A DNA stretch of 63,571 nucleotides, filler included, from Trichosphaerium sp. ATCC 40318 (lineage: Eukaryota; Protista; Tubulinea): assembly GCA_038496445.1 (NCBI GenBank). It is 3 parts of 3 records of this genome, joined end to end, with 100 filler letters (N's around TTAATTAATTAA, not from the genome) between each part and the next. Parts side by side here need not be neighbours in the genome. Positions count along the whole stretch, not along the records: positions 22,542 to 46,752 come from JALMLS010000101.1; 2 more parts are not named here. One strand, given 5' to 3'. Positions 1 through 63,571 of the stretch are shown here, one piece after another (within the stretch, counting starts at the first letter, position 1; each line of letters begins with the position of its first letter). Under the pieces are notes generated by a model that worked only from the letters and a program-made list of their open reading frames with translations, had not been told where the DNA came from and did no database searches. Position numbers and translations under genes: made by a program.

Positions 1-1019
1 TACCAGGTGTTTTAGAGAAGTTGCCGACCAAATCGCCCGTAAGAAAACTCATAATTTATGCTCTTGTGCAAACTTTTCTGTTAGCTTTTGTAGTTATCTG
101 TGGGCATAGGGTACAAAAGTTAGCTCTTTGCCCAAATAAAAATGTCCCAGTTTAATCAACATGTCATTTTCATTTTCTTCAATCCCAGAGAGTAATGGCA
201 TCAGTAATCTGACAACCACAGCAATTTTAAATATGACAGAAGAAACTATATTTTAATCGCTGAGGTATTAGAAGCCAGGCAATATCAAAAAGATGGTCAG
301 AAAATTATGAGAATATTTGTTTTCAGCTTTCTGCGTCCAGTTACTTATCCCTTCTTTGAACTTCGAGTGCTTAATATGTCTACAGCACCGCCTAGCGCAG
401 AAATAGAAGGATTGGTATCTAGGTATTTCACTTGACATCTAAGTAAGGTAAAGGGGGCATACTTGCAATCTATCTGTAGTCATGCTAGAACTTGCTACCA
501 GAAGAATTTTGTATGGTACTGGTTCACGTTATCATACCATCATAACAATTTTCTGTTAGAATTCTCGTCAAAGGCAGTATCATGTACATAAGCTAGGATT
601 AGACCACTATAAGTTTTTTTCTAGTATGGGTAATAGGAAATCACTTGCCAAAATAGTCAAAATTATCGCCGAAAACCACAAGTTGTCTTTGAAACGATAT
701 GGACATTACCTAAGCACCATGAAGTAAGAGATTTGTCAGCGGTTGGTACTACTTTTCGAAATTGAATAGAGTCATGATTGACTAAAAAAACTGAAGGTGC
801 ACAAGCACCAAGGAACGTTTTTTTTTGGAGTTAAAGCAAACCACGTTGTTGGTCACGAGACTTCTTCGAATACACAAAATTCTTAAAGGGTTTGAGAATA
901 GTGTAGCAAACCCTCACGCATAGAAAGACATTCACGGAAAATAGCATTGTTAAAACGACAGTCACTAAACTTCATTCAACCTAACAGAAACACGTGCCGT
1001 AAACAGGTGCTAATATACA

Positions 1020-1805
1020 ATGACTACAAAGACAAAATACTGTGCTTTCCCCTCAGGACACGTTACAATCAACGAAACTGCCTGTGCTTGTTTACTACAA
1101 CTGCCCACAGAGATATTAGCGCATATACTACGCCAAACCACCAAATCACGATTTACCGCTTCCCAGACCTGCCATTTGCTTGCATCTATCATCCATGATG
1201 TTATTGGCTACGACACTATCACTGTTAGAACTGTAATGCAAGCGAAATCAGTTCTACAACATCAAGGCATTCTCAGACATACTTATATCGTACTTTGCGG
1301 TGGTTGTTTTGATGACAATGTTATCAAAAAGTTTGCTGGCGTACACACTATAAATGTATCAACCACAAAAGTATCAAATGAAGGATTGAAAGCATTGGCA
1401 GGTGTACACACTATAAATTTGAAACGCTGTAATGTAACAGATGAAGGTGTAAAAGCACTAGCCGGAGTGCATTCTATAAACCTTTCTAGAACTTCAGTGA
1501 CGGATGAAGGTGTTAAAGCGCTTGCCGGCGTTCATACAATTGACCTTTCTTTATGTAACAATCTAACTGATGAAGGTGTAAAAGCACTTGCTGGTGTTCA
1601 TACCATTAGCCTTTCTCACACTTCAGTAACAGATGAAGGTGTTAAAGCGCTTGCTGGTGTTCATACCATTAGCCTTTCTCACACTTCAGTATCAGATGAA
1701 GGCATTAAAGCGCTTATTGGAGTTCACAATATGCAGCTTGTTTTTACTTCAGTAACAGATGAAGGTCTTAAAGCACTGGGGCCAAATCACACTGCAATTT
1801 TGTAA
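1020..1805 (+). CDS. F-box-like + leucine-rich-repeat protein (intronless)
   Basis: N-terminal LLQLPTEILAHIL..TCH F-box-like motif, then about 7 near-identical 24-aa LRRs (LAGVHTIxLSxTSVTDEGVKA). Confidence 0.8.
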   Translation: MTTKTKYCAFPSGHVTINETACACLLQLPTEILAHILRQTTKSRFTASQTCHLLASIIHDVIGYDTITVRTVMQAKSVLQHQGILRHTYIVLCGGCFDDNVIKKFAGVHTINVSTTKVSNEGLKALAGVHTINLKRCNVTDEGVKALAGVHSINLSRTSVTDEGVKALAGVHTIDLSLCNNLTDEGVKALAGVHTISLSHTSVTDEGVKALAGVHTISLSHTSVSDEGIKALIGVHNMQLVFTSVTDEGLKALGPNHTAIL

Positions 1806-1970
1806 CAGATGAATAAGCTAAGAAATAATTGGATTTGGTGTGATTAGAAATCTTGAAACCAAAAAGAAAGAGCCTAGTTTAGAACACGTTTGCACTGAAA
1901 ATAAATGAAATTTTGGGGTTTTTTTATCATTAGGTTTAAGTGCCCTTAATCTTCGGCCTGCTTGACTTAA

Positions 1971-3359
1971 ATGGTCTCGAGAATGTCACAATGTAAGACA
2001 TTACCTAACGAACTTTGGTATACTATCGCACTGAAACTATGCTACGATGGATTCAAGACGTTTCGCAGAGTAAACAAGAGGTTTTTTTATTTATCACAAC
2101 CAACACCTTTTGGTGAGGTACATTTGAAACCGCTGGTATTGTACATACTGTATTTTAATGTTCTTTAGGCTTTTAAGAAGCATGAAGTTGTAGTAATCAG
2201 GAAATGCCCGATTCAGGCTTTTACTAAAAGAAAAACGAACTGGATATGCCCTACAACGTTTGTACCAAAGATACTAACAAAAAAGATCACTTACGCTTGT
2301 GCAGGACCTTCCGGAAAGGTTACAAGACTTTTCAAATTTTTTCAATGTTAAACTCGCTATTGACTACCGCTTACTCTTGCTATTAGGTTTATGTTATAAC
2401 TAATGGTAAAGGACCTTATATATTGAACGTTGATTCTGGTGAACTGTGTATAGATAAGAACTTCCCAGTGAGCGATAATAGAGTGGTCAGTATGGTTTAT
2501 TCAGAAAAAAATGATACTTTTATATTTTTACTTAATCATTACTATTCTCCTGGACTCTTAAAACAATCAAGAGGAGAAGATTGTGTATTCTTTATAACGC
2601 CAAGTACGCAATTACTTACTTTTCTACTAAAACTTTACATGTTCATATAATGTCAAAGTCTGAAGTCAACTACTACGTTTTTGTTAGAATAACTTTTTTT
2701 TTGTTGATTTTTTCTGTACCCACCCTCTTTTATCTATAACTATGACACTGATAAATTTTCCATTAAACCAAGGTTTTCTTATGATATTTGCACTTGACTA
2801 AGTCTAAACCTTAGAGGCTTATGCTTCACAACTGTTTTTTTGGGATACAGATGAGACTGTGTTAGTATCGTCAAATTCAAGAGATTTACAATTTTATAAT
2901 TTTGACACACTCAAAGTCATTAAAACTATACGTCATGGTTGTAATATCATTGCTTCTTGTAAGTATTACAAAGGTAGTTATGGGTTTAAACCAAAGGATG
3001 AAACATTGCTTAAATTGGGAGAAAATAATGAGCACATGAAATGTTCTTTCTCCACTCTCAAAGGATCAATACATGCCATGGCGAAGAGTGATAAAACAGA
3101 CAGCGATGTATTCTTTATATTGGTTGTAGATGACGATAATCTCTATGTGTATAAACACATGAATAAGGCATTCATTCGTCTTAATCTTAGTTTGTGTTTG
3201 AAGAGATTTTCATCAGAGCAAAAACGTTTAATGAGGCGATGCAAAATGTCATGGGTTGGACAATATCTTTTTATAAGCTGTGGAGGGGAAGCATGGTACT
3301 ATCATCCGACAAATGTGTTTTTTGAAGAACGTGCAAATATCTATAGGGTACATGTTTGA
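1971..3359 (+). CDS. Multi-exon F-box protein with beta-rich (propeller-like) C-terminus
   Basis: TLPNELWYTIA..FRRVNKRF F-box motif; ORF pieces at 1971, 2423 and 2859 separated by GT..AG introns; AATAAA follows the stop. Confidence 0.65.
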
Positions 3360-4004
3360 ACACAAGTACATTCCTTAATAAAATGACGGTATTTATTTCT
3401 CAATGATATATACCTTGAATAACGTAATGCTAACATGACAAATCAGATTGCTAATAAGGAGCAAGCCTCAAGGATATAAAAAGATAACTATCAAGATCAT
3501 GTACAAGCTAAATTAATAATAACAGACGGTCTACCAGATCCACTGGTTATACATATTGTCTTGTATGTGAATATTCAGTCATTATTGACAACCTAAACTG
3601 TTTTTTTTTATTTGCGTCTATTGCGTCACAGGACGAGATAAATATCTCCGCCATATCACAAATACAATAATTCACGACCAACCGTAGTACATGTTCATTA
3701 GACCAAGGAATGTATGAAGAACTGCACCAACATAAGTCAAATCTTTTGCAAAGAGGTTGTTTTGGAACAAATAAATGCCCATGTTTACAACATTGCTTAC
3801 AGCCAACCATTTTGTGATGGCCTAGAAGGACTCAAATTAGTCCAACGTTAACGTAGCATGTACATAAGACAAATTATAAATACCAACGTGCCTTTTGTCG
3901 ATGTCTGTTGGTTTCACTGCTCGCGTATACGACCACACCTAGTATTATCCCAGCGCTTCCCTGATGGATGTTAAAAAAGAAAAATTGTTAAGATTGAGGT
4001 TAGT

Positions 4005-4834
4005 TTACGGCATTCGTACCTGAAACACCTTAGTGGCGTCTAGAGTGATTATTGAAGCAAATAACACTATTCCACCCCAAAGAAACTCGAGGCAGCCATT
4101 AGTTGAGAGAACGCTCTTTAGACGCGGATCAAAAGCAAGTGAATTCCCAATATGCAATGATTTCAGCTTTTCTTTAGCCAAGTACAGCTTATTATCCACT
4201 TCATCAAGCTCCTAGCAGACATGAATAAAATTAAAGTTTTGAAAGGATGGTACCTGCTCCTTTTTTTGTTCCAACCGAGCTTTTGGCAATTTTTGTGTAC
4301 GGCTTCTATTTTTAACATACTTGTAATATAGTTCGACGTCAGGCATATCGTGGTCACCAGGCCAAACAATCCCCTTTTTAGCCAAGGAAATGATTTTTTG
4401 ACAAACTGCTTCAATCTGTTTGATGCATATATCAGCCTTTAGGAATGAGTAACCGTTGTGACCACCATGGTGGTATTTTGACAGGTATAAGAATATTAGC
4501 TTTTCTACATGTTCGAACCCTGAAGCTATGGACGGGTATGTGTAGGAAGGTACGTTACTATTACAAAGAAAAGTAAGCATTAGATGGACGCGAGACTGCC
4601 GTCACAGTACCTGAAAAATGGCGGAACATGAAAGAGTTTGATTATTTTTACCTCGGGTCCAATGTCTTTGAAATAACCTTTAAACCTATTTTGAAGAGTT
4701 GTTGTATTATTTGATGATCCCATGCGCACAGAGCTGGAACCAATTCTAATAAAATACACTGCTCCGTCGGGAAATTCCTTCCATTCGTGAGGCTTCCAAA
4801 AACTTTTAAAGCTTCCGTCTGGGTAGGTTAACAT
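4005..4834 (-). CDS. Spliced GIY-YIG/T5orf172-like protein with coiled coil and hydrophobic C-terminus (both ends uncertain)
   Basis: GAVYFIRIG..VRMGSS..LQNRFKGY then EKLIFLYLSKY..FL; a 53-nt intron (4610-4558) joins two ORFs in frame and a second intron joins KKEQ|ELDEVDNK. Confidence 0.45.
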
Positions 4835-5407
4835 TTCTATGTAGGTTCCTTAGATGAGTCTCCACAACTGCTGGTGCAGGTTCTTCTATTGTTGCTGGGT
4901 ATGTACCTCTAGAAGGCAGGCTGAATCGGTTTTGGCTACACGTAACGTTACGTGGGTTTTTTCAATTATTGCTATTCCGAGGAGATCTCTAGAGAGGTTG
5001 TGTAGGTTTTTTTTGTACTTTTTTATAAAAATTTTAAAAGTCAGCTTACACTTTTCACAGTGCACTTACTTTCAGCGTGTAAGTCGTGGTCCTACAGCTA
5101 GCGGATGGTTGTACAAGAGAAAATGGGTCAAAATGGAAACAAATAGAGTCTAACGCACACCGCAAGAGTGTTCCTAAGTGTACGAAGCAGAAAATCAACA
5201 ATAAGCCTTGAGAGACCAAACACTCAGTGAGTCCGAAAGTACTCCATACACTGCAAACAAGGGTATGTTGGCTGGCATTACTTTAACAAGATAATTAACT
5301 AGGTATTGATTTGGCGCTATTGCCAGTTGCTTGAAATGCCGTTCACCAAAGAAATTGTGTTCCACACCAGGTTTTGAAAGCTTTGGTTTTTTTTGCCCAT
5401 TTTTATC

Positions 5408-5612
5408 TTAATTGGGAGAAAAAAATGAGAATATGCAGTATTCTTCACTTTATCAGTACATGCCAGACAAAGAGTGATAAAAAGTGAGCTATTGTTATAT
5501 TGGCTAGGGGTGTATAAACACGTGACCAAGGCATTAATCTGTCTTAATCTCAGTTTGTGGTTTTTGAATAGATTTTCATCAGAGCAAAAACGTTCTCTGA
5601 AGAAATGTAGAA
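5408..5612 (+). pseudogene. Decayed duplicate of the last exon of the 1971-3359 F-box gene
   Basis: Nucleotide similarity to about 3010-3246 (aattgggagaaaa, aagagtgataaaa, gtgtataaacac, agattttcatcagagcaaaaacgtt). Confidence 0.75.
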
Positions 5613-6083
5613 ATAAATGTGTTAGCGCGCTTTCAGTGCACGGTTATATGTGCCACTGTAGGGACACGTCTTGTAATTTGTAATAAAGTGGAAATGTGTT
5701 GAAAATCGAAGAAATTAACTAGAGTAGCGTTATGCGAAGTATTTCACAGATACATGAGGTAGCTTGCATTCTACAGCGAGGTTATAGACACTCGCAATCC
5801 ATCCTGAGAAACTAAATCTGGTGTTTGGGGCCCTTAAAAGAGCGTTTCAGGTTGAGCCGGAGAAGAAAATCTGAAAGGTTCCAAAATTGTATTTGTTACG
5901 TTACCAAGACAAGATTGGTACACTTAACGCCCATTTTTGCGCTCCTGGCAGCCTATTTTTTTTTCTCCTTGAATAAGTATGACACCTTATGCATCAATGG
6001 TTCCTATGACTTACAGAAAACCAGGCTTACGTAGACCAGACGAGCTCAAGAAGTTACACCGCGTATCTCACCCTAATTTGAAA

Positions 6084-7542
6084 ATGGTACGTAGATGATC
6101 ACGTGTAGACGTCAACTACGCGAAAATTTCCAAACAAACCTAAACTCTGTTGTTATTCTCTTTTTATGTATGTATACACGCTCCGGATACTCATAAAGAA
6201 TTATTGAGCGCTGTTTTATGCCAATTGTTGTAGAATGAGTAGTATTGTGCTCCACAACTAATGCTATGAGTAGTCAGAATCATCAGAAGACTCAATATCG
6301 GCAGAAAACAACAAACAGGATTTATTGGCAAAAGTGCTCGTTGTCGGTTCGCGCTTTTACAACTTGTATGGTTACAACACAAAGACACTAACGGTGAAAC
6401 GTAGGTGATGTAGCCACGGGTAAAACTTCAATTATCAGTCGCTTCGCACATGGCATTTTCTCCCACAGCTACAAGGCTACTGTAAGTACAATCTAACAGA
6501 TTTTTCCGTTTTGTCACTTTAAACTGTTAAAAAACGTCAAAAGCACTTTTAAAGGTAGAGAGATACAGAAATACAACGTGTAGTGCATTCAAATCACTTC
6601 GAAATTTGCTAGTAACATCAAAAATGAACTCTTTTTTTTTTTCATTTTTTTCTTCGGCTGAAGTTCTTTTAGATCGGCGTTGACTTTGCTTGGAAACCTG
6701 TCATTGTCGATGGCACCACCGTGAGGCTACAACTATGGGTATAATTTATTTTTTTTAAAAGTCACGTGATTTTTTATTTTAATGTTATTCTTAGGATATT
6801 GCAGGTTCGTTTTTTATCGTTTTATAATGGAAGTGAGTACGTATTAACAAAAGAATATTGCAGGACAGGAGCGATTTGGACACATGACAAGGGTACGTTG
6901 GCCAGGAGCTTTTTTGATTTTACCATAAAAAAGTTAATTTTCTTCACGACTTGCTTCGCGCCCTACAGTTTGTTTTGGCTAGATTTATATTGAATTAATT
7001 ATTTGATATTTATAGGTGTACTATAAGAATTCATTGGGCGCTATGGTAGTATGTGACGTTACAAGATTTTCAACTTTCGAAGCAGCATCAAAATGGCTTG
7101 AAGATTTAAAAGTCAAAGTGTTCTTCCCTGGTACTGAAGATCCTATTCCTACCATACTTCTATTAAACAAGGTACATTACACCATATTTTTCTGTTATTA
7201 AATGCGAAACATCACGTGTAGTTCTGTACGGAGAAACACTGACAAACTGTTTAGATTGACTTGAAAGAAAAAAGCGCTTTCACTAAAAGTAACTCTGAAA
7301 TGGAACGTTATTGCCAAGAACATGGATTTCTCACATGGTTTGAAACATCCGCAAAGGATGATATCAATATTACAGAATCTGCAGAGTACTTAGTTAAAGC
7401 AGTAGTAAAGAAAGTAAAAGAAGTCCCAGAAAAAAAGAGTGAGGAAGAATCAGATTCTGAAGAAGATCATATAGTTTTAGAAGAAAGAAAATCATCAAGT
7501 CCTGTAGCTCAACAAGAAGAGGAAAGTAAGTGCAAATGTTAA
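6084..7542 (+). CDS. Rab GTPase, Rab32/38-like
   Basis: Spliced motifs KVLVVGDVATGKTS, YKATIGVDF, LQLWDIAGQERFGHMTRVYY, LLNKID, WFETSAK; C-terminal CKC prenylation motif; start modelled as ATG|gtacgt. Confidence 0.92.
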
Positions 7543-8557
7543 AGAATAAAGATGCTTTTTAGCGAGTAAAAATTTTATTGTGCACGTGATTACTCTTATC
7601 GCTAAGTGCGAGCTAAGCCGCACAATAAAAATTTACAACATGTTCCATCAGCTAAGCAAGATGACATGACAATAAGAATATACACGTGGTACTTACAAAA
7701 AGTGCTTTATGCGTTTGTAAATCAGTTCAAAATGCGTGCTTGTTTACTCGTAATAAACCTTGGAGATACAGTAATGTCCCTTTAAAAAGGACCACCGGCC
7801 AAAGGAGTCGTCATGAAAAATCACAAAAAAAAAAAACTGTCACAAATTTATTAGGAGGTTATTTTCCTGTCCCTGTGAGAAGCAATTCCGTTGCAATTTC
7901 TTGTAAAAATCCTTTGGGAGTAAGGGCTCCGTATTGACACTTATACAGAATAAAACCATTTGTGAGGGTGTAGTAAACTAACGAACAAGAAGTGTCATGT
8001 TCCATTTTTTGAACCGCCTATCTGTACAATAGGACTTGACCAGCTGGCCAAATTGATCACTATTTCCCTTGGTGTCATCATTTTTATTTTTGAACATACC
8101 TTTTCTTGTTACTGTCAAATGAACTTTTGTCATCATGCACACAGTAGAGAGTGGTGGCCAACTTTACGATTTCATTGTTATTTGTTACAACGGCAACAGT
8201 TTTGTAATGGTGCCAATCTTGTGTATCCCACAGGCACTTTTTTAGCATGTGATTGCTTCAAGGCCACTGAAAGTGGTTGGTATTACATGATACAGTAGCG
8301 TCTAAGCCATATTCCCCCGGCTTGTTGAGATCCATGGCTGAACAAAAATTAGAGTCACATGTAAAAAAATGGCACCTTCCAATTGTTTTCGACCATTTTG
8401 CACATGAAAGAAGGATTCATTTGGTGTGAGATGAGGCTATATCAAAGCGTTGATAAATTCAATCAGATACCTAGTTCGAATCATCGAGACACTTCAATTC
8501 TATGGCCCATGCGTATGGTTTCTTAATGTTGTGAGTTTTTATATGGCAATTGAAATA

Positions 8558-9187
8558 TTATGATGGAATACAGATTTCATCAACACAAGTGAAATAACCT
8601 GGTACCATGTGGTGCTTAAAGACAATTACTAGAAATGAATGTACCATGTTAGCATCAAATTTCATGTTGGCAGAGCTGTTGAAGTAGTGATTAAGTGGCA
8701 ATGAACCTGTTTTCACAGTAAATAAAATTTGTGCTTCACCTGTGCTCCACAATGTGCGAATATTCCATATTCCAATAATCCCATGCCATATCACTATGCC
8801 AGAGAAGTTCTTCATATGGGTAGTGATCCCATTTTTTAGGTCAGTGTGATGTTGTTCATATGTGCTTGTGAATAGCAAGTTTTCAAAAATCTTATTATCC
8901 CACTTGAAGGTGAAAAATGCCATTGGTGTCTTGGCTTTTCCAATACCAACAATGTTACGTTGTATTTTAAGTTTAGTCCAATCGTCTACCATGGGATAGT
9001 CAACATAGGTAAATCCGTAAGGCTTAAATGCTGCTGTCAAAATCTGAGCCCAAAAAAATATTAGTTGCCAGTAGCGCAGATGTTATGAAGTACATACTGC
9101 ATGGATTCTCTGTTTGACCGTTTCAACACGCGCTCCTTTGGGCGTTTGCCATAACAGTAGGAAAAGCCACGTCGTTTGTTGCGACAT
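8558..9187 (-). CDS. Hypothetical protein, two or more exons
   Basis: ATG at 9187; a phase-0 gtatgt..cag intron joins it to the 160-aa ORF; no recognisable domain. Confidence 0.4.
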
Positions 9188-9587
9188 TGGGGAGTTACGT
9201 GTTGTTTATTGTGAAATCCACAATTTTTGGGTTTACAAAAGTTGACTTTTTTGATGACGACTCGATGGGCCGGTACAAAGTTGTTTTGCGCAAACTTTAA
9301 GCCGTTAACTGTTACTTACTTTTTTTGCCAATTGATATGGATGCCTCAACAGAGCAACCGTTGTGTTTCGAATGCTGAATGAATCTAACTTCATAGCTTC
9401 ACAATTTTCTTTCCACTTGAGGCGTACCTTGAAGAGGTAACAAAATTTAATACAATCTCGCCATAACTTTGAGATTCAAAATATACCTTCTGGAACATCG
9501 CAATGCAATTGACTTTCTATGGTGTATGTAAGGGGGATAGGCTGGAAACATGGAAAATACAATGTAGATTCAAAACAAAAACGAACA

Positions 9588-10531
9588 TCAAATTAAGAAC
9601 AAGCACAAGATAGTGCCAATTACATAAATAATCAAAAAACCAACTGCTAGCATTAAAATGCAAACAAAATAACACCAACAATCCATAAGTATTGTGCGAT
9701 GATATTCTGCAATTAATTGACCGTTAATATCCCACTGTTTGCTCCATTCACATGTGCCATACCTGTTCATACACTTACACATCTAATTTGACCGTCACTG
9801 TACCATATCTTGTGCTCTCCATGCGGTTTACTTTTAATACAGCTATATTTTTTTTCTAATTGGCCATTTCTGTGCCATGCTTTATACTCTCCTTCCAGCT
9901 CCCCATCAACACGACAGTATTCCATGCGCAGCTGTCCATTATCATGCCACCCTTTGAACTCTCCTTCTTGTTTGCCTTTGATGTAATAACTGTGCATGGT
10001 TATTTTGCCATTATCATAAAAACACTTGTATTCTCCTTCAAGAAAACCATCTATGTAGTAACAATGCTGCTGTAAATGATCATTAAATTGATTCCACTCT
10101 TTGTATTCCCCATGAAGCACATCATGTTTGAAACTACACTCAGCCTAACGTATTTTAGTCACAAGAAATAAAGATCACGTGAACACAGGAAGTCAAAAAG
10201 GCAATATTATTTCGCAGCTGCGTTTATGGCCTTAAGTTGAGGTCATTGATGCTATCACTAGATTGGCGCTTGTAATTTTTTGCCATTTTACCTTACGATT
10301 GTAGTGGATAGAGTACTTATTTCGCTCACTGTCGTAGTAATACAAAATTTTGTTTTTTATCCACTTTCCATGTTTTTTTAGTTCATCGTCAAACCTTGTG
10401 GTTGTTGCCGTGTATTTTGATAGAAGAGGCCATTGTACATAAACTGCAAAGTCTAAATCAACTATATCAAGTTGTAGCTCAAGCGGAAGGTTCAACAGGT
10501 GACAATACTTTGATTTCAAAGCACTCATCAT
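9588..10531 (-). CDS. F-box-like + MORN-variant (YwqK-like) repeat protein with one intron, an apparent frameshift near 9780 and a C-terminal TM helix
   Basis: HLLNLPLELQLDI N-terminus; 147-nt phase-0 intron 10291-10145; GEYKxWxxNGQL repeats; hydrophobic tail in a shifted frame. Confidence 0.75.
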
Positions 10532-11258
10532 GATTTCTTATCCTTTGTGTGTACAGGTTTCAGATACTCTAACACGTGGGCAACTTATCTAGCGCTCACT
10601 AAAATAAGTCATATGCTGTATATAGTAAATACGTAGCATGGCATGTATTTGGATAAATTAGATCGTACGCTTACAAGCGTTGTAAACATGTGCAAATTAC
10701 TTTCAAAGAAAACTATACCAAAGTACAAAAAGGACGTGGTAGGAGACAGCAAACACTTGGAAGTAGACCTAACGGCAAGGAGAGTTTTCGGCAACTTTGA
10801 TGTACTCTTAAGGAATGCTCATCTTGCACAGCTACAGCTGTAACTTAAAAAACATGAGCGACTATAGTCACTAGCGTGGAATATGTCAAAAGTACTTCTG
10901 CATAGATAGTGCAAAAAAAAAACAACGCAACTACCTTAATCATCAGTTGTAGAACCCGAAGATAGCAGTTGAGGGCTCTTAGAAGCTTTGCAGTGCAGTA
11001 AAGCTCCTGGAGGCCAAGTCCAATGGCAGCCAAAGCTGAATCTTCACATCAAAGCCTTGAGCCAAGTTCGATGGCAGCCCACCTCAATGAGACTGATATT
11101 ACAGAATACACTGTGCACTAGACCTTGTAACCCAACTCTTACATCAAGTCAAGATGGATGTATTTTCAAGTATGTTGTGGATAATGAGTGAGACCCGTAA
11201 TTACTCAACGGACATTGTCACGTGCTTTATTGTTTATAATTGTAGAGTTACAGGTTGT

Positions 11259-14200
11259 TTAAAGACTTGTACTTGTGTTGTCGTTAATAATGGTAACTGT
11301 ATCTCTTAGCACAGGATGAAGTGTTCTCAAGTAAGCAACAACATCATCACGTGTTCCTTCATTTAAAACAAAATCATGTCCGTCACAAGCATGACGTACA
11401 AACCAATCATGACACATCATTTCTATAATCTCTCCTTCCATATGCATTGTGTATTCTAGTATCTGTAAAAAGACATCAAGGCATTCAACACCACATTGAT
11501 GTTTTACAAAGCCTGATAAAACATATCCTTTCATTCTTTCGATTTGGTACTTATCACTTAACTTGTAAAGCATCCATAGAGTATCTATATCGTTTAAGGG
11601 AATGCTGTCTTTGTATAGATAATCCAATAAAAGGTTGACGACACCGAGAGGTTCACCAATTTTGATGACATTAGCATTCTTATCTGTTGATTGATTTGAT
11701 ATTAGAATTTGTTCAAAGAACGGTATGCGTGCTACTAAGATAACCTAATACAATCAGTTATTATATTACAATACTACGAGCAATCACAGTATTGGCGCTA
11801 GATAAAAAGAAAACTCGGATAAGCAAACAAAACAAAGAAAAAAAAGTTGCAAAAAGAAACAATGTACCTTGTGACACTTCAGTTCGTTGTCATCACTAGT
11901 CTTTAGAATTAAATCCTTTGATTCTTCATGCTTGTATAGTCTCTTTAAAGATCTTTTGATACCCTTCGAATTGATAAAGTAGCATCCAGGTTTGGTGCTT
12001 TGGATTTCTTTTACGAGCTTATTCGTTTTTAGTGATTGTAACAGTTTTATAAATGAAGGTTCGTCATCGTATTGAACTGATTTGCCATAAATACAAGAAA
12101 TAAGACAATTGAACGCTCTAGAAGAATGGTCAAGCTTCAGGATGGAATCTTTTTCTCCAGCGTCTACAAACAGTTCAGGCACTTGGCTCTCCACGAATAC
12201 CTAAAAAAAAGTAAGTTACACAATTTCATATTTTGCTTTTTTCTTACCCTGCTGATCTTAAGCGATGACTCTTGGTTTAGTTCGAACTCAAAGTCATTAA
12301 GCACTTCATATTTATCTCCTCTGAGCCTACTAAACTCTGATGGAATGATAGTAGCATCACTTAAATCAGGAAACAAGTAAGACTTAAATGACTTTCCAAA
12401 TCGAGTTTCAGGCTTCCCTTTACTCTCCTCAGTCTCCTCTTTCAAAAATGTGAGTATTTACATAAAATTAGTACTAGTGAAGTACCTTCACGTCTTGTCT
12501 TATAAGCAATTTTCTCAATTATGCGAACCAAGGGAAAGTGCAAATCGAACTCTGTTAGCGTGCCGCATATGAACATTACATTGTATCTTCCTTTATTAAT
12601 AGTCTTTTTCAAATCTTCAATGATGTGTAAGACAATTTCATCAACATCAGAGGAACCTTCAATAAAAATAAGCAAACAAAGTTATAGGCATTGATTGAAC
12701 TGATATCGATCAAAAGAAAGAAAAAAATAGGAATATTCTTGTATTGAAGTCTAAGGGTCCACAATCAAATTAAATTCCTTTTTGTTTAATTTATGGGATC
12801 AATAAGGCATGTTTTTAACGTACCTTTGTAGTGTGGAAACATTTTTTGGAATTTAACGAAGTTCTCAGGCATTAACTTTTTGAGAAGATCATATTTTGAT
12901 AAAACTACAATGACGCTGGCATGTGCTAACCCTTTACTGCTAATTTGTTCTGAGAGTAAAATTTTTGCTTTTTCGTATGAATTTGTTTGTGAATCTTCAC
13001 ACAACAAGTACATGAAGCTTGAGAGTTAAAGACAAAACAAAAAAAGAAATTCCAATAAAAATACAAGTCACAACACGAAACAACTATGGATTAGTGTCTT
13101 GTCTATGCCTTACTTGAATTCAAAAAAGATACTCGGTTAGTGACACCACATGGCAAATATAATGTACATTTCCAAAGCAATGTAACCATTTTCTCCATTC
13201 ATTTCGATGACCTTAATAAATAAAAACTTAGACCAACTGCAAAAAATAACAAAAGTAGCATAAGCCTTCAACAATGCCACAGCTTATAATAAAAAACTCT
13301 AATTTTAATAAACAAATACTAAAAGAAAAGTATTATTGAGTACAAAGTAACACGTGATAAGCCTGAGCAACAAATACTTTTAAAACTAAAAAAGACGTAC
13401 CACCAACATCCAAAAGATTAAACTGTTGACCATTATGGCCTAGGTACTCTTTCTCTACAACCCCTGTTGTCCATATACGTACATTCATAATTTCAGGTAT
13501 TGTTACTTCCCATCCTTTAGTTCTTTTTGCAACAGCATTCAATAAACTTAAAAGAAAAAGTTTAGTAAGAAAGTTCATTTTGTATTCTATTATCAGCTTG
13601 TATATCAACGCACATAGATAAATTATGCATAGGGCTATTGTACACAAGAGATTCTTTAAATGCAGTACATTCATCCATGAAGTCTGAATTGACGAGCCTG
13701 TAAAAATACTATTAACTTCTTTCTCAGAAAATTCTTTTTTTCTTCCTTTACGTACTTTTTAACAGCATCAAAACAAGATTGCTCCGAGTCGAAATTATAA
13801 TTGCAATTACACTTAGGATCGTCTGGATCCGATAGACTCAAAATAAGGGATTGAGTGCTCTAGTTAATTAATTAAACCAAATCAAATACCAGATCTTTAG
13901 CAGTAAGCCGTGCCTTCTTGCAACGACTAAAATAAGGACTTCGTTTAAATTCCTGTAAGCAATACCATATATGATGTGTAATAGCGAAGTTGTAATCTCG
14001 TCGGGCTTCTACATCTTCTTGAAGCAATTGTACGCAAAAATGCTTAACAAACGTAGATTTGCCTATTTACGTGACTGAATAAGCTAATAAACGCTTTTAT
14101 TTCGTGCTAACCGCTGAATGCCGATCCTGGTGTTTATTAGTTTCAAATTAAATAACTGACGCTGTTTGATACGCCTACCAAGTACTAGAATCGTGATTTC

Positions 14201-14305
14201 GTCTATCTCTAGTTTTTTCGCTTCAATTGCAGCTTTTTTGATAGATTTCAGTTTGCTAGCCTTATCCAGCCTGTTTACCGCTTGCTTACATTTTTTGTTA
14301 CCCAT
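11259..14305 (-). CDS. Heterotrimeric G-protein alpha-like subunit fused to C-terminal BTB domain(s)
   Basis: MGNKKC N-terminus; ILVLGSAFSGKST P-loop (via a 15-nt micro-exon); RIWTTG; LLDVGGHRNEWRKWLHCF; VLSKYD; in-frame splices continue into DLILKTSDDNELKCHKVILVARIPFF..LLDYLY (BTB). Confidence 0.82.
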
Positions 14306-16019
14306 TTCTGACTTGTAAGCGTTAAAACTGAAATAATTAAGATCTAGCCAATCTGTTTCACTTAATTGCTTTCTTGAGGCGCTTGGACTGTAAGCTTTTG
14401 GAAAAAGCAAGAGTTGATTACATTTGTTTACATAAATATGGGCTTAAACTCATTATCCGCAACAAAAAAATTACTTGTAACATGTTTCATCAAAACTCAC
14501 TATTGACCACTAAAATGGCCTTAAAACGATGTTAATTACCTATCACAACCATGTAAAAGTGCAATAAGCGGAATAAACACCAATCTGATACCCTGCTTAA
14601 CAATAGCGTAAATACGCACAGTATATGATTTTTTAGCGCCTAATAAACGTAGAATACCGCTTACAGCAACGTTTACAAGAAACCGTTACAATAAGCTAAC
14701 ACAGCTTTGTTGGCAAATGCTAATTCATGGCGAACGCCTCACACTTACAACCATGATTGAGATGGTTGAAAATAGCGCGCTGAGAAATATGCATGGGAAA
14801 ATTGTATTACTTTAACTCTTTACACTGTAACAGCTTAAAAAGTGACTCCTTTCAAGCAACACCAGCAATGGCAATTTCGAAATTTGTGAACCGTCCGATT
14901 TGAGGCCGGCTTAACTGCCCGGTGAATGCAGCTTCTCTTCAGCATATCTTTTATTTTACACCTTTAGGTTATCTCTACACTCTCCAGAGCCCTTTACGCC
15001 CATGACGGGCCCAAAGCACTCCTGCGCACACAGTTTAATGCTATAGCTCTGTTTGACATACTAAAGTACTTTTAGTCACACTGCTGGCCTTTCTTTTGTA
15101 TTTCATTGGTAATCTGATTTAATTCTCTATTCTGCTTTTACACGCTAAAATCAACTACACTAACTCGATTTTACCTTTCTCACCGCTTTTTAGCAATAAA
15201 CTAACTTCCTAAAGGAACACCTCACTATTTCTACATTTACGGCCACTGAACATGCTTGTAACTCAAACATTATTAGCAGGTAATGAAACTAGATGTCAAT
15301 GAAGATAGCAAGGTCAGATTTTTGAAATAATTTTTTTTTTTTTTTTTTTTTTCCTTTTCGTATAATCACGTGCGCAATGAATATGTTTCCACAAGTGTAG
15401 ATAGCTTTGCTATGAGGAACATTTCTTTTTTAGCTGGGCTGGACCATTTCTATATGCACCTGAGCAATACAGTAATCAAACGGATAGCAACAAATTGTCC
15501 ATGAAAACGTTAACCTCAGAACCATAATCAAATTGCTGACCATTAATAGAACATACGCATATGCCGGACGACAAGGTTGGTTAAAAAAAAAAATGTGCAA
15601 AAGAATAGAAATTGTTTTATTTTCATCTGTACGATTGGTTCTGTTCCATGACATGATGTCCTCCTGTAACTTTCTGTACACGCATGTCAATCTGTAAGTC
15701 GTCTTCCATGTAAACCCCCTATATGTAATAAAGTAGGCGCTAGCACGCTGCCTCTTGTTCTAAAAAAAAAATGTGAACCGTTCCGATTTCTGGTATTTTT
15801 TTAAACTCAAACGCACGCCCTTCCGTTAGACAAAAGTCTATGTGTAACTTTAATAATACGCAATATTGTTCAGTTGGATAAGCACTTTCACGAAGAACAA
15901 GCATAGTTCCAAAGAATACTATTAAAACATGTAGAACATCTGCTGTTTACTTGGTGCTGTCTTTATACTACGCTTTGAACAATGAAACATTTATTGTCCT
16001 GTTAACATTGCTCAAAAAT

Positions 16020-16140
16020 CTTGCTTTGTGAACGCAATGTTAATGCCAACCTTTTAAAACAATTTGCTGGAGTTCATACTATTCACCTTGATGACACTTC
16101 AGTAACAGATGAAAGTGGTTGGAGTGGATACTATTAACCT
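16020..16140 (+). pseudogene. Remnant of the LRR family
   Basis: Translates as NANLLKQFAGVHTIHLDDTSVTDE, then a frameshifted GVDTINL; matches the repeats of 1020-1805. Confidence 0.65.
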
Positions 16141-16487
16141 GGTATGATAATTCGAGATGTAAACAGACATCTTGGCACGTGACTTGCAATCCCGTTTCTG
16201 TTATTTGAAGTATAACTCAAAAAATTCTGATTTTTCAGATACTGGAGGCACTACACACTTGAAAGACTCTGGATTTCCTTACACGCACCTCCACACACGC
16301 TAGTACCATGCCTCACGCCCATCAATTTATCACGTGATGATTTCTCGTTAAAGTGTTTTTTTAAGCTAGTTGTCAACAAAACATGGGTATTGGCCTATTT
16401 GGCAAACATTTATTTATTAACACTCATCTTGTTGCCAAAGAAAAAAAAAAGGCGCTTTGTTCTTTTGTTGTTTTGGTTTTTTTTTTT

Positions 16488-19400
16488 TCAAAGTGTGCCG
16501 GAAGCCTCTTCTGGTGGTTGAAAAAGATGATGGGATGGCGGGTATGGATATGGCCATTCTTTGTAGTCTTTTCCAAATACGAATGTACGTAACCATTCAG
16601 ACTCAATTTCATCACCATACCTACACAGTAGTGTTAGTAGTTGAGGCAAAAAAAAAAGTTGTGGAACTTCTGAAAAAAAAATCAAAATGTTGTGTTTTCC
16701 CTTTGCTCTTTTCCTTACCTCTTATAGTTCTCTGGTAATTTACCATAGTATATTTCATCTCCCTTACCAATATATTTTGGATCAATATATACTTGACCAT
16801 CTATAACAAAAAACAATGATAAGCAATCAACAAACACAAATCGAAAGAAAAAAAGCGAAAAAAAAAAAAAAAGAAAACATTTCTTACCTTCCAAAGAGTC
16901 GACAGTCTTCGCCATATCATGCATCCTTTTTATCATATTCTGCTTAGATGGCTCCTGAGACTCAAACATGAACGCCTCCATTCCTCCAGTATGTTGATCA
17001 TGATATACTGGATGAGTTTTAGAAATATATTCTAAGAACGCTTCTTTGAAACTATCTAAATCATATTCTTCTTCAGTAAACTTTCCTTCTTGTATACCCA
17101 TCTCATAAAGTTCCTCAAGTTGTTCATCATCACACGTATCAAGATCACCCTTATAGTGCAAATACTCGAAAGGTGTTGAATCAAGACGATCACCAAGACT
17201 CTTAATAGCTCTATTCTCAAACCAAGGTGCAACAAAATCAGGAGGAGGTAGTTCACTCAAACCAAGACTTTTAAGATAAACATCTTCCTTAAACTTTTCT
17301 TGTCGTTTACGTGTCTCTTCATCTACAGGCTTATCCTGCTCTTCAGGGTTTATAGGAGCTTCCTCAACATACTTACGCATAAGTTCTGCTTGTTTATACA
17401 TTATATCTTCCTCTGTAAGACCTGTCTTATCGATATACCAAAAAGAATTAGGGTCATCATATTTAGCTTCCTCAGCTTCAATTAACTTTGGATCCACTGT
17501 ATCTTCTACCACTTTTTCTTTACGTGGAAAGTCTTCATAATAACGTGTTTCACCATAAGATGTTCCTTTAAATTGTCGGCTTGATTTCCATAGTTTTGGT
17601 CCGTCTACACGTGGGAATATATGGTATTTTTGTTCAATAGCTAAGAGGGAAAAAAGTGGTAAGTAAAAAAAAAATAAAAAACTGAAACTTTTTTTTGTTG
17701 TTGTTGTTTTTTCGTTTGTTGTTCACGTACGCATAGGGAAATGACCTTGTTGTCCGACAATCTTTGATTTATCATAATGCCAAAATTTGAATTTCTAATA
17801 TTTATGTATAAGTAAAATACAAGGATAGAGTAAAGAGCACAAGCACATTAACATTAAATGTAACAACGACAAGAAAAAAAAATTCTTCAGAAATCCCCAT
17901 CGTTTAAAATTGTAGTGCGCATATTATTATCATATTTACGCAATATTCATAAAGTATTTGCATTGGTGTAAAGTTGTTTAGCTCACTTTAGTGGAACCTC
18001 ACAAAAAGAACAAAACAAAAAAGAAAAAAAACAAGAAAAAAACAGGAATACATACCAACTTTGTGTTACTACTCCTAGCACTTCTACAGTATTGATTGAA
18101 ATCATACACAAATCTATAAAAGAAATAATTAGTATCTTCAAATAATAAAATAAGGCAATACGCGTTGCCTAGAACGACTAAAAAAACAGTATCCAAAAAA
18201 AAATAACTTACGTGTCAAAAAGATGTGTATACTCTTTAGCATCGTTTTTAGATAAACTAGTAATCATACCGGCTGGGCTGACCTTAGCTGGAGTAACTGT
18301 GAACAAGAAAGGCACCCATTTATCTTTTTCCTCTTCACTGACGCTCTAATAAACGTTAGACAAAATTCCGATTTCTTTTCTGTATTCTTTTCCAAATCAA
18401 AGAAAAAAACTGCTCTAGTGTACCCCAAACCAAATTTTTGCTTGAAACGTTATCTCATCTGGATAGTCCATTTGAAACGTTACTAATTAATATTGATTAA
18501 TACGGAAAAGAAGAAAATAATAAAGAAGAAATTCTTAAAAAACTCGAAGAAAAAAAACTTACCACAACCGTAACCCATTTCTTCTATAGATAATAAAGTT
18601 GATATCTTTTGTGGGTCCAAAATAGGACTCATTCCGCCTATAGTGAACTCACGGAATCTAGGCATTATTTGTACAAAGTCTTCTAATATATTAAACGCCA
18701 ATGGCGTTTTGAACTACAAAAACAAGTTGTTAGTGACAAGAATACTATTTCACAAATAAAAATTCTGTTCAAGTTGAGAACGTACTTCATGGTTTGCAAA
18801 TCCAAATATTTCACCAATATAACGATATACCACAAGAATACTTACAATAATTCCCCCTTAATTTAAAAAATTCAGCATAAACCCTCATGTACAAAAGAGC
18901 TTAAAGATTTTCGAAAATATTCAAAAATTTAAAAAAAAATTACCTATTGTTACAATTACCCAAGCAATACCCATCGCAGAACCACCACCGAGTGCAGGAA
19001 TCCTTACATTCTTTGTCATCCTTCTCATGAAAAAAGTTGGTGCCCATTTCGCACGGACAACAGCACTTCGTGCTAGAGCTCTATCACCATGAAAGAACCA
19101 ATCCGCAATTAATCCACGAAAATATAATTGAATATTCCTTTTTGTATTCTTGATAGGCTGAAAGACAAACCTACTGATTACACCTGGTTTTTTCTTCTTC
19201 TTCTTCTTCTTCTTAGGCATTTGACGTGCAGTTATAAGTTTAGGTTCAGGAAGTGAAAGAAGAGTTCTGACTCTTTGTTTTAAAGTTGGTGTATCCAAGT
19301 TTGCCAGAATACCTACTATCTTTTCTCTAGCCTCTATTGCCCAACTATCATTTGAATGAATTTGAGATGCATAGTATGTAAGTAGGTCATTTCTACTTCT

Positions 19401-21739
19401 AGAAAGCAACTTCTTTACTAAATTCTGTTCTTCTTGTTCTCGTTTGTAAGCAATTCTGTCAAGCTTAATCATTTCTCTCATATAATCACGCTTTGATATG
19501 TATCCAATATCTTTCAAGTAATACATCTCACCAGCAGCGTATCCAGATTCAGCAGCTTGTGGAGGGGTTATCCATTCATGCCTAGAGAGCACTTTATTAG
19601 CAAAGAAATCAATTGAATTACAAAAAAGAAGAAAAAATTACGAAAGAACAAGTTCAAAAAGAAATATCCTTTCCCGCTCTAAAAATGCTAACTATTATTT
19701 TTCTTTCGATATTTCCTTTAAATACACACTGTAATATACGTAGCATAGCCAAATTTAAAAATAGAGCGTCAAGTGTAAGAATTGAGTTTACAAAAAAAAA
19801 AATAGAAAAAAAGCAGTTTCGATCTGTTTTTAGACATACCACCAACGATAGGCATCAACACGTGGATTGACATCTAACACATGATCATCCGCTACATCAT
19901 GTAATTGACCAGTTCTTAACCGAGCAGGTTTTCCGAGAGGAGTAAAGACACCAAGTGCACGTCTCATCTGACGGAAAGGTTGAATAATAGGATTAGGTAA
20001 ACCCAATCGACGGAATATTGTATCATCTCTTGGTGGCACATTTCTGAAATATGTTGGGTTCTGTAATAAACCAAATCGTTCACCAAGTGTAGGATTGTCT
20101 AAAATACGAAAAAGTCAAAAAACGTGCACACAAACGCGAGTAGAATAAAAAAAAAAAGAAAAAAAAAAAGATCTTCAAATAATAATATGACGTACATATT
20201 GGAAGCGTCTGCAATTGATTGTACACATGCCACTTTTGCATTATATCACGAGGATGTAATGGATTAAGATCCATCTTATTACCCATTTCATCAACTCGAG
20301 GTTGAAGTACATCTCGTCTTATACGCTGTATCTCAGCATAGTGACCTGTCTTCATCCTAAACCATTCCACTTCACGATCTAATAAAAAGCCATGGATTTA
20401 GTACAATTTTACATAGTAATAATCGCGTAACTAAACAACAGGGACATTGGTAAAGCAAGATACAATCAATGTTAAGGACAGTTTTTCGACTGAAAAAAAA
20501 AAAGAAGAAACAACACAAACAAAAATTATTGTGACAACTTACCGAAAATCTCCGGATACTTCCTTCCAAGAAGATATTTTGAAGGATCTGTTATCTTTAC
20601 ACCATGCTCCAAAAAAAAATCTTGTGTTTGTTTAAACTCTTCTGGAGATTTCCATTGTGAAGCTAGACAGAACAGTGTTAAGGGTAATGACTTCCAATAA
20701 ATAATGATCTTAATTCTTACGTGGAGGTATCATATCTTCTTCTTCTGCACCCTCACCCTTTTCTGCCTCTGTTGCTGCAGCATAGTATTCACGTATACCA
20801 TCTTGAAGGCCCTACAAGGTATTTAAGGTTGATTTAGGAAAAACGCTTTAAAATCGCTTAAAATCGTTTAAAATATGCACTCTGAGCGTAGTCGCTACTA
20901 TTTATGCGTGTTGCGTGTGCTAGAGCATTAATCTGATAAAATACGTTTGGACAAACACGAAAAGTCAAAAATGCTTCGTGCGCCATTTCCTACTTACATC
21001 TTCATCTTTTTTTAATCGTTCAGCTCTGGCATCCATAAACTCTTCAGTCGCGTGGGAACCAGTTTGAAACTCTGAATTCCATTCTGCCTGCTTCTTTTGC
21101 GATTCAGGCTAGTTCATACGTGAGATCAAAGGCGAAATAGCGGTATAAAAGGAGAAATAATGTATACATCGTCATTCACTGCGTATCGCTTTGCTATTGG
21201 CTCTCTCGCTCCAAATGATCCATGTACTCCAGGTTCATCGTAATCCATGTAATTTGTTAAACGTGGAAGGTCAGGCTCTGGTTTGAACCCAAACTCAGCT
21301 TCCATCTCCTCTTCCATCCTTTTTCTAGTCTCCTCATCCTTTTTTCTGGTATCCTCATCAACGCCAGCGTTCTTTTCTTCGCCTTTATTGTTTTCGTTGT
21401 TTTCTTTGGGTCCATCGCAATACCGTCGTACATGGCTATTAGAGGTTGAATGGTGAGCGATTTAATGAAGTTTGGCAGGAAAGTATACAATTAACGAACA
21501 AAAGTCGCGTACGGTGGTAGTGCATTATGTAATGTAGGCTTTCGTATCAATAACCCGCCTGAACGAGAGCGTAGAATACTGTTTGTTTTTTTAGTGGTTG
21601 CATAGTATCTCTGAGTGCTAAGAGGTTAGCGTAAAATAGCTTGGACAGTAAAATAGCTTTTCCATGCCTTTGATTGCCTAGGGGCGTAATATTGCTTGCC
21701 CCTAACAAGGTACGTAAGCCTCGTTAGGGCTCTCGACAT
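16488..21739 (-). CDS. Large multi-exon, probably mitochondrion-targeted hypothetical protein
   Basis: Basic MSRALTRL..QRYYATTKK presequence-like N-terminus; many co-oriented exons with GT-AG boundaries; a hydrophobic segment and an acidic C-terminal region; no family recognised. Confidence 0.65.
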
Positions 21740-21889
21740 TAGTGAGCTCAAACAGAAAACTGAAAGAAATGGCTTGATCGCTATACATTTATACCAACTT
21801 AATTGGAGATAATATTACGTCACACGCTGCTATAACTTCAAGAAAAGGGTTCGTACAAAGAATAGCCAAGTAATCAGATCGGCCAACCA

Positions 21890-22351
21890 ATGTTCCTCAA
21901 ATCGGCTGTGTGGTACCACAATACGCGCAATACCACCAAAACAAAGCGACCCGCCACGTTCAGAAAGTTTCACTCCCAAAGAGTGCTTAAAATTAAACAA
22001 GGCTACACTGACATACACCCGAAGATCAAAAGAGACGGTTTCAGTGTCGCTAAACGCGAAAAGAGCAAACCTGAACCGTCTGTGCGTGCAGCGGACCTTG
22101 CATTGTCTGACAATAGCAGACTAGAAAAGGTGGACAAAATGCGTTTGGCGTTGGCTAAAAAACAATACGATATGGTAACAGAATTATACCAAAGGTTGCC
22201 AATGGATATGAAAACACCAACAACAACATCCATAGCAATAGACGCTTTATTCAGACAAGGACAGTTGCTTAAAGTTGATTCTTTTTACCAGGCGTATAAA
22301 GTGCGTAACCTGGTTTCGTCAGTGCTTCTTTCGGTGATGATTAGGGGATAC
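21890..22351 (+). CDS. Pentatricopeptide-repeat (PPR)-like protein, 5' part (cut by gap)
   Basis: Basic presequence-like N-terminus; PTTTSIAIDALFRQGQL and LLSVMIRGY resemble PPR helices. Confidence 0.6.
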
Positions 22352-22441
22352 AGGCAAGTCTTATTCGTATTAGCGTTGGTGTTAACCCAACTCCGCTTTT
22401 TTTCTTGTTTTTGAAACTTTTTCTTTGTCTCTCACTATGTG

Positions 22442-22541
22442 NNNNNNNNNNNNNNNNNNNNNNNNNNNNNNNNNNNNNNNNNNNNTTAATTAATTAANNN
22501 NNNNNNNNNNNNNNNNNNNNNNNNNNNNNNNNNNNNNNNNN
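22442..22541. other. Assembly gap with synthetic TTAATTAATTAA linker
   Basis: N-run, ttaattaattaa, N-run; same layout as the second gap. Confidence 0.97.
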
Positions 22542-22542
22542 C

Positions 22543-23229
22543 TGAGGATTATGACAGATTCAGACCTATGGGCTACCCTGTAAGACTTAGTACATTTGTT
22601 GTTGAGTAACAATTTTTCTGAAATGTTTCGTTTGTTTCTTGTACAATATTTTCTTCTCACGTGATTTTTTTTTTAGCAAACTGATGTTTTTCTCATATGC
22701 TTCAGCGTTGTTTCACCAGTAAGTCTTCAGAATATAGTTTCCAAGGTACGCCTAAAGCTAAAAGGATATTTTTGTTTGTTTTAGCTGGTATATTTTTAGT
22801 GAAACAATTAATCACGTGTAGTGGAAACCTGAAGTACAACACCATTGTCCAGATACACCTATTATTCTCGCAGGTCTTAAAATGGATTTGAGAACAACAC
22901 CTAGAATTGATGGAACTCCATACGACTGCGTACCTCGAGAAGAGGCTGAAAATGTTGCAAAAAAAATAGGGGTAAACTACTTCCACTATTTTTATATCTC
23001 ACTCGCTGATTATCTCTACAAAGGCAATGTCTTACGTGGAATGTAGCGCTCTTACTCAAGATGGTTTGAAGCAAGGTACATATCATGAGTGTTCTTAAAC
23101 TCAGCTTCTACATAAAAGCAATAAAGGGTGCTAACGCTCTTTGTAGCATTCGAAGAAGCAGCTATAGCAGCATTAACACATAGGCGAAGTTTTACATCTA
23201 CAGAGAAAACAAACTGCGTTGTAATGTAA
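22543..23229 (+). CDS. Rho/Rac family GTPase, 3' part
   Basis: [53 protein letters not shown]; CAAX box CVVM. Confidence 0.93.
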
Positions 23230-23695
23230 AATAATGTTTAAACAGTCTCTTTCCATCTCTGTTGTGATCGAGACCAATAAACAAAGTGTAAAAAAATAGT
23301 GTTCATCCTCGAGTACAGTCACTCGTACATATGTATACAGTACAAATGTAGTAACACTAATCATGTAGCCTACATAACTAACCGCTTAGGTTATTAAATA
23401 ATGTCAAACAACAATGAACCAAGGCACTTGCTTCACAACAAAACCTTGTACATTTTTTAAGTGGTAGCAAATAACAGCATTTTAAAACGTCTTAAAAGCC
23501 TGGTCCTCAATAAAGATCCTTCCAGACTGTGACAGTGAGCTAATTGAGCCATTGTAGAAATAGGTGATAGGTTTATGGTATCTTATTCATTGAAAACACA
23601 TAGTCAACAACAGTTGACTTATTCAGCTAGATAACGGCAAAAAATCTTAATTTACAAGTCAACGCACGTACCATAGTTATTAATAGGCAACCTCA

Positions 23696-25116
23696 ATGGC
23701 AGCAAAACGCAAGGTACATTAATGAGCGCATTTGCAGTAATATTAGACCATTCATACAGGAGCCTCTGTAGATTAAAAAGCCTTACAAGTTTACTAAGTT
23801 ATTTTCGCTACTTACTAAATTACGCGTAGATAAATACCTCAGAACCTAATAAAAACCATCTTTTTGACCTCCCAGTGGAGCTACATCTCGATATTATCGA
23901 TCTAGATAAACTGTTCTCAAAGTGGCCACTACTATCGAAACACACAGCAATGACAACTAGGTTTGATTGTGAGTTTAATAAACATGGTAAATGGAAAGAT
24001 TGGCACTACAACGGGCTTATAAGAAGGTTATGTGTCTTTTTACATGGTAAACAAGATGGAGAATACAAAGAGTGGCATAACAATGGGAAACTACATACTC
24101 AGCATAATCGTGTTGATGACAAGTACAAAGGAGAGTACAAGACATGGGATTTGAGAGGTAGATTGACTGAGTTTTGTACCTATGTCAATGGTAAACTTGA
24201 AGGAGAATACAATACTTGGCATGCTGGTGTAATGACAAAGAAGTGTTTTTATGTTGATGGTAAACTTGAGGGGGAATACAAGAATTGGACTAAAGAGTTT
24301 CAACTTCTTGTTCATTGTTATTATGTCAATGGTAAGCAAGAAGGTATGTACCGTGAATATTATGAACAAGGTCAACGAAGAATCAGAGTTAATTATGTTG
24401 ATGGTAACAAAGAAGGTGAGTATAAGAGATGGTATGAAAATGGAAACCTAGAAGTTAAGATGTACTTTAAAAATGGTAAAGCAGAAGGAGAACAAACGTA
24501 TTATCATCAAACAGGAAAGAAGTATTTCCAACAGTTTTTGGTAAATGAATTACAACAAGGAGAGTACAAGGAATGGCATTTTAATGGTGCTTTGAAAAAG
24601 CAAAGTAATTACAAAAATGGTGAACTTGACGGAGTCCACAAGGAGTTTCATAATAATGGTCAGTTATGCTGCCAAGGTTTTAATGTAGATGGTAAGCTAA
24701 ATGGAGAGTATAAAGAGTGGCATAGAAATGGTCAATTGTATCAACAGTGTTGGTATGATGATGATAAACTTGAAGGAGAATTAACTCAATGGTATGAAAA
24801 TGGTAACATTGAAAAACATTATCATCTTGTCAATGATAAACTAGAAGGTATGATGAAAGTATGGTACTATAACAAGAATATGCATTATCAATGTAATTAT
24901 GCAAATGATGAATATCATGGGGAGTATACTGAGTGGCATGAAAACGGTCAAGTTTACAAAAAGTGTAATTACACTAATGGAAGGATCAATGACGGAGAGT
25001 ACAATGAATGGTACAACAATGGTCAATTATCTAGACAATATTTTATTGTTGATAATGAAAGGGTAAACAGTTTGACAGTAGAATGGAGTTATAACGGAGA
25101 ACAAGTAAGGAAATAA
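23696..25116 (+). CDS. F-box-like + long MORN-variant repeat protein
   Basis: NHLFDLPVELHLDI N-terminus (short first exon MAAKRK|gtacat modelled), then about 15 GEYKEWxxNGQL-type repeats in a single exon. Confidence 0.85.
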
Positions 25117-25194
25117 ACGTGTCACAATTGTGAAATAAAAAACTCGATTTGAGGTTTTTTTTTATTTGTTCTTCTTGGCATACCAATAGATCGC

Positions 25195-28100
25195 TTACAT
25201 GCTCATTATTTTTGCGGCAATAGCTACAGGGTTCTTTGGTAATCCAAACCCAGTGATAGGATCCCTACAAACAAATGTTTAAACACGGGTAAGGACAGAA
25301 AAAAATAAAGGACAAAAGGACAGCCGGAAAGAATGAGAAATGCTTTTTGGGTTGTTTTCTCCTAACATGGAGCTGGAAGCTTCCCGCTTTCAAAACATAT
25401 GGTTTTGTGAATATTTAAATACTCCATAAGAGCTTATAAACATAATAACTTATGATACTTGAACCAAAAGCAAGGTAGAAAGGTAAACCGAGCAGATTTG
25501 TTCAACAAAAAAAAAAGAGCGTACCAGCCTACTGCACACTCAAAGCCACGGCATGATCCGTATGTGTTATCACCTTGTGTTACATCTGTAAAGATAGAAG
25601 AATCTTTTGAGAGTACACCATAGATAAGAGGGTTTGCAAAACCAACAGGGGCGTGACCTTTGCTCACCAAAATATCGTTCACCAATCCAAAAATACCACC
25701 CTAAAATAAAATTAATAAAAAAACCAACACCCACAGCGTCGCTATCATTTTGATGAACTTTAAAATATGCCACATGCATTCGTATAAACATAAAGAATAT
25801 CATGTGAAGTTATGAACGTAAAAAATTACAAAGGGAGTGCTTGAGAGAAGAAAAAAAAGTTTGAAGAATTCCAAACGTACAACAACAGGTGAAGCGCAAC
25901 TAGTACCAGCAACACCGTAGGTGTCCTGGCCTGCAGTAATCACAACATTTTCGCTAAATGAAGATACATCTGGAATAGCTCTTCCAGTCTTATTAAATGA
26001 AGAAGCTGGAGGCAATGGAGAGTGATTAAGGTAGTTCTCAACAACGTCGTTCTAAATCATGTAAGAGAAAAAAAAACTTCAAGCATCAAAAAACGCTTAC
26101 TTGGTATGAAGGTCTTGCGAAGTAGTTACTGAAACCTCCAGAACTAATTGTATCACCAACATATGTTGATCCTTGAAGGTAAATTCCACCAACAGCTGTA
26201 ACATATGGGGAGCTAGCACTACGAGGAAAAATTAAACACAACAAAAAAAAAAGGTTTGAAATTAAAAACAACTTACGGCCAGTTTGGCTCTTGTCTGTCT
26301 CCACCAGCATTACATCCAACACCATTATCACCTTAAAATATTTAGTTAACAAGAACAAAAAACAAAATACATTCAAAACCTTTGGAGCAACCAGAACGCG
26401 AGTGTAAAAACAAAAAAAAAACCTAAAGTATTTTTTTAATTAAACTTTTTAAAACACGTACCAGAAGAAAACAGTACTGTGGTACCACGTGAACCCCTAC
26501 AAAGATAAGCGGTTAGTGTATGAGTGTTGTTGAAAAAAAAAAAAATTGTTGAAGTAAATCACGTGTTAACGTACAATTTGATGAATTCAGTGTTTACACG
26601 TAATGTATAGCTTGGAGTAATTGATGACTCAGTATCACCATAACTGACAGAAATAGTATGTGGAACTAACAAAAAAAGTAAATACTGCGAAGCAACTAAG
26701 GGCAACAAGAACTGTAAAATAAGATAAGAATTTTTGTTTGGGTTTTTTTTGGCGTGCTAGCGGCTAATGTTTATGTACGCACTGGTTGGAGCGTTATTCA
26801 CAGCTGTGGCCCATTCTAAAAATGGCTCTTGACCTTCGTGTAGACCAGCAGTAGAGTAGAACCTTAAAAACAAACAGTAAGAATAGTTGCCAACTTCTTG
26901 TACAAAACAAAGCAGCATAGTTTTAACGGATTGTAAGGGGATTAAAGTACCATGTGTCAACACCATTAGCAGTACCAATAATGTATTCAATATCAAGAGA
27001 AGCTAGAAAAGAAAACATAAGCAACACGTCACAGTAAAATAAAAATGTTTCTGTTTTTACTTCCTAGAACAAGAAGTGCTCACCTTCATCACCTGGGTCT
27101 GTAGCATCATTAGGTCCAACTACTTTCGCTACTGTTTGGGAAGGTACATTAAACTTTTGTTGAAAGAGAGCCAAATCTGAAACAAAAAGGGTAAGTCAAA
27201 AGGGCCACGTTCACGTGCACAAACTTTCGGCGAATGAAAAAAAAAGTTTTACCTTTTGGATCATAGTATTGCTTCAAGAATTGAGCTACAGCCTAAATAC
27301 TTCATAAGGAAGATCCATATATAGGTGGGTATAACATACTTGGATAGATTTGGTGCTACCACTACCAGTTACAGTGATTTCTGCTTCTTTTTTAACAACA
27401 TCAGGTGTGATCATAGTATCATCACCAACGTTTTCAGTCTTTCTTAAAGCACGTCTTATTTGTGGAATCCTAGATACACCACCAACAAGATCAATATGCT
27501 TTGCTACATCGCTTGGTAGGGAGTATGCATCAAGAGAACGACATAGACAAGTCTAAAAGCAAAAATCATAAATAAGTCGTTAATTCATTTTGGTTAAGCC
27601 GTACGTTCGTTTCGCTGTGTGTCACCATCCTGTACTTGATTTGAAGCATACGTTCTGCAGTTCTAACAGGTACAGTAGTAGTAAGCCAATCACCAGTCGT
27701 AGCGACTGTGAATTCAGCACCAAAGGAAGAAACAAACTCAGAAACAGCATCAATAGCTTCTTGAGATGCTCGTGTCAACGCGCTGATTTGCTCAAGTGAT
27801 AGAAATTGCCCTAAAGAGCGTTTTTGGGTTAAAAGATCTGAAAAGATCGTTTTTAAAGCGTACTGTAAGATACATCGTTTGGGTTGGAGATACGATGAAA
27901 TTGACGCTACAGGATAGCGTTAAACGTTGGCTCGTGAACGGAAAAGTGCTATGAAAAGTTTCTTACCTCTAATTCGGTTGGATTACTTTGTTTAAGAGCG
28001 AAGGACAATGTAATATTCATATCTAATCGTTATTAGAAAAGTGTCTTCTAAAACACTATTATATACCCGCTCCAGCGTCACCGGTAACTGTCCAGCCATT

Positions 28101-28238
28101 TGGTAGCGCTTTGTCGGAAGATGACTCGATAAAAGTTCTCTAACAAGTATAAGAGCCACATACGCGTATATAAGTGTCTTACGGATGCAGCTAGGCATAG
28201 CACAAAGGTGCACGCAAGAATAAGAGTAGTCTTGCCAT
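25195..28238 (-). CDS. Peptidase S53 (tripeptidyl-peptidase I / sedolisin-like)
   Basis: Pro-domain, ASLDIEY, SSGDNG, SSPYVTAVGG, ISSGGFSNYFARPSYQ, GRAIPDVS, GTSCASP, VGWDPITGFG across many exons. Confidence 0.92.
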
Positions 28239-29367
28239 AGATCGACTATGTAAAAACAATCAAACTTATCGCCGTTAAGTCAACCTGTTTGTTACAATTT
28301 CCGTCTTGGGAAAGCTTTTGGTCAGTTTGGAGGTGCGAACAAGCTTCTATACTTCATTCTCAAACAGCTTTTTGTGGTGCTTGTCATGTGACTGTCAAGC
28401 TGTGCATGTCACCTAAAAAGTAATATAACTTTGACATTGTACTTTTCTTCTACAGGTGTATTGTACTATGTTACAAGTGATACGTTTCTTTTGATTTCTG
28501 GGGGTTTTTTTCGGTCGCACAATTATTTCTTTTGTTCAGGTTCGATGCAATGACAAGGTTCACAACAAAGGGATGCAATGTTGTTTCTAATCACGAGTAA
28601 TTTTGTCAACGGACTGAGTAAAAGATACAGTACAAAAGGATGTATGCTACAACAAAGATCCGCGCTGCAAATATAGGTGCCTTTTTTAATACTTCCTTAA
28701 AACAGTGAGTTGATAATGTATTAAATAAAGATGCCTATCACCAGTGCTAAAATAGTTGGTTGCAAATAATGTCTATTATATCACGTGTCTCTTGTTAAAA
28801 TATATTCAAATTTAGTTACATCTATCGCGACTACATTATTTCATACTTTCCAAGTCGCGAACAAGGCTGAAAAAGATTTGAACTTCACAAACTCCGAATT
28901 CCATCGGAGAAGTTGGTTAACTTAACAATAGCGCACTTCGAAAGAACGTTAGATAGTGCAAAAGGTTGCAGAAACAGACAAACAGCGAAGTTGTTCTATA
29001 GCAGCACCTATTCGTCTAAAAAGGCTCGATTTTGGTTTGACGGTGTATGAAAGTACGTATAAGAAGAAAGAACGCGCTGTAAATTATGATTTCGAAAAAA
29101 AGCGTCAAAATCGCTACAATCAACTGCATTCTTACTATTCATGCGACTGAAAGCGTATTCGCACCATAACTGTCTCTAAAAGTTACTTTTGTTAAAATTG
29201 CATCCAAAGGCACTATTAATCATACTGCGGCGTCAAAACGGCATAAAACGCTTTATTTTTCGGTTAATGAATTGGTTCCTTTAGTTTCGACTAAAACGCG
29301 CTAAAACCATTCCTTTCGGACTAAAAACGTATAGAAATAGCGAATAGAGTGATTTTTATAGCATTAA

Positions 29368-31872
29368 ATGGCGTCTGTAACATGTTCACGGTTTTTCGCT
29401 CTTTGCACATTTCTACTGACGGCTTACCTCGCTTGTCTCTGTGGTCTTTACTACGTCTTTAGTAACCCAACAAAAATAGTACGTTAAAAAAAAATACAAA
29501 AACCCACGTGACATGGGTTGTTATCCTAACACGCATTTTAATGTATATTTTAGGCTTCTTCTTATGATGCTACGATTATGCAAAATGGGTTAGTAGCAAT
29601 AGAGAAGCAAGTCACTTTAATTGGTACGCAATAAAAATAACTTTTTTTTGAGAATTTCCTTTTTTTCGCGAGCCAAGTTCATGATCTTGGTAGTCAAACC
29701 TTGTGTACCGACATTGATTTTTTGTACGGTTACTTTCAACCTATTTTAGTACTTGTTTAGTTTATCTAGATCTAAAACTGGTCGCAATATTGTAAATAAT
29801 TTTTTTGCTTTTTTTGTGTTTTCTTTTTTTAATGTTTGTCATCAGGTGTTGCTGCTTTTTGTATATTTGCAGGCACTTTATTTTATTCTTGGGGTAGACC
29901 AGATAACCCTGAAGAATTGGCTAGAAGACGTGTTGCTGAGGCGTTAGGAAAAGAGTTTGTTGAAAGGATAAAAAAGTCTGAAAAAATAGAGGCTGAAGAG
30001 ATTGTTGAAGTTAAACCTGTTAAAAGCGATACTCTGGCATCACATGATACAATTCATATTGAAACCAAGCCGTCTGATGGTGTGTTGGATAAACCTCAAA
30101 CCCCGATTGTCGCCAAGGAAGAGAAAAAAACGGATACAATTGCACTGCGTAAACATTTCCTAAACTGTTGTTAAACACTAACTAGTTTCCTAGCACCTGT
30201 CATCCTTGATACCGATATACTATTTGAGTTGGAACCAAAGCCACAAGATATTTTAGAACCTATCAATACAACCACTGGCATTGTTTTAGGTAGTACAGAA
30301 ACGGTAAAGAAGAGTCCTGATCAAACACTTGACACAGTTGATAAAGTCGAAAAAGAAGAAAAAGTCAATGATGTGACCGTCAAAAAGACGAGCTGTTCAT
30401 GCTGTTCTTGGGCTAGTATTGTTATGGCCACCTTAAGAAAAGAGTGGGTATTTGTTTTTGTTGGCTTTCTCTGTTTCACTATCGGATTCTTTGGTGTACG
30501 CACAATGTCATTCATTGGCTACTGCATCCTGTACGATCAACTTTTTTTTTAAGGATGAAAAAAACTTGGATCCATTTTCTTTCTTCTCTGTAGACTCTCT
30601 ATCATCTTGAGAGTATGGATTGACTATAGTATGAAAGAGATATTATGCTTACTATTTTTCTAGTGTTTATTACTTTGGGTGCCTACTTTGCCCTGAAGTG
30701 TTGGATTATTTATATGATATTTTTGAGCCTCTTATAATCGACTTGTCAAACTCCAAAAGTGCAACAGTTAGGAGTGTAGTACAATATTTTAGAACTCTAC
30801 ACAATAAACACTTTGGCCATCTCGGACCTCGACTACCTCCGCCTCCAAGGGAGTTCAGGAAGCCAAAAGAGAAGAAAATTACGGGAATGATAAAGGTACC
30901 ACAATGTGTTTTTTTTGCAGTCTATTCCTTTTGTGTGGCTCTCTGTCTCTTTGGATTATATATCAATGCTTAACGTTTTTAATAGGTTCAGCTTGTAAAT
31001 TGTATAGATCTTGTAAAAGCCGAGATATTGATGAGCTCTGATCCTTATGTACACTTTTTCTTCTTTATTTTTTGAAGTTTTCCGTTCAATTTGTTCTTGT
31101 GCTTATATTCCCATCAAATTATTCTCTGTTCAAATGTGAAACGCTGTTATTACTGGCATAAATGGTAGTTACTATCTTTGTAATCGAAAACTATACAACT
31201 GCGCTGTAAACCTTTTTTTTTTGTATTTTTGGTATTTCAGGCTAAGTTCAGCTTTTGATTTTGACTCATTTTCTACAGGTTGTAGTTAGTTTTCATGGCC
31301 AGCGACAACAAACAAAGCCTTACTTTAATAGCCAGCATGTTACTTTTCAAGAAAATCCTTTTACATTCAACTATAACGGTATGTTTGATGTACACGTGCT
31401 TAAACTAGTTGTAATGGATAGCGATGTTGTTGGGGAAGATAACTTTCTTGGACAGTAAGTAGCCCTTTACGTTTTCATATCTTTTCAAAACAAACCCTTG
31501 TTGATATTTACATCTCATAACTAATCATTAAAGTGAAATTAACCTTCTACATGCTGCAGTTTTTTGGTTAAAAAAACAGAATGAGATTTTAGGTTGAGAT
31601 TTTTCCTTTTCCTTTTTGTTAAATTTCGGGCATTCTGTTTGGATAGTAGTTGCTCTATATGGATTGAATACATACTAAATTTAATGATTAGGTGTTGTGT
31701 TGATTTAAAAGAGTTTATTGGTATTGGGGACGGAGTAAACATCCAGACTTTTGAGAAGGAACTCGAAAATGTTAAAAGTGGTTGTATCCGATTTAATGTT
31801 GAGTTTGAACCTCTGGAAGAGTCCTTTTTTACTTTCTCACAGTACAGGCAAGATAATTATGTTAATAATTAA
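29368..31872 (+). CDS. Multi-TM membrane protein with C-terminal C2 domain
   Basis: Hydrophobic segments; IKVQLVNCIDL..SSDPY..LKLVVMDSDVVGEDNFLGQ..GCIRFNVEF C2 signature. Confidence 0.8.
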
Positions 31873-32290
31873 TAGAATAATAATAAAGAAAAACAAAGAA
31901 CCATTTGACCGACTCATGTTTGTATCCAGCTCGCTAGATAGTTTCTTGCATGAGATTGTATACGCCAAGTAACATGCCTGTATCCAGCGATGGTTTACTA
32001 CTTGGTGCTTACGAATATTCGTCACGTGACACGCTGTATTTCTTCTAACCTTCCTTTGTGGTAGCGTTTCAGATGTCACAACGCCTCGTCTTGTCCTGTA
32101 TACATAGGTTGGAACAGAAAATATATAAACTAAAACTATTCATACCAGTCTTGGGAACTGGCTGCCTAGATTTTTACGTGGTGAATGGCGCTAATAATAT
32201 GCGAGCCGAGTCAAGAATCAATTAATAGTGGCAAAATTCGTTGACCATTTTGTAGGTTCTACTTAAATACTACTAGAACATTACACGTTT

Positions 32291-34054
32291 ATGGCGGAGC
32301 CACAAACTTCGTTGGTTAATTTACAATATGTTAACCGTTTGGCCACTGGTTATGAACATTCAATGGTAATCGCAGACGATGGCTTCGTTTACACATGGGG
32401 ACGAAACAATGAGCGCCAATTGGGCAATACAGACGAAAGAAAGAGTTCTATCGCAAGACCAATAAAGCCACTCATAAATATCGTCTGTATTGCTGATGGA
32501 TGGCGCCATAGCCTTGCAGTTGATTCAAACGGTATTGTGTATTCATGGGGCTTTAACGAAGAAGGTTCATTGGGTCTGGGTCACTTCAAGTCACCTATTT
32601 CGTCACCAACACGTGTTCCAAATCTCACCAAAATCACGAAAGTCACTGCCTATCGTGTGAGTATGGCGTTATCACATTCAGGTCATGTCTACTCTTGGGG
32701 ATACAACTCATGTGATGGATTGGGTCATTCATTCGACAAGGAGAAAGTTTCATCACCAGTGGTTATTCCAAATCTTCAAAATGTTCAAAAAATTCAAACA
32801 AATCGGTATGTAAGTGGAGCAATAACATCAACAGGTCATGTCTTTCTTTGGGGAACAATATTTGACACAGAAAATGATAAAGCATTATTCTTGAATCTGC
32901 AAACAATTTCATGTGTTCCAAACATTGAAACTGCGATTGATGTTGCCATTGGTAATAAGCATGTACTTGTTCTCCTCAAGTCAGGACAAGTATTTTCTTT
33001 TGGATACAACTACCATGGGTGTCTTGGATTGGGTATTGATGACAACAAGTGTGGTCAAGGTATCATCAAAGGATTGAACAACATCGTATCTGTCCATTCT
33101 GGTATTAGGTCATCATTTGCGATTGATGATGAAGGTTGTTTGTTTGGTTGGGGTAATGGGATATTGATTGATTGGTTCTCATCAAACAAACCATTAAAAT
33201 TACCTGGAAAATATCTTGAGTTTGCCAATAAATCATATCATTACTTGGCAATATCTCATGATTTCAGATTGGTTACAGGTGGTTATACTCATTATGGAGA
33301 ATCTGAACCACAACAATTGACGTTCAACAATCACAAAAAGGTACTTTGTCATCTTATCCGTGTATTTCTGTTTATTTGACCCATTATTTAAGCAAACTCA
33401 CCTTAAACAACGAAATACCAAGGTCAATAAAACAGCCATAGATAAAGACGATATAAAAGAAGACAAAGACAAGTACTTATCAAAAGCTGTGATTGATACC
33501 GATCGTGATTACACCAAGTTTGGAGATGCTCCTGAACATCTTGATATGATTCAAGATGCGTTTGAAGCCTTTAAAATACACCAAAATCAAGACTACATCA
33601 ATGACAATGTAAGTACTTAAACACAAAATTACGTTCTCAATGATTGTAGGGCGAACGCATTCCACTTGATACAGATAGGTTATATGAGCCTCCTTCATCA
33701 AACTATACAAACATACTCTTATCTCAACAATCATGGAACGACAAGCCTGATGTTTCTGTTGCCTACACAAAGGTTTCTTTCTTATATTTATCAGACTTGA
33801 AGTTAATCATGTTTATTTAGTCGAATTTCCTTCCACCTCAAGAGAATCAATCAACTGGTACCGCCACGTTTGATTGGAAGTCAGCATTGATGAGGTTGGG
33901 TATTTCAAGTAAACGAGCACAAGAACTCGGATCATTGATGGATGAAGCAGGTATCGAACCCGATGACGTCACCTCAGATGTGCTAAAGGAGCTTGATTTC
34001 AGTCCAATTGAACGTATCAAGGTCATCAAAGCAAAACGTAACAATGCTTTATAA
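32291..34054 (+). CDS. RCC1-repeat beta-propeller protein with C-terminal SAM-like domain (copy 1)
   Basis: VYTWGRNNERQLG, VYSWGFNEEGSLGLG RCC1 blades; spliced tail WKSALMRLG..DVLKELDFSPIERIKVIKA. Confidence 0.85.
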
Positions 34055-34194
34055 GACCTGCGCCACAAAGGATAAGAACTCACCAATGTAACACTTGGTT
34101 CACAATACTGTAGATGTCTACAATAAATACTAGCTTGATTAGAAAAACAACAAACGAGATTGTTTATTATTTATGCTCAGTGTTGTTAGTAATA

Positions 34195-35865
34195 TTAGAA
34201 TGTTACATCTTTACCAGGTACACCGTCACACATTGAAATATCGTCTGTGGATCCTTTATTCATGCCAAATTCAGCGGTACTATATCTAGAGAAAAAACAA
34301 GGAGTTAAAAGCAAGTCAAATAACAGAAGTTTAGTTTTGCAAGTTTTTTTTAAATTTTCATTTCTAAATGTACCTTTCACACTGTTTGAATGCGGATGGC
34401 CAATAGGCAATATAGATCCTTACTTGGCGATTATCACTTCCTTTAAAGTTTGTTTTTGGGTCAAGACAATTATCAGTCATTTGCAATAGGTGCTTCGTGA
34501 GTGCCCTTTTATGTAAAATTAATCACGTGTGGAAAAAAAAAGTAAAAATAGAACAAGTTTCGTCGTTTGTCTCTACAGGTACTTACGCATTTGAATTGAT
34601 TTGCGATATACGCCAGAAGTATTCATTATGATTATTAAAAGGTATTCTAGCGACAATACCAGCTTTGACATGGTTGAGGTAGTCAGCTGCCAAGCGAATA
34701 AAAGCCTCCGTTTGCGTGATTTGGTTTGCAAAAGCGTTTCTGATAAGTCCTTGGAGAAGCTCGCGATCACCTTTGTTAGATAACTTTACATGGCTAGATA
34801 TCTTATGCTTCTTCCAAAATGCTTTTGTGTAAGCCCACAATCCATTAGTTAAAGCTATGCTTGCATCAGGGTATGACAAAGCCTAAAATGTCGTTTTAGT
34901 TTCTGATAAAACAAAACACTTGTTTTCTTGGTTCTGAATTGAACAGTAAATTCCAAAATACCTCGGTAATGAGCAAAGAGTATTAATGGTTCAAAAAAAA
35001 GATTCCATGTCAAAATAAAAAATAGGTTGAGGTCTCAATTGAGCTTTCTCTGTCAGAAGAAAATTGCTTTTTCTTGTTAATGTTATTTTTATCACGTGCC
35101 CGCGAGGCGATAAAATCCTTCCATGATACAGATCCTATGCTGCTATTTTTTCCTTCGCTCGTAACAAGGGTTATACCATCGTTTAAAAGGTCAATTGCGA
35201 AAGCTATTTCGGACCCAATGGCAGGAAGGCCTTCAACAAGTTTAAGAAATATTTTAAAGATAAATTCGAAGGGACTCTCTGATGGTGCTGGGTCACTCTC
35301 GGACATTATAGCTTGAAACGCTATTAAATTAGCTACATCAAACTGATAAGCATCCTTGAAAGGTTTACTAACGTAAGTAAGCAACAAAACAACCGAAATA
35401 ATCAAGCACAAAGCAAGAAACCTCAAAATCTTTTTTGACATTGTCAAAAAAAACAAAAAAAAAAGGCAACTGTTTCAATCAAAGAGTACTCTTTGTAGAA
35501 ACGTTATCTTTTGAGAAAATGGACTTGAAGACTAGGGGGAAATGTTTCTCCACGTACAGGAAAAAACCACTGAAAAATTCATCGATATCAAAGCTTTCCT
35601 TTGATTGCATCATACTAAGCACTCTATATAATGTTTCGTTCTTTAAATTCTGTTCGCTTTTTATCATAGACGAAGTATTAGAACAAGTAGCAGGTCCAGG
35701 CCAATTAATCCCCTTTAGGTTTCCAACACGTGCGTTATAAAAAAAGTGTCAGAGCGTTAATTTAGGACGAAGTAATTTTGTTCCTAATGGTTTAAACTAG
35801 AAGGTACCTGAGAAAGCCGAAAGAGCGAAAAGACATAAAACAATACCAAGAGTTGAGGTTTTCAT
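34195..35865 (-). CDS. Hypothetical secreted/membrane protein, multi-exon
   Basis: Signal-like MKTSTLGIVYVFSLFSAFS and a series of co-oriented ORF blocks with splice signals; family not recognised. Confidence 0.45.
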
Positions 35866-37165
35866 TTGGGTAAAGAGTTGTAGTTGAACGACGTGTTAAG
35901 TTAAGTCATTTTACTTTTTGATTTGCTTGGCCTGCTTACCTTTACAATCTCAGCCAACTACAATACCAACAAGCTGTAAGCGTATGAGCAACTTTTTTCC
36001 TGACACAACCAAAAAAAAAAGCAAAAGGTATGGTGTAACTAACGCTTTTACTACCTTTCAAATTCCCAGTAAAACGGCCAAGCCCTTTTTTTTGACTGGT
36101 GCCTGTTTAGTTCACATTCTCTTGCACATGCTCTGAATATAATATGAATGAAGATGTGGAACATTTCAAGCGTTTGGTTGGACTGAACAAGACTGTCAAT
36201 ATCGAAGGACACAATAGGCAACAACAACAACAATGGCGAGTAGCAATCAAAACATCCCCTCACCTAAAATCCTTTTCTTTTTCTTGTAAAAATTATTTCT
36301 TTATTTTTCCTTCAAACTCATTTGCAATTCACACGAGTGTTCTTAAATGTAGAATAAATCCGCTCGCATGGCTACGCTAGAGCCACCAAAGACTGAGCGT
36401 CTTTCCTCCCAAGCGCGTCTCCCTTATATTGACAACGTTGTCCAATCTAATTTAAGTTAATTGCAGCACTACAGCAAACTGTCCCTAGCGTATGTGCCGT
36501 TGATTACACATTGTTTGGTATCTTGTACTCCATCTAGATTACCATTAGCATTAATGCCCTCACGTGATTTTTATCAAACTGAGATAACAACCAAAAAACC
36601 AAGGACATCTATTTCAATCTTCGGTGTTTGAACAAAGAGGACCAATTAGTAGTCCATCAACAAACAAACTATTTTCCAAGCAGAAAACACCCACTCCTCC
36701 TAGTGGAAACGTTGCTTTATTCAATTTTGTTTATTTCCCTTCTAAAAAACAAGATGTCTTTGTACTCGCAATCTTGTTATGTAAGTAAACTGCACACTCT
36801 GAGGATGAGCTATTTGCAAAGGGGAAAATGTTTCTTTCTTCCCAAGACTGCTTATTAGTCAAAGGACTTGTCTAATTGGCTTTTCATAAAATGTGATTGC
36901 TTAGGCAATATGTAATCAACGGGTCCTGTACAAAAAGCGTGTTGTTGACGTACAAACAACTTCAAATAGCTACTACCAAACATGCTACGGATGCATTTCA
37001 ATCAAAAGGAATAGTACACGTGGTAGTGATAGTATAAGGAGAGCATGTAAACAAAAAGATTGTCGATATTCTCATTTTTTGCATCATCACGTAAAGCATT
37101 CAGTACATTGTACAAACATAGAGAGATTTGCCTGTCAAATACCTACAGTATTTAAATACACATTA

Positions 37166-38970
37166 ATGGCAGAACCACAACATTTAGAGGTTGGATTACA
37201 ATATAATAACCGTTTGGCCACTGGTTATGAACATTCAATGGTAATCGCAGGGGATGGCTTCATTTACACGTGGGGACTAAACGATGAGCGCCAATTGGGC
37301 AATACAGACGAAAGAAAGAGTTCTATCGCAAGACCAATAAATCACTCATAAATATCGTCTGTATTGCTGCTGGATGGCGCCATAGCCTTGCAGTTGGTTC
37401 AAATGGGGCCGTTTATGCATGGGGCTTTAATAAATACGGTGAATTGGGTCTGGGTCACTTTACATCACCTGTTTCGTCACCAACACGTGTTCCAAATCTC
37501 ACCAAAATCACTCAAGTCACTGCCTATCATGTGAGTATGGCGTTATCACAATCAGGTCATGTCTACTCTTGGGGAGACAACAGATTTCATGGATTGGGTC
37601 ATTCACTTGACAGGTGGTGGGGTTTAACTGACAAACATAAAGTTTCATCACCAGTGGTTATTCCAAACCTTAAGAATGTTCAAAAAATTGAAACTAATAC
37701 ATCTGTAAGTGGAGCAATGACATCAACAGGTCATGTCTTTCTTTGGGGAACAACAAAAGATGAAGCAAAAGATAAAGCATTATTCTTGAATCCAAAGACA
37801 ATTTCACGTGTTCCAAACATTGAAGATGCCACTGATATTGCCATTGGTGAAAAGCATGTGCTTGTTCTCCTCAAGTCAGGACAAGTATTTTCTTTTGGAT
37901 ACAACTACAATGGGTGTCTTGGATTGGGTATTGATGACACATATGGTCAAGGTATCATCAAAGGACTCAATAACATCGTATCTGTCCATGCTGGTTTTTG
38001 GTCATCATTTGCGATTGATGATGAAGGTTGTTTGTTTGGTTGGGGTAAAGGAAAATGGATTGATTCGTTCTCATCAAACAAACCATTAAAATTACCTGGA
38101 AAATATCTTGAGTTTGCCAATAAAGTATGTCATTACTTGGCAATATCTCATGATTTCAGATTGGTTACAAGTGGTAATAATAGTTATGGAGAATCTTCAC
38201 CACAAGAATTGATGTTCAACAATCACAAAAAGGTACTTTGTCATATATCTGTCTGCTTCTATTTCTATTTATTTGACGCATTATTAAGCAAGCTCACTTT
38301 AAACACCGAAACACTGAGGTCAATAAAACAGGCATAGATAAAGATGATATAAAAGAAGACAAAGACAAGTACTTATCAAAAGCTGTGATTGATACCGATC
38401 GTGATTACACCAAGTTTGGAGATGCTCCTGAACATCTTGATATGATTCAAGATGCCTTTGAAGCCTTAAAAATACGCCCAAATCAAGAAGAATACATTAA
38501 AGACGTAAGTATATAATACAATCCAAAAATAACTTACAAATTTGTTAGATTGGAATTACTCTACCACCTCATGAAACCAGAGTAAGATCGCCGTATGATC
38601 TACCTCAAAAATCATGGATAGATAAACCTCATATTTCTGTGGTAAGCACCAACAAGGTACATGTTGATTCTTAAAACATTTAAATGTTTTGTTGAAAGAA
38701 AAGTAACCATTTTAGGCGCTATTTGCTCAACCAGAGGCTCAATCAATCGATCCTTCTCTTCAACCAATGCAACCTGAAATCATTGGCTTGGATTGGGCAA
38801 TATCACTTGCAAGGTTTATTGCAAGTGAGCGAGCACAGGAACTTGGTTCATTGATGAATGAATTACGCATTAAACCCAATGACATTGACCAAGACATCTT
38901 AATTGAACTTGGCTTCAATTTGAAGGAACGTATCAGGGTCACCAAAGCCAAGCGCAAGAACCTCATTTGA
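37166..38970 (+). CDS. RCC1 + SAM-like protein (copy 2; 1-nt frameshift near 37342)
   Basis: Highly similar to copy 1; ataaatcactc vs ataaagccactc breaks the frame; last exons more divergent. Confidence 0.8.
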
Positions 38971-39445
38971 ACTGATACAAGAATACTGTAGTTTAGAATA
39001 AATATTTTTCTTTAAACGTGACAAGTTCTATTAATAGCGTTATGGCAACATGGCCTGCAACACCAGCTACCAGTACAATCAAATACCAATATGAAACGAA
39101 GTAGGAAGATGCAGTGAAGTTGCTCTGCAATGAAAAAGAATGATAGCATATTCAATTGCAGCGTGTGATATTCTGCACTATTTTTATACAACTGAACGAA
39201 ATCTAATTAAAAAGCAAACTAAGCACCTCATCATGGTAAAATTAAATACATGTGGTAGTTGTTTATTCTCTTTAAACACAGAAATATTGTCATATTAACA
39301 GGCAGATTACCCCACGTGAAAAATAGGCAGGTCAACATAAAAGAATGAACAAACCACTTTGGATAGCCACAGTTTTATTGGCTTGATATGATATAGTTAC
39401 ATTAGTTACTGTTGATCAATAGGATGCGACATGTTATTCTAGTCT

Positions 39446-41676
39446 TTACTGCCAATTCAACTCACGTGTGTCAAAACTCAAACCAGGCCATCCTTTATCA
39501 TCATGAACGCTATGATGTGGCATAACATAGCCATACTTTGCATAGCTAAGTAGAAATGGTAACTTTGCAAAGTTACTTCTAAATGTGCCAACCCATCCAT
39601 CGCAATCGCTCATCATTATCATATTCGCAATAACTTGTATAGTGGGTAAATGACCTGAAACAAAAAAATAAGAGTCACATAATACTAGTAGCAGAGAAAA
39701 CGAACAAACAAAACCAGTTGACTAAAAAGAGACCAAAAAAAAAAAAAGAATGTCTACGAGCTTCAGGTGCAGAAAAATATTGCTACGTTCAGAAAATACT
39801 ATCCAAGAATGCGCAGGGTGTAAAACTTTGCGCATCCTTAAGCGTATGAAGCATACAACAAGTTCAACTACGGCACACTGGAACACTTAAAAATGACAAG
39901 AAAAAATATGGAAAAAGCGTAAGATCCTACTTGCTTACGCAAGACAGATGGTAAATTTAAGTAGATTACCTAGATGTTTATATTGCTCTACAAGCTGAGA
40001 CCCTCTGATATTTTTTCTCGGTTCCTCATTGTATATAACATCATAGCTTGTTGAATTTTTCATTACTTCAATAACTTCAGGATCATCTGTTGCTAAAAAA
40101 ATCCTATTGACATGCTGTCCTTTCGTTTTGTTGAAATGCTTTTGTAGCTTTGTAATACCATTAATAAACCCTTCTATAGGATGAAGCTTATTCTCAGTAT
40201 ATCCATCACCATGACGTATATGTAAACAAATCAAAGGATGTTGCCATTTAATTTTTTTTCGAATGTCCATTACTACCTCCATAACCTCAGGAAGTGGTTG
40301 CCACACGAAATGAAGAACCTGTGCATAGTACCAAAGAAGACCTCTAGATTTTAAAACATTATCAGTTTCAAGCGAGTACATTACAACAGAGTTAAAAAAA
40401 ACACATGATTGGTTTCGTTCATCACGTGATTTCGAAGAAACATGACACGTTTAATTTTTTTGGTTTGCTTTTGGCGTACCTCTTCGTTTTGCCAAACTTA
40501 GTTGTAGGTTTAGTGATAACAGGCGAATCAGGACGGAATATATCATACTTATCTTCACTTGTATTCAACTTAGAAACAAATGAGGGACAAATAGTGAATT
40601 GATTAAAGAAGCAGTCAAAGGTTTGCTTTGGGCATAATGACACGTGGGCATATTGAGATAAGCTACCACGCTGAAGTGAAATAGTTCTATTACTCTCAAA
40701 AGAGGATACCATAGAAGTAACCTAAGCGCAATTAAACATAATCAAGTACATTGATTTCATGGCCTTTCACTGACTGGAACTTTTTGAGTTCAGCTTTTAA
40801 ACACGTAAATTAATTCCCGTCTTACCACGCGCCACATGTCTGCGCCAAGCCCTCCCCATCTTGGAGCAATTTGCAATAAGCGATTGCACTTTGATTCCAT
40901 TTGATAATTCCAAAGCCATTGTTGCATTTTCCACTTTTCCTCGCTTTCAATATAATCCTTTTCAGTTTGTATCCATGTTGTGTAGTGACCTTATATCGAA
41001 GTTAAGTAAAAAAATCCACTTCAAGAATATATGTGTGGTTGACACGGAATAGCGCCAATATTATTCAACGCAACATGGATCTTTTCGTGAAATCACGTGT
41101 GCATCGTTAACATCCTTACAGGGTTTTTTTTCGCCAATGAGGTGTATTTTGAGCCTGGATGATAAAGCAATGGTGCAACGTCACAACAAAGATATGCTTT
41201 AGAGCTAGAAATAATAGTGCTATCCCGAGTCAACCACTAAATCCTTTCAGCGAGTTTCTCTATTTTTTTTTCAAGCAACACAAAGAGAAACTCCGAGAGT
41301 TTTATTCAAATAAGCCTGTCACGTGTTTGTAATAGGTAAACGTACTTATAAAATCAGCGTTTCCTACATCACGTCACTATCCAGAGATATTAATTGAAAA
41401 ATACTTACCAGACGCTTTTAGTATAGGATTATCGCGCTCCCACGTGATTTTATGTTTGTCGAAGCTTTCTTCCGTTGTTTTTTCTGTTGTATCACGTAAA
41501 TTAACATCACGTGGTTCTTCGACGCTGGTATCATCTATTCCAGCGATTTTATCATCTATAGGCTCTACTATGACGAGTATTGGGTTGTTTTCTGTTATAA
41601 GAGATGCGTAATTGATTAGAAACACTGTGACAAGGCCTACAGAAGCAAGGGTGATGATAGTCTTAGTACGCGCCAT
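39446..41676 (-). CDS. Alpha-1,6-fucosyltransferase-like (GT23, FUT8/NodZ type), type II membrane protein
   Basis: N-terminal TM anchor; ICLHIRHGD, IFLATDDPEVI, MSDCDGWVGTFRSNF motifs. Confidence 0.82.
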
Positions 41677-42066
41677 TGCCAATGCCCACGTGGCGACTGA
41701 AGACAGAAAGCGAACTTAATCATATAGCACTACCCATTTAAGCCATGAGCTCTGAAACAAGTGCTACTTGGTCCTTCATCTTATAAGAATTGCGTGGTAT
41801 CCATGTACTGTTTCACCTGTGGAGATTTGTGAATACAAATATTGGCGAAGCTGAAACGTAACTAGGGAAATGTCAAACAAAATAAGGAAAAATCCACAGC
41901 CGCACAACAAGTGCTTACATCCATTGCCAAAGAAGCTTGTAAATACAAGCTTCAGCCCAAAATAGCTTTTACTACATCAACAAGAAGGAATTTAAGGATA
42001 GGTAAAAACTTGTTGACCAACACTATGACTTGCTATCAAGTAGTATTTGCAACGGGTTTTTTTTAT

Positions 42067-44590
42067 TCAGCTTTTTTTTACAGATGACCACTTCTTAACG
42101 TGTGTACATTTAAAGTTTCTGAACCTACCCAATTGTTGATGTTGAAACAAACCAACAGCACCACAACCTCCTGATGCTATACAAACTGTACCAACATTTT
42201 CACCCTTACAAAATATTTCCACTTTTCCTTTTGAGCTTTTCACGTGTAGCTTGACTGAGAACCACTCTTTATCAGGTACAACTGTCTTGTACGTTGTCAC
42301 ATAATTTAAGGTACCTTCTTTATCTACCGTAGCGTACTGAACAGCTCTGTCCGTATCGCTTAAATGTGGTCTAAAATAGACAACAAAAAATGCTACAAAA
42401 AAAATCAGTGATTAAGAGTATTCTGTAAAAGAACTTACATTTATCTTCCTTGGCATGAAAAACAATACCAGGGTGTCCGAATGGGTTCTGAATGGTAGAC
42501 TTGTTGTATAAATCGCACTCTATAATATAGTCATGCCAGTTGTATTCACCATAGACGATAAACAAAGGTCTCTTGTCTATGCAACGCTGATAAAGTTCGC
42601 CATTATGATTTACATCCCATTGACCCTCGTGATACTTAGCTTGTAGACTGAGAACATCTATAACCTCCTGTATAGGATAAGAATAAAGTAAGAACAACAA
42701 CGAAGGAACTTCTTAAATACCATATGCCTCAAGATGGCCGTGAAGCCTTCTATCTGATAAAAATCAGCCTCCTCGTTTAGTCTCTTGCACAAGACTTTGT
42801 CTTTTGAGTCATAACAAATAGTCCCATTGCGAAGGTAGTTCAGGACGTAATTGAAGAGCTCACCGTCTCTATCAATGAAAACTGAACCGTCTTCTAGCTT
42901 TTTGACACCAAAACGACCACTGTCTCAATGTCAGTTAACCATTTAACTCTTACGTGTAGTAAATATTAGCAAAACGTCTTCTTTTTGTGCCTGCATACCT
43001 TTTTACGTGATGGACATCAGCGCTCTGTACGCCAAAGTGCAAAATAACGCATACAGGCAAAATGCAAAAAGAGCTGCAGAAAAAGCCCGTAGACTACAAC
43101 CGTAGCAAAGAAAACGCTGCCAAACAGCGTGCCTATCTAGTACAAATCTCTGAGAGCCTTTTCAAAGTAAAACAACAAGGTTGGGAAGTGTTAAATGAGG
43201 AATTCCACTCCATCAAAGAGTCAAAGCAAGTTCAAGTATCAGAACCTAATTTTGCGTTGTTTGACAGAGGGAATATAAGAAATTACTCAGTTAAATCTAT
43301 TTGTTCAAAGCTGGTTTTGATAAGAGTCTGGGAATATCTTGCAACATGCTCTGAAGCTCAACGAGGTATTATATACACTGCCTGAACAAAAAAAGGTGTC
43401 AAGTTAAATTCATTTTGGAAGACGCCAATAGCTGTTTCTGAGATTATGAAATATTTTGGAATTCTGTGGCTGTATGAACTAGAATCAGAGTGGACTCTCT
43501 TTAAAAGATGTTAAAGTATTGCAGGAGAAAGAAAAAATCCTTCTCAAACCCCTCCCTGATGCTGTTGAATATCATTGCATAGATGAATGTAAATTTGAAA
43601 ACAAAGAAATTGATGGACCTGAAATGATTTTGTGTTTTGATTGTGAACTTTGGTATCACACTGAATGTCTTAATTGGGATTCTGAGGAGCACCAGAAAAA
43701 CGTTGAGGGCGATTCATGGTCTTGTTACAACTGCAGCAAGCAACAAGCAAAAAAACAACAAAAAATATTGAGATGGACAGAGGAAACTCTAAAATCCAAA
43801 CACAAACCAGAGCTTCAGTCTATATGCAAGGAGCTACTACTTAAATCAGATGGCTACAAGCCTGTTTTGATCAATCGCATTCTTCGAGCCACAAATCCAA
43901 ATCTACTTGAAAATGCAGAAAAAGAGCTTGATTTATTTGTAGGCCGTCCCAGAACTGACAAAGCCTTTTTGCATTCCTTTTATAAGGCCAAATTTTGCTC
44001 TGTGGATAAGGCCAACCAGCTGCCATGGTGTAATGTTGAAAAGGGTCGGGTGCAAAATGAGAAATGTCGCATGATACAAGGTCTTATGAAACTGACCTTA
44101 ATATCTTTACATGCCATTATCGACAGTATGACACCTGATAAAACGCCGAAATTCACCACTAGTAGGCGCAAGGCTGCTAGCTTGCTATTCAATGTAACTT
44201 TGTACACAAAAGATCACATCAGTAAAAATAAATGACGAAATACTTTTACTACACGTAACTTTTTTTTTTACTACACGTAAGGAGTTTAATCTCTTGTATC
44301 CCTACATACCTAAACATAGCTCCTAGCATAGAGTCTGGGTACTTTTGGAGGTTTTTTAACGAAACCCTATATTTAACACCGCCAACATCCAATAATACAT
44401 TCTCGTTGAATGTTTGTACGCTAGGTAGTGCGTTGTAAGCAAATAAAAAGTACAAAAAAAACACTTACATTGTGTTTATTTTCTGATACTTCCTCTCTAA
44501 CTCTTCAAGCTCTTGTATTCGCGTGTTAACTGCATCATTGAGTTTGTTGGCGAGTTCTTGTATCCCTTCCGTAATAACAGGCGGTTCCAT
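42067..44590 (-). CDS. KCTD-type BTB/POZ protein with C-terminal ConA/lectin-like beta-sandwich
   Basis: VLLDVGGVKYRVSLKNLQKYPDSMLGAMF|SGRF..VFIDRDGELFNYVLNYLR..EEADFYQI; WHDYIIECD..GAVGL; 1390-nt intron 44309-42920. Confidence 0.88.
42947..44285 (+). mobile_element. piggyBac-like DNA transposon (internally deleted/decayed) encoding PHD and SAP domains
   Basis: TTAA at 42943-42946 and 44286-44289; inverted ends CTC(C)TTACGTGTAGTAAA; extra subterminal copy at 44245-44258; FWKTPIAVSEIMKYFGIL and FYKAKFCSVDKANQL resemble piggyBac transposase motifs. Confidence 0.78.
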
Positions 44591-45004
44591 GAGTTTCTTG
44601 TTAATTTGAAAAAAGACAGCTTTGGAATCACGTGGACTTAACATGTTTTTAGCTAATGCGATTTTCTACAAAAAACGCTTAGAACTAGTGCACTTATTCA
44701 CATAAATAACAAAATACCCGTTTCAGTTACGTAATGATCGACATGTGACTGCTATGCGCCGAGTAGATCCATGAATTTTATATAAAACGGTATACCCGAT
44801 AATCACTCCACAACCAATGGATGATGTGAGCGAACATGATGTCAGGTTTTGAACGCAAAGTGATGGACCCTCTTAAGAGGGAATAATGTCCTTTGCTTGC
44901 TTGCTGACCACAAGGTTCGTACATACTGAAAGGAATCCATTTGTAGATTAATGTTTACATTCTTGTTGATGGTTTTTGGATAGTTTAAACCAAACAGTTC
45001 CGAA

Positions 45005-45333
45005 TAGAGGTGGACCGGCCCCAGCTAAGGCGGCTACAAAATCTGTAGCCGGTTAGCAGAAACTCAGTAAAATCTGTAATCGGGCCAACTGTTTAATGAG
45101 ATTTTGTTGGTGTTGAACCATGGCAACACATACTTTGTATCAGTTCTATGTGATCTCAACGGCTTTGAAGTTTGTTTATGTTCAATAAATAAAGGTACAA
45201 AACCAAGTATCAAGCAAAAAAATGCAGTCAAAAAAGGTTTGAGTTTTGCCTTATTTTCCTTTTCTTAGTACAGTTATACCCGGTCCCAACAACATAAACG
45301 GCTACGGCTATAGCCATTTTGCGACCACCTCTA
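45005..45333. mobile_element. hAT-like MITE (329 bp)
   Basis: TIR TAGAGGTGG..CCACCTCTA; 8-bp flanks GTTCCGAA / GTTCCGGA (1 mismatch); subterminal CGGCTA/TAGCC motifs; no ORF. Confidence 0.75.
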
Positions 45334-45421
45334 GTTCCGGATTTGATTTTATTGGTTGCACTTCTTACAGTACGTAAACGTTTTTGGTGGTGCCACTTAT
45401 GACTAAAGTGATGCTATGTAT

Positions 45422-46752
45422 TTATAGAGCATTGTTGCGTTTTGCTTTGATGACCTTGATACGTTCGAGTGGACTGAAATCAAGCTCTTTCAGCACATCT
45501 GAGGTGACATCATCAGGTTCAATACCTGCTTCATCCATCAATGATCCGAGTTCTTGTGCTTTTTCACTTGAAATACCCAACCTCATCAACGCTGACTTCC
45601 AATCAAATTTTTCAGTAATAATTGATTGATTCTCTGGAGGTGGACAGAAATCCGGCTAAATAAACGTGATTAACGTTAATCATAAAATCAGATAAAAGAG
45701 ATAGGCACCTTTGTGTCAGCAACTGAGAAGTGAGGTTTGTCAATCCATGATTGTTGAGATAAGAGCATGTTCTTATAGCTCGATGAAGGAGACCCATCTG
45801 TATCAAGCGGTATGCATTCGCCCTGTTATCCTTTAGACACGTAGTTTTGTGTTTAAGGTACGTACATTATCATTGATGTATTCTTCTTGATTTTGGTGTA
45901 TTTTTAAGGCTTCAAAGGCATCTTGAATCATATCAAGATGTTCAGGAGCATCTCCAAACTTGGTGTAATCACGATCGGTATCAATCACAGCTTTTGATAA
46001 GTACTTGTCTTTGTCTTCTTTTATATCATCTTTATCTATGGCTGTTTTATTGACCTTGTCATTTTGGTGTTCAAAGTGAGTTTGCTTAATAATGTGTCAA
46101 ATAAATAGAGGCATACGGATAAGATGACAGAGTTGAGTACCTTTTTGTGATTGTTGAATGTCAATTTTTGTGGTGAAGATTGTTCATAACTGTTGTCACC
46201 ATAACGATTCTTACCACCTGTAACCAATCTGAAATCATGAGATATTGCCAAGAAATGATATGATTTAAAGGCAAAGTCAAGATATTCTCCAGGTAATTTT
46301 AATGGTTTGTTTGATGAGAACCAATCAGTCCATTTCCCTTTACCCCATCCAAATAAACAACCTTCATCATCAATCGCAAATGATGACGATACACCAGCAT
46401 GTACAGATACGATGTTATTGAGTCCTTTGATGATACCGTGGTCATACTTGCCATCAATACCCAATCCAAGACACCCATTATAGTTGTATCCAAACGAAAA
46501 TACTTGTCCTGACTTGAGGAGAACAAGCACATGCTGAAAACCAATAGCAATACCAGTGCCATGTTCAATGTTTGGAACACGTGAAATTGTCTTTGGATTC
46601 AAGAATAATGCTTTGCCTTTTGCTTTGTCTTTTGTTGTTCCCCAAAGAAAGACGTGACCTGTTGATGTCATTGCTCCACTTACATAACAATTAGTTTCAA
46701 TTTTTTTGAAACATTTTGAAGATTGGGAATAACCGCTGGTGATGAAACAGTA
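45422..46752 (-). CDS. RCC1 + SAM-like protein (copy 3, 5' end lost in gap)
   Basis: Inverted paralog, near-identical to copies 1 and 2, with the copy-1-type tail. Confidence 0.82.
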
Positions 46753-46852
46753 NNNNNNNNNNNNNNNNNNNNNNNNNNNNNNNNNNNNNNNNNNNNTTAA
46801 TTAATTAANNNNNNNNNNNNNNNNNNNNNNNNNNNNNNNNNNNNNNNNNNNN
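46753..46852. other. Assembly gap with synthetic TTAATTAATTAA linker
   Basis: N-run with central ttaattaattaa. Confidence 0.97.
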
Positions 46853-48167
46853 AACACTGTACACATATTGGTGAAACTGTTCCCTGTCCTGTTGCTCAAG
46901 ATGTACTTTTATTTTTTATTTCTTTGTTATTTTTTTTTGACGGTTTTTATCACCTTTGTTCTTGCTCTCGACTTATGTTTAAATACTTAGGAGTCAAGGC
47001 CAGAAGATATTCATAACTGTCAAGTATACTGTGCAGAATATAAAATACCAACACTCAACCCAGAGTTCGAACATTTTACTCGTATTCTTCCAGGTACAGG
47101 AAAAAAGTTTTTTTTAATCACTTTGACATCTGTGCTTTATCTAATATTAATCATTATTTCAGGTGTTGATATGCCTACACAAGTATTAGCTCAAGGCGCT
47201 GAAAGAAATCTAACAAAAACACCGTACGTGGTCTTAATGACTGTACAACAAAAAAAACCAAACTTAGTTTTCTTTGTTTCACAAGCAATTCAAAAAGGTT
47301 GGTTTTAATATTTTTTCCTCTGTAGATTCAAGATGTTACGTGTCATCAAACATGTTCTTGGTATGCCTACACATTCTAGAGGTAGAGGTAGAGGCAGAGG
47401 AGGATATCACTCAGGACCTATGCGTAGAAATAGAGGTACGGATTAGCTTTTTGTTATTTAAGCTAACGAATGGTACCTTATCAGGTGGACACAACCGCTA
47501 TGAGCCTTATGGTCGTGGTGGATACAGGAACCGAGGCAGAGGCGGACATCGTGGTCGAGGCGGATACGGAGGCCGAGGTAGAGGAAGAGGAAGAGGCAGA
47601 GGCGGTTATGGAAACCGTGGCGGATATGGTGGTAATAGAGGACACCAAGGAGGTTACGGAGGTAACCAAGGCGGTTATCAACAACAAGGCGGTTATAGAG
47701 GTAACCAGGGCGGTTACGGAGGAAACCAAGGTAATCAAGGTTATGGAGGTCGCCAAGGAGGTGGATACCAAGGAGGTAATCAAGGTTATCAAGGCGGACA
47801 TCAGCAACAAGGTGGTTACGGTAACCAAGGTGGATATCAAGGAGGTAATCAAGGCGGTTATGGAGGAAACCAAGGCGGTTATCAAGGAGGTAATCAAGGC
47901 GGCTATCAAGGAGGTCCTCAAGGTGGATACGGCGGTAATCAAGGTGGATATCAAGGACAACAAGGTGGATATGGTAACCAACGTGGTGGATATAATCAAG
48001 GCGGACGTGGCGGTCGTGGAGGATACAGAGGAAGAGGTATATTGTTTTTTTCACTGTTTTGTCTTTCTGTCGTTTATGGGTTGTTTGTTTATTCTTTTTT
48101 TATTCTAGGCGGTTATAATCAAGGTAATCGTGGATATAATAATAATAATAGACGTGGTGGGTACTAG
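46853..48167 (+). CDS. 3' end of an XRN2/Rat1-like 5'-3' exoribonuclease with RGG/GYQ low-complexity tail
   Basis: GETVPCPV..EDIHNCQVYCAEYKIP..HFTRILPGVDMP resembles the segment C-terminal to the XRN2 catalytic domain; followed by RGRG and GGYQGGNQ repeats. Confidence 0.65.
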
Positions 48168-48869
48168 TAGCAACTAGTACTTTGACAGAAGAGAAATAAG
48201 AAAAAAAGAAGAAAGATTTACTTTTTTTGTTGATAAAGTTTGTATCGGATTGCAAACTTGTTAAACTCAACAAAGTGTGATTAGATTTTTAACTTCAACA
48301 ATTATTTTTCTTCGTTCTGGTGTTTTTAGCCACCTCAATATTTTTTTTGGTTGAGAGGTGCTATGTGTAAATAAAGTACAAATCCCTTCGCTACTTCAGT
48401 CATTAGTTATTTAATTGTTCCTGAACATGTTCCAGCAAGGAATCTTTGTTTCATATTATTCTCAATCTGTCACCTCAACAAGTTATTTAAAAATTCCTAA
48501 GCTACCTCTTTCACTTCAGTAATTGATAGGCATTAAAACAAAGGGTTCACACTGTTTTTACAAAATAATTTAATGCTACACAGCCTCATTTAACAGCACG
48601 TTTTAAAGCCAATAGAACGTATGGAACGCTTACAACAGGCTACAGTAATCACATATAGAATGCTGAGCACGGTATTTGAACTTTAACGACCAATTGAAAA
48701 CGGCATGCTAAAAACTGAGTTCACATTGTGTTTGCATTGGTCGCTATCATACAATTAATTTACATACGCTGTAATGGAAACAGTGATAATTGATCGTATA
48801 CAGACCGAAATATGGGTTATAATCCTTAATTTTATACCCGTGAGAGCAGTATGCGCTGTTCACACAATC

Positions 48870-49110
48870 AACCTGTGACACTTTGCTCTTGAATGGTTCC
48901 ATCAACATAAACAACTCATACACCATGGTCGTTCCATACCTTGCGTTATACTTCCTCTAGCCATCTATATAACGTTACTTCTCACGCAACATACCGTTTA
49001 TGAACGTCTTAAGCTCTCCATGACGTCTAACGTTGCTCCCAGTACTGAATATTTCTGGTTTTTTGAACTTAATGACTAGTTCGATAAGTAAACTGACCAG
49101 AAAGTTGTTT
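48870..49110 (-). pseudogene. Decayed F-box-like/MORN copy
   Basis: NNFLVSLLIELV..RRHGELKTFINGMLREK*RYIDG*..YVDG with in-frame stops. Confidence 0.45.
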
Positions 49111-49554
49111 TATGCATTCTGTATTTCATAAAACACTCTATGAGACCACAACAAAGTGATAGTTTGTTGCAGTTCCAAAACTGGCGCTTTCAAACTTGAG
49201 CACGTGTACAAAATAAAGTCTCTACAACACTTAACAGTTGGTATTGCTGATTTATTGGACTGCAATACAGCCTCGGCTACCGACCAAAAACTATTTCCAG
49301 AGTATATCATATAGTGTCTTATGACATAGTAGAGATGACAGTGTTTTTTTTACGCTTGCAAAAGTTTGCTACAACACGCTGTGGCGTGTACAAAGACTTC
49401 ATTTGTAGTAATACATTTTTCATTACCGAGGTAATATTTGAAATTAGTTAATGGAGGCCTCGCTTCCTGCAATGAAGATTGTAAAGTTTTTTTCGAACTT
49501 GTATATTGTTTTTATTTAAAACAATCTTGGTGGACACTAGCTCTGGTTCCCTTC

Positions 49555-50585
49555 TCATTCTCCCCAATCGAAGACTTGAATAGGAATCTTGGTTCAGGAT
49601 TTAGTTGTAACACATCGGAGACGAGAAAAACGTTGAAGGTACCTTAGTGTCATCTCCATGAAGTAAGTAGTCTTCTTCCATTCTTCTGGCTCTTTCTTCT
49701 TCTTCTGCTTTAACAGCTTGTGCCAAAGTAGCCTTTCTATCGTTTTCTTCACTTGATTTAATAACGCGCTCTTCAGCAATCTGGGCGTGTTGTTTAGACC
49801 GAAATTAAGAAAAAATACGATTTTTCTTACTCTTCTTCTCCGTTCCTTTTCCTCAGCGTCTTTGGTTGCTTGAAGTGATGTATGTACTTCAATAGGACCA
49901 TATTCTTTTTTGGCTACAAATACATTACAATCTGCATTCTCCATGCAGTATTTTGTTGTCGAGCCAATGAACATTCTAGTATTGAGTAATAGCAAAAGAG
50001 TATAAAGATGGTAGCTCTCGTTTGACGTACCTACTAAAACTTCCAATGTCTCTTCTTCCAATAACCATGTGATGTATTTTCTTTTCCTTGACCGCCTTCA
50101 AACCGACCTGTTAGTATCATCGGAGTCAAAAAATGTAGACACAGCTTACTTGGCATATTCCTTCACCGATGTGATTTGCCCATCCAAGCACTAAGCTTGG
50201 TTTCAAACCAACTTCGTTTGCTTTCGAGTAATACATTCTGAGAGTTCTTATGCTTCTTTTTTTCTAAAAATCAAGCACGTGTTACCAAACGACGGAAAAA
50301 AAGTTGTTTATTCTGAGTCATTTACTCCTTCAAGCGTACCACTTCCTCTCTCATCGTTTCTAAGCTTGTCATTGACATTGGTGTTAATCCAGTATAAACT
50401 GTATTAAAATCTTCAGCCGCTTTATACAAGAAGAGCTCGTCGTTCTTCTGATCCATCATTGATAGAGCCTAAAGTTTCTTTTAGCATTTGATCGTTTTTT
50501 CGGGTTTCGTTTTTTAACCGCATACTATGTTGAAAGCCCACTGAGCGTATTTAGATTCATCTACTGCTACTAACCAATTTGCCAT
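49555..50585 (-). CDS. Universal stress protein (USP) domain protein with charged helical tail
   Basis: WLVAVDESKYAQWAF..HMVIGRRDIGSFSRMFIGSTTKYCMENADCNVFVAK. Confidence 0.9.
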
Positions 50586-50969
50586 ACTGTGCTGCTTTGA
50601 TCGTTGTGTTCTGGAAAAGTCAGAAAAGTGAAATATTTAAAGTTTTACACATTCCGATACCTCTAAGAATGTTGATAATCGGGAAACCAGAGAAACGTTG
50701 GTGAGAATCTTCAGGCTCGCGGACGTTTGGAAAGGTGGTCCCGAATACAGGACCCTGATTTTTCTCATCAAAGAGCTGGCACTCATCGGTGTCGCCTCTC
50801 CTCAGCTCTGTCGGAATTTTTAAATTGGAAATAAAATCAAACGTACAACTTACTGTTGGAAGGAAAATAAGGTTGGTACAAATGCACAAGATTCGTTGCA
50901 ACACCGCATTTAGTCGAATGGGATATGCAATGTAGAATCGTCAAGCAGGTCTATGCTGTATATTCACTT

Positions 50970-51413
50970 TTAAACCGGAAGAGGTTGTACAAGTTCTACG
51001 GGAACAGGATTTGCTTTTTGCCTTGTTATTTCACGGCAAAAACTGATATTAATAGTGTGTACTCCTGCCAACGCCTTCAAACCCTCATCTGTAACTTTTG
51101 TATGTTCCAAATTAATACCACATACTCCAGCTAATGCTTTGATACCCACGTCTGTTATTAAACGGCAAAAACTGATATTAATAGTGTGTACTCCTGCAAT
51201 TAAACGCAAGTCACTGTCGGTTGGCTCAAATCGTCCAAAAGAAATTGGTGTATTTTGCAGTAATGGACTACCAGAAAGCAGCGAAACTCCGTGGTTGCAA
51301 TTAACAATGATTTCATTGTATCCAACATGGTTGTGAACGATATCACGGAGAAAGTGGCAAGTTTGGGCTGAATCAGAAATCCAAACAACAGTTTTAATTA
51401 CAGCCGAAGTCAC
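50970..51413 (-). pseudogene. Truncated paralog of the LRR protein at 1020-1805
   Basis: SAQTCHFLRDIVH and IAGVHTINISFCRLITDVGIKALAG; repeats stop abruptly; no clear ATG or F-box start. Confidence 0.7.
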
Positions 51414-51720
51414 ACTTTACCAATTTATAAATTAACAGAGCTTATGGTCTTGGCCATCTCACAATCTTATTGTTTTATGTTGACTTAAGTCTTGTCTTAC
51501 ATCTTCTTGAAGGTTGGTGTCAGGACCGTAGTTGATATTTGACCAAATGATGCAGATACAAGTCGACAACAATTCAGTCCAACTTTAGTTATTGTAAGTA
51601 GTTGTCTTTGCCATAAGCCATTTTTCACAGAACAGCACGTGGCGTAAAACTCCAAGTAAGCACCTTGTCTTGCTTTGTCTGTTATTTAACATTATTGTCA
51701 TCGGCTGCTCTAGCTGGGTT

Positions 51721-52467
51721 ATGGAATATAATACTGATAAAAGCCACTTTTTACACCTCCCTTTGGAACTACTCCTCGACATGAGTGATTTAACTATTGA
51801 GGCGTATTGTAAATTAGCTCAGCTATCAAAACAAACTGCATTAATAAGGTATGATTCTGATATGAAACGACATGGCAAGTGGGTGAGAAAGAAAAAGATT
51901 GTAACAAGAGAAAATCAAACAAATCATAGCAGAGTACAAATAAAGACTCAAATCTATTGGAAGCATGGTGAACTTGATGGAGAGTATAAAAGATGGCATC
52001 ATGACAACGGGCAATTAATAGAGAAGGCGTTGTATGTAGATGGTAAAAGGCATGGTGAGTATAAACGGTGGTTTAGCAATACTCAAATGCGAGAACATTG
52101 TTTTTACATAAACGGTCATATTCACGGAGAATCCAAAAGATGGCGAGAGAACGGACAACTTTGGTTACAAATTAATTATGAAAACGGATGTCGTGAAGGA
52201 GAGTATAAGGAATGGCATAGTAATGGTAAACTATCAAAGCACCAGTATTTCTATAAAGGTAAAATTCATGGAGAATGCAAGAAGTTTTATCGAAATGGTA
52301 ATGTGTTTACACTATCAACGTATGTCAATGGCGTACTAGAAGGAGAGTACACACGTTGGCACGGAGGAGGTAATTTGAGAGAAAAGCGATATTATGTTAA
52401 TGGTACAGAGAAGATAATCCAGAAATACAACAACGAAGGGAAACTGAGTACTATACAAAAAATGTAG
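51721..52467 (+). CDS. F-box-like + MORN-variant repeat protein (intronless)
   Basis: HFLHLPLELLLDM..RYDSDMKRHGKW, then GEYKRW repeats. Confidence 0.85.
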   Translation: MEYNTDKSHFLHLPLELLLDMSDLTIEAYCKLAQLSKQTALIRYDSDMKRHGKWVRKKKIVTRENQTNHSRVQIKTQIYWKHGELDGEYKRWHHDNGQLIEKALYVDGKRHGEYKRWFSNTQMREHCFYINGHIHGESKRWRENGQLWLQINYENGCREGEYKEWHSNGKLSKHQYFYKGKIHGECKKFYRNGNVFTLSTYVNGVLEGEYTRWHGGGNLREKRYYVNGTEKIIQKYNNEGKLSTIQKM

Positions 52468-52857
52468 TCCGTTTGCAAGAAACTACAGATTTAGAGAGAA
52501 CCTGTCTCATCTCCGGTGTCGACCTTAATGGTAACGTATATGGGGACTTTGTCCTTTATTAAAGCAATAAACACTCTCGTAAACGTGAGAAACTTGTGAA
52601 ACATTGAAACTTGTTATCAAATAATTCTCAATTGTAGAATAAAATCACTCGTGTGGCTAACGTAGACCCTGTATCTTTCTTCACAAGCCTTTGTCCTTAT
52701 TGACACTGTAAGCTAGTGTAATGAGTAAAAGTGGAGATGTTTGTATCCATTTACCTTTCCATCGCTAAAGACAACGAGTGAACTGTAAACTTTGATATTT
52801 AAGGAGAGTATAGAATTTATTGTGAGAAGAAATAGTAGCGGACGGAGTTCATAAAAT

Positions 52858-53049
52858 TTATGGCGTTTTGTTCATACAAATCATGAAGAGAAAGCAACTG
52901 TTATTGCACGGGAAGGCGTCAATACAACACTCATATTTTTCTAATTTTGAGTCGCAAAAACTGCAAGCTTCCCTAGGACTATGATAGGGCCCACAACCGA
53001 GTGAAAGTGCTCCCAAGAATAGAATAGAAAGTGTAAAGAGAAGAAGCAT
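52858..53049 (-). CDS. Small secreted Cys-rich peptide
   Basis: Signal peptide MLLLFTLSILFLGALSLG followed by about 45 aa with 8 Cys. Confidence 0.55.
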   Translation of the reverse strand: MLLLFTLSILFLGALSLGCGPYHSPREACSFCDSKLEKYECCIDAFPCNNSCFLFMICMNKTP

Positions 53050-54419
53050 TGTTGAGGTACCATCTTGTTATTAATGTAGTTTAAACGTAATGATCTTATT
53101 TCAGATTTTAACCCACCCATACACATTTACTTGTATTAAACTTCTTTGTTGGGTAAACTATCCTTTAGAGTACCAGCCCACATACATTAGGTTAACCCCT
53201 TTGTTTCACTAGCCACGTGATTTTAATCAACTGAAGGGACCCTCATACCTGAACCCTTCAGTGGACTTTCTGCTAGTCGCTAGTTCTTTGCTAGTGTACC
53301 GCAACTAGCGCTAGTAGAAGAATATGACGTTAAGAACAGAAGAAAGTGCAATGGGTTTCGTTCAAGCAACACCGTCAACTTTTGTAAGTGTACTAGTAAA
53401 TACAATTAAACCTTACACCAAAACTATACTGCTAAGTAACTTTGCCCAGTCATGTCACTCGATACTGGATTACTTTTTAGTTACATAGCTTCATCTGATA
53501 CCTATGAGTTATAAAACAATGCCATGAAGACTCTAAACTATAATACCTTCTATAACTTAAAATCACGTGTTGTAGGCATTGTGTATAACATCAACATTTT
53601 GTAGTACAATCTCTTTCCTGAACAGTGGTTAGAACCCCTTGGTAGCCGCGTGGTATCAAACGTTGTTGAAAAACTACTGAAACCAATTTTCGACTTTGAG
53701 ATATTATGTGAATCAACAGCCAAAAGCAGTCTATCAACTTCCCAATTGTGTCAAACATCTACCACATTACATACACCGAACAAACATCGAAATGGTACGA
53801 CCTAGAGCTCAATAGAAAGTGCACGCCAAAGTGCTGTTTGACAACCTGTTATCTATCATTTTTTAGCTCATTTGATCCGTTAATTGTCTTTCAACTTACT
53901 GTATCGCAGAGTGCAGTGAAAGCGCCACCAAAGATACCCAATTGGACTTCGAAGGTACCAGGACTGTACAGTCGCAGTTCTTGTAGCATTGCAGTCACAA
54001 AAGCAGGGCTTGTACGTCTACCTATGTAAACCATCGCATGCACGCGTATTCTTTTGTTTTCCTAGGCGGCTGCAAGCTACCTGACTTTCTGCTTTTGTGC
54101 TCGTTTGAAGTACTCCAAAAGGATATACTACTGTTATAGCTTGCATATTTGCACAATGTTACCTATGCTCACAACCCATCCCGAAAAATCAAGCCAAATT
54201 CCTCACGTTCAATAGAAATAGAAAAAAGGTCTATGGCTTCCTTTTGCTGCGTTCTACAAATCGGAGTGGCCTTTTTAAAAAGTAGGCTTGGCGCTACAAT
54301 TAAATAGAGTTATTCAAGCCAAATCCAATAACGTATCAGCGCTTTTGACTCTTGTCTTTGGCGTGAAAAAGAAATTGTAGTGTTCTATTTGTTGTACCTT
54401 TTTTTACTTTTTTTGAAAG

Positions 54420-54674
54420 GCGTATGTTGGTGTGCTGGATAAGATTTTAGTATTCGACTTGAAACAACCATCAAAAGAACCACCAGTGTTGAAAATTGGA
54501 AGCTCAGGTATTGGCTCAATATCCATCACGAGTGATGAGAAGATTATGATTGTTGGGTTGTACGAAAGTGCCTTGTTAGTTGACTTAAAAAAAGGCACTA
54601 TCTTGGCATTTAGAGATAAGCTAAAAAACCAACATAAAAATAAACTACTTCGATTGCCTAGCTTTTTGCACTAA
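54420..54674 (+). pseudogene. WD40-like gene fragment
   Basis: ILVFDLK..IGSISITSDEKIMIVG..LVDLKKG looks like one WD40 blade; no complete gene model found. Confidence 0.35.
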
Positions 54675-54906
54675 CTAGCACGGTAGTACGTTTGTTGTAA
54701 GCACCCTTAGTAAAATGATAGTCCAGTTGCTAAGCGTTTTTTTAAAGCAACAAATGCTGTATTTTCCTAGTATTAAGCGGGTTAGAGTTCTATCATTCTC
54801 AGTTTACTTTCTTCTATTAACTAACCAAGGGAAACTTACTATAGAAGATGTTGAAAGCCTCCATTTTTATTTAAATAACTGCTTTTTGATGCACCAACTT
54901 ATGCAA

Positions 54907-55530
54907 TCAAACAAGGCTGTAAAGAATACATACAAGAGCAAGGATAACAGCTTTGACAACATTAATGGATAGTACGCTTTCAGAAGTAACAGTAGGAGGA
55001 GTTGGGACTACTCGCTCATTTCTTTCAGTAACAGTAGATGGTTTAACAACGGTGACAGTCTATAATTTGGTAAGATCACTTAAGCAAACAGCGAGCAAAA
55101 AAAACAAATACCGTCATTGTAACGTTTGAAGCTGAAAACGAATCTTTAGTCATTTGAATAGCTGCAGGATCACTTAAATATGAAGATACAATTGAAGCTG
55201 CGTTATCATCTAAGAGCATGTTAGACTTGTTTGTTAAACAACAATACGAATATAAAAAAAAACCACGTGCCAACAATTCTGACGTCAAATTGAGTAGCAG
55301 CTTGTCTCTTTGAAGTTGTTGGAGAAGCTGTAACATTGACGGATAACTGGTTTGAAAATATTTCTATCACTATAATTATAAAATCTTGTAAATCACCTAT
55401 AACAACAAACGATGGTCTGATGCTAATATCTAAAAAAAAACATATCAGACTAATAATATCTCGTACTTGTTTTTTTCTTTTATCAAAATTATTTGTACCA
55501 TTCGTAATACATGTTATGCAAACAGACACT
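54907..55530 (-). CDS. C-terminal part of a Ser/Thr-rich, membrane- or GPI-anchored protein
   Basis: Spliced T/P-rich stalk ending in hydrophobic VVKAVILALVCILYSLV*; 5' end not found. Confidence 0.45.
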
Positions 55531-55701
55531 TATTGGCTTGTTCGAGTGTCAATGGGCTAATTTGTTAATAATAATAGCGAGCTGACTGAAATTACGGAGA
55601 TGCCAACCGCACGTGTGACTAACGCCCTTGCACGTAAGAACTCCACTTTTTTGCATGAAGTATCAAGCGCGAACAATATTTTTGTGGGTTTTGATACGCA
55701 A

Positions 55702-55896
55702 AAGCTTGGGTCGTTGTAGTTCTGTCAGGGTTTCCCTGACGACCAGGGAACCCTGATTCACATTGCTACTTTTTTTAAGTGGAAGCTTGGATCACCGTAA
55801 ATCTGTCAGGGTTTACCCTGTCAGTCAGGGATGAACCCTGAGATATCCTAAATCCGATCCAGGGTAACCCTGTCTACCAGGGAGGTATCCCCTGAT
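55702..55896. promoter_or_regulatory. Three palindromic CAGGG/CCCTG units upstream of the metallothionein gene
   Basis: Each unit is CAGGG-n-CCCTG-N5-CAGGG-n-CCCTG; units 1 and 2 lie in an approximately 80-bp duplication; the array ends about 45 bp before the ATG. Confidence 0.6.
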
Positions 55897-55938
55897 AGAA
55901 TTAAAACCTCAACAAACTAAACAAACTAACAACACATC

Positions 55939-56321
55939 ATGTCCTCAGACGCTTCAGCAGAAATTAAACAACAACAATCTTCTTGCAGCGATTGCAAAGA
56001 ATCTTGTAAGTCGTGCACCTACAAGACGGACTGTTCTAACTGCACCAACTGTAAAGGCCAAGGTACGTATACACTCGTTCTACATCAAGAGAAACGATAG
56101 AGCTTCTCCGCTTGAACCTTAAGGTTTTCAAATGCTAATTTTAGTTCCTAGATAACGCAGATTGTTGTTCAAAAGACGCTGACGGCAAAGCAACGTGCAG
56201 CTGCAATTGTTGTAAAACGGTACGAAGAGAAAAGAGACTGTTTTTTTTTGGTTCTGTAAATTAACTCTGCGTGTAGTGTGTCTGTGATACATGTGATACA
56301 AGCAAGTGCGGATGTAAATAA
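55939..56321 (+). CDS. Metallothionein-like protein (78 aa, 18 Cys, 3 exons)
   Basis: Exons 55939-56062, 56152-56219 and 56277-56321 give MSSDASAEIKQQQSSCSDCKESCKSCTYKTDCSNCTNCKGQDNADCCSKDADGKATCSCNCCKTCVCDTCDTSKCGCK*; AATAAA downstream. Confidence 0.88.
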
Positions 56322-56525
56322 AGATGCAGTACTAAACCCATCTTCGCCATTGTACAAATCTGTAATCAAGAATAAACATGAATTAAACAAACTGTCAGAT
56401 GTAATCTTTTAGTTTGTTAGATGTCTTTTACTGTGATTCCTACATCGCAACCGAACGTAAATGTAGACTGTAAAGAACAACGCCAGAAGGGGGAACAATT
56501 TGATACAATTTATTGTTAACAAAGC

Positions 56526-57786
56526 TCACTTGGCCCAGTTAATCTCACCTGAGTTTTTCTTCGTATTCCAAGTGACAGATGTTCCTGAAGCGAATTTACG
56601 AGTGTAAACATCTCCTTCAACTGTCGCTGGACCAAGTGGATTTCCAAGAGGCTTTTCAAATTGAGGATCCCATCCGTTACAGCCCAGAATACATCCTTCT
56701 TCAACCGCAAGTAAGAACATAATTATATCTCTTTGAGTACAAATAGACTTTGGTGATGGTGATACATCCGAATGGTGATCCACAATCTAGAATTTTTAGT
56801 TCATTTTGATTATACATTAACGTGTCCTTGTACCATGAAGTATACGTAAATTGCGCCACTTTTGAAAGCGTTTTGGACGTTTTCTATAATTGCAGATGGT
56901 TCTCCTTTAGCACGTGCCTGGACCGTTGTATTGAAAAAAATAAAACCTTCCTTTCCGAATAGCTCATAAATACCATCCATCAAGAGTTCCTTTCCTTCGT
57001 TGTACGCACTCGCAGTAGCTTCTGGTATCTCTCCACATGATAGGTCCCATGTTCTACCATCGTTATGTTCGCACAACTGCCTAAAATTCACATCAGACGT
57101 CATCAAACGTTTGTAAAAAAAAAGAAGAAGCAAAAGAAAAGAAGCTGGAAAGTTCAGAAGAAGATTTCACAACGCCAAGACACATACCAAATGTTTGAAG
57201 ACTTGTTGTATTGTGCCCGAATGGTAACCTTGTCAGGGAAAACACCATCGACTTTTTTATCAGCCAAAAACTTTAACCACATATCACGTGTCTTTTCCTT
57301 CCCTTGATCGAATGCGTTTATGCCAGGCATACCGTTGTCATTTTTTATGGCCAACAATTTACCATCAGTCTTAACGACATCTGCGCCAATAGCCAATGCC
57401 TGTTGGTGTAAACCTATGAATCCAAAGTCGTACAACGTGTTTAAATAGAAAACAACACATAATTTTGGGTTAATCGCCCTTGCTGCGTTAATGGTAGCCT
57501 CTTGGTATTTCTCGGCACCGCAAGACGCTTGACAAGGCAAAGGCGGCTTTTTTGTCGCATTGGCAAGACATTCGTCCCAACAAGGTCCTTCCCACTTTTC
57601 TATCACTATCATACGCATTTTGGCGAGCATTTCGAGGCTTTCTTGAGATCTGTGGCTCGAGTTCTGACCACCGAAGTAACCAACAGGTATCGTGGATAAA
57701 GAAACATCTGGCGGCACTATACACACCACATGGATGGCGAATAAAGCGACAAGTATCCCAGCAATTAGGTTTGTTTGTTGTAACAT
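56526..57786 (-). CDS. Secreted putative glycoside hydrolase (GHL15-like)
   Basis: Signal peptide; VVFYLN, VDGVFPD, PLGNPLGPA..VYTRKFASGT motifs; few introns. Confidence 0.6.
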
Positions 57787-57918
57787 TTGTGTTAACTAAG
57801 AAAAGTAGTTCGAATTTATTTGACGTATTTTGCTGGTTTTAAATGTGATTATTCATGCCAATTACCGTCTCAACGCACGTGTTTTACTGGGTTGTATTAA
57901 AACTATACAATTAAAACA

Positions 57919-60865
57919 TTACTTAGAGCTGTACGATGTAAGATGACATTGTACCGCTTTAAAAGACTGACTCGGGTATACTTCTAAATAAGGAAAGTGA
58001 CCCGAGAATCCAAATACCATTGCTTTACTTGTACTCGAGAACTCAACAATGCCTGATCCAAGTTGCCATGAGTAAACGGTATTTTCTTTATCAAACATAA
58101 ACTCTATAGGTCCATTTTCGGTCGCTGGATAATATTCATTCCTTGGTCCTTTGAAAACAGTTGGAACAAATGCTGAAGTATCCTCTGAATCAAAAGTGTT
58201 TATAATATTGTTGTCTCCATATTCTATTGTTATGCTCGTCTCCTGTTTTCGTTGATAGTAGTAAGTAAACCTTGTTGCAGATATTAAACCAACTAACCTG
58301 TGTGTCATATCCTAGGTAAGCCACATAAGAGCCTTTAATGAGAGCTACACAATCCAATCGTGGCTTTATCTAAAAACAAGCTTGATGAGATGAATTATAA
58401 GCTCTTCAACTCACATTTGGTAGTGGTGCTGCAGCTGGCGCTACAGTCGTTGACGGTGCATTCGGAGGTGATGTGGTAATAGTAGGGATTGGAACATCAG
58501 GCGATAAAGGAGGTAGGAATGGAGCATCAGGCGACAAAGGAGGTAATTCAGGGATTGGTGCGTCAGGTGATAAAGGAGGTAGATCAGGTAAAGGGGCATC
58601 AGGAGACAAAGGAGGTAATTCAGGGATTGGTGCGTCAGGTGACAAAGGAGGTAGATCAGGGATTGGAGCGTCAGGTGATAAAGGAGGAAGATCAGGGAAT
58701 GGAGCGTCAGGTGACAAAGGAGGTAGATCAGGGAATGGTGCATCTGGTGATAAAGGAGGTAGATCAGGCAAAGGGGCATCAGGTGATAAAGGAGGTAGAT
58801 CAGGTAAAGGGGCATCAGGAGACAAAGGAGGTAATTCAGGGATTGGTGCGTCAGGTGACAAAGGAGGTAGATCAGGGATTGGGGTATCAGGTGACAAAGG
58901 CGGCTCAGGTACTATAAACAAGTAAATATTTAGAGCATGCTAGAAAACAATACGTACGAAGCTCACACGTGAATACTCCAAAAGAAGGATCGATATAAGC
59001 CAATTCCAAGTTTCCAAGAGAATCTTGAATAGTAACAACAAGTTGACACAACTCTCTGCTGAACATACTGTTTATATGTGTTGCAGCACTATTACTAGTA
59101 GTTGTGAGAGCATTACTGATTGTTGAAGTCACTCTAAATAGAACAGTTCCTACGGGAGAAGCATCCAATATTGTAACAAACTTTGACGTTTCAGAAGCTC
59201 CGACACTAACAAAGTCGTTTACTGGGAATGATTGAGCGATAATGCTGTTTGTTGGTAAATAGGTATTCGTGCAATCAAAAGGAGTCTCAGTTATTACTGT
59301 TTGACTAGCAAGGTTTGATAAAACGCCTATTGTTCCTTTTTGAGAGTTATAAGCTACTGAGATCGATTGAACGGCTCCTGTGAATATTACCTCTGGAGCT
59401 GGTGTCTAAACAAAATATACTGAGATTTTAACGGTATTACGAGAATGCAGAATGGCAACTTTTTTCGGAAAATTGTAAAGCGTCTCACAAAGTATGTTTA
59501 ACATGAAAAAAAAAGATGTATTGTGCTTTTTTTGTCAAAAGACGTGCTGACAGAAACTTTGATTTTCAAAATGAATGACTGTGACAATAATCTATTGTAC
59601 CTGACCTAAGCTAATCTGTGATAGAGACACGCTATTACCATCAATAGAACCTACTGTAAAGCAATTTCCATCTACTTCAACGACTGGTGAAGCACCAGCA
59701 AAATCCGTGGCTTTATTGTAAGGCTTAACAACACTGATAAATCTGGATTTAATGCTTAGAAAAAGAAGCACGTACTGACAATACCGCCTGAAACAGGGTC
59801 TTTTCCTAGTTCCCAATTGTAGATTTCTATTCCTGCTGAGCTACTAGCAAAAAGAACGTAGTCTTTTGGTGAAACTATGCTGCTATTAGTACCTAATATT
59901 CACAGTATAGAATAGACATCAAAACAACATTCAAAGAAGCCACCTCATAGAAATAACTTTGTTGCATACCTTGACTTGCACTGACAATGTTGGCATTACC
60001 ATCTAGATTAGGGAAGTTTATTCTATCACCAACGAAACCAATTACCTAACAAAAAACCAAAGTCAGTTTCATAAGAAGAAAAAAACCCGAAACGCGTTTT
60101 CGGGCAGCATCAACAAGCTGTCTCTAATTTTAAGTCTTGTCTCGAGTAGCTCTCAATACGAAAAAAGAGGAATATGACTTCAACATACAGGATCAGGCTG
60201 GAATAGCAATGTACATTCAAGATACTGCCAAACGTTCTCTTCTCCCAAAAAAATAACTGGAAACGAACTCCCTACGAAATACGGGACGAAAGCCTTTGTA
60301 GAAGGTGAAATAACCATTCCATTATTAAAACCAACATTTCCAGAAAGCATATCTTGACAAATAATGTTATATTCATGTCGATAAAGGCAAAAAAGATGTC
60401 ATGACAACAGTCAAATGCAAAAGTGTTTTTTCCACTAGAGAGTTAGGTACTTGAGCACCAACGCCCAGTTTAATCTCTAGAAGGAAATAAGTACCTTGCG
60501 GAGAAGCTAAAACACCGAGAGTTCCATTACTTCCTCCCAAAGCTATAGAGATTTCGTTAGAAATACACCTGCTCTACTGTGTTTCTAGTATACGCACCTC
60601 CATCGGCAAACAGAATATGAAGCTCGTTGCCATTAAAAATACCTCTGAACAATCGTGGGTTTTCGGGTGAGACTGTCTCCATCAAGACAACATCAAACAA
60701 TGCATTTGCATTAAAAAATGTATTCACTGGGGCTCCTGAAACATCTGTCGAACAAAAGGTCAGAGTGAATAGAAGAAGACTATTTGGAAGTATACGGAGT
60801 AATGTTATACCTTGGGACAGACCCATACAAATACAAACAAGTAGTACAACTCGTGTGTAATCCAT
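57919..60865 (-). CDS. Secreted multi-exon protein with Pro-rich tandem-repeat linker
   Basis: Signal peptide MDYTRVVLLVCICMGLSQG; beta-rich exons; repeat exon; C-terminal globular exon. Confidence 0.65.
58486..58910 (-). repeat. 36-bp coding tandem repeat, 12 x PPLSPD (unit P[DE]LPPLSPDAP[ILF])
   Basis: Directly visible; much of the variation between units is at synonymous positions of the Pro-rich frame. Confidence 0.95.
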
Positions 60866-62072
60866 TTTGAACTAAAAAAACTATGCTGGTTGGAAAATAG
60901 CGAGTTTTCCACAAGATTGGGAGAGATTTGGTCTTGGGTTTTTTTCCTTGTTTCTCCATAAGGACTAAAATCACATGGTCTGGAAAAAATAACTTGACCT
61001 TGTATAGAATAATAATCATCGCGTTAGTATAGATCATTAGGGTTGTAAATACCAGTGTTTGAAGTTCGGGTAGTTGTATCCCCAAAAGTTCCTTTTAGGA
61101 ACACCAACAATATTCCTTGTAGGAATCTTCTCTAAAACCTCTTCTATAGTCTCTAATACACGTCAATAGTCATCAGCGAAAACTCATCTTTCTCCTATAA
61201 ATAAGTTTGTAATAACAAAAAAAATTTAGCGAAATTAGGTGACACATGCCCAGTTCACTAGTTACCAATCACGGCAAAAAAAACTTTAATGATATTTTAG
61301 TAGATAGCGTCGTAAGCCTTTAGAAAAACTATGTAAGTCAACCAATGCTTCTAAAATAAGACCAGGTTTTAAGTGAATTTGACAACTTTTTGGTGAGAAT
61401 AGTCGTGTGGATTTGATCAAACCAGAAAATACGACCAAAACTGATTTTTATACAACTTTATTGTTACATAACCATGAACCGCTCTAATTTCTGATTATTC
61501 GTAGTATATTCGTAATATATTGTACTACTGCATTGTAGGCACGTTTTCAACTAGGTGGGTAATTTGCAATAGTGGTGATCCGAACAATACTGGTTGTTGT
61601 CCAGTATTCACGGCTATACCTGACCGCGCATATTGGAGAGCCAATGACGCGAATACGCCTACAAACTGGCTAAAACAACTATACTAGACTTACATTCTAG
61701 GAGCATTTGGAATGACTACTGCTTTTTGGTACCTTTACTTTTCGAACCTGCAAAACAGAATAGTCTTTGTATTGCCGCCACAATAAATTATCATCTAGAT
61801 ATCATTCGACCCGGCTCTTAGTTTCGCAAAGAAGGTTCAATCTAAATTGAATTGTAGAGGGCGATTTATTTGTAAAACTACAGGACGCAGTACATGCCTT
61901 ATACGGTAGAAGTAGGCTGTATTGCACGTTTCTCCACAAATCTCTTTGCTTACAAAACAACACTGGGCACCGAATCTTTATTTCGCCATTCTCTTCTTCT
62001 CATCCTCAAACTTGGATCGCTAATACAACTACTAATATTCCAATAATACGTATTTCACAGTAACTCAGCGTA

Positions 62073-62226
62073 GCAGTATCAGATAGTAAATGATAGCAAA
62101 TACTTAAAGCAACATAACGGAAATCAAAAGATTCGTCTTAGTGTTGGTGGGGCAGAGTTTTATACTACTTTATCTAGTTTAACTAATGAACAAGTCTCTA
62201 CAAAGAATTTATTTAATCTACGCTAA
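62073..62226 (+). pseudogene. Truncated KCTD-type BTB fragment
   Basis: QKIRLSVGGAEFYTTLSSLT followed shortly by a stop. Confidence 0.55.
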
Positions 62227-62266
62227 CACGTGAGAGTGATTCACAAACCAAATTGTTTTCTTGAAG

Positions 62267-63571
62267 CTACTTGAGTTCATTTTCAAGCTTGGCGATCTTT
62301 GCTAATAGCAAAGCATTACTTTGTTTAAGGTAATCATTCCTTTCTGCTAATTTGACAATGTAGTCTTTCTGATTAGCATTGATATCTCTTTGGCTGGCGT
62401 TGTTCTTTGCTAAGTCAGTATTTGCTTGTTTTAATTTCTCAGCTTCCAATGGCAAGTCGACTGACGCTTGTTCAAAATGGAGTTCAGCGTCTGCGTGTTG
62501 GCCCTTTGGTGAACTTATATTCTTAGCTGGCTCTTGTTCTACTTTGTTTTTCTGTGCCTCGTCAAGTGGCGAAGTAGATGCCCATAGTTTTCTAGTACAA
62601 TAAAGTTAACAGAACACAAGAAATTTGTGATGATTGTACCGTTTACTAATAAACTTCTCATCTTCAGTGTCAGAAAGCTCATCATCTGAATCATCAATAT
62701 CTTTTCCGCTTGGCTTGTTGGTATGCTTGGCATGTTTATCTTCCTTCTTAGACGATTTTGTTTGGTTTGTTTTGGGCTGTTTGGGTTTCTGTACAACTTT
62801 GATGATGTAACGAGCAACAGCTTGAACATCTAATATCGTCAGAATAAAACATAGTATAAGTGTTTGGATAAAGGAATACCTTGGGCAACAACAAGCTCAT
62901 CATACACTGCATTGGCAAGTTTACGTTCTTTGAGAGGTCTACCCAATCGATCAACCAAAGTGTAGTGACTTTGGTAGCCTGGTTTAATTGGTTGTCCTCT
63001 TAACTTGTCGTTTGGTTTTACCTTTGAAGAACATTATTAAATGAACAACATACTCAAATCACTTGCGTACAGGATATACGTTGCCAGGAGTGACAAGACT
63101 CAAAATCAGAGTTTTTTCAATGGTGCCTGATAGATCGTATGAACAAGCGTATTGTATACTTGTCTGTGGGGTAAAAAAGTGAAAAGGGGTGTTACGGGTG
63201 ATTTAATGGTTTTAAACATACTGTAAAGTAGATGCCTTGACCATAGTAACCAGCATCCAATGCACTCACAGTTCCGAATCCAGATTGTACAATACTGTAA
63301 GCTGCTTTTTGAGTTGTTCCATGAACCATCAATATCACTGGTACCTAAACAGCTTTTGTTAGTGATTCAATACTCTAAAGAAAAAAAAAACCAGAAGAAT
63401 GTTACATCTTGTGAGGTGTTGGCATCATCATAACTTGCGTCATGTTTAACAAGGCTATCATACTTTTTGTAAACGGCGTCATTGTATTCCTTGTTGATAT
63501 TATCTTCTCTCCAATCTTGTTTTTTAAACAGTCTTGGTAATCCTCTAAGTACAGGTTAGCAAAATTACATA
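62267..63571 (-). CDS. PARP-like ADP-ribosyltransferase, 3' part, with acidic linker and coiled-coil tail
   Basis: MVHGTT..IVQSGF..GYYGQGIYFT|TSIQYA..VYDELVVAQ|DVQAVARYII gives an H-Y-E triad. Confidence 0.82.

Follow-up and report, generated by a model that had tools for sequence, protein, structure and literature searches.

A gene on the minus strand of Trichosphaerium sp. ATCC 40318 (14305..11259 within the 63,571-nucleotide stretch of DNA analysed, here called the window) probably encodes one 688-residue protein that unites a G-alpha subunit with BTB segments; the joining splice is predicted from gene structure. We consider it fairly probable that this single-gene fusion runs, from the N- to the C-terminus, from a divergent, complete G-alpha domain (residues 1–352) through an acidic linker and a weak, degenerate BTB-like segment into an unmistakable BTB domain, whose helical tail is of the SPOP type. 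It may act by a RhoBTB/SPOP-like mechanism. The protein is probably a counterpart of RhoBTB that is specific to its lineage and based on G-alpha.

Gene structure and coding frame

The splice model comprises 12 exons, all bounded by GT..AG, with an open frame of 688 codons from the ATG at 14305 to the stop at 11261–11259, both where the sequence-only reading had placed them. All 688 codons and 22 splice sites are intact in the ATCC 40318 sequence. The host of this gene is a low-GC protist.

The G-alpha region is split over nine exons. Exon 1 (14179..14305) encodes MGNKKC (Gly2, Cys6), an N-terminal helix and base 1 of the first Gly codon of the P-loop; exon 2 (14112..14126), a micro-exon of 15 nt, contributes the P-loop core, and exon 3 (13878..14062) its KST and the first part of a putative helical domain. 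RNA verifies where exon 3 begins; its 3′ boundary, at 13878 or 13890, is placed by frame and GT..AG. The putative helical domain continues in exons 4 (13756..13811, with a 5′ boundary at 13811 or 13859) and 5 (13614..13697), which follow a frame-keeping model, with GT..AG borders in the case of exon 4. A TACTAAA branch-like site occurs in the intron after exon 5. Exon 6 (13401..13546) carries switch I and the DVGG of switch II, exon 7 (13133..13211) switch II, exon 8 (12824..13017) the G-alpha core, and exon 9 (12486..12656) the ICGT that represents the TCAT motif together with helix alpha5, ending in KTRRE at residue 352 with the donor AAG|GTACTT at 12485.

Downstream, exon 10 (12248..12438) has no Met, and neither has exon 11 (11868..12200), which completes BTB-like segment 1 (with AFNCLISCIYG) and leads through a linker to the opening strands of the second BTB domain, BTB2. 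Exon 12 (11259..11744) encodes the main part of BTB2, the 3-box/BACK-like helical tail and the terminal TAA. BTB2 as a whole covers residues 502–610 (11496..11945, a span that includes intron 11). All three junctions after the G-alpha region keep frame, as claimed from the sequence: RRE|EETEES across intron 9 (12485–12439, 47 nt, GTACTT..AAG), KISR|VFVES across intron 10 (12247–12201, 47 nt, GTAAGA..TAG) and CHK|VILVARIP across intron 11 (11867–11745, 123 nt, GTACAT..TAG), the last of which is spliced in an RNA contig (X1 record 1). Gene-structure logic and partial RNA support uphold the placing of G-alpha, BTB-like segment and BTB domain with helical tail in one frame.

The G-alpha domain

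Judged from its sequence, the G-alpha domain is full-length and divergent, with canonical size and motif spacing. The P-loop (GxxxxGK[ST]) is present as GSAFSGKST at residues 43–51, joined from exons 1, 2 and 3 by RNA-verified splicing. Switch I retains its Arg and Thr (RxxTxGI) in RIWTTGV at residues 179–185 (Arg179 and Thr182, read from sequence), and 136 residues separate the P-loop from this Arg, a count that depends on the uncertain exon 3/4 boundaries; the corresponding spacing in Gi1 is about 138. The catalytic Gln of switch II (DxxGQ) is absent, the motif reading DVGGH with His206 (13209–13207) in its place. At the canonical positions, the G4 motif SKYD (12899–12888) keeps the Lys and Asp of NKxD and replaces Asn by Ser, and the G5 motif ICGT keeps Cys and Thr. 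Overall, the landmarks fall at residue 43 (P-loop), 179 (Arg), 202 (DVGG), 271 (SKYD), 326 (CGT) and 352 (domain end), within 1–3 residues of human Gi1 numbering.

Profile and sequence comparisons agree with this assignment in the exons that carry switch II and the core. The Pfam G-alpha model PF00503, whose gathering threshold of 48.8 bits applies to the whole domain, scores 22.6 bits on exon 7 (profile positions 193–216) and 34.9 bits on exon 8 (positions 222–280), each exon being scored singly and the positions being collinear; it finds no helical-domain match on exons 3–6. The nearest Atlas clusters to exon 8 are G-alpha (score 0.92). Exon 7 matches G-alphas in the PDB, the alignment with switch II of G(q) alpha beginning one residue past the Gln, and exons 6, 8 and 9, searched singly against PDB sequences, return nothing meaningful.

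The protein is probably N-myristoylated. In canonical G-alphas, about 30 residues follow the Cys of the TCAT motif before the chain ends. Here exon 9 supplies 27 residues beyond the Cys of ICGT, stopping about 3 residues before that canonical end, and the chain goes on for 336 residues. Helix alpha5 is therefore internal and the free C-terminal tail used for receptor coupling is absent, so that the description of a blocked receptor-docking C-terminus is right as anatomy. Because alpha5 lies inside the chain and His takes the place of the catalytic Gln, the domain is unlikely to cycle GTP in the canonical, receptor-driven way.

Compared with canonical G-alphas (Gi/Gq/Gs, fungal Gpa1), the domain shares the MG start, P-loop, Arg/Thr, DVGG, xKxD and CxT at near-identical spacing, as well as an insert of helical-domain size. 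It differs in having His for Gln, Phe for the P-loop Glu and SKYD for NKxD, in an alpha5 that runs on into further sequence, and in that its single exons barely reach the G-alphas of the PDB. Plant XLG proteins likewise have a G-alpha-like domain with degenerate catalytic residues and an extra region, and stand outside the classical receptor cycle; their extension, however, lies at the N-terminus, consists of a Cys-rich region with an NLS, and contains no BTB.

RNA evidence and the joining splice

The RNA evidence consists of contigs from a related strain (libraries X1 and X3), which confirm three of the 11 splices: introns 1 and 2, flanking the micro-exon, and intron 11, inside BTB2. X3 record 5 spans 14178–14310 over exon 1 and runs on, with the introns removed, into exons 2 and 3; its loose end matches these two exons at 29 of 30 letters and has no match to the unspliced genome. 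A lost or broken P-loop was also considered, since the unspliced frame reads ILVLGRRIK, lacks a P-loop and has TAG at the place of the Lys; the RNA-confirmed micro-exon rules this out. Elsewhere, X1 record 2 corresponds to 12863–13096 (exon 8) and is unspliced on the side of intron 7, X1 record 1 covers 11866–11958 of exon 11, and contigs terminate at 11234 and 11217, beside the AATAAA at 11226..11231. Both halves of the gene are transcribed in the same libraries at similar depth (6.0 versus 6.7 in X1, 2 versus 4.4 in X3).

Introns 9 and 10 are crossed by none of the contigs, and we infer the exon 9/10 and 10/11 splices from gene structure. Both introns have canonical splice sites and sizes resembling those of the RNA-verified introns 1 and 2, and their GC (0.26 and 0.21) can be set beside gene means of 0.285 for introns and 0.358 for exons. 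Intron 9 (12439..12485) links the G-alpha and BTB parts and has stops in all three frames; its length is not divisible by 3, and if it is retained a stop is reached at 12442–12440 after 14 more codons. The stop at 12442 that had been named as the possible end of the transcript's frame does exist, and it is met solely when this intron stays in.

It is conceivable, if quite improbable, that intron 9 is mostly retained, so that the gene yields a stand-alone G-alpha, with the BTB exons forming either a 3′ region that is translated rarely or not at all, or a gene of their own whose 5′ exon escaped detection. The position of the junction outside contig coverage would allow this, intron retention does occur in the gene (intron 7, in X1 record 2), and reading on into the retained intron adds a short tail whose last residue is Phe. 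The composition of intron 9 is nevertheless intron-like and its sites are canonical. The BTB part shows a pN/pS of 0.13–0.19 relative to the related strain, a sign of purifying selection and therefore of translation. An in-frame ATG is absent for 261 codons, from M323 to M585, so translation of BTB-like segment 1 and of half of BTB2 has to begin at the start codon of the G-alpha. In addition, there is no space for an intergenic region between the two parts, and beyond the end of the G-alpha coding part the AATAAA is the sole poly(A)-signal hexamer and lies 3′ of the final stop. For these reasons the fusion is the only reading that allows the BTB part to be translated.

Variation relative to the related strain

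The sampled G-alpha exons have a pN/pS of about 0.94 (11 nonsynonymous and 3 synonymous changes), with no purifying selection seen, in a very small sample of 14 changes that gives Fisher p = 0.09 in comparison with the BTB half and could stem from a paralogue. In the related strain's contig, moreover, the A6 run of exon 1 (14234–14239) is one A longer, a frameshift if real.

Such values, together with the failure to find a homologue among 1.84 billion representative proteins, would suit a young, lineage-specific chimera in decay, that is, a transcribed exon-shuffling accident whose G-alpha half is unconstrained. We regard this as highly improbable: no codon or splice site is disrupted in the ATCC 40318 sequence, all G-box motifs can be recognised with their canonical spacing, and selection constrains the BTB half, whereas the case for decay draws on a small number of changes of possible paralogue origin.

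The BTB segments and the helical tail

For BTB2, the Pfam BTB model PF00651 scores 27.7 bits on exon 12 alone (cutoff 20.5), a custom HMM of the domain reaches 75.9 bits with the spliced sequence across the RNA-verified exon 11|12 junction, and both blastp and phmmer link BTB2 to tandem BTB-BACK proteins. The AF2 model of exon 12 (pLDDT 76.9) has helices at positions 86–101 and 105–120 of the exon. Its top Foldseek match is the SPOP BTB domain with its C-terminal helices (TMq 0.59), and KBTBD4, KLHL11 and gigaxonin are also matched, all of them Cullin-3 adaptors (TMq 0.53–0.62, SPOP included). The SPOP alignment takes in up to 155 columns of the 161-residue query, going beyond the BTB core into the C-terminal helices of SPOP, and the family profile covers SPOP 214–358 at 1e-33. 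A helical 3-box/BACK extension after BTB2 is thus present by AF2, Foldseek and family profile, and the clear BTB domain with a helical tail that had been read from the sequence is borne out by the profile scores and the SPOP/KLHL fold matches.

The first segment, which had been read from the sequence as degenerate and BTB-like, is significant in no test. On exon 11 the Pfam BTB model reaches 13.7 bits (E 0.075, not significant), and for the segment the custom HMM gives −3 bits and hhalign an E of 0.1, neither significant; the three alignments share one BTB register. Exon 11 is placed with Atlas BTB clusters (0.90, 133 shared features), and its single-sequence AF2 model, made from the exon alone, is unusable (pLDDT 47).

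The phi-x-E motif that contacts Cullin-3 is absent from BTB2 in the alignment, where QST stands opposite the LKE of KBTBD4 and relatives show MKE, LSE and MTE. BTB-like segment 1 has A-G-E (x-G-E) at the phi-x-E position, a putative correspondence read from the sequence.

Many BTB proteins do not bind Cullin-3, and a rather unlikely alternative is that the fusion is real and its BTB part serves solely for oligomerisation or scaffolding, the G-alpha being a slow or dead pseudo-GTPase and the whole a membrane-anchored dimeric scaffold with no ubiquitin link. This would agree with the loss of phi-x-E from BTB2, the degeneracy of the first segment, the replacement of the catalytic Gln by His and of Asn by Ser in NKxD, and a G-alpha part that has diverged strongly at non-synonymous positions. 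It agrees less well with the affinities of BTB2 and its tail, which by profile and fold are closest to BTB + 3-box/BACK adaptors such as SPOP, KBTBD4 and KLHL11 and not to BTB-ZF or T1/KCTD proteins. It also has to accommodate the x-G-E kept by segment 1, given that the first BTB of RhoBTB binds both Cullin-3 and the GTPase domain, with autoinhibition as the result (PMC4931677).

Relatives and comparison with known systems

No orthologue of exon 12 (BTB2 and tail) was found by phmmer in the representative-protein library, which is without this gene's own protein. The search gave eight matches at E < 1e-3, of which six are BTB proteins of a generic kind (BTB-BACK or Kelch-BTB) while two are low-complexity noise; none of the eight has a G-alpha or any other GTPase domain and none is RhoBTB-like. 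A metagenome scan with exon 12 gave no match, nor did an exact look-up of a neighbouring ORF, and the window contains no paralogue. Another G-alpha-BTB protein did not turn up in these searches either. Such a fusion is described nowhere in the literature searched; a mention in the survey of G-alpha architectures by Anantharaman et al. (2011) is possible.

RhoBTB proteins have the order GTPase, BTB1, BTB2, BACK (PMC4931677), and the comparison with them proposed from the sequence is a fair one in that the order of parts is the same. RhoBTB1–3 and Dictyostelium RacA share with the present protein an N-terminal GTPase with deviant catalytic residues, a linker, an atypical first BTB, a second BTB and a 3-box/BACK-like end. 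Here, however, the place of the Rho is taken by a G-alpha of the heterotrimeric type with an insert the size of a helical domain, and the linker is acidic where that of RhoBTB is proline-rich. By features, the second-nearest Atlas cluster to the BTB module is RhoBTB1-like; common descent of the module with RhoBTB is not supported, because no RhoBTB is among the matches at E < 1e-3.

SPOP and other MATH-BTB proteins, with KLHL/KBTBD, resemble BTB2 and its tail in profile and fold, and the substrate-binding domain of SPOP is also N-terminal to its BTB. They differ from the fusion in that phi-x-E is not conserved in BTB2, G-alpha replaces MATH and there are two BTB-type segments. The KCTD5/CUL3 ligase is a BTB/Cullin-3 system acting on G-beta-gamma (PMC11047111, PMC10348674), but the KCTD BTB is a pentameric T1 domain, G-beta-gamma is bound through KCTD's own C-terminal domain and no G-alpha is part of the ligase; in parallel to it, the BTB scaffold of the fusion would carry a domain that naturally binds G-beta-gamma. 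Finally, lineage-specific fusions join GTPases of the ARF family to BTB or F-box domains, a recurrent entry of the ARF/G-alpha lineage into ubiquitin-linked architectures, mostly in protists; the survey that reports them explicitly left out G-alpha and lists ARF-BTB and Rab-BTB-BACK-Arf, not G-alpha-BTB (PMC8358228).

Possible mechanism and significance

The mechanism that we propose is speculative and is drawn by analogy from RhoBTB and from SPOP, in which an N-terminal substrate-binding domain is followed by BTB + 3-box. The BTB module would dimerise and probably dock a Cullin-3 ligase at the membrane, Cullin-3 binding being inferred from the same analogies. The G-alpha domain could then either gate the BTB module according to its nucleotide state or serve as the substrate-recognition domain, recruiting G-beta-gamma, RGS proteins or effectors. 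The earlier proposal of a G-protein-controlled Cullin-3 adaptor is hypothetical: the BTB2/tail fold resembles that of SPOP, KBTBD4 and KLHL11, whereas the lack of phi-x-E, a first BTB-like segment without significant scores, the Gln-to-His change and the sampled G-alpha exons without purifying selection speak against it.

A more specific and unlikely version is a self-contained, receptor-independent ligase subunit, in which the membrane-anchored G-alpha would be a nucleotide-state-dependent Cullin-3 substrate receptor; in one nucleotide state it would present the proteins that it binds itself, such as G-beta-gamma, an RGS protein or an effector, to be ubiquitinated. If that were true, G-protein state would be directly hard-wired to protein degradation, which is not known for any G-alpha.

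The value of these observations is limited by their source, a single gene from one unsampled protist with no detectable orthologues, a G-alpha half that hints at weak constraint and a key splice predicted from gene structure. With its internal alpha5, the fusion would be a natural G-alpha unable to dock receptors canonically, and useful for asking what role a G-alpha domain has without a GPCR. GTPase-BTB fusions such as RhoBTB and some ARF-BTB proteins indicate that nucleotide switches have repeatedly been wired to Cullin-3 ligases. The only known contact of animal heterotrimeric G proteins with Cullin-3 is in trans, through KCTD5 on G-beta-gamma; a G-alpha version would extend the GTPase-BTB wiring to heterotrimeric G proteins.

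Results

Twelve exons were modelled from raw sequence on the minus strand, from 14305 to 11259, in eukaryotic DNA with short introns and a GC content of about 0.36 over the window. All introns are GT..AG, and the 2,067-nt CDS gives a protein of 688 residues, with a G-alpha half (residues 1–352) and a BTB half (residues 353–688); the boundaries of exons 3 and 4 are uncertain (13878 or 13890; 13811 or 13859). The three junctions that the sequence-only reading placed after the G-alpha region are all present in the model and keep frame: RRE/EETEES (intron 9, 12485–12439), KISR/VFVES (intron 10, 12247–12201) and CHK/VILVARIP (intron 11, 11867–11745).

The RNA data, Logan contigs, came from a related strain (three RNA runs) and are 93–99% identical to the window. 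One contig of 602 nt (X1 record 1, from contig set X1) runs from the 3′ UTR (11234) through exon 12, skips 11745–11867 (GT..AG, minus strand) and continues in exon 11 up to 11958; therefore, intron 11 is real and splicing forms a complete BTB2, the second BTB domain. A contig of a second set (X3 record 5) spans exon 1, and its loose end fits the predicted junction of exons 2 and 3 at 29 of 30 letters, with no match to the unspliced genome. Introns 1 and 2 and a 15-nt micro-exon (14126–14112, minus strand) are therefore real in related-strain RNA. The P-loop core of G-alpha lies in this micro-exon, and the gene appears to lack a P-loop when the micro-exon is left out. The RNA contigs lie outside 11959–12862, the span that holds introns 9 and 10, and the splices joining the two halves are predicted ones.

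These two introns look like the verified ones in size, GC content and splice sites: both are 47 nt long (introns 1 and 2 have 52 and 49 nt), their GC contents are 0.26 and 0.21 (intron mean 0.285, exon mean 0.358), their donors are AG/GTA and intron 9 carries a branch-like TACTAAT. No in-frame Met exists between M323, inside G-alpha, and M585, in the middle of BTB2, so a stand-alone BTB protein would have no start AUG. The BTB part is clearly under purifying selection between strains (pN/pS 0.13–0.19) and is thus translated; since it has no AUG of its own, translation can come only from upstream. From these features, it is very probable that the G-alpha and BTB halves form one fused reading frame through the predicted splices of introns 9 and 10.

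It could be argued that the main product is G-alpha alone, with the intron retained. The stop at 12442 noticed earlier does exist, but it is met only if the 47-nt intron 9 stays in. Another X1 contig (record 2, 12863–13096, with an Illumina adapter at its end) continues from exon 8 into intron 7 with no splice, a sign that the library holds some retained introns or carried-over DNA. The BTB frame opens at 12445 and overlaps the retained-intron stop (12442–12440), so that no room is left between the halves to fit the 3′ UTR of one gene plus the promoter and 5′ UTR of a second. After the G-alpha end, the sequence holds a single AATAAA, at 11231, 28 nt past the final stop, where RNA contigs end, and contig depth is alike for both halves in each library (6.0 vs 6.7 in X1; 2 vs 4.4 in X3). 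We regard a G-alpha-only main product as improbable.

The G-alpha domain is very divergent. With Pfam G-alpha, exon 7 scores 22.6 bits (profile positions 193–216) and exon 8 scores 34.9 bits (positions 222–280); exon 7 aligns to switch II in structures of G(q), G(i) and G(s), and in Atlas exon 8 falls among G-alpha clusters (0.92, shared features 188–202). Searching exons 6, 8 and 9 singly against PDB by phmmer found no G-alpha. The model holds the P-loop GSAFSGKST (residue 43), RIWTTG of switch I (179), DVGG of switch II (202), SKYD (271) and ICGT (325), with exon 9 ending at residue 352; we take these motif positions to be within 1–3 residues of human Gi1 numbering. Unlike canonical G-alpha, the protein has His206 in place of the catalytic Gln, Phe in place of the P-loop Glu and Ser in place of the Asn of NKxD, and alpha5, the canonical protein end, is internal. 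The N-terminus, MGNKKC, fits a predicted N-myristoylation at Gly2, and Cys6 may be palmitoylated.

Of the two BTB segments in the sequence-only reading, one BTB-like and one clear, the second is solid. Exon 12 alone scores 27.7 bits against Pfam BTB, and a small HMM trained on the closest relatives gives 75.9 bits over residues 502–610 of the spliced model, across the RNA-verified junction. The AF2 model of exon 12 (9-sequence alignment, mean pLDDT 76.9) is closest to the BTB and C-terminal helices of SPOP (TMq about 0.59), followed by KBTBD4, KLHL11, gigaxonin and KBTBD2, all of which are Cullin-3 adaptors. The family profile matches SPOP at 1e-33 over the BTB and the following region. The first segment, at about residues 366–480, is weak (Pfam BTB E 0.075; Atlas 0.90, a weak signal; custom HMM −3 bits; hhalign E 0.1; AF2 model unusable). 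Pfam, the custom HMM and hhalign share one BTB register, none significantly; we term the segment BTB-like, an unproven BTB domain.

Several neighbouring genes were noted. A single-exon F-box and LRR_6 protein of 261 aa (1020–1805, plus strand) has its best relatives, at ≤52% identity, in MMETSP and EukProt protist transcripts, including Clydonella and Stygamoeba, which hints weakly at an amoebozoan-like protist as the source. A MORN_2-repeat gene (9767–10531, minus strand; repeats 9767–10120) has a preceding exon that starts MMSALKSKYCHLLNLPLELQ and is F-box-like by eye. Together, these two genes suggest that ubiquitin-ligase adaptor genes are numerous in this region. A Rab-like small GTPase (two of its exons at 7016–7542, plus strand) carries ILLLNK, ETSAKD, an acidic Ser-rich tail and a C-terminal CKC prenylation motif. 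Long open frames at 16715–20370 (minus strand; 265, 223 and 96 aa), separated by T-rich or A-rich stretches and with no Pfam match, are probably one large gene with introns.

Discussion

The halves may differ in constraint. The sampled G-alpha exons show 11 non-synonymous and 3 synonymous differences from the related strain (pN/pS ~0.94), against 4 and 6 in the BTB part (Fisher p = 0.09). The G-alpha half is 3–4 times more divergent, since X1 record 2 and X3 record 5 are 93–95% identical to the window and the BTB contigs 98–99%. In X3 record 5, moreover, the A6 run of exon 1 (14234–14239, minus strand) is one letter longer (A7), a frameshift if real; the extra A may stem from misassembly, a paralogue or a pseudogenised allele. 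For the two observations taken together, the options are paralogous contigs, an assembly error in the run, or a G-alpha that is fast-evolving or under relaxed constraint. A chimera in decay would accommodate such divergence; in the window genome, the frame and every motif are intact, and we give decay even less credence than a G-alpha-only product.

When exon 12 was searched by phmmer in a library of 1.84 billion representatives that lacks the window's own protein, 8 matches fell below E 1e-3. Six were generic BTB proteins (BTB-BACK, tandem or single, and in one case Kelch-BTB), the other two were low-complexity noise, and none had G-alpha. No orthologue or paralogue was found in metagenome scans, by exact look-up or in the window itself. 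Lineage-specific ARF-BTB and Rab-BTB-BACK-Arf fusions are known from a survey that left out G-alpha (PMC8358228). RhoBTB is another GTPase–BTB fusion; here, the GTPase is G-alpha. The literature searched, outside which lies a 2011 survey of G-alpha architectures, makes no mention of a G-alpha-BTB protein. The architecture is apparently undescribed so far, a singleton with partial RNA support, a predicted joining splice and a speculative mechanism.

The proposed G-protein-controlled Cullin-3 adaptor is partly supported: the exon 12 fold is nearest to Cullin-3 adaptors. The phi-x-E motif, through which BTB domains contact Cullin-3, is absent from BTB2 by alignment (QST opposite LKE of KBTBD4 and MKE, LSE and MTE of relatives), and the functional steps are ones that we infer. 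A scaffold with no ubiquitin role and a pseudo-GTPase would suit both this absence and the substituted G-alpha residues; the SPOP-like fold speaks for an adaptor, and we hold the scaffold to be unlikely, though the most credible of the alternatives. RhoBTB is autoinhibited through its first BTB, a partner not only of Cullin-3 but also of the GTPase domain (PMC4931677), and in animals G-beta-gamma is already a target of Cullin-3/KCTD5 (PMC11047111, PMC10348674). Receptor drive of the G-alpha domain is unlikely because its alpha5 C-terminus is internal. By analogy, the best reading, and a fairly probable one, is a membrane-anchored G-alpha-BTB protein that would work like RhoBTB and SPOP: its BTB module would dimerise and probably recruit Cullin-3, and its G-alpha domain may gate that module or else recognise substrates.

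Follow-up and report, generated by a model that had tools for sequence, protein, structure and literature searches.

We describe a gene of Trichosphaerium sp. ATCC 40318 (GenBank assembly GCA_038496445.1) whose product appears to join a G-protein alpha domain to a ubiquitin-ligase adaptor. Judged by sequence, the N-terminal ~347 residues form a strongly diverged alpha domain of the heterotrimeric G-protein kind; the C-terminal half consists of two tandem BTB domains with a BACK-like tail, which is the layout of Cul3 substrate adaptors. The gene occupies the minus strand from position 14305 to 11259 of the window (the whole analysed stretch of 63,571 nucleotides, composed of three joined parts and filler), where 12 exons give a single open frame of 684 codons. 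The explanation to which we assign about an even chance is that a G-alpha-like domain, anchored at the membrane, binds GTP, hydrolyses it poorly and regulates or targets a Cul3-type adaptor, which would make the protein a G-alpha counterpart of RhoBTB.

Gene model and transcript support

The model contains 11 introns, all of them GT..AG and 47-189 nt long, and the start codon is the first in-frame ATG downstream of a stop. The exons, all on the minus strand, are as follows.

Exon 1, 14179..14305, minus strand: ATG at 14305-14303, MGNKKC.., N-terminal helix, last codons ILVL and base 1 of G43
Exon 2, 14112..14126, minus strand: 15-nt micro-exon coding for the P-loop (G)SAFS(G)
Exon 3, 13890..14062, minus strand: (G)KST of Walker A and beginning of the helical-domain region
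Exon 4, 13756..13811, minus strand: helical domain; boundaries uncertain, picked by frame and resemblance to G-alpha
Exon 5, 13614..13697, minus strand: helical domain; boundaries uncertain; hereabouts the ORF at 13333-13674 begins to match Pfam G-alpha
Exon 6, 13401..13546, minus strand: linker 2, switch I V-R175-I-W-T178-T-G, beta strands, L-L-D198-V-G and the first base (g) of the next codon
Exon 7, 13133..13211, minus strand: switch II, (G)HRNEWRKWLHCFGNVHYICHVVSLT; donor model-dependent (18 options)
Exon 8, 12824..13017, minus strand: switch III EDSQTN-S240, alpha3, beta5, G4 box S267-K-Y-D270 (12899-12888)
Exon 9, 12486..12656, minus strand: G5-like F-I-C322-G-T-L-T and alpha5-like helix leading into an acidic linker; assigned by position only
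Exon 10, 12248..12438, minus strand: acidic/basic linker and first part of BTB1 (..LSDATIIP.., then an insert)
Exon 11, 11868..12200, minus strand: remainder of BTB1, linker, first strands of BTB2
Exon 12, 11259..11744, minus strand: BTB2 core, BACK/3-box-like helices, stop TAA at 11261-11259

The joined translation was used for the frame check, the classing of variants, the enumeration of splice alternatives and a tblastn search against the window itself, while the Pfam, PDB, protein-library and structure-prediction runs were carried out exon by exon.

Transcript contigs lie over exons 1, 8, 11 and 12, and none over 13097-14177, the stretch with the His codon of switch II and the exon 6/exon 7 junction. 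One contig (X4) covers 14178-14310, and the letters of its loose end, once reverse-complemented, spell the micro-exon and then the first bases of exon 3, which confirms the 5' boundary of the latter; the 3' boundary of exon 3 depends on the model (20 open-frame options). Since exons 1, 2 and 3 (the last with GKST) follow one another directly in this contig, the P-loop is assembled via the micro-exon, as the preliminary description of this DNA had proposed. In a second contig (X1) the intron 11745-11867 is spliced out and exons 11 and 12 are joined as modelled. The gene is transcribed, and its structure is shown at three junctions (exons 1-2-3 and 11-12).

The G-alpha and BTB parts might not belong to one protein, by an artefact of the gene model, or the locus might be a transcribed pseudogene; we consider this improbable. 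The fusion junction between exons 9 and 10 is given by the model, with a 47-nt intron and 84 open-frame options outside read coverage, and retention of intron 9 brings a stop after 15 codons, leaving a 362-residue stand-alone G-alpha that ends in ..CKYSHF. An X1 contig at 12863-13096, which covers exon 8, continues unspliced into intron 7, the exon 1 contig of a related sample is frameshifted (see below), and the searched protein libraries do not contain the gene. Against such an artefact, removal of the 11 introns leaves one uninterrupted frame, both checkable sets of junctions are spliced exactly as modelled, and the BTB half, only 47 nt away from the G-alpha half, has no start codon of its own (Met is absent between residues 319 and 581); the purifying selection on the BTB exons described below also speaks against it. 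The earlier reading of the motifs, the micro-exon and the fusion agrees with this gene model.

Similarity to G-alpha subunits

Exon 8 matched the Pfam G-alpha profile PF00503 with an E-value of 1.2e-8 (34.9-37.3 bits, profile positions 222-282) and the exon 6 ORF at 13333-13674 with 0.026 (14.1 bits, positions 134-193). The two matches are colinear with the model, and no single exon reaches the gathering score of 48.8. Exon 7 matched 331 PDB sequences (E up to 10); each of the 60 listed is a G-alpha chain or a G-alpha fusion construct, the top full-length match being Gq (E 0.009-0.012). For exon 8 the top PDB match was Gs-alpha, aligned over Gs residues 256-315, and the Atlas search with this exon returned G-alpha clusters. 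Exon 6 gave no G-alpha match among PDB sequences, and exons 3 and 9 had no detectable similarity to any G-alpha in the Pfam and PDB searches. Roughly one third of the domain is all that sequence search in these two databases detects. From T51 to R175 there are ~120 residues, the right size for a helical domain, exons 3 and 4 being without similarity in this region and uncertain in their boundaries. In the Pfam, PDB and Atlas searches the GTPase domain matched G-alpha and not the Ras/Rho class.

Altered and retained residues of the nucleotide pocket

Exon 6 ends at 13401 with the donor GTACGT and exon 7 begins at 13211 (gt cat cga..) after the acceptor ..ttattaag, which gives switch II as D198-V-G-G201-H202-R-N-E-W-R-K-W with the His202 codon CAT at 13209-13207. 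A phmmer comparison with PDB sequences placed exon 7 residues 2-24 on Gq 210-232 and thereby His202 on Gq Q209, so the position of the catalytic Gln in the DxxGQ motif (G3) of G-alpha is taken by His, in agreement with the DVGGH reported in the preliminary description. An alternative acceptor restoring Gln had been raised there as a possible objection; none of the 8 open-frame GT..AG combinations enumerated at this junction yields Gln, and the CAT codon is contiguous with the RNEW codons in the genome. This enumeration rules out alternative splicing as a way back to Gln.

The P-loop, G43-S-A-F-S-G48-K49-S50-T51, reads GSAFSGKST where GAGESGKST is canonical; it retains the Walker A pattern GxxxxGK[ST] and is confirmed by the RNA contig. 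It is split between the last base of exon 1 (14179), the micro-exon 14126-14112 and exon 3 from 14062. Skipping of the micro-exon would, as had been suggested, remove it in frame: the computed product ..ILVLGKSTF.. lacks GxxxxGK. No skipped form was seen among the transcript contigs.

Switch I (R175-I-W-T178-T-G) keeps the catalytic Arg and the Mg-binding Thr of the RxxTxG pattern. The G4 box departs from NKxD, with Ser267 aligned under the Asn of Gs NKQD and with Lys and Asp kept, and in switch III the PDB alignment of exon 8 places Ser240 where Gs has R265. Both the SKYD and the RIWTTG of the earlier account were found as given. In the place of the G5 motif TCA[TV] and a free alpha5 tail there is I-C322-G-T, assigned by position only, and a helix that runs on into the linker and BTB1.

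Taken over the whole pocket, the residues that contact nucleotide or Mg2+ are kept (G43, G48, K49, S50, T51, R175, T178, D198, G201, K268 and D270), and five others are changed: the catalytic Gln to His202, the equivalent of Gi1 G42 to Ala45, the P-loop Glu to Phe46, the switch III Arg to Ser240 and the G4 Asn to Ser267. The roles of the catalytic Gln and Arg, G42, E43 and the switch III Arg are taken from a preprint (10.1101/795088), according to which substitution of the catalytic Gln or Arg (Q204R, R178C) abolishes GTP hydrolysis, replacement of Gi1 G42 reduces GTPase, and GAGESGKS is invariant in animal G-alpha and AtGPA1. Q227H of Gs is among the GNAS variants of tumours, and GNAS tumour mutations lower GTPase activity (PMC7382651). 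The Ala at the G42-equivalent position, unstressed in the preliminary description, is a second hit on hydrolysis.

That description had proposed a naturally GTPase-deficient or pseudo-GTPase module. Deficient hydrolysis would agree with the literature on the catalytic Gln, and a nucleotide-free pseudo-GTPase seems the less likely of the two, for unlike in the plant XLG proteins the residues that contact nucleotide are kept.

Translational GTPases have a catalytic His in their DxPGH motif. The DVGGH of switch II fits the DxxGH form, and switch I keeps both Arg and Thr, therefore the remaining catalytic apparatus is present; His202 itself might thus be the catalytic residue, with hydrolysis turned on only when a partner positions it. 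We find this very improbable. Changes of this residue occur as activating tumour mutations in G-alpha and Ras-type folds (Gs Q227H is listed in PMC7382651), Q204R abolishes hydrolysis (10.1101/795088), the change of the P-loop Gly to Ala speaks against efficient catalysis, and the activating partner is hypothetical.

The BTB half

BTB2, in exon 12, matched the Pfam BTB profile with 27.7 bits (cut-off 20.5), and BTB1 gave a weak match (E 0.057-0.075), its insert being seen by eye in the sequence. A fold model of exon 12 searched with Foldseek retrieved SPOP, KBTBD4, KLHL11-Cul3, KBTBD2-CUL3 and KEAP1. Of its 161 residues ~148 could be aligned with these Cul3 adaptors, at a TM-score of 0.60; the Foldseek E-values are weak (best 3.6e-3) and the C-terminal helices have a pLDDT of 50-60. 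The Atlas search with this exon returned BTB+BACK clusters. The last BTB domain and its helical tail are thus predicted to fold like the BTB-BACK region of the Cul3 adaptors of the SPOP, KLHL and KBTBD type, and by this resemblance to known adaptors the BTB half may bind Cul3.

Relatives

Word-index searches of protein libraries with exon 12 and with exon 8 found no orthologue or paralogue of the gene. Exhaustive HMMER search of exon 12 against 1.84 billion representatives gave 8 matches, made up of generic BTB proteins with E-values of 3e-6 or weaker and of two composition artefacts (P0001 NAM/WH1 and P0004), and G-alpha was present on none of the 8. Two metagenome scans yielded no relatives, and tblastn of the model against the window no paralogue. 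The literature search turned up neither a paper on a G-alpha/BTB fusion nor any pertinent mention of 'DVGGH'.

The Gs-like ED.QTN motif had initially pointed to an animal origin, a reading that was dropped in view of a neighbouring F-box/LRR gene. This gene has its closest relatives among MMETSP marine protist transcripts and EukProt Clydonella and Stygamoeba; it codes for a repeat protein and is weak taxonomic evidence.

Sequence change in a related sample

In contigs of a related sample the rate of amino-acid change per site is ~8-fold higher for the G-alpha exons than for the BTB exons. The pN is 0.047 vs 0.006 (Fisher p 1e-4 to 3e-4, and p 0.001 with the X1 run alone), on small counts of 14 and 10 differences and from contigs that possibly come from a paralogue. 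The pN/pS is about 0.77 in the G-alpha exons, which looks like weak constraint, vs 0.17 in the BTB exons, which are under purifying selection. Exon 1 has 4 listed differences, 3.5 of them non-synonymous (by pathway averaging). In the exon 1 contig the run of six A at 14234-14239 is also longer by one A, a +1 frameshift after which the frame would stop following K24, at a homopolymer position in a contig of depth 4. The P-loop is identical in protein sequence, the only difference over the 30 reported letters being the synonymous ACG>ACA of Thr51.

Because of this eight-fold excess and the frameshift of exon 1, a decaying domain is a serious rival: the BTB half would work, and the G-alpha half would be decaying or purely structural, a nucleotide-free true pseudo-GTPase like plant XLG2. 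The pN/pS values, the failure to recognise exons 3 and 9 as G-alpha and the five altered G-box and pocket residues are in line with such a relic, for which XLG2 provides the precedent of a nucleotide-independent G-alpha-like domain (10.1101/795088). It is nevertheless unlikely in our opinion, as the frame stays open in the window across all 9 exons of the G-alpha part, two residues lost in XLG proteins (the switch I Arg and the Lys of Walker A) are kept, and the P-loop protein is the same in two samples; the small counts, the possible paralogue origin of the contigs and the low-depth homopolymer also weaken the case for decay.

Proposed mechanism and its meaning

Under the preferred reading, that of a GTP-binding and poorly hydrolysing G-alpha-like domain, the G domain would bind GTP, perhaps with quick exchange, and hydrolysis would be very slow with the loss of residues needed for fast hydrolysis and for closure of the pocket. 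Owing to slow hydrolysis the domain would stay mostly in a GTP-like conformation, or serve as a static binding surface, and with the end of alpha5 tied to the BTB half it would be unable to dock into a receptor. Its role would be to regulate or target the BTB/Cul3 part, possibly by gating akin to that of RhoBTB, whose GTPase domain gates the first BTB domain. The N-terminus is of the lipidation type (Gly2 and Cys6 in exon 1), and if both residues are lipidated the action would take place at the membrane.

In a bolder version, which we hold only tentatively, a G-alpha-derived switch, GTP-locked or switched by a partner through His202, would directly gate a membrane Cul3-BTB ubiquitin-ligase adaptor; a protist lineage would then have reinvented the RhoBTB principle independently and on the basis of G-alpha, and the protein would be the first case of G-alpha in an E3 adaptor.

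G-alpha subunits are normally free-standing, receptor-coupled switches. A G-alpha domain inside a BTB adaptor would tie a switch of this type directly to ubiquitin ligation and, with RhoBTB, would show that a hydrolysis-impaired GTPase and tandem BTB domains were joined more than once. It would also be a natural experiment on G-alpha binding vs hydrolysis, the catalytic Gln being replaced by His, the G42-equivalent by Ala and the P-loop/switch III salt bridge lost, with nucleotide-contact residues kept. Its value is limited for now, because it is a single gene without known relatives.

Comparison with known systems

The arrangement of a GTPase with tandem BTB domains is known for RhoBTB, and for G-alpha none was found in the literature or sequence searches. 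The architecture of RhoBTB, the autoinhibition through BTB1 and the replacement of G12 by Asn with GTP still bound in RhoBTB2 have been described (PMC4931677). As in RhoBTB1-3, the GTPase appears to be followed in the same order by a linker, a BTB1 interrupted by an insert, BTB2 and a BACK/3-box-like C-terminus; the sizes are similar (611-727 aa vs 684 here), the residue equivalent to Ras G12 is substituted (Asn in RhoBTB1/2, Ala here), and the Atlas cluster of RhoBTB3 is among the structural neighbours of exon 12 (TM 0.49). The GTPase differs, being here of the G-alpha class, with an insert of the size of the helical domain and the switch I Arg, and not Rho. RhoBTB was not returned by the exhaustive sequence search with exon 12, which gave no sign of common descent of the BTB part, and the resemblance is probably one of layout and convergent.

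The plant XLG1-3 proteins also contain a fused G-alpha-like domain with the catalytic Gln replaced (by Arg or Lys there, by His here), the G42-equivalent replaced and G5 changed. In addition XLGs have Glu in place of the switch I Arg and have lost the Walker A Lys, and were proposed to act largely independently of the nucleotide cycle (10.1101/795088). The present protein keeps both residues (R175 and the Walker A Lys). Its N-terminus is a short MG.. helix and its extension is C-terminal and of BTB type, whereas the XLG extension is N-terminal, Cys-rich and non-BTB, and XLGs keep a free G-alpha C-terminus.

Among canonical G-alpha subunits the recognisable exons are nearest to Gs and Gq. Common features are the MG.. 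N-terminus, Walker A, RxxTTG, DVGG, the ..R.E.RKW.HCF..V of switch II,.K.D and.C.T, and with Gs the ED.QTN of switch III; the differences are GAGESGKST to GSAFSGKST, Gln to His, Asn to Ser in NKxD, TCAT to ICGT, Arg to Ser in switch III, and an alpha5 end that is not a free C-terminal tail. The oncogenic mutants of Gs Q227 and Gq/G11 Q209 are substituted at the same position, and Q227H is a recorded GNAS variant (PMC7382651). Those mutations are somatic and occur in otherwise canonical proteins, whereas here the His is encoded in the germ line and is accompanied by several other changes of the pocket.

Gene model and G-alpha motifs

As modelled, the gene under study joins an atypical G-alpha half to a BTB half. 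Its exon junctions were read directly from the strand and then set by script, which gave a minus-strand model of 12 exons with short introns (47-189 nt, GT..AG throughout), 2055 nt or 684 codons long and with zero internal stops. The joined 684-residue model was used in local scripts, and sequence and fold searches were run exon by exon.

Exons of the G-alpha/BTB gene
14305-14179, minus strand, E1
14126-14112, minus strand, E2 (15-nt micro-exon)
14062-13890, minus strand, E3
13811-13756, minus strand, E4
13697-13614, minus strand, E5
13546-13401, minus strand, E6
13211-13133, minus strand, E7
13017-12824, minus strand, E8
12656-12486, minus strand, E9
12438-12248, minus strand, E10
12200-11868, minus strand, E11
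11744-11259, minus strand, E12

All motifs listed in the preliminary description (P-loop, switch I, DVGGH and SKYD) were found where it had placed them. The P-loop, G43-S-A-F-S-G-K-S-T51, is pieced together from the final base of E1, the whole of E2 and the start of E3, and switch I reads V-R175-I-W-T178-T-G. E6 ends with D198-V-G plus one base and E7 opens with gt-cat, giving G201-H202-R-N-E-W-R-K-W, in which the His202 codon (CAT, 13209-13207) is joined in the genome to the codons after it without a break. The G4 box is S267-K-Y-D270 (12899-12888). In phmmer searches against PDB, E7 residues 2-24 align to Gq 210-232, which sets His202 on Gq Q209, and E8 aligns to Gs 256-315, with SKYD beneath NKQD and Ser240 beneath Gs R265. 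Pfam G-alpha matches, colinear in profile position, came from E8 at E 1.2e-8 and from the ORF around E6 at E 0.026; E8 also falls in G-alpha clusters of the ESM Atlas. E9 carries a G5-like F-I-C-G-T-L-T and an alpha5-like helix.

Transcript evidence at the junctions

Transcript contigs from the RNA runs X1, X2 and X4 were placed on the window. Those of X2 are identical to it; those of X1 and X4 differ by 1-7%, and their source is therefore a different strain, species or copy of the gene. An X1 contig removes 11745-11867 exactly as in the model (E11/E12 junction). An X4 contig spans E1 and carries an overhang that, once reverse-complemented, reads as the micro-exon and then the opening 16 bases of E3, so that E2 is included in mRNA and the proposed assembly of the P-loop through it is borne out; the single difference in the 30 reported letters is synonymous, at Thr51. 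Skipping of E2 would be in frame and, as had been claimed, would remove the P-loop, leaving ..ILVLGKSTF.. without Walker A; no such form was seen among the contigs placed on the window.

Contigs are absent over 13097-14177, hence the His codon and the E6/E7 junction have no read support. When every GT..AG choice at this junction was enumerated, 8 kept an open frame and none of these gave Gln at position 202, so an alternative acceptor restoring Gln was not found among them. Options with the 13211 acceptor all give H-R-N-E-W, and the remaining ones delete that stretch. Another X1 contig (12863-13096) is unspliced, reaching from intron 7 into E8; its exon part has diverged more from the window (10 of 151 nt, 7 of these amino-acid changing) than its 83 nt of intron, where 2 substitutions and 2 one-base indels were counted.

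Constraint on the G-alpha half

The G-alpha half may be weakly constrained and, in a related sample, possibly in decay. This would fit the unspliced X1 contig and the lack of detectable G-alpha similarity of E3 and E9 in Pfam and PDB sequence searches. Between the window and the X1 and X4 contigs, which may derive from a paralogue, and with small counts, pN is 0.047 in G-alpha exons vs 0.006 in BTB exons (Fisher p 1e-4 to 3e-4; run X1 alone p 0.001), while pS does not differ (0.061 and 0.035). The X4 contig also has seven A vs six of the window in the E1 run 14234-14239 (minus strand), and its frame would stop after K24 in that sample; however, lying in a homopolymer at a depth of only 4, the extra A may reflect a true allele, a paralogue or a mistake in the contig.

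BTB half and the modelled fusion

Downstream of the alpha5-like helix the same frame crosses an acidic linker and reaches two BTB domains, the first of them putative. With 27.7 bits, BTB2 is above the Pfam cut-off of 20.5; BTB1 matches weakly (E 0.057-0.075), and an insert seems to split it. The E12 structure, predicted from a shallow alignment, has pLDDT of 80-88 in the BTB core and 50-60 in the helices after it. Its top Foldseek matches are all Cul3 adaptors (SPOP BTB-BACK, KBTBD4, KLHL11-Cul3, KBTBD2-CUL3 and KEAP1), with TM up to 0.60 over about 148 of 161 residues and a best E of only 3.6e-3. The Atlas structure search returned BTB+BACK clusters, with RhoBTB3 as a weaker match.

A single fused product is favoured by three points, the E9/E10 junction being taken from the model with many open-frame alternatives: the BTB half lacks any Met between positions 319 and 581 of the protein, only 47 nt part E9 from E10, and a spliced opposite-strand transcript begins ~650 nt upstream of the ATG, so that the gene forms a compact, separate unit. 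Retention of intron 9 (12439-12485, 47 nt) would bring a stop after 15 codons and a 362-residue stand-alone G-alpha-like protein ending ..CKYSHF.

Relatives and neighbouring genes

No relatives of the gene were found by word-index searches or in two metagenome scans, none when E12 was searched exhaustively with HMMER against 1.84 billion representatives, and none in the window itself. In the literature searched, neither a G-alpha/BTB fusion nor DVGGH in a G-alpha came up.

A complete single-exon ORF at 1020-1805 (plus strand, 261 aa) encodes an F-box and, after it, LRR_6 repeats (unit ..AGVHTI.LS.TSVTDEGVKAL..). The closest relatives, at 52-56% identity, are marine protist transcripts from MMETSP/JGI; EukProt Clydonella and Stygamoeba and many planctomycete LRR proteins are among the weaker ones. 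With relatives in MMETSP and perhaps in Amoebozoa, the gene points to a microbial eukaryote. The short ORF at 16021-16137 (plus) contains ..FAGVHTIHLDDTSVTDESG.., the same LRR unit, and might belong to a second gene of this family, as an exon or a fragment. A 117-aa ORF at 9767-10120 (minus) consists of MORN_2 repeats (Pfam E 3.6e-16). In the divergently transcribed neighbour at 14968-15600 (plus), X1 and X2 contigs remove 15108-15213 (GT..AG, plus strand), and an X2 overhang at 14968 matching 14907-14917 suggests a further small intron; its contig-covered part has no obvious long ORF, and it might be a 5' UTR or non-coding RNA. ORFs at 16715-17512 and 18921-19592 (both minus; 265 and 223 aa, one with a poly-Lys run) have no Pfam match and are probably exons of unannotated genes.

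Proposed biochemistry and comparison with RhoBTB

Residues contacting phosphate, Mg2+ and base are kept (Walker A Gly, Lys and Ser/Thr; switch I Arg and Thr; DxxG Asp and Gly; G4 Lys and Asp). The altered ones serve fast hydrolysis or pocket closure: catalytic Gln to His, the P-loop Gly equivalent to Gi1 G42 to Ala, P-loop Glu to Phe, switch III Arg to Ser and G4 Asn to Ser. The roles given here to these pocket residues follow the XLG2 preprint (10.1101/795088), according to which P-loop Glu and switch III Arg of AtGPA1 form a salt-bridge network with switch I Arg. Among the GNAS variants recorded in tumours is Gs Q227H; tumour mutations of this gene lower GTPase activity (PMC7382651). From the sequence we infer that the domain still binds GTP and hydrolyses it very slowly, and is not a nucleotide-free pseudo-GTPase like the plant extra-large G proteins; of the two readings offered earlier, GTPase-deficient or pseudo-GTPase, the first fits better, and the second, in the sense of a nucleotide-free domain, is less likely given the retained contacts. 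The MGNKKC start suggests to us lipid anchoring. With its alpha5 running on into the BTB half, the domain would be unable to insert into a receptor.

As modelled, this single gene combines features of two known kinds, atypical G-alpha and GTPase-BTB adaptors. Its apparent order (GTPase, seemingly bipartite BTB1, BTB2, BACK-like end) matches that of RhoBTB, in which the G12-equivalent is Asn and yet GTP is bound, BTB1 binds Cul3 as well as the GTPase domain, and the adaptor is autoinhibited by its own GTPase domain (PMC4931677). From this likeness of layout the same logic is proposed, in which a GTPase-type domain would control a BTB/Cul3 adaptor, with the difference that G-alpha stands in the place of Rho.

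Follow-up and report, generated by a model that had tools for sequence, protein, structure and literature searches.

The DNA transposon of 1.35 kb at positions 42943-44289 of the window (the whole stretch of DNA analyzed, 63,571 nt) is very probably a non-autonomous, internally deleted and frame-broken member of the piggyBac superfamily, apparently inserted at a TTAA in a BTB-gene intron of about 47 nt and derived from a divergent lineage whose transposase carries PHD and SAP domains internally. Taken by itself the copy is unremarkable, a dead non-autonomous element whose worth is as a pointer to this family. Its reading frames are colinear with intact proteins of about 655-665 aa from metagenome contigs (P0006, P0029 and the spliced products of L009 and L010). 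The features are listed below, with the evidence or a remark in parentheses.

42920..44309, minus strand: host intron of a KCTD-type BTB gene, 1390 nt, GT..AG, with the element antisense inside (cDNA joint)
42943..42946, plus strand: left flanking TTAA, candidate target-site duplication (TTTAA when 42942 is included)
42947..42963, plus strand: left terminal inverted repeat CTCTTACGTGTAGTAAA (terminus CTC(C)TTA(C/A)GTG common to L010)
43003..43009, plus strand: second TTACGTG motif of the left end, putative transposase-binding repeat (motif count)
43062..43385, plus strand: ORF1, remnant of the transposase N-terminal region (TGA stop at 43383-43385)
43386..43514, plus strand: same-frame continuation of ORF1 with a W-K-x-P-I...Y-F-G motif (TAA stop at 43512-43514)
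43489..43508, plus strand: internal deletion joint (frame shifts from 0 to 1)
43519..44235, plus strand: ORF2, C-terminal third of the transposase with PHD, SAP and Asp3 block (phmmer to relatives)
43588..43734, plus strand: PHD finger, ORF2 aa 24-72, C4HC3 ligands intact (Pfam PF00628, 28.6 bits, cut-off 24)
43804..43890, plus strand: SAP domain, ORF2 aa 96-124 (Pfam PF02037, 20.8 bits, below the cut-off of 23.9)
43972..44019, plus strand: H-S-F-Y-K-x2-F-x3-D-K-A-N-Q block with the putative third catalytic Asp, D163 of ORF2 (invariant columns)
44244..44258, minus strand: subterminal repeat TTTTACTACACGTAA, inner copy of the end motif (repeat search)
44267..44284, minus strand: right terminal inverted repeat, reverse complement CTCCTTACGTGTAGTAAA (sequence comparison of the ends)
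44286..44289, plus strand: right flanking TTAA (one T, 44285, between the TTAA and the repeat end)

Structure of the element and its host intron

The initial annotation described a TTAA on both sides, imperfect 17-bp inverted ends and a subterminal repeat, all of which were found at the ends it gave. The inverted ends, 17/18 nt long, share a perfect 15-nt repeat, CTTACGTGTAGTAAA, at 42949-42963 and 44267-44281. This can be extended to CTC-TTACGTGTAGTAAA on the left and CTCCTTACGTGTAGTAAA (reverse complement) on the right, with 17 of 18 positions matched and one indel. Chance counts support these ends: allowing up to two mismatches, the end 14-mer occurs three times in the window, always at the element ends, against 0.42 expected, and none of 100 shuffles reached three occurrences. 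The TTACGTG core is found twice per end (42950 and 43003 on the plus strand, 44252 and 44274 on the minus strand), with 0.08 expected per strand in the element. The element therefore has both the short terminal inverted repeats and the subterminal repeats by which piggyBac elements are recognized. Each flank reads TTTAA in full, containing TAA and TTA as well as TTAA, and TTAA has a frequency of 0.0076 per nt in the piece.

Antisense nesting in an intron of a BTB gene, also proposed earlier, is borne out by cDNA. A contig from X4, a close relative or strain, joins 42919 to 44310 with the intron excised exactly and with neighboring introns of 46 and 48 nt spliced out as well. The upstream exon matches Pfam BTB_2 (E 0.0013), and the spliced host translation reads ...VLLDVGGVKYRVSLKNLQKYPDSMLGAMF joined to SGRF...FIDRDGELFNYVLNYLRNG. 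Once 1343 nt and one TTAA are taken out, what remains is a minus-strand GT..AG intron of 47 nt, the normal-looking intron that had been anticipated, and an empty intron lacking the element and one TTAA would be expected to read ...CAAGAGATTAAATGGTTAAC.... The element is spliced out of the host mRNA along with the intron that holds it. Element copies are themselves transcribed in X4, where a 171-nt contig matches 43491-43583 and differs in sequence upstream of 43491, that is, upstream of the deletion joint. This divergence points to a copy that does not have the deletion.

Within the element, ORF1 does continue past one TGA, reading in the same frame into ...FWKTPIAVSEIMKYFGILWL, and both pieces match P0006 colinearly: ORF1 against aa 51-127 (BLASTP E 1e-10) and its continuation against aa 138-167 (E 1e-5), while P0006 aa 24-177 covers 43059-43508 by tblastn. 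ORF2 finds the same family in an exhaustive phmmer search (P0001, E 2e-28; P0003, 1e-21; P0006, 9e-18). The absence of the middle of the catalytic core was likewise correctly recognized: the window copy aligns by tblastn with aa 25-174 and 434-644 only of the spliced L009 product. About 260 codons are missing, including the first and second catalytic Asp blocks (Asp1 and Asp2) and the family's intron, and only the Asp3 block of the DDD triad is retained. Given this deletion, the TGA stop and the frameshift at the joint, the copy is dead, and it could be mobilized only by transposase supplied in trans from a full-length copy.

Domain order and superfamily membership of the transposase family

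In the intact relatives the transposase begins with a basic, helical N-terminus and a piggyBac-type Asp1 block, A-I/A-D-E-T-I...G-K-P-x-P-x-G. These are followed by the V-L-D-A-R-F Asp2 block, a three-strand insertion, a helical linker, a zinc module and SAP, and then by the F-Y-K...V-D-K-A-N-Q Asp3 block, about 60 residues and the stop. No C-terminal cysteine-rich domain is present, as the protein stops about 60 aa past the Asp3 block. The stop codon lies about 50 nt from the right terminus in the window copy and some 100-120 nt from it in L001, L007, L009 and L010, too short a distance to accommodate a C-terminal finger. In P0006 the intervening helical linker, zinc module and SAP put about 268 aa between Asp2 and Asp3. 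Across contigs of the L009 lineage the encoded protein is identical and the flanks differ, suggesting recent activity in multiple copies. Word-indexed homolog searches with P0006, profile A2 and L009 exon 1 yielded just two further members, P0029 and P0030, so the family is rare in the collections; a related-locus search with profile A3 gave two loci, and viral contigs scanned for the paired right-end motif gave no match.

The piggyBac domain is represented in Pfam by DDE_Tnp_1_7 (PF13843), with a cut-off of 22.4 bits. It is exceeded in two independent lineages, by exon 1 of L002/L009 (29.7 and 29.2 bits) and of L010 (28.0 bits), whereas P0029, P0003 and L013 fall under the threshold. The match in the relatives spans profile positions 109-183 only, which correspond to the Asp1 region, and the Asp1 motif A-[IA]-D-E-T lies inside the aligned stretch. 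DDE_Tnp_1_7 matches neither the window ORFs, where this region is deleted, nor the Asp2/Asp3 region of any family member. The proposed piggyBac type thus stands through the colinear relatives L009 and L010, and not through the window ORFs. Among the matches listed, the named ESM Atlas clusters nearest to P0006 all carry DDE_Tnp_1_7. Other searches were silent on piggyBac: an Atlas feature search with the C-terminal third, ORF2, gave no piggyBac signal (best score 0.81), the family profile A2 against PDB matched SAP domains and no piggyBac entry, and the exon-1 proteins, searched as single sequences, likewise returned nothing. An AF2 model of full-length P0006 from a 10-row alignment had a pLDDT of 47, too poor for a fold test.

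Judged by motif and order only, V-L-D-A-R-F and V-D-K-A-N-Q, the latter with an invariant D, are inferred to be Asp2 and Asp3. The ORF2 block HSFYKAKFCSVDKANQ is the family's most conserved, with H152, F154, Y155, F159, D163 and N166 invariant across 13 sequences. Its reading as the third catalytic Asp region fits in position, order and the invariant D, but gains no profile match.

The PHD finger proposed for ORF2 is well supported, scoring above the Pfam cut-off with all eight Zn ligands present, and the ligand pattern C-x3-C...C-x2-C-x4-H-x2-C...C-x2-C is conserved between the window copy and P0001. Among the matches listed, PHD fingers of solved structure, mostly H3K4me2/3 readers, come closest to it in sequence and in fold, and no piggyBac entry appears; Foldseek places PHD fingers at the top, with probabilities of 0.9-0.99 and E-values of at least 0.04. 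The alignment also shows W-x-H and M-I-x-C positions kept in both PHD lineages, which we take to be positions typical of methyl-lysine cages (cf. ING2, BPTF). The SAP claim holds for the family more firmly than for the window copy, which stays under the cut-off: aligned relatives exceed it (P0002, 38.6 bits; P0006, 27.7 bits), an AF2 model gives a helix-turn-helix with pLDDT 91-97 over ORF2 aa 91-120, and the family profile A2 matches the SAP structures 2rno and DEK among PDB sequences (E 0.0018). That both domains lie inside the catalytic core, as had been suggested, is seen in P0001, one uninterrupted 368-aa ORF with VLDARF (Asp2 motif), PHD, SAP and IDKANQ (Asp3 motif) in that order. The order of modules is the same in the single-ORF P0006 and P0029. 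The zinc module varies: the window copy and L009 have a full PHD finger, and the remaining members have either a 4-Cys knuckle or no zinc module at all. With a PHD in just 2 of about 8 lineages, the finger cannot be essential for transposition of the family. A maximum-likelihood tree of the SAP-to-end region did not distinguish an ancestral PHD from one gained twice.

Two alternative accounts of these data are very improbable. One places the element in PIF/Harbinger, or in some other superfamily that makes a 3-bp TAA or TTA duplication, and takes its likeness to piggyBac as superficial. The TTTAA flanks, which contain both trinucleotides and on their own are compatible with TAA, would agree with this, as would the lack of a piggyBac profile match in the window ORFs. 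PIF/Harbinger elements are, however, defined by a DDE_Tnp_4 transposase and a Myb/SANT-like second protein in addition to a 3-bp TWA duplication. No DDE_Tnp_4 or Myb/SANT-like Pfam match was found at E values up to 10, there is no second ORF of Myb/SANT type, and both the relatives above the DDE_Tnp_1_7 threshold and the nearest named Atlas clusters listed are of piggyBac type; this identity was rejected. The PHD-SAP segment might instead be a host gene fragment captured by a deletion derivative through transduplication or template switching during gap repair, since the copy is internally rearranged, the PHD adjoins the deletion joint and most relatives lack a full PHD. This reading is largely refuted by P0001, from unrelated metagenome samples and 36% identical, in which PHD, SAP, the Asp3 block and the Asp2 block share one ORF, and by SAP and the Asp3 block being colinear in at least 8 lineages. 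The zinc module and SAP lie between the Asp2 and Asp3 motifs in intact relatives, so that the PHD-SAP module is native to the piggyBac-superfamily lineage and no captured host fragment.

Target site and possible role of the internal domains

The window element apparently inserted at a TTAA in the host intron, judging from its flanks. TTAA borders both of its ends and lies within 1 nt of ends in L010 and L013; among elements with CTCC-type termini (these three), this is the case at 5 of 6 ends, against about 0.03 expected per end. As TTAA is palindromic, it could also be the outermost bases of the inverted repeat instead of a duplication, and no empty site was seen. A piggyBac-derived system with a different mechanism is worth weighing, though we consider it unlikely: TTAA-like bases would belong to the inverted repeat, insertion would not depend strictly on TTAA, and the element would also exist in excised form or as head-to-tail tandems. 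In L008 the equivalent bases, CCTAAT...ATTAGG, are inverted and not direct, adjoining the CTCGTT core with unrelated outer flanks. TTAA adjoins the terminus in 0 of 7 flanks of the L009 lineage, and in L010 and L012 the right end runs directly into a left end that is 4 nt short, and TTAA is absent from the junction. Against this stand the TTAA count at CTCC-type ends, far above expectation, and the risk of chimeric contigs when a multi-copy element is assembled from short metagenome reads. The left flank is common to L003 and L009 and the right one differs, which suggests chimeric assembly, and we therefore dropped left-right flank pairing for contigs of the L009 lineage.

For the internal domains, we propose that tethering to DNA or chromatin, the task of the lost cysteine-rich domain, could have passed to the zinc module and SAP. 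SAP would contact DNA, perhaps at the paired TTACGTG end motifs, and the PHD would contact H3 tails, biasing integration towards H3K4-methylated chromatin; by analogy with known PHD fingers, the domain may act as a histone reader in chromatin-guided targeting. A competing possibility, one we hold to be somewhat unlikely yet the strongest of the alternatives, is that the internal zinc module, PHD included, is a relocated end-binding finger acting on the TTACGTG repeats with no histone reading. The C-terminal domain of piggyBac is also a cross-brace finger of PHD-like type and recognizes repeated motifs at the transposon ends (PMC8086355, PMC5861402), and this family has paired repeats on each end and no such C-terminal domain. 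Arguing the other way are the resemblance of the closest solved sequences and folds mostly to H3K4me2/3 readers, with no piggyBac entry among the matches listed, the cage-type W-x-H and M-I-x-C positions kept in both PHD lineages, and the intact-looking C-terminal blocks of fingerless lineages. The most far-reaching form of the tethering proposal is speculative, and we would put it forward only as an outside prospect: a piggyBac clade without the cysteine-rich domain may have rebuilt targeting within its core, with a PHD of H3K4me2/3 type and SAP tethering the transpososome to active chromatin, perhaps with relaxed TTAA dependence and circular or tandem end-joined forms.

The piggyBac transposon is a major genome-engineering tool, with targeting limited to TTAA and little control by chromatin state. 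A natural PHD and SAP between Asp2 and Asp3 would, if true, indicate that the core tolerates large functional insertions at this point and would offer a design for chromatin-guided integration. We found no relevant paper in literature searches on piggyBac combined with SAP or with an internal PHD. The largest published piggyBac mining required a cysteine-rich domain and a TTAACC-type end, so that lineages like that of the window element were filtered out by design (PMC13461360).

Comparison with known transposition systems

The family resembles canonical piggyBac (Trichoplusia ni PB and piggyBac-like elements, DDE_Tnp_1_7) in its first-Asp region, which passes Pfam in relatives, in three Asp-containing blocks in the same order with an insertion between Asp2 and Asp3, and in short inverted ends, subterminal repeats and TTAA at both ends of the window copy. 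It differs in having a linker, zinc module and SAP between Asp2 and Asp3, and in termini that start with CTC(C/G)TT instead of CCC, with TTAA flanks missing in some sublineages. It also has no C-terminal cysteine-rich domain. That domain is typical of piggyBac but not universal: it follows the core in piggyBac-like transposases and in most of the domesticated ones (PMC8086355).

In PiggyMac, a domesticated piggyBac of Paramecium, the zinc finger contacts the histone H3 tail and not DNA (PMC8086355), which sets a precedent for a piggyBac-family finger in contact with chromatin. The PiggyMac finger, however, has a C1-like fold and lies C-terminal to the core of a domesticated protein, whereas here a canonical PHD lies inside the core of a mobile element.

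The closest named Atlas cluster to P0006 among the matches listed is 'Transposase IS4/SAP domain-containing protein' (score 0.90, 58 members, DDE_Tnp_1_7 in 100% and SAP in 55%). It has the same domain pair, with a representative of 864 aa and no PHD listed, in a comparison made by domain listing alone.

In the RAG recombinase, a transposase-derived DDE system, the RAG2 PHD reads H3K4me3 and couples V(D)J cleavage to active chromatin. There the PHD belongs to a subunit other than the catalytic one, which is related to Transib. We propose a functional analogy for the PHD of the window lineage, which may likewise bind H3K4me3. Tethering by PHD and SAP would then be a natural parallel both to the way RAG2 uses its PHD and to piggyBac fusions engineered for chromatin targeting.

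The window element and its host intron

A perfect 15-nt inverted repeat marks the ends of the element at 42943-44289. The subterminal copy of the end repeat and the TTAA on both sides agree with the initial annotation.

Features at the ends of the element, which is on the plus strand
42943-42946: left TTAA, directly outside the left repeat
42949-42963: left inverted repeat, CTTACGTGTAGTAAA
44245-44258: subterminal second copy of the end repeat
44267-44281: complement of the left repeat
44286-44289: right TTAA, one base outside the right repeat

Extended outward, the repeat reads CTC-TTACGTG on the left and CTCC-TTACG on the right (reverse complement); 17 of the 18 positions agree, and there is one indel. 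When up to two mismatches are allowed, the window contains the end 14-mer three times, always at the element ends (0.42 expected; three reached in 0 of 100 shuffles), and the TTACGTG core is found twice per end in mirror orientation, with 0.08 expected per strand. TTAA has a background frequency of 0.0076 per nt in this piece, which holds this copy of the element only. The ends are consistent with a TTAA target-site duplication in this copy; TTAA is palindromic and could instead form the outermost bases of the inverted repeat.

The element lies antisense within a host gene on the minus strand. In a cDNA contig of a close relative or strain (X4; exons ~96.5% identical), 42919 is joined to 44310 and the adjacent 46- and 48-nt introns are also skipped; read on the minus strand, every one of these introns is GT..AG. 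Translated after splicing, the gene encodes a KCTD-type BTB protein (...VLLDVGGVKYRVSLKNLQKYPDSMLGAMF/SGRF...FIDRDGELFNYVLNYLRNG), with a Pfam BTB_2 match on one exon (E 0.0013). The intron is 1390 nt long, and taking out the element together with one TTAA would leave 47 nt, close to the neighbouring intron sizes, so that the 47-nt intron and antisense BTB-gene setting proposed earlier hold. Since the intron is spliced out with the element inside, the host disposes of it by ordinary splicing.

Other genes were also observed in the window. Three paralogous RCC1-repeat-like ORFs at 32291-33379 (+), 37079-38337 (+) and 46036-46671 (-), with near-identical C-terminal halves, all within 15 kb and one inverted, show that a gene family has expanded locally around the BTB gene. 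A 413-aa intronless ORF at 23875-25116 (+) consists almost wholly of MORN-like repeats (G-x-[KQ]-[ED]-G-E-Y-K-x-W).

Full-length relatives and superfamily assignment

ORF2, the C-terminal transposase remnant, was compared by exhaustive phmmer search with 1.8 billion representatives; of the 28 matches returned, about 11 are colinear relatives, among them the proteins P0001 (E 2e-28), P0003 (1e-21) and P0006 (9e-18). P0006 (654 aa) and P0029 (655 aa) share 75% identity, and each is encoded by a single ORF on a metagenome contig of 2.4-2.5 kb. P0001 is exon 2 of its gene, joined to exon 1 across a 44-nt GT..AG intron to give a spliced product of 664 aa, and contig L010 has the same two-exon layout.

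No Pfam transposase profile matched the window ORFs themselves, as expected with the relevant part deleted. The DDE_Tnp_1_7 gathering threshold (22.4 bits) is passed by first-exon proteins of two independent lineages (contigs L002/L009, 29.7 and 29.2 bits; L010, 28.0 bits), and the piggyBac-type identity noted earlier is thus well supported through relatives. The aligned stretch, profile positions 109-183, holds the A-I-D-E-T-I...G-K-P-H-P-x-G block, and P0029, P0003 and L013 (from a 102-kb long-read contig) gave sub-threshold matches over the same stretch. In the ESM Atlas, all nearest named clusters among those listed for P0006 carry DDE_Tnp_1_7, and 55% of the members of the first (score 0.90) carry SAP too. 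The second block, H-V-[IV]-L-D-A-R-F, and the third, F-Y-K-x2-F-x2-[VI]-D-K-x-N-Q (D, N and F-Y invariant across 13 sequences), agree in order and spacing with the piggyBac pattern; no profile or structure match was found over either block. Among PDB sequences, the family profile reached none of piggyBac type, and at pLDDT 47 the AF2 model of P0006 was unusable. Membership of the piggyBac superfamily is well supported, and the three blocks together are a putative DDD triad.

ORF1, the N-terminal remnant, matches P0006 at aa 51-127 (E 1e-10), and its continuation past one TGA, as previously described, at aa 138-167 (E 1e-5). ORF2 matches aa 490-629 of P0006 and aa 162-352 of P0001. Only aa 25-174 and 434-644 of the spliced L009 product are covered, so ~260 codons are absent and the reported loss of the middle of the DDD core stands. 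The reading frame shifts at the deletion joint, near 43490. An X4 contig matches 43491-43583 and diverges upstream of 43491, the same point, which suggests that a copy without this deletion may exist. A 593-nt cDNA contig (X1), with a template-switch oligo at its start (43319), matches 43319-43890 with 98% identity and reads in the same direction as the element; as it spans the joint, a deleted copy is transcribed, sense to the element. This identity represents less divergence than in the same organism's host exons (~96.5%), which hints that X1 may derive from a non-orthologous, more recently shared copy. In two marine metagenome runs from one sample (X2 and X3), a 188-nt contig is 99% identical to the ORF1 region (43077-43264), and therefore the organism or element occurs in marine samples.

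The PHD-SAP module within the core

The initial annotation placed a PHD finger and SAP motif inside the catalytic core, and P0001 has both in one uninterrupted ORF, in this order: V-L-D-A-R-F, PHD finger (Pfam 28.3 bits), SAP-like segment, I-D-K-A-N-Q. Capture of a host fragment by the window copy is effectively excluded, the module being native and internal in that single ORF. All eight zinc ligands (C-x3-C, C-x2-C-x4-H-x2-C, C-x2-C) and the W-[YF]-H and M-I-x-C positions align between ORF2 and P0001, and the window PHD, at 28.6 bits, passes the cut-off of 24. For SAP, the window's own score (20.8 bits) is under the cut-off of 23.9, while aligned relatives exceed it (P0002, 38.6 bits; P0006, 27.7 bits), the region is modelled at pLDDT 91-97, and the family profile matches SAP structures. 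At the PHD position, P0003, P0004, P0005, P0006, P0010, P0029 and L010 have only C-x2-C...C-x2-C, and P0002/L011 and P0007 a Ser-rich low-complexity stretch. A tree of the SAP-to-end region resolved poorly, and the order of PHD gain and loss could not be recovered from it.

With two of the three catalytic blocks missing, the window copy cannot encode an active enzyme; retaining the cis-features of a cut-and-paste transposon, it would depend on full-length copies acting in trans for any mobility. SAP and the internal zinc module may take over the tethering role of the lost C-terminal finger. Of the two, SAP is the likelier to make the conserved DNA contact, as all lineages have it; the PHD, given its presence in two lineages and its reader type, more likely adds a chromatin preference. 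The window PHD is closest, among solved sequences and folds, to other PHD fingers, mostly H3K4me2/3 readers (PHF8, EBS/SHL, MLL5, ASH1L, DIDO, TAF3, PHF2), with weak Foldseek E-values (0.04 or higher) because the domain makes up little of a model whose mean pLDDT is 64. Histone reading by the PHD has somewhat less than an even chance, and binding to the end DNA is slightly less likely still. The earlier observation and interpretation are supported, with the chromatin role as a proposal.

Family termini and comparison with known piggyBac elements

The terminus CTC(C)TTA(C/A)GTG is common to the window copy and L010, and that of L013 starts CTCCTAACG. Of the six ends in these three elements, five have TTAA no more than one base away, far above chance. 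Contig L008 has a 43-nt inverted repeat (93%) starting CCTAATCTCGTT on both sides with unrelated outer flanks, and its TAA-like bases are therefore inverted, not duplicated. The L009 lineage (L002-L006, L009), one PHD-bearing element with identical P0001 across samples, begins with CTCGTTGAGG and ends with CTTGAACGAG; TTAA adjoins the terminus in none of its seven differing flanks (at least five right, two left, across samples). TTAA flanks are therefore seen in part of the family, with L008 and the L009 lineage departing from the pattern. L003 and L009 have a common left flank and differing right flanks, so these short-read contigs may be chimeric.

Several further arrangements were seen at the termini. 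An A stands three positions before the terminus in 7/7 cases of the L009 lineage. One right flank (L009:2359-2400) resembles a tRNA gene 3' end (GGTTCGATTCCCGG...CCA), and this copy may have inserted beside a tRNA gene. The 5' region of the element itself, reverse-complemented (ATCACGGACAGCACGAGCGAAAAAAC), follows the right terminus of L005 (2168-2197); the cause is either an inverted layout or misassembly. Head-to-tail junctions occur in two related lineages (L010:2100-2256 with L010:1-134; L012:600-700 with L012:1431-1571), where a complete right end abuts a left end that lacks its first 4 nt, without an intervening TTAA (GTCACGTAAGGAG/TTAAGTGCGG and CACCTGAACGAG/TTCAGGTCC). In L010 the head sequence recurs at the tail, and L012 runs on into a second copy's Asp1 region; tandem copies, excised circles and assembler wrap-around are candidate explanations.

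All full-length members stop ~60 aa past the third block, and the right terminus follows the stop by ~50 nt in the window copy and ~100-120 nt in L001, L007, L009 and L010. This leaves no room for another exon, and the C-terminal cysteine-rich finger is absent from the lineage. The largest piggyBac mining study accepted only elements with both a cysteine-rich domain and a TTAACC-type end (PMC13461360), and would therefore have excluded this lineage. No paper found in our literature search describes a piggyBac transposase with SAP or with an internal PHD. The evidence supports the lineage as a new architectural variant of piggyBac and the window copy itself as an ordinary dead element. In piggyBac-like transposases and most domesticated relatives, the cysteine-rich domain lies C-terminal to the core and binds end-motif repeats, or in the case of PiggyMac the H3 tail (PMC8086355), whereas the window lineage carries its zinc module and SAP between the second and third blocks.
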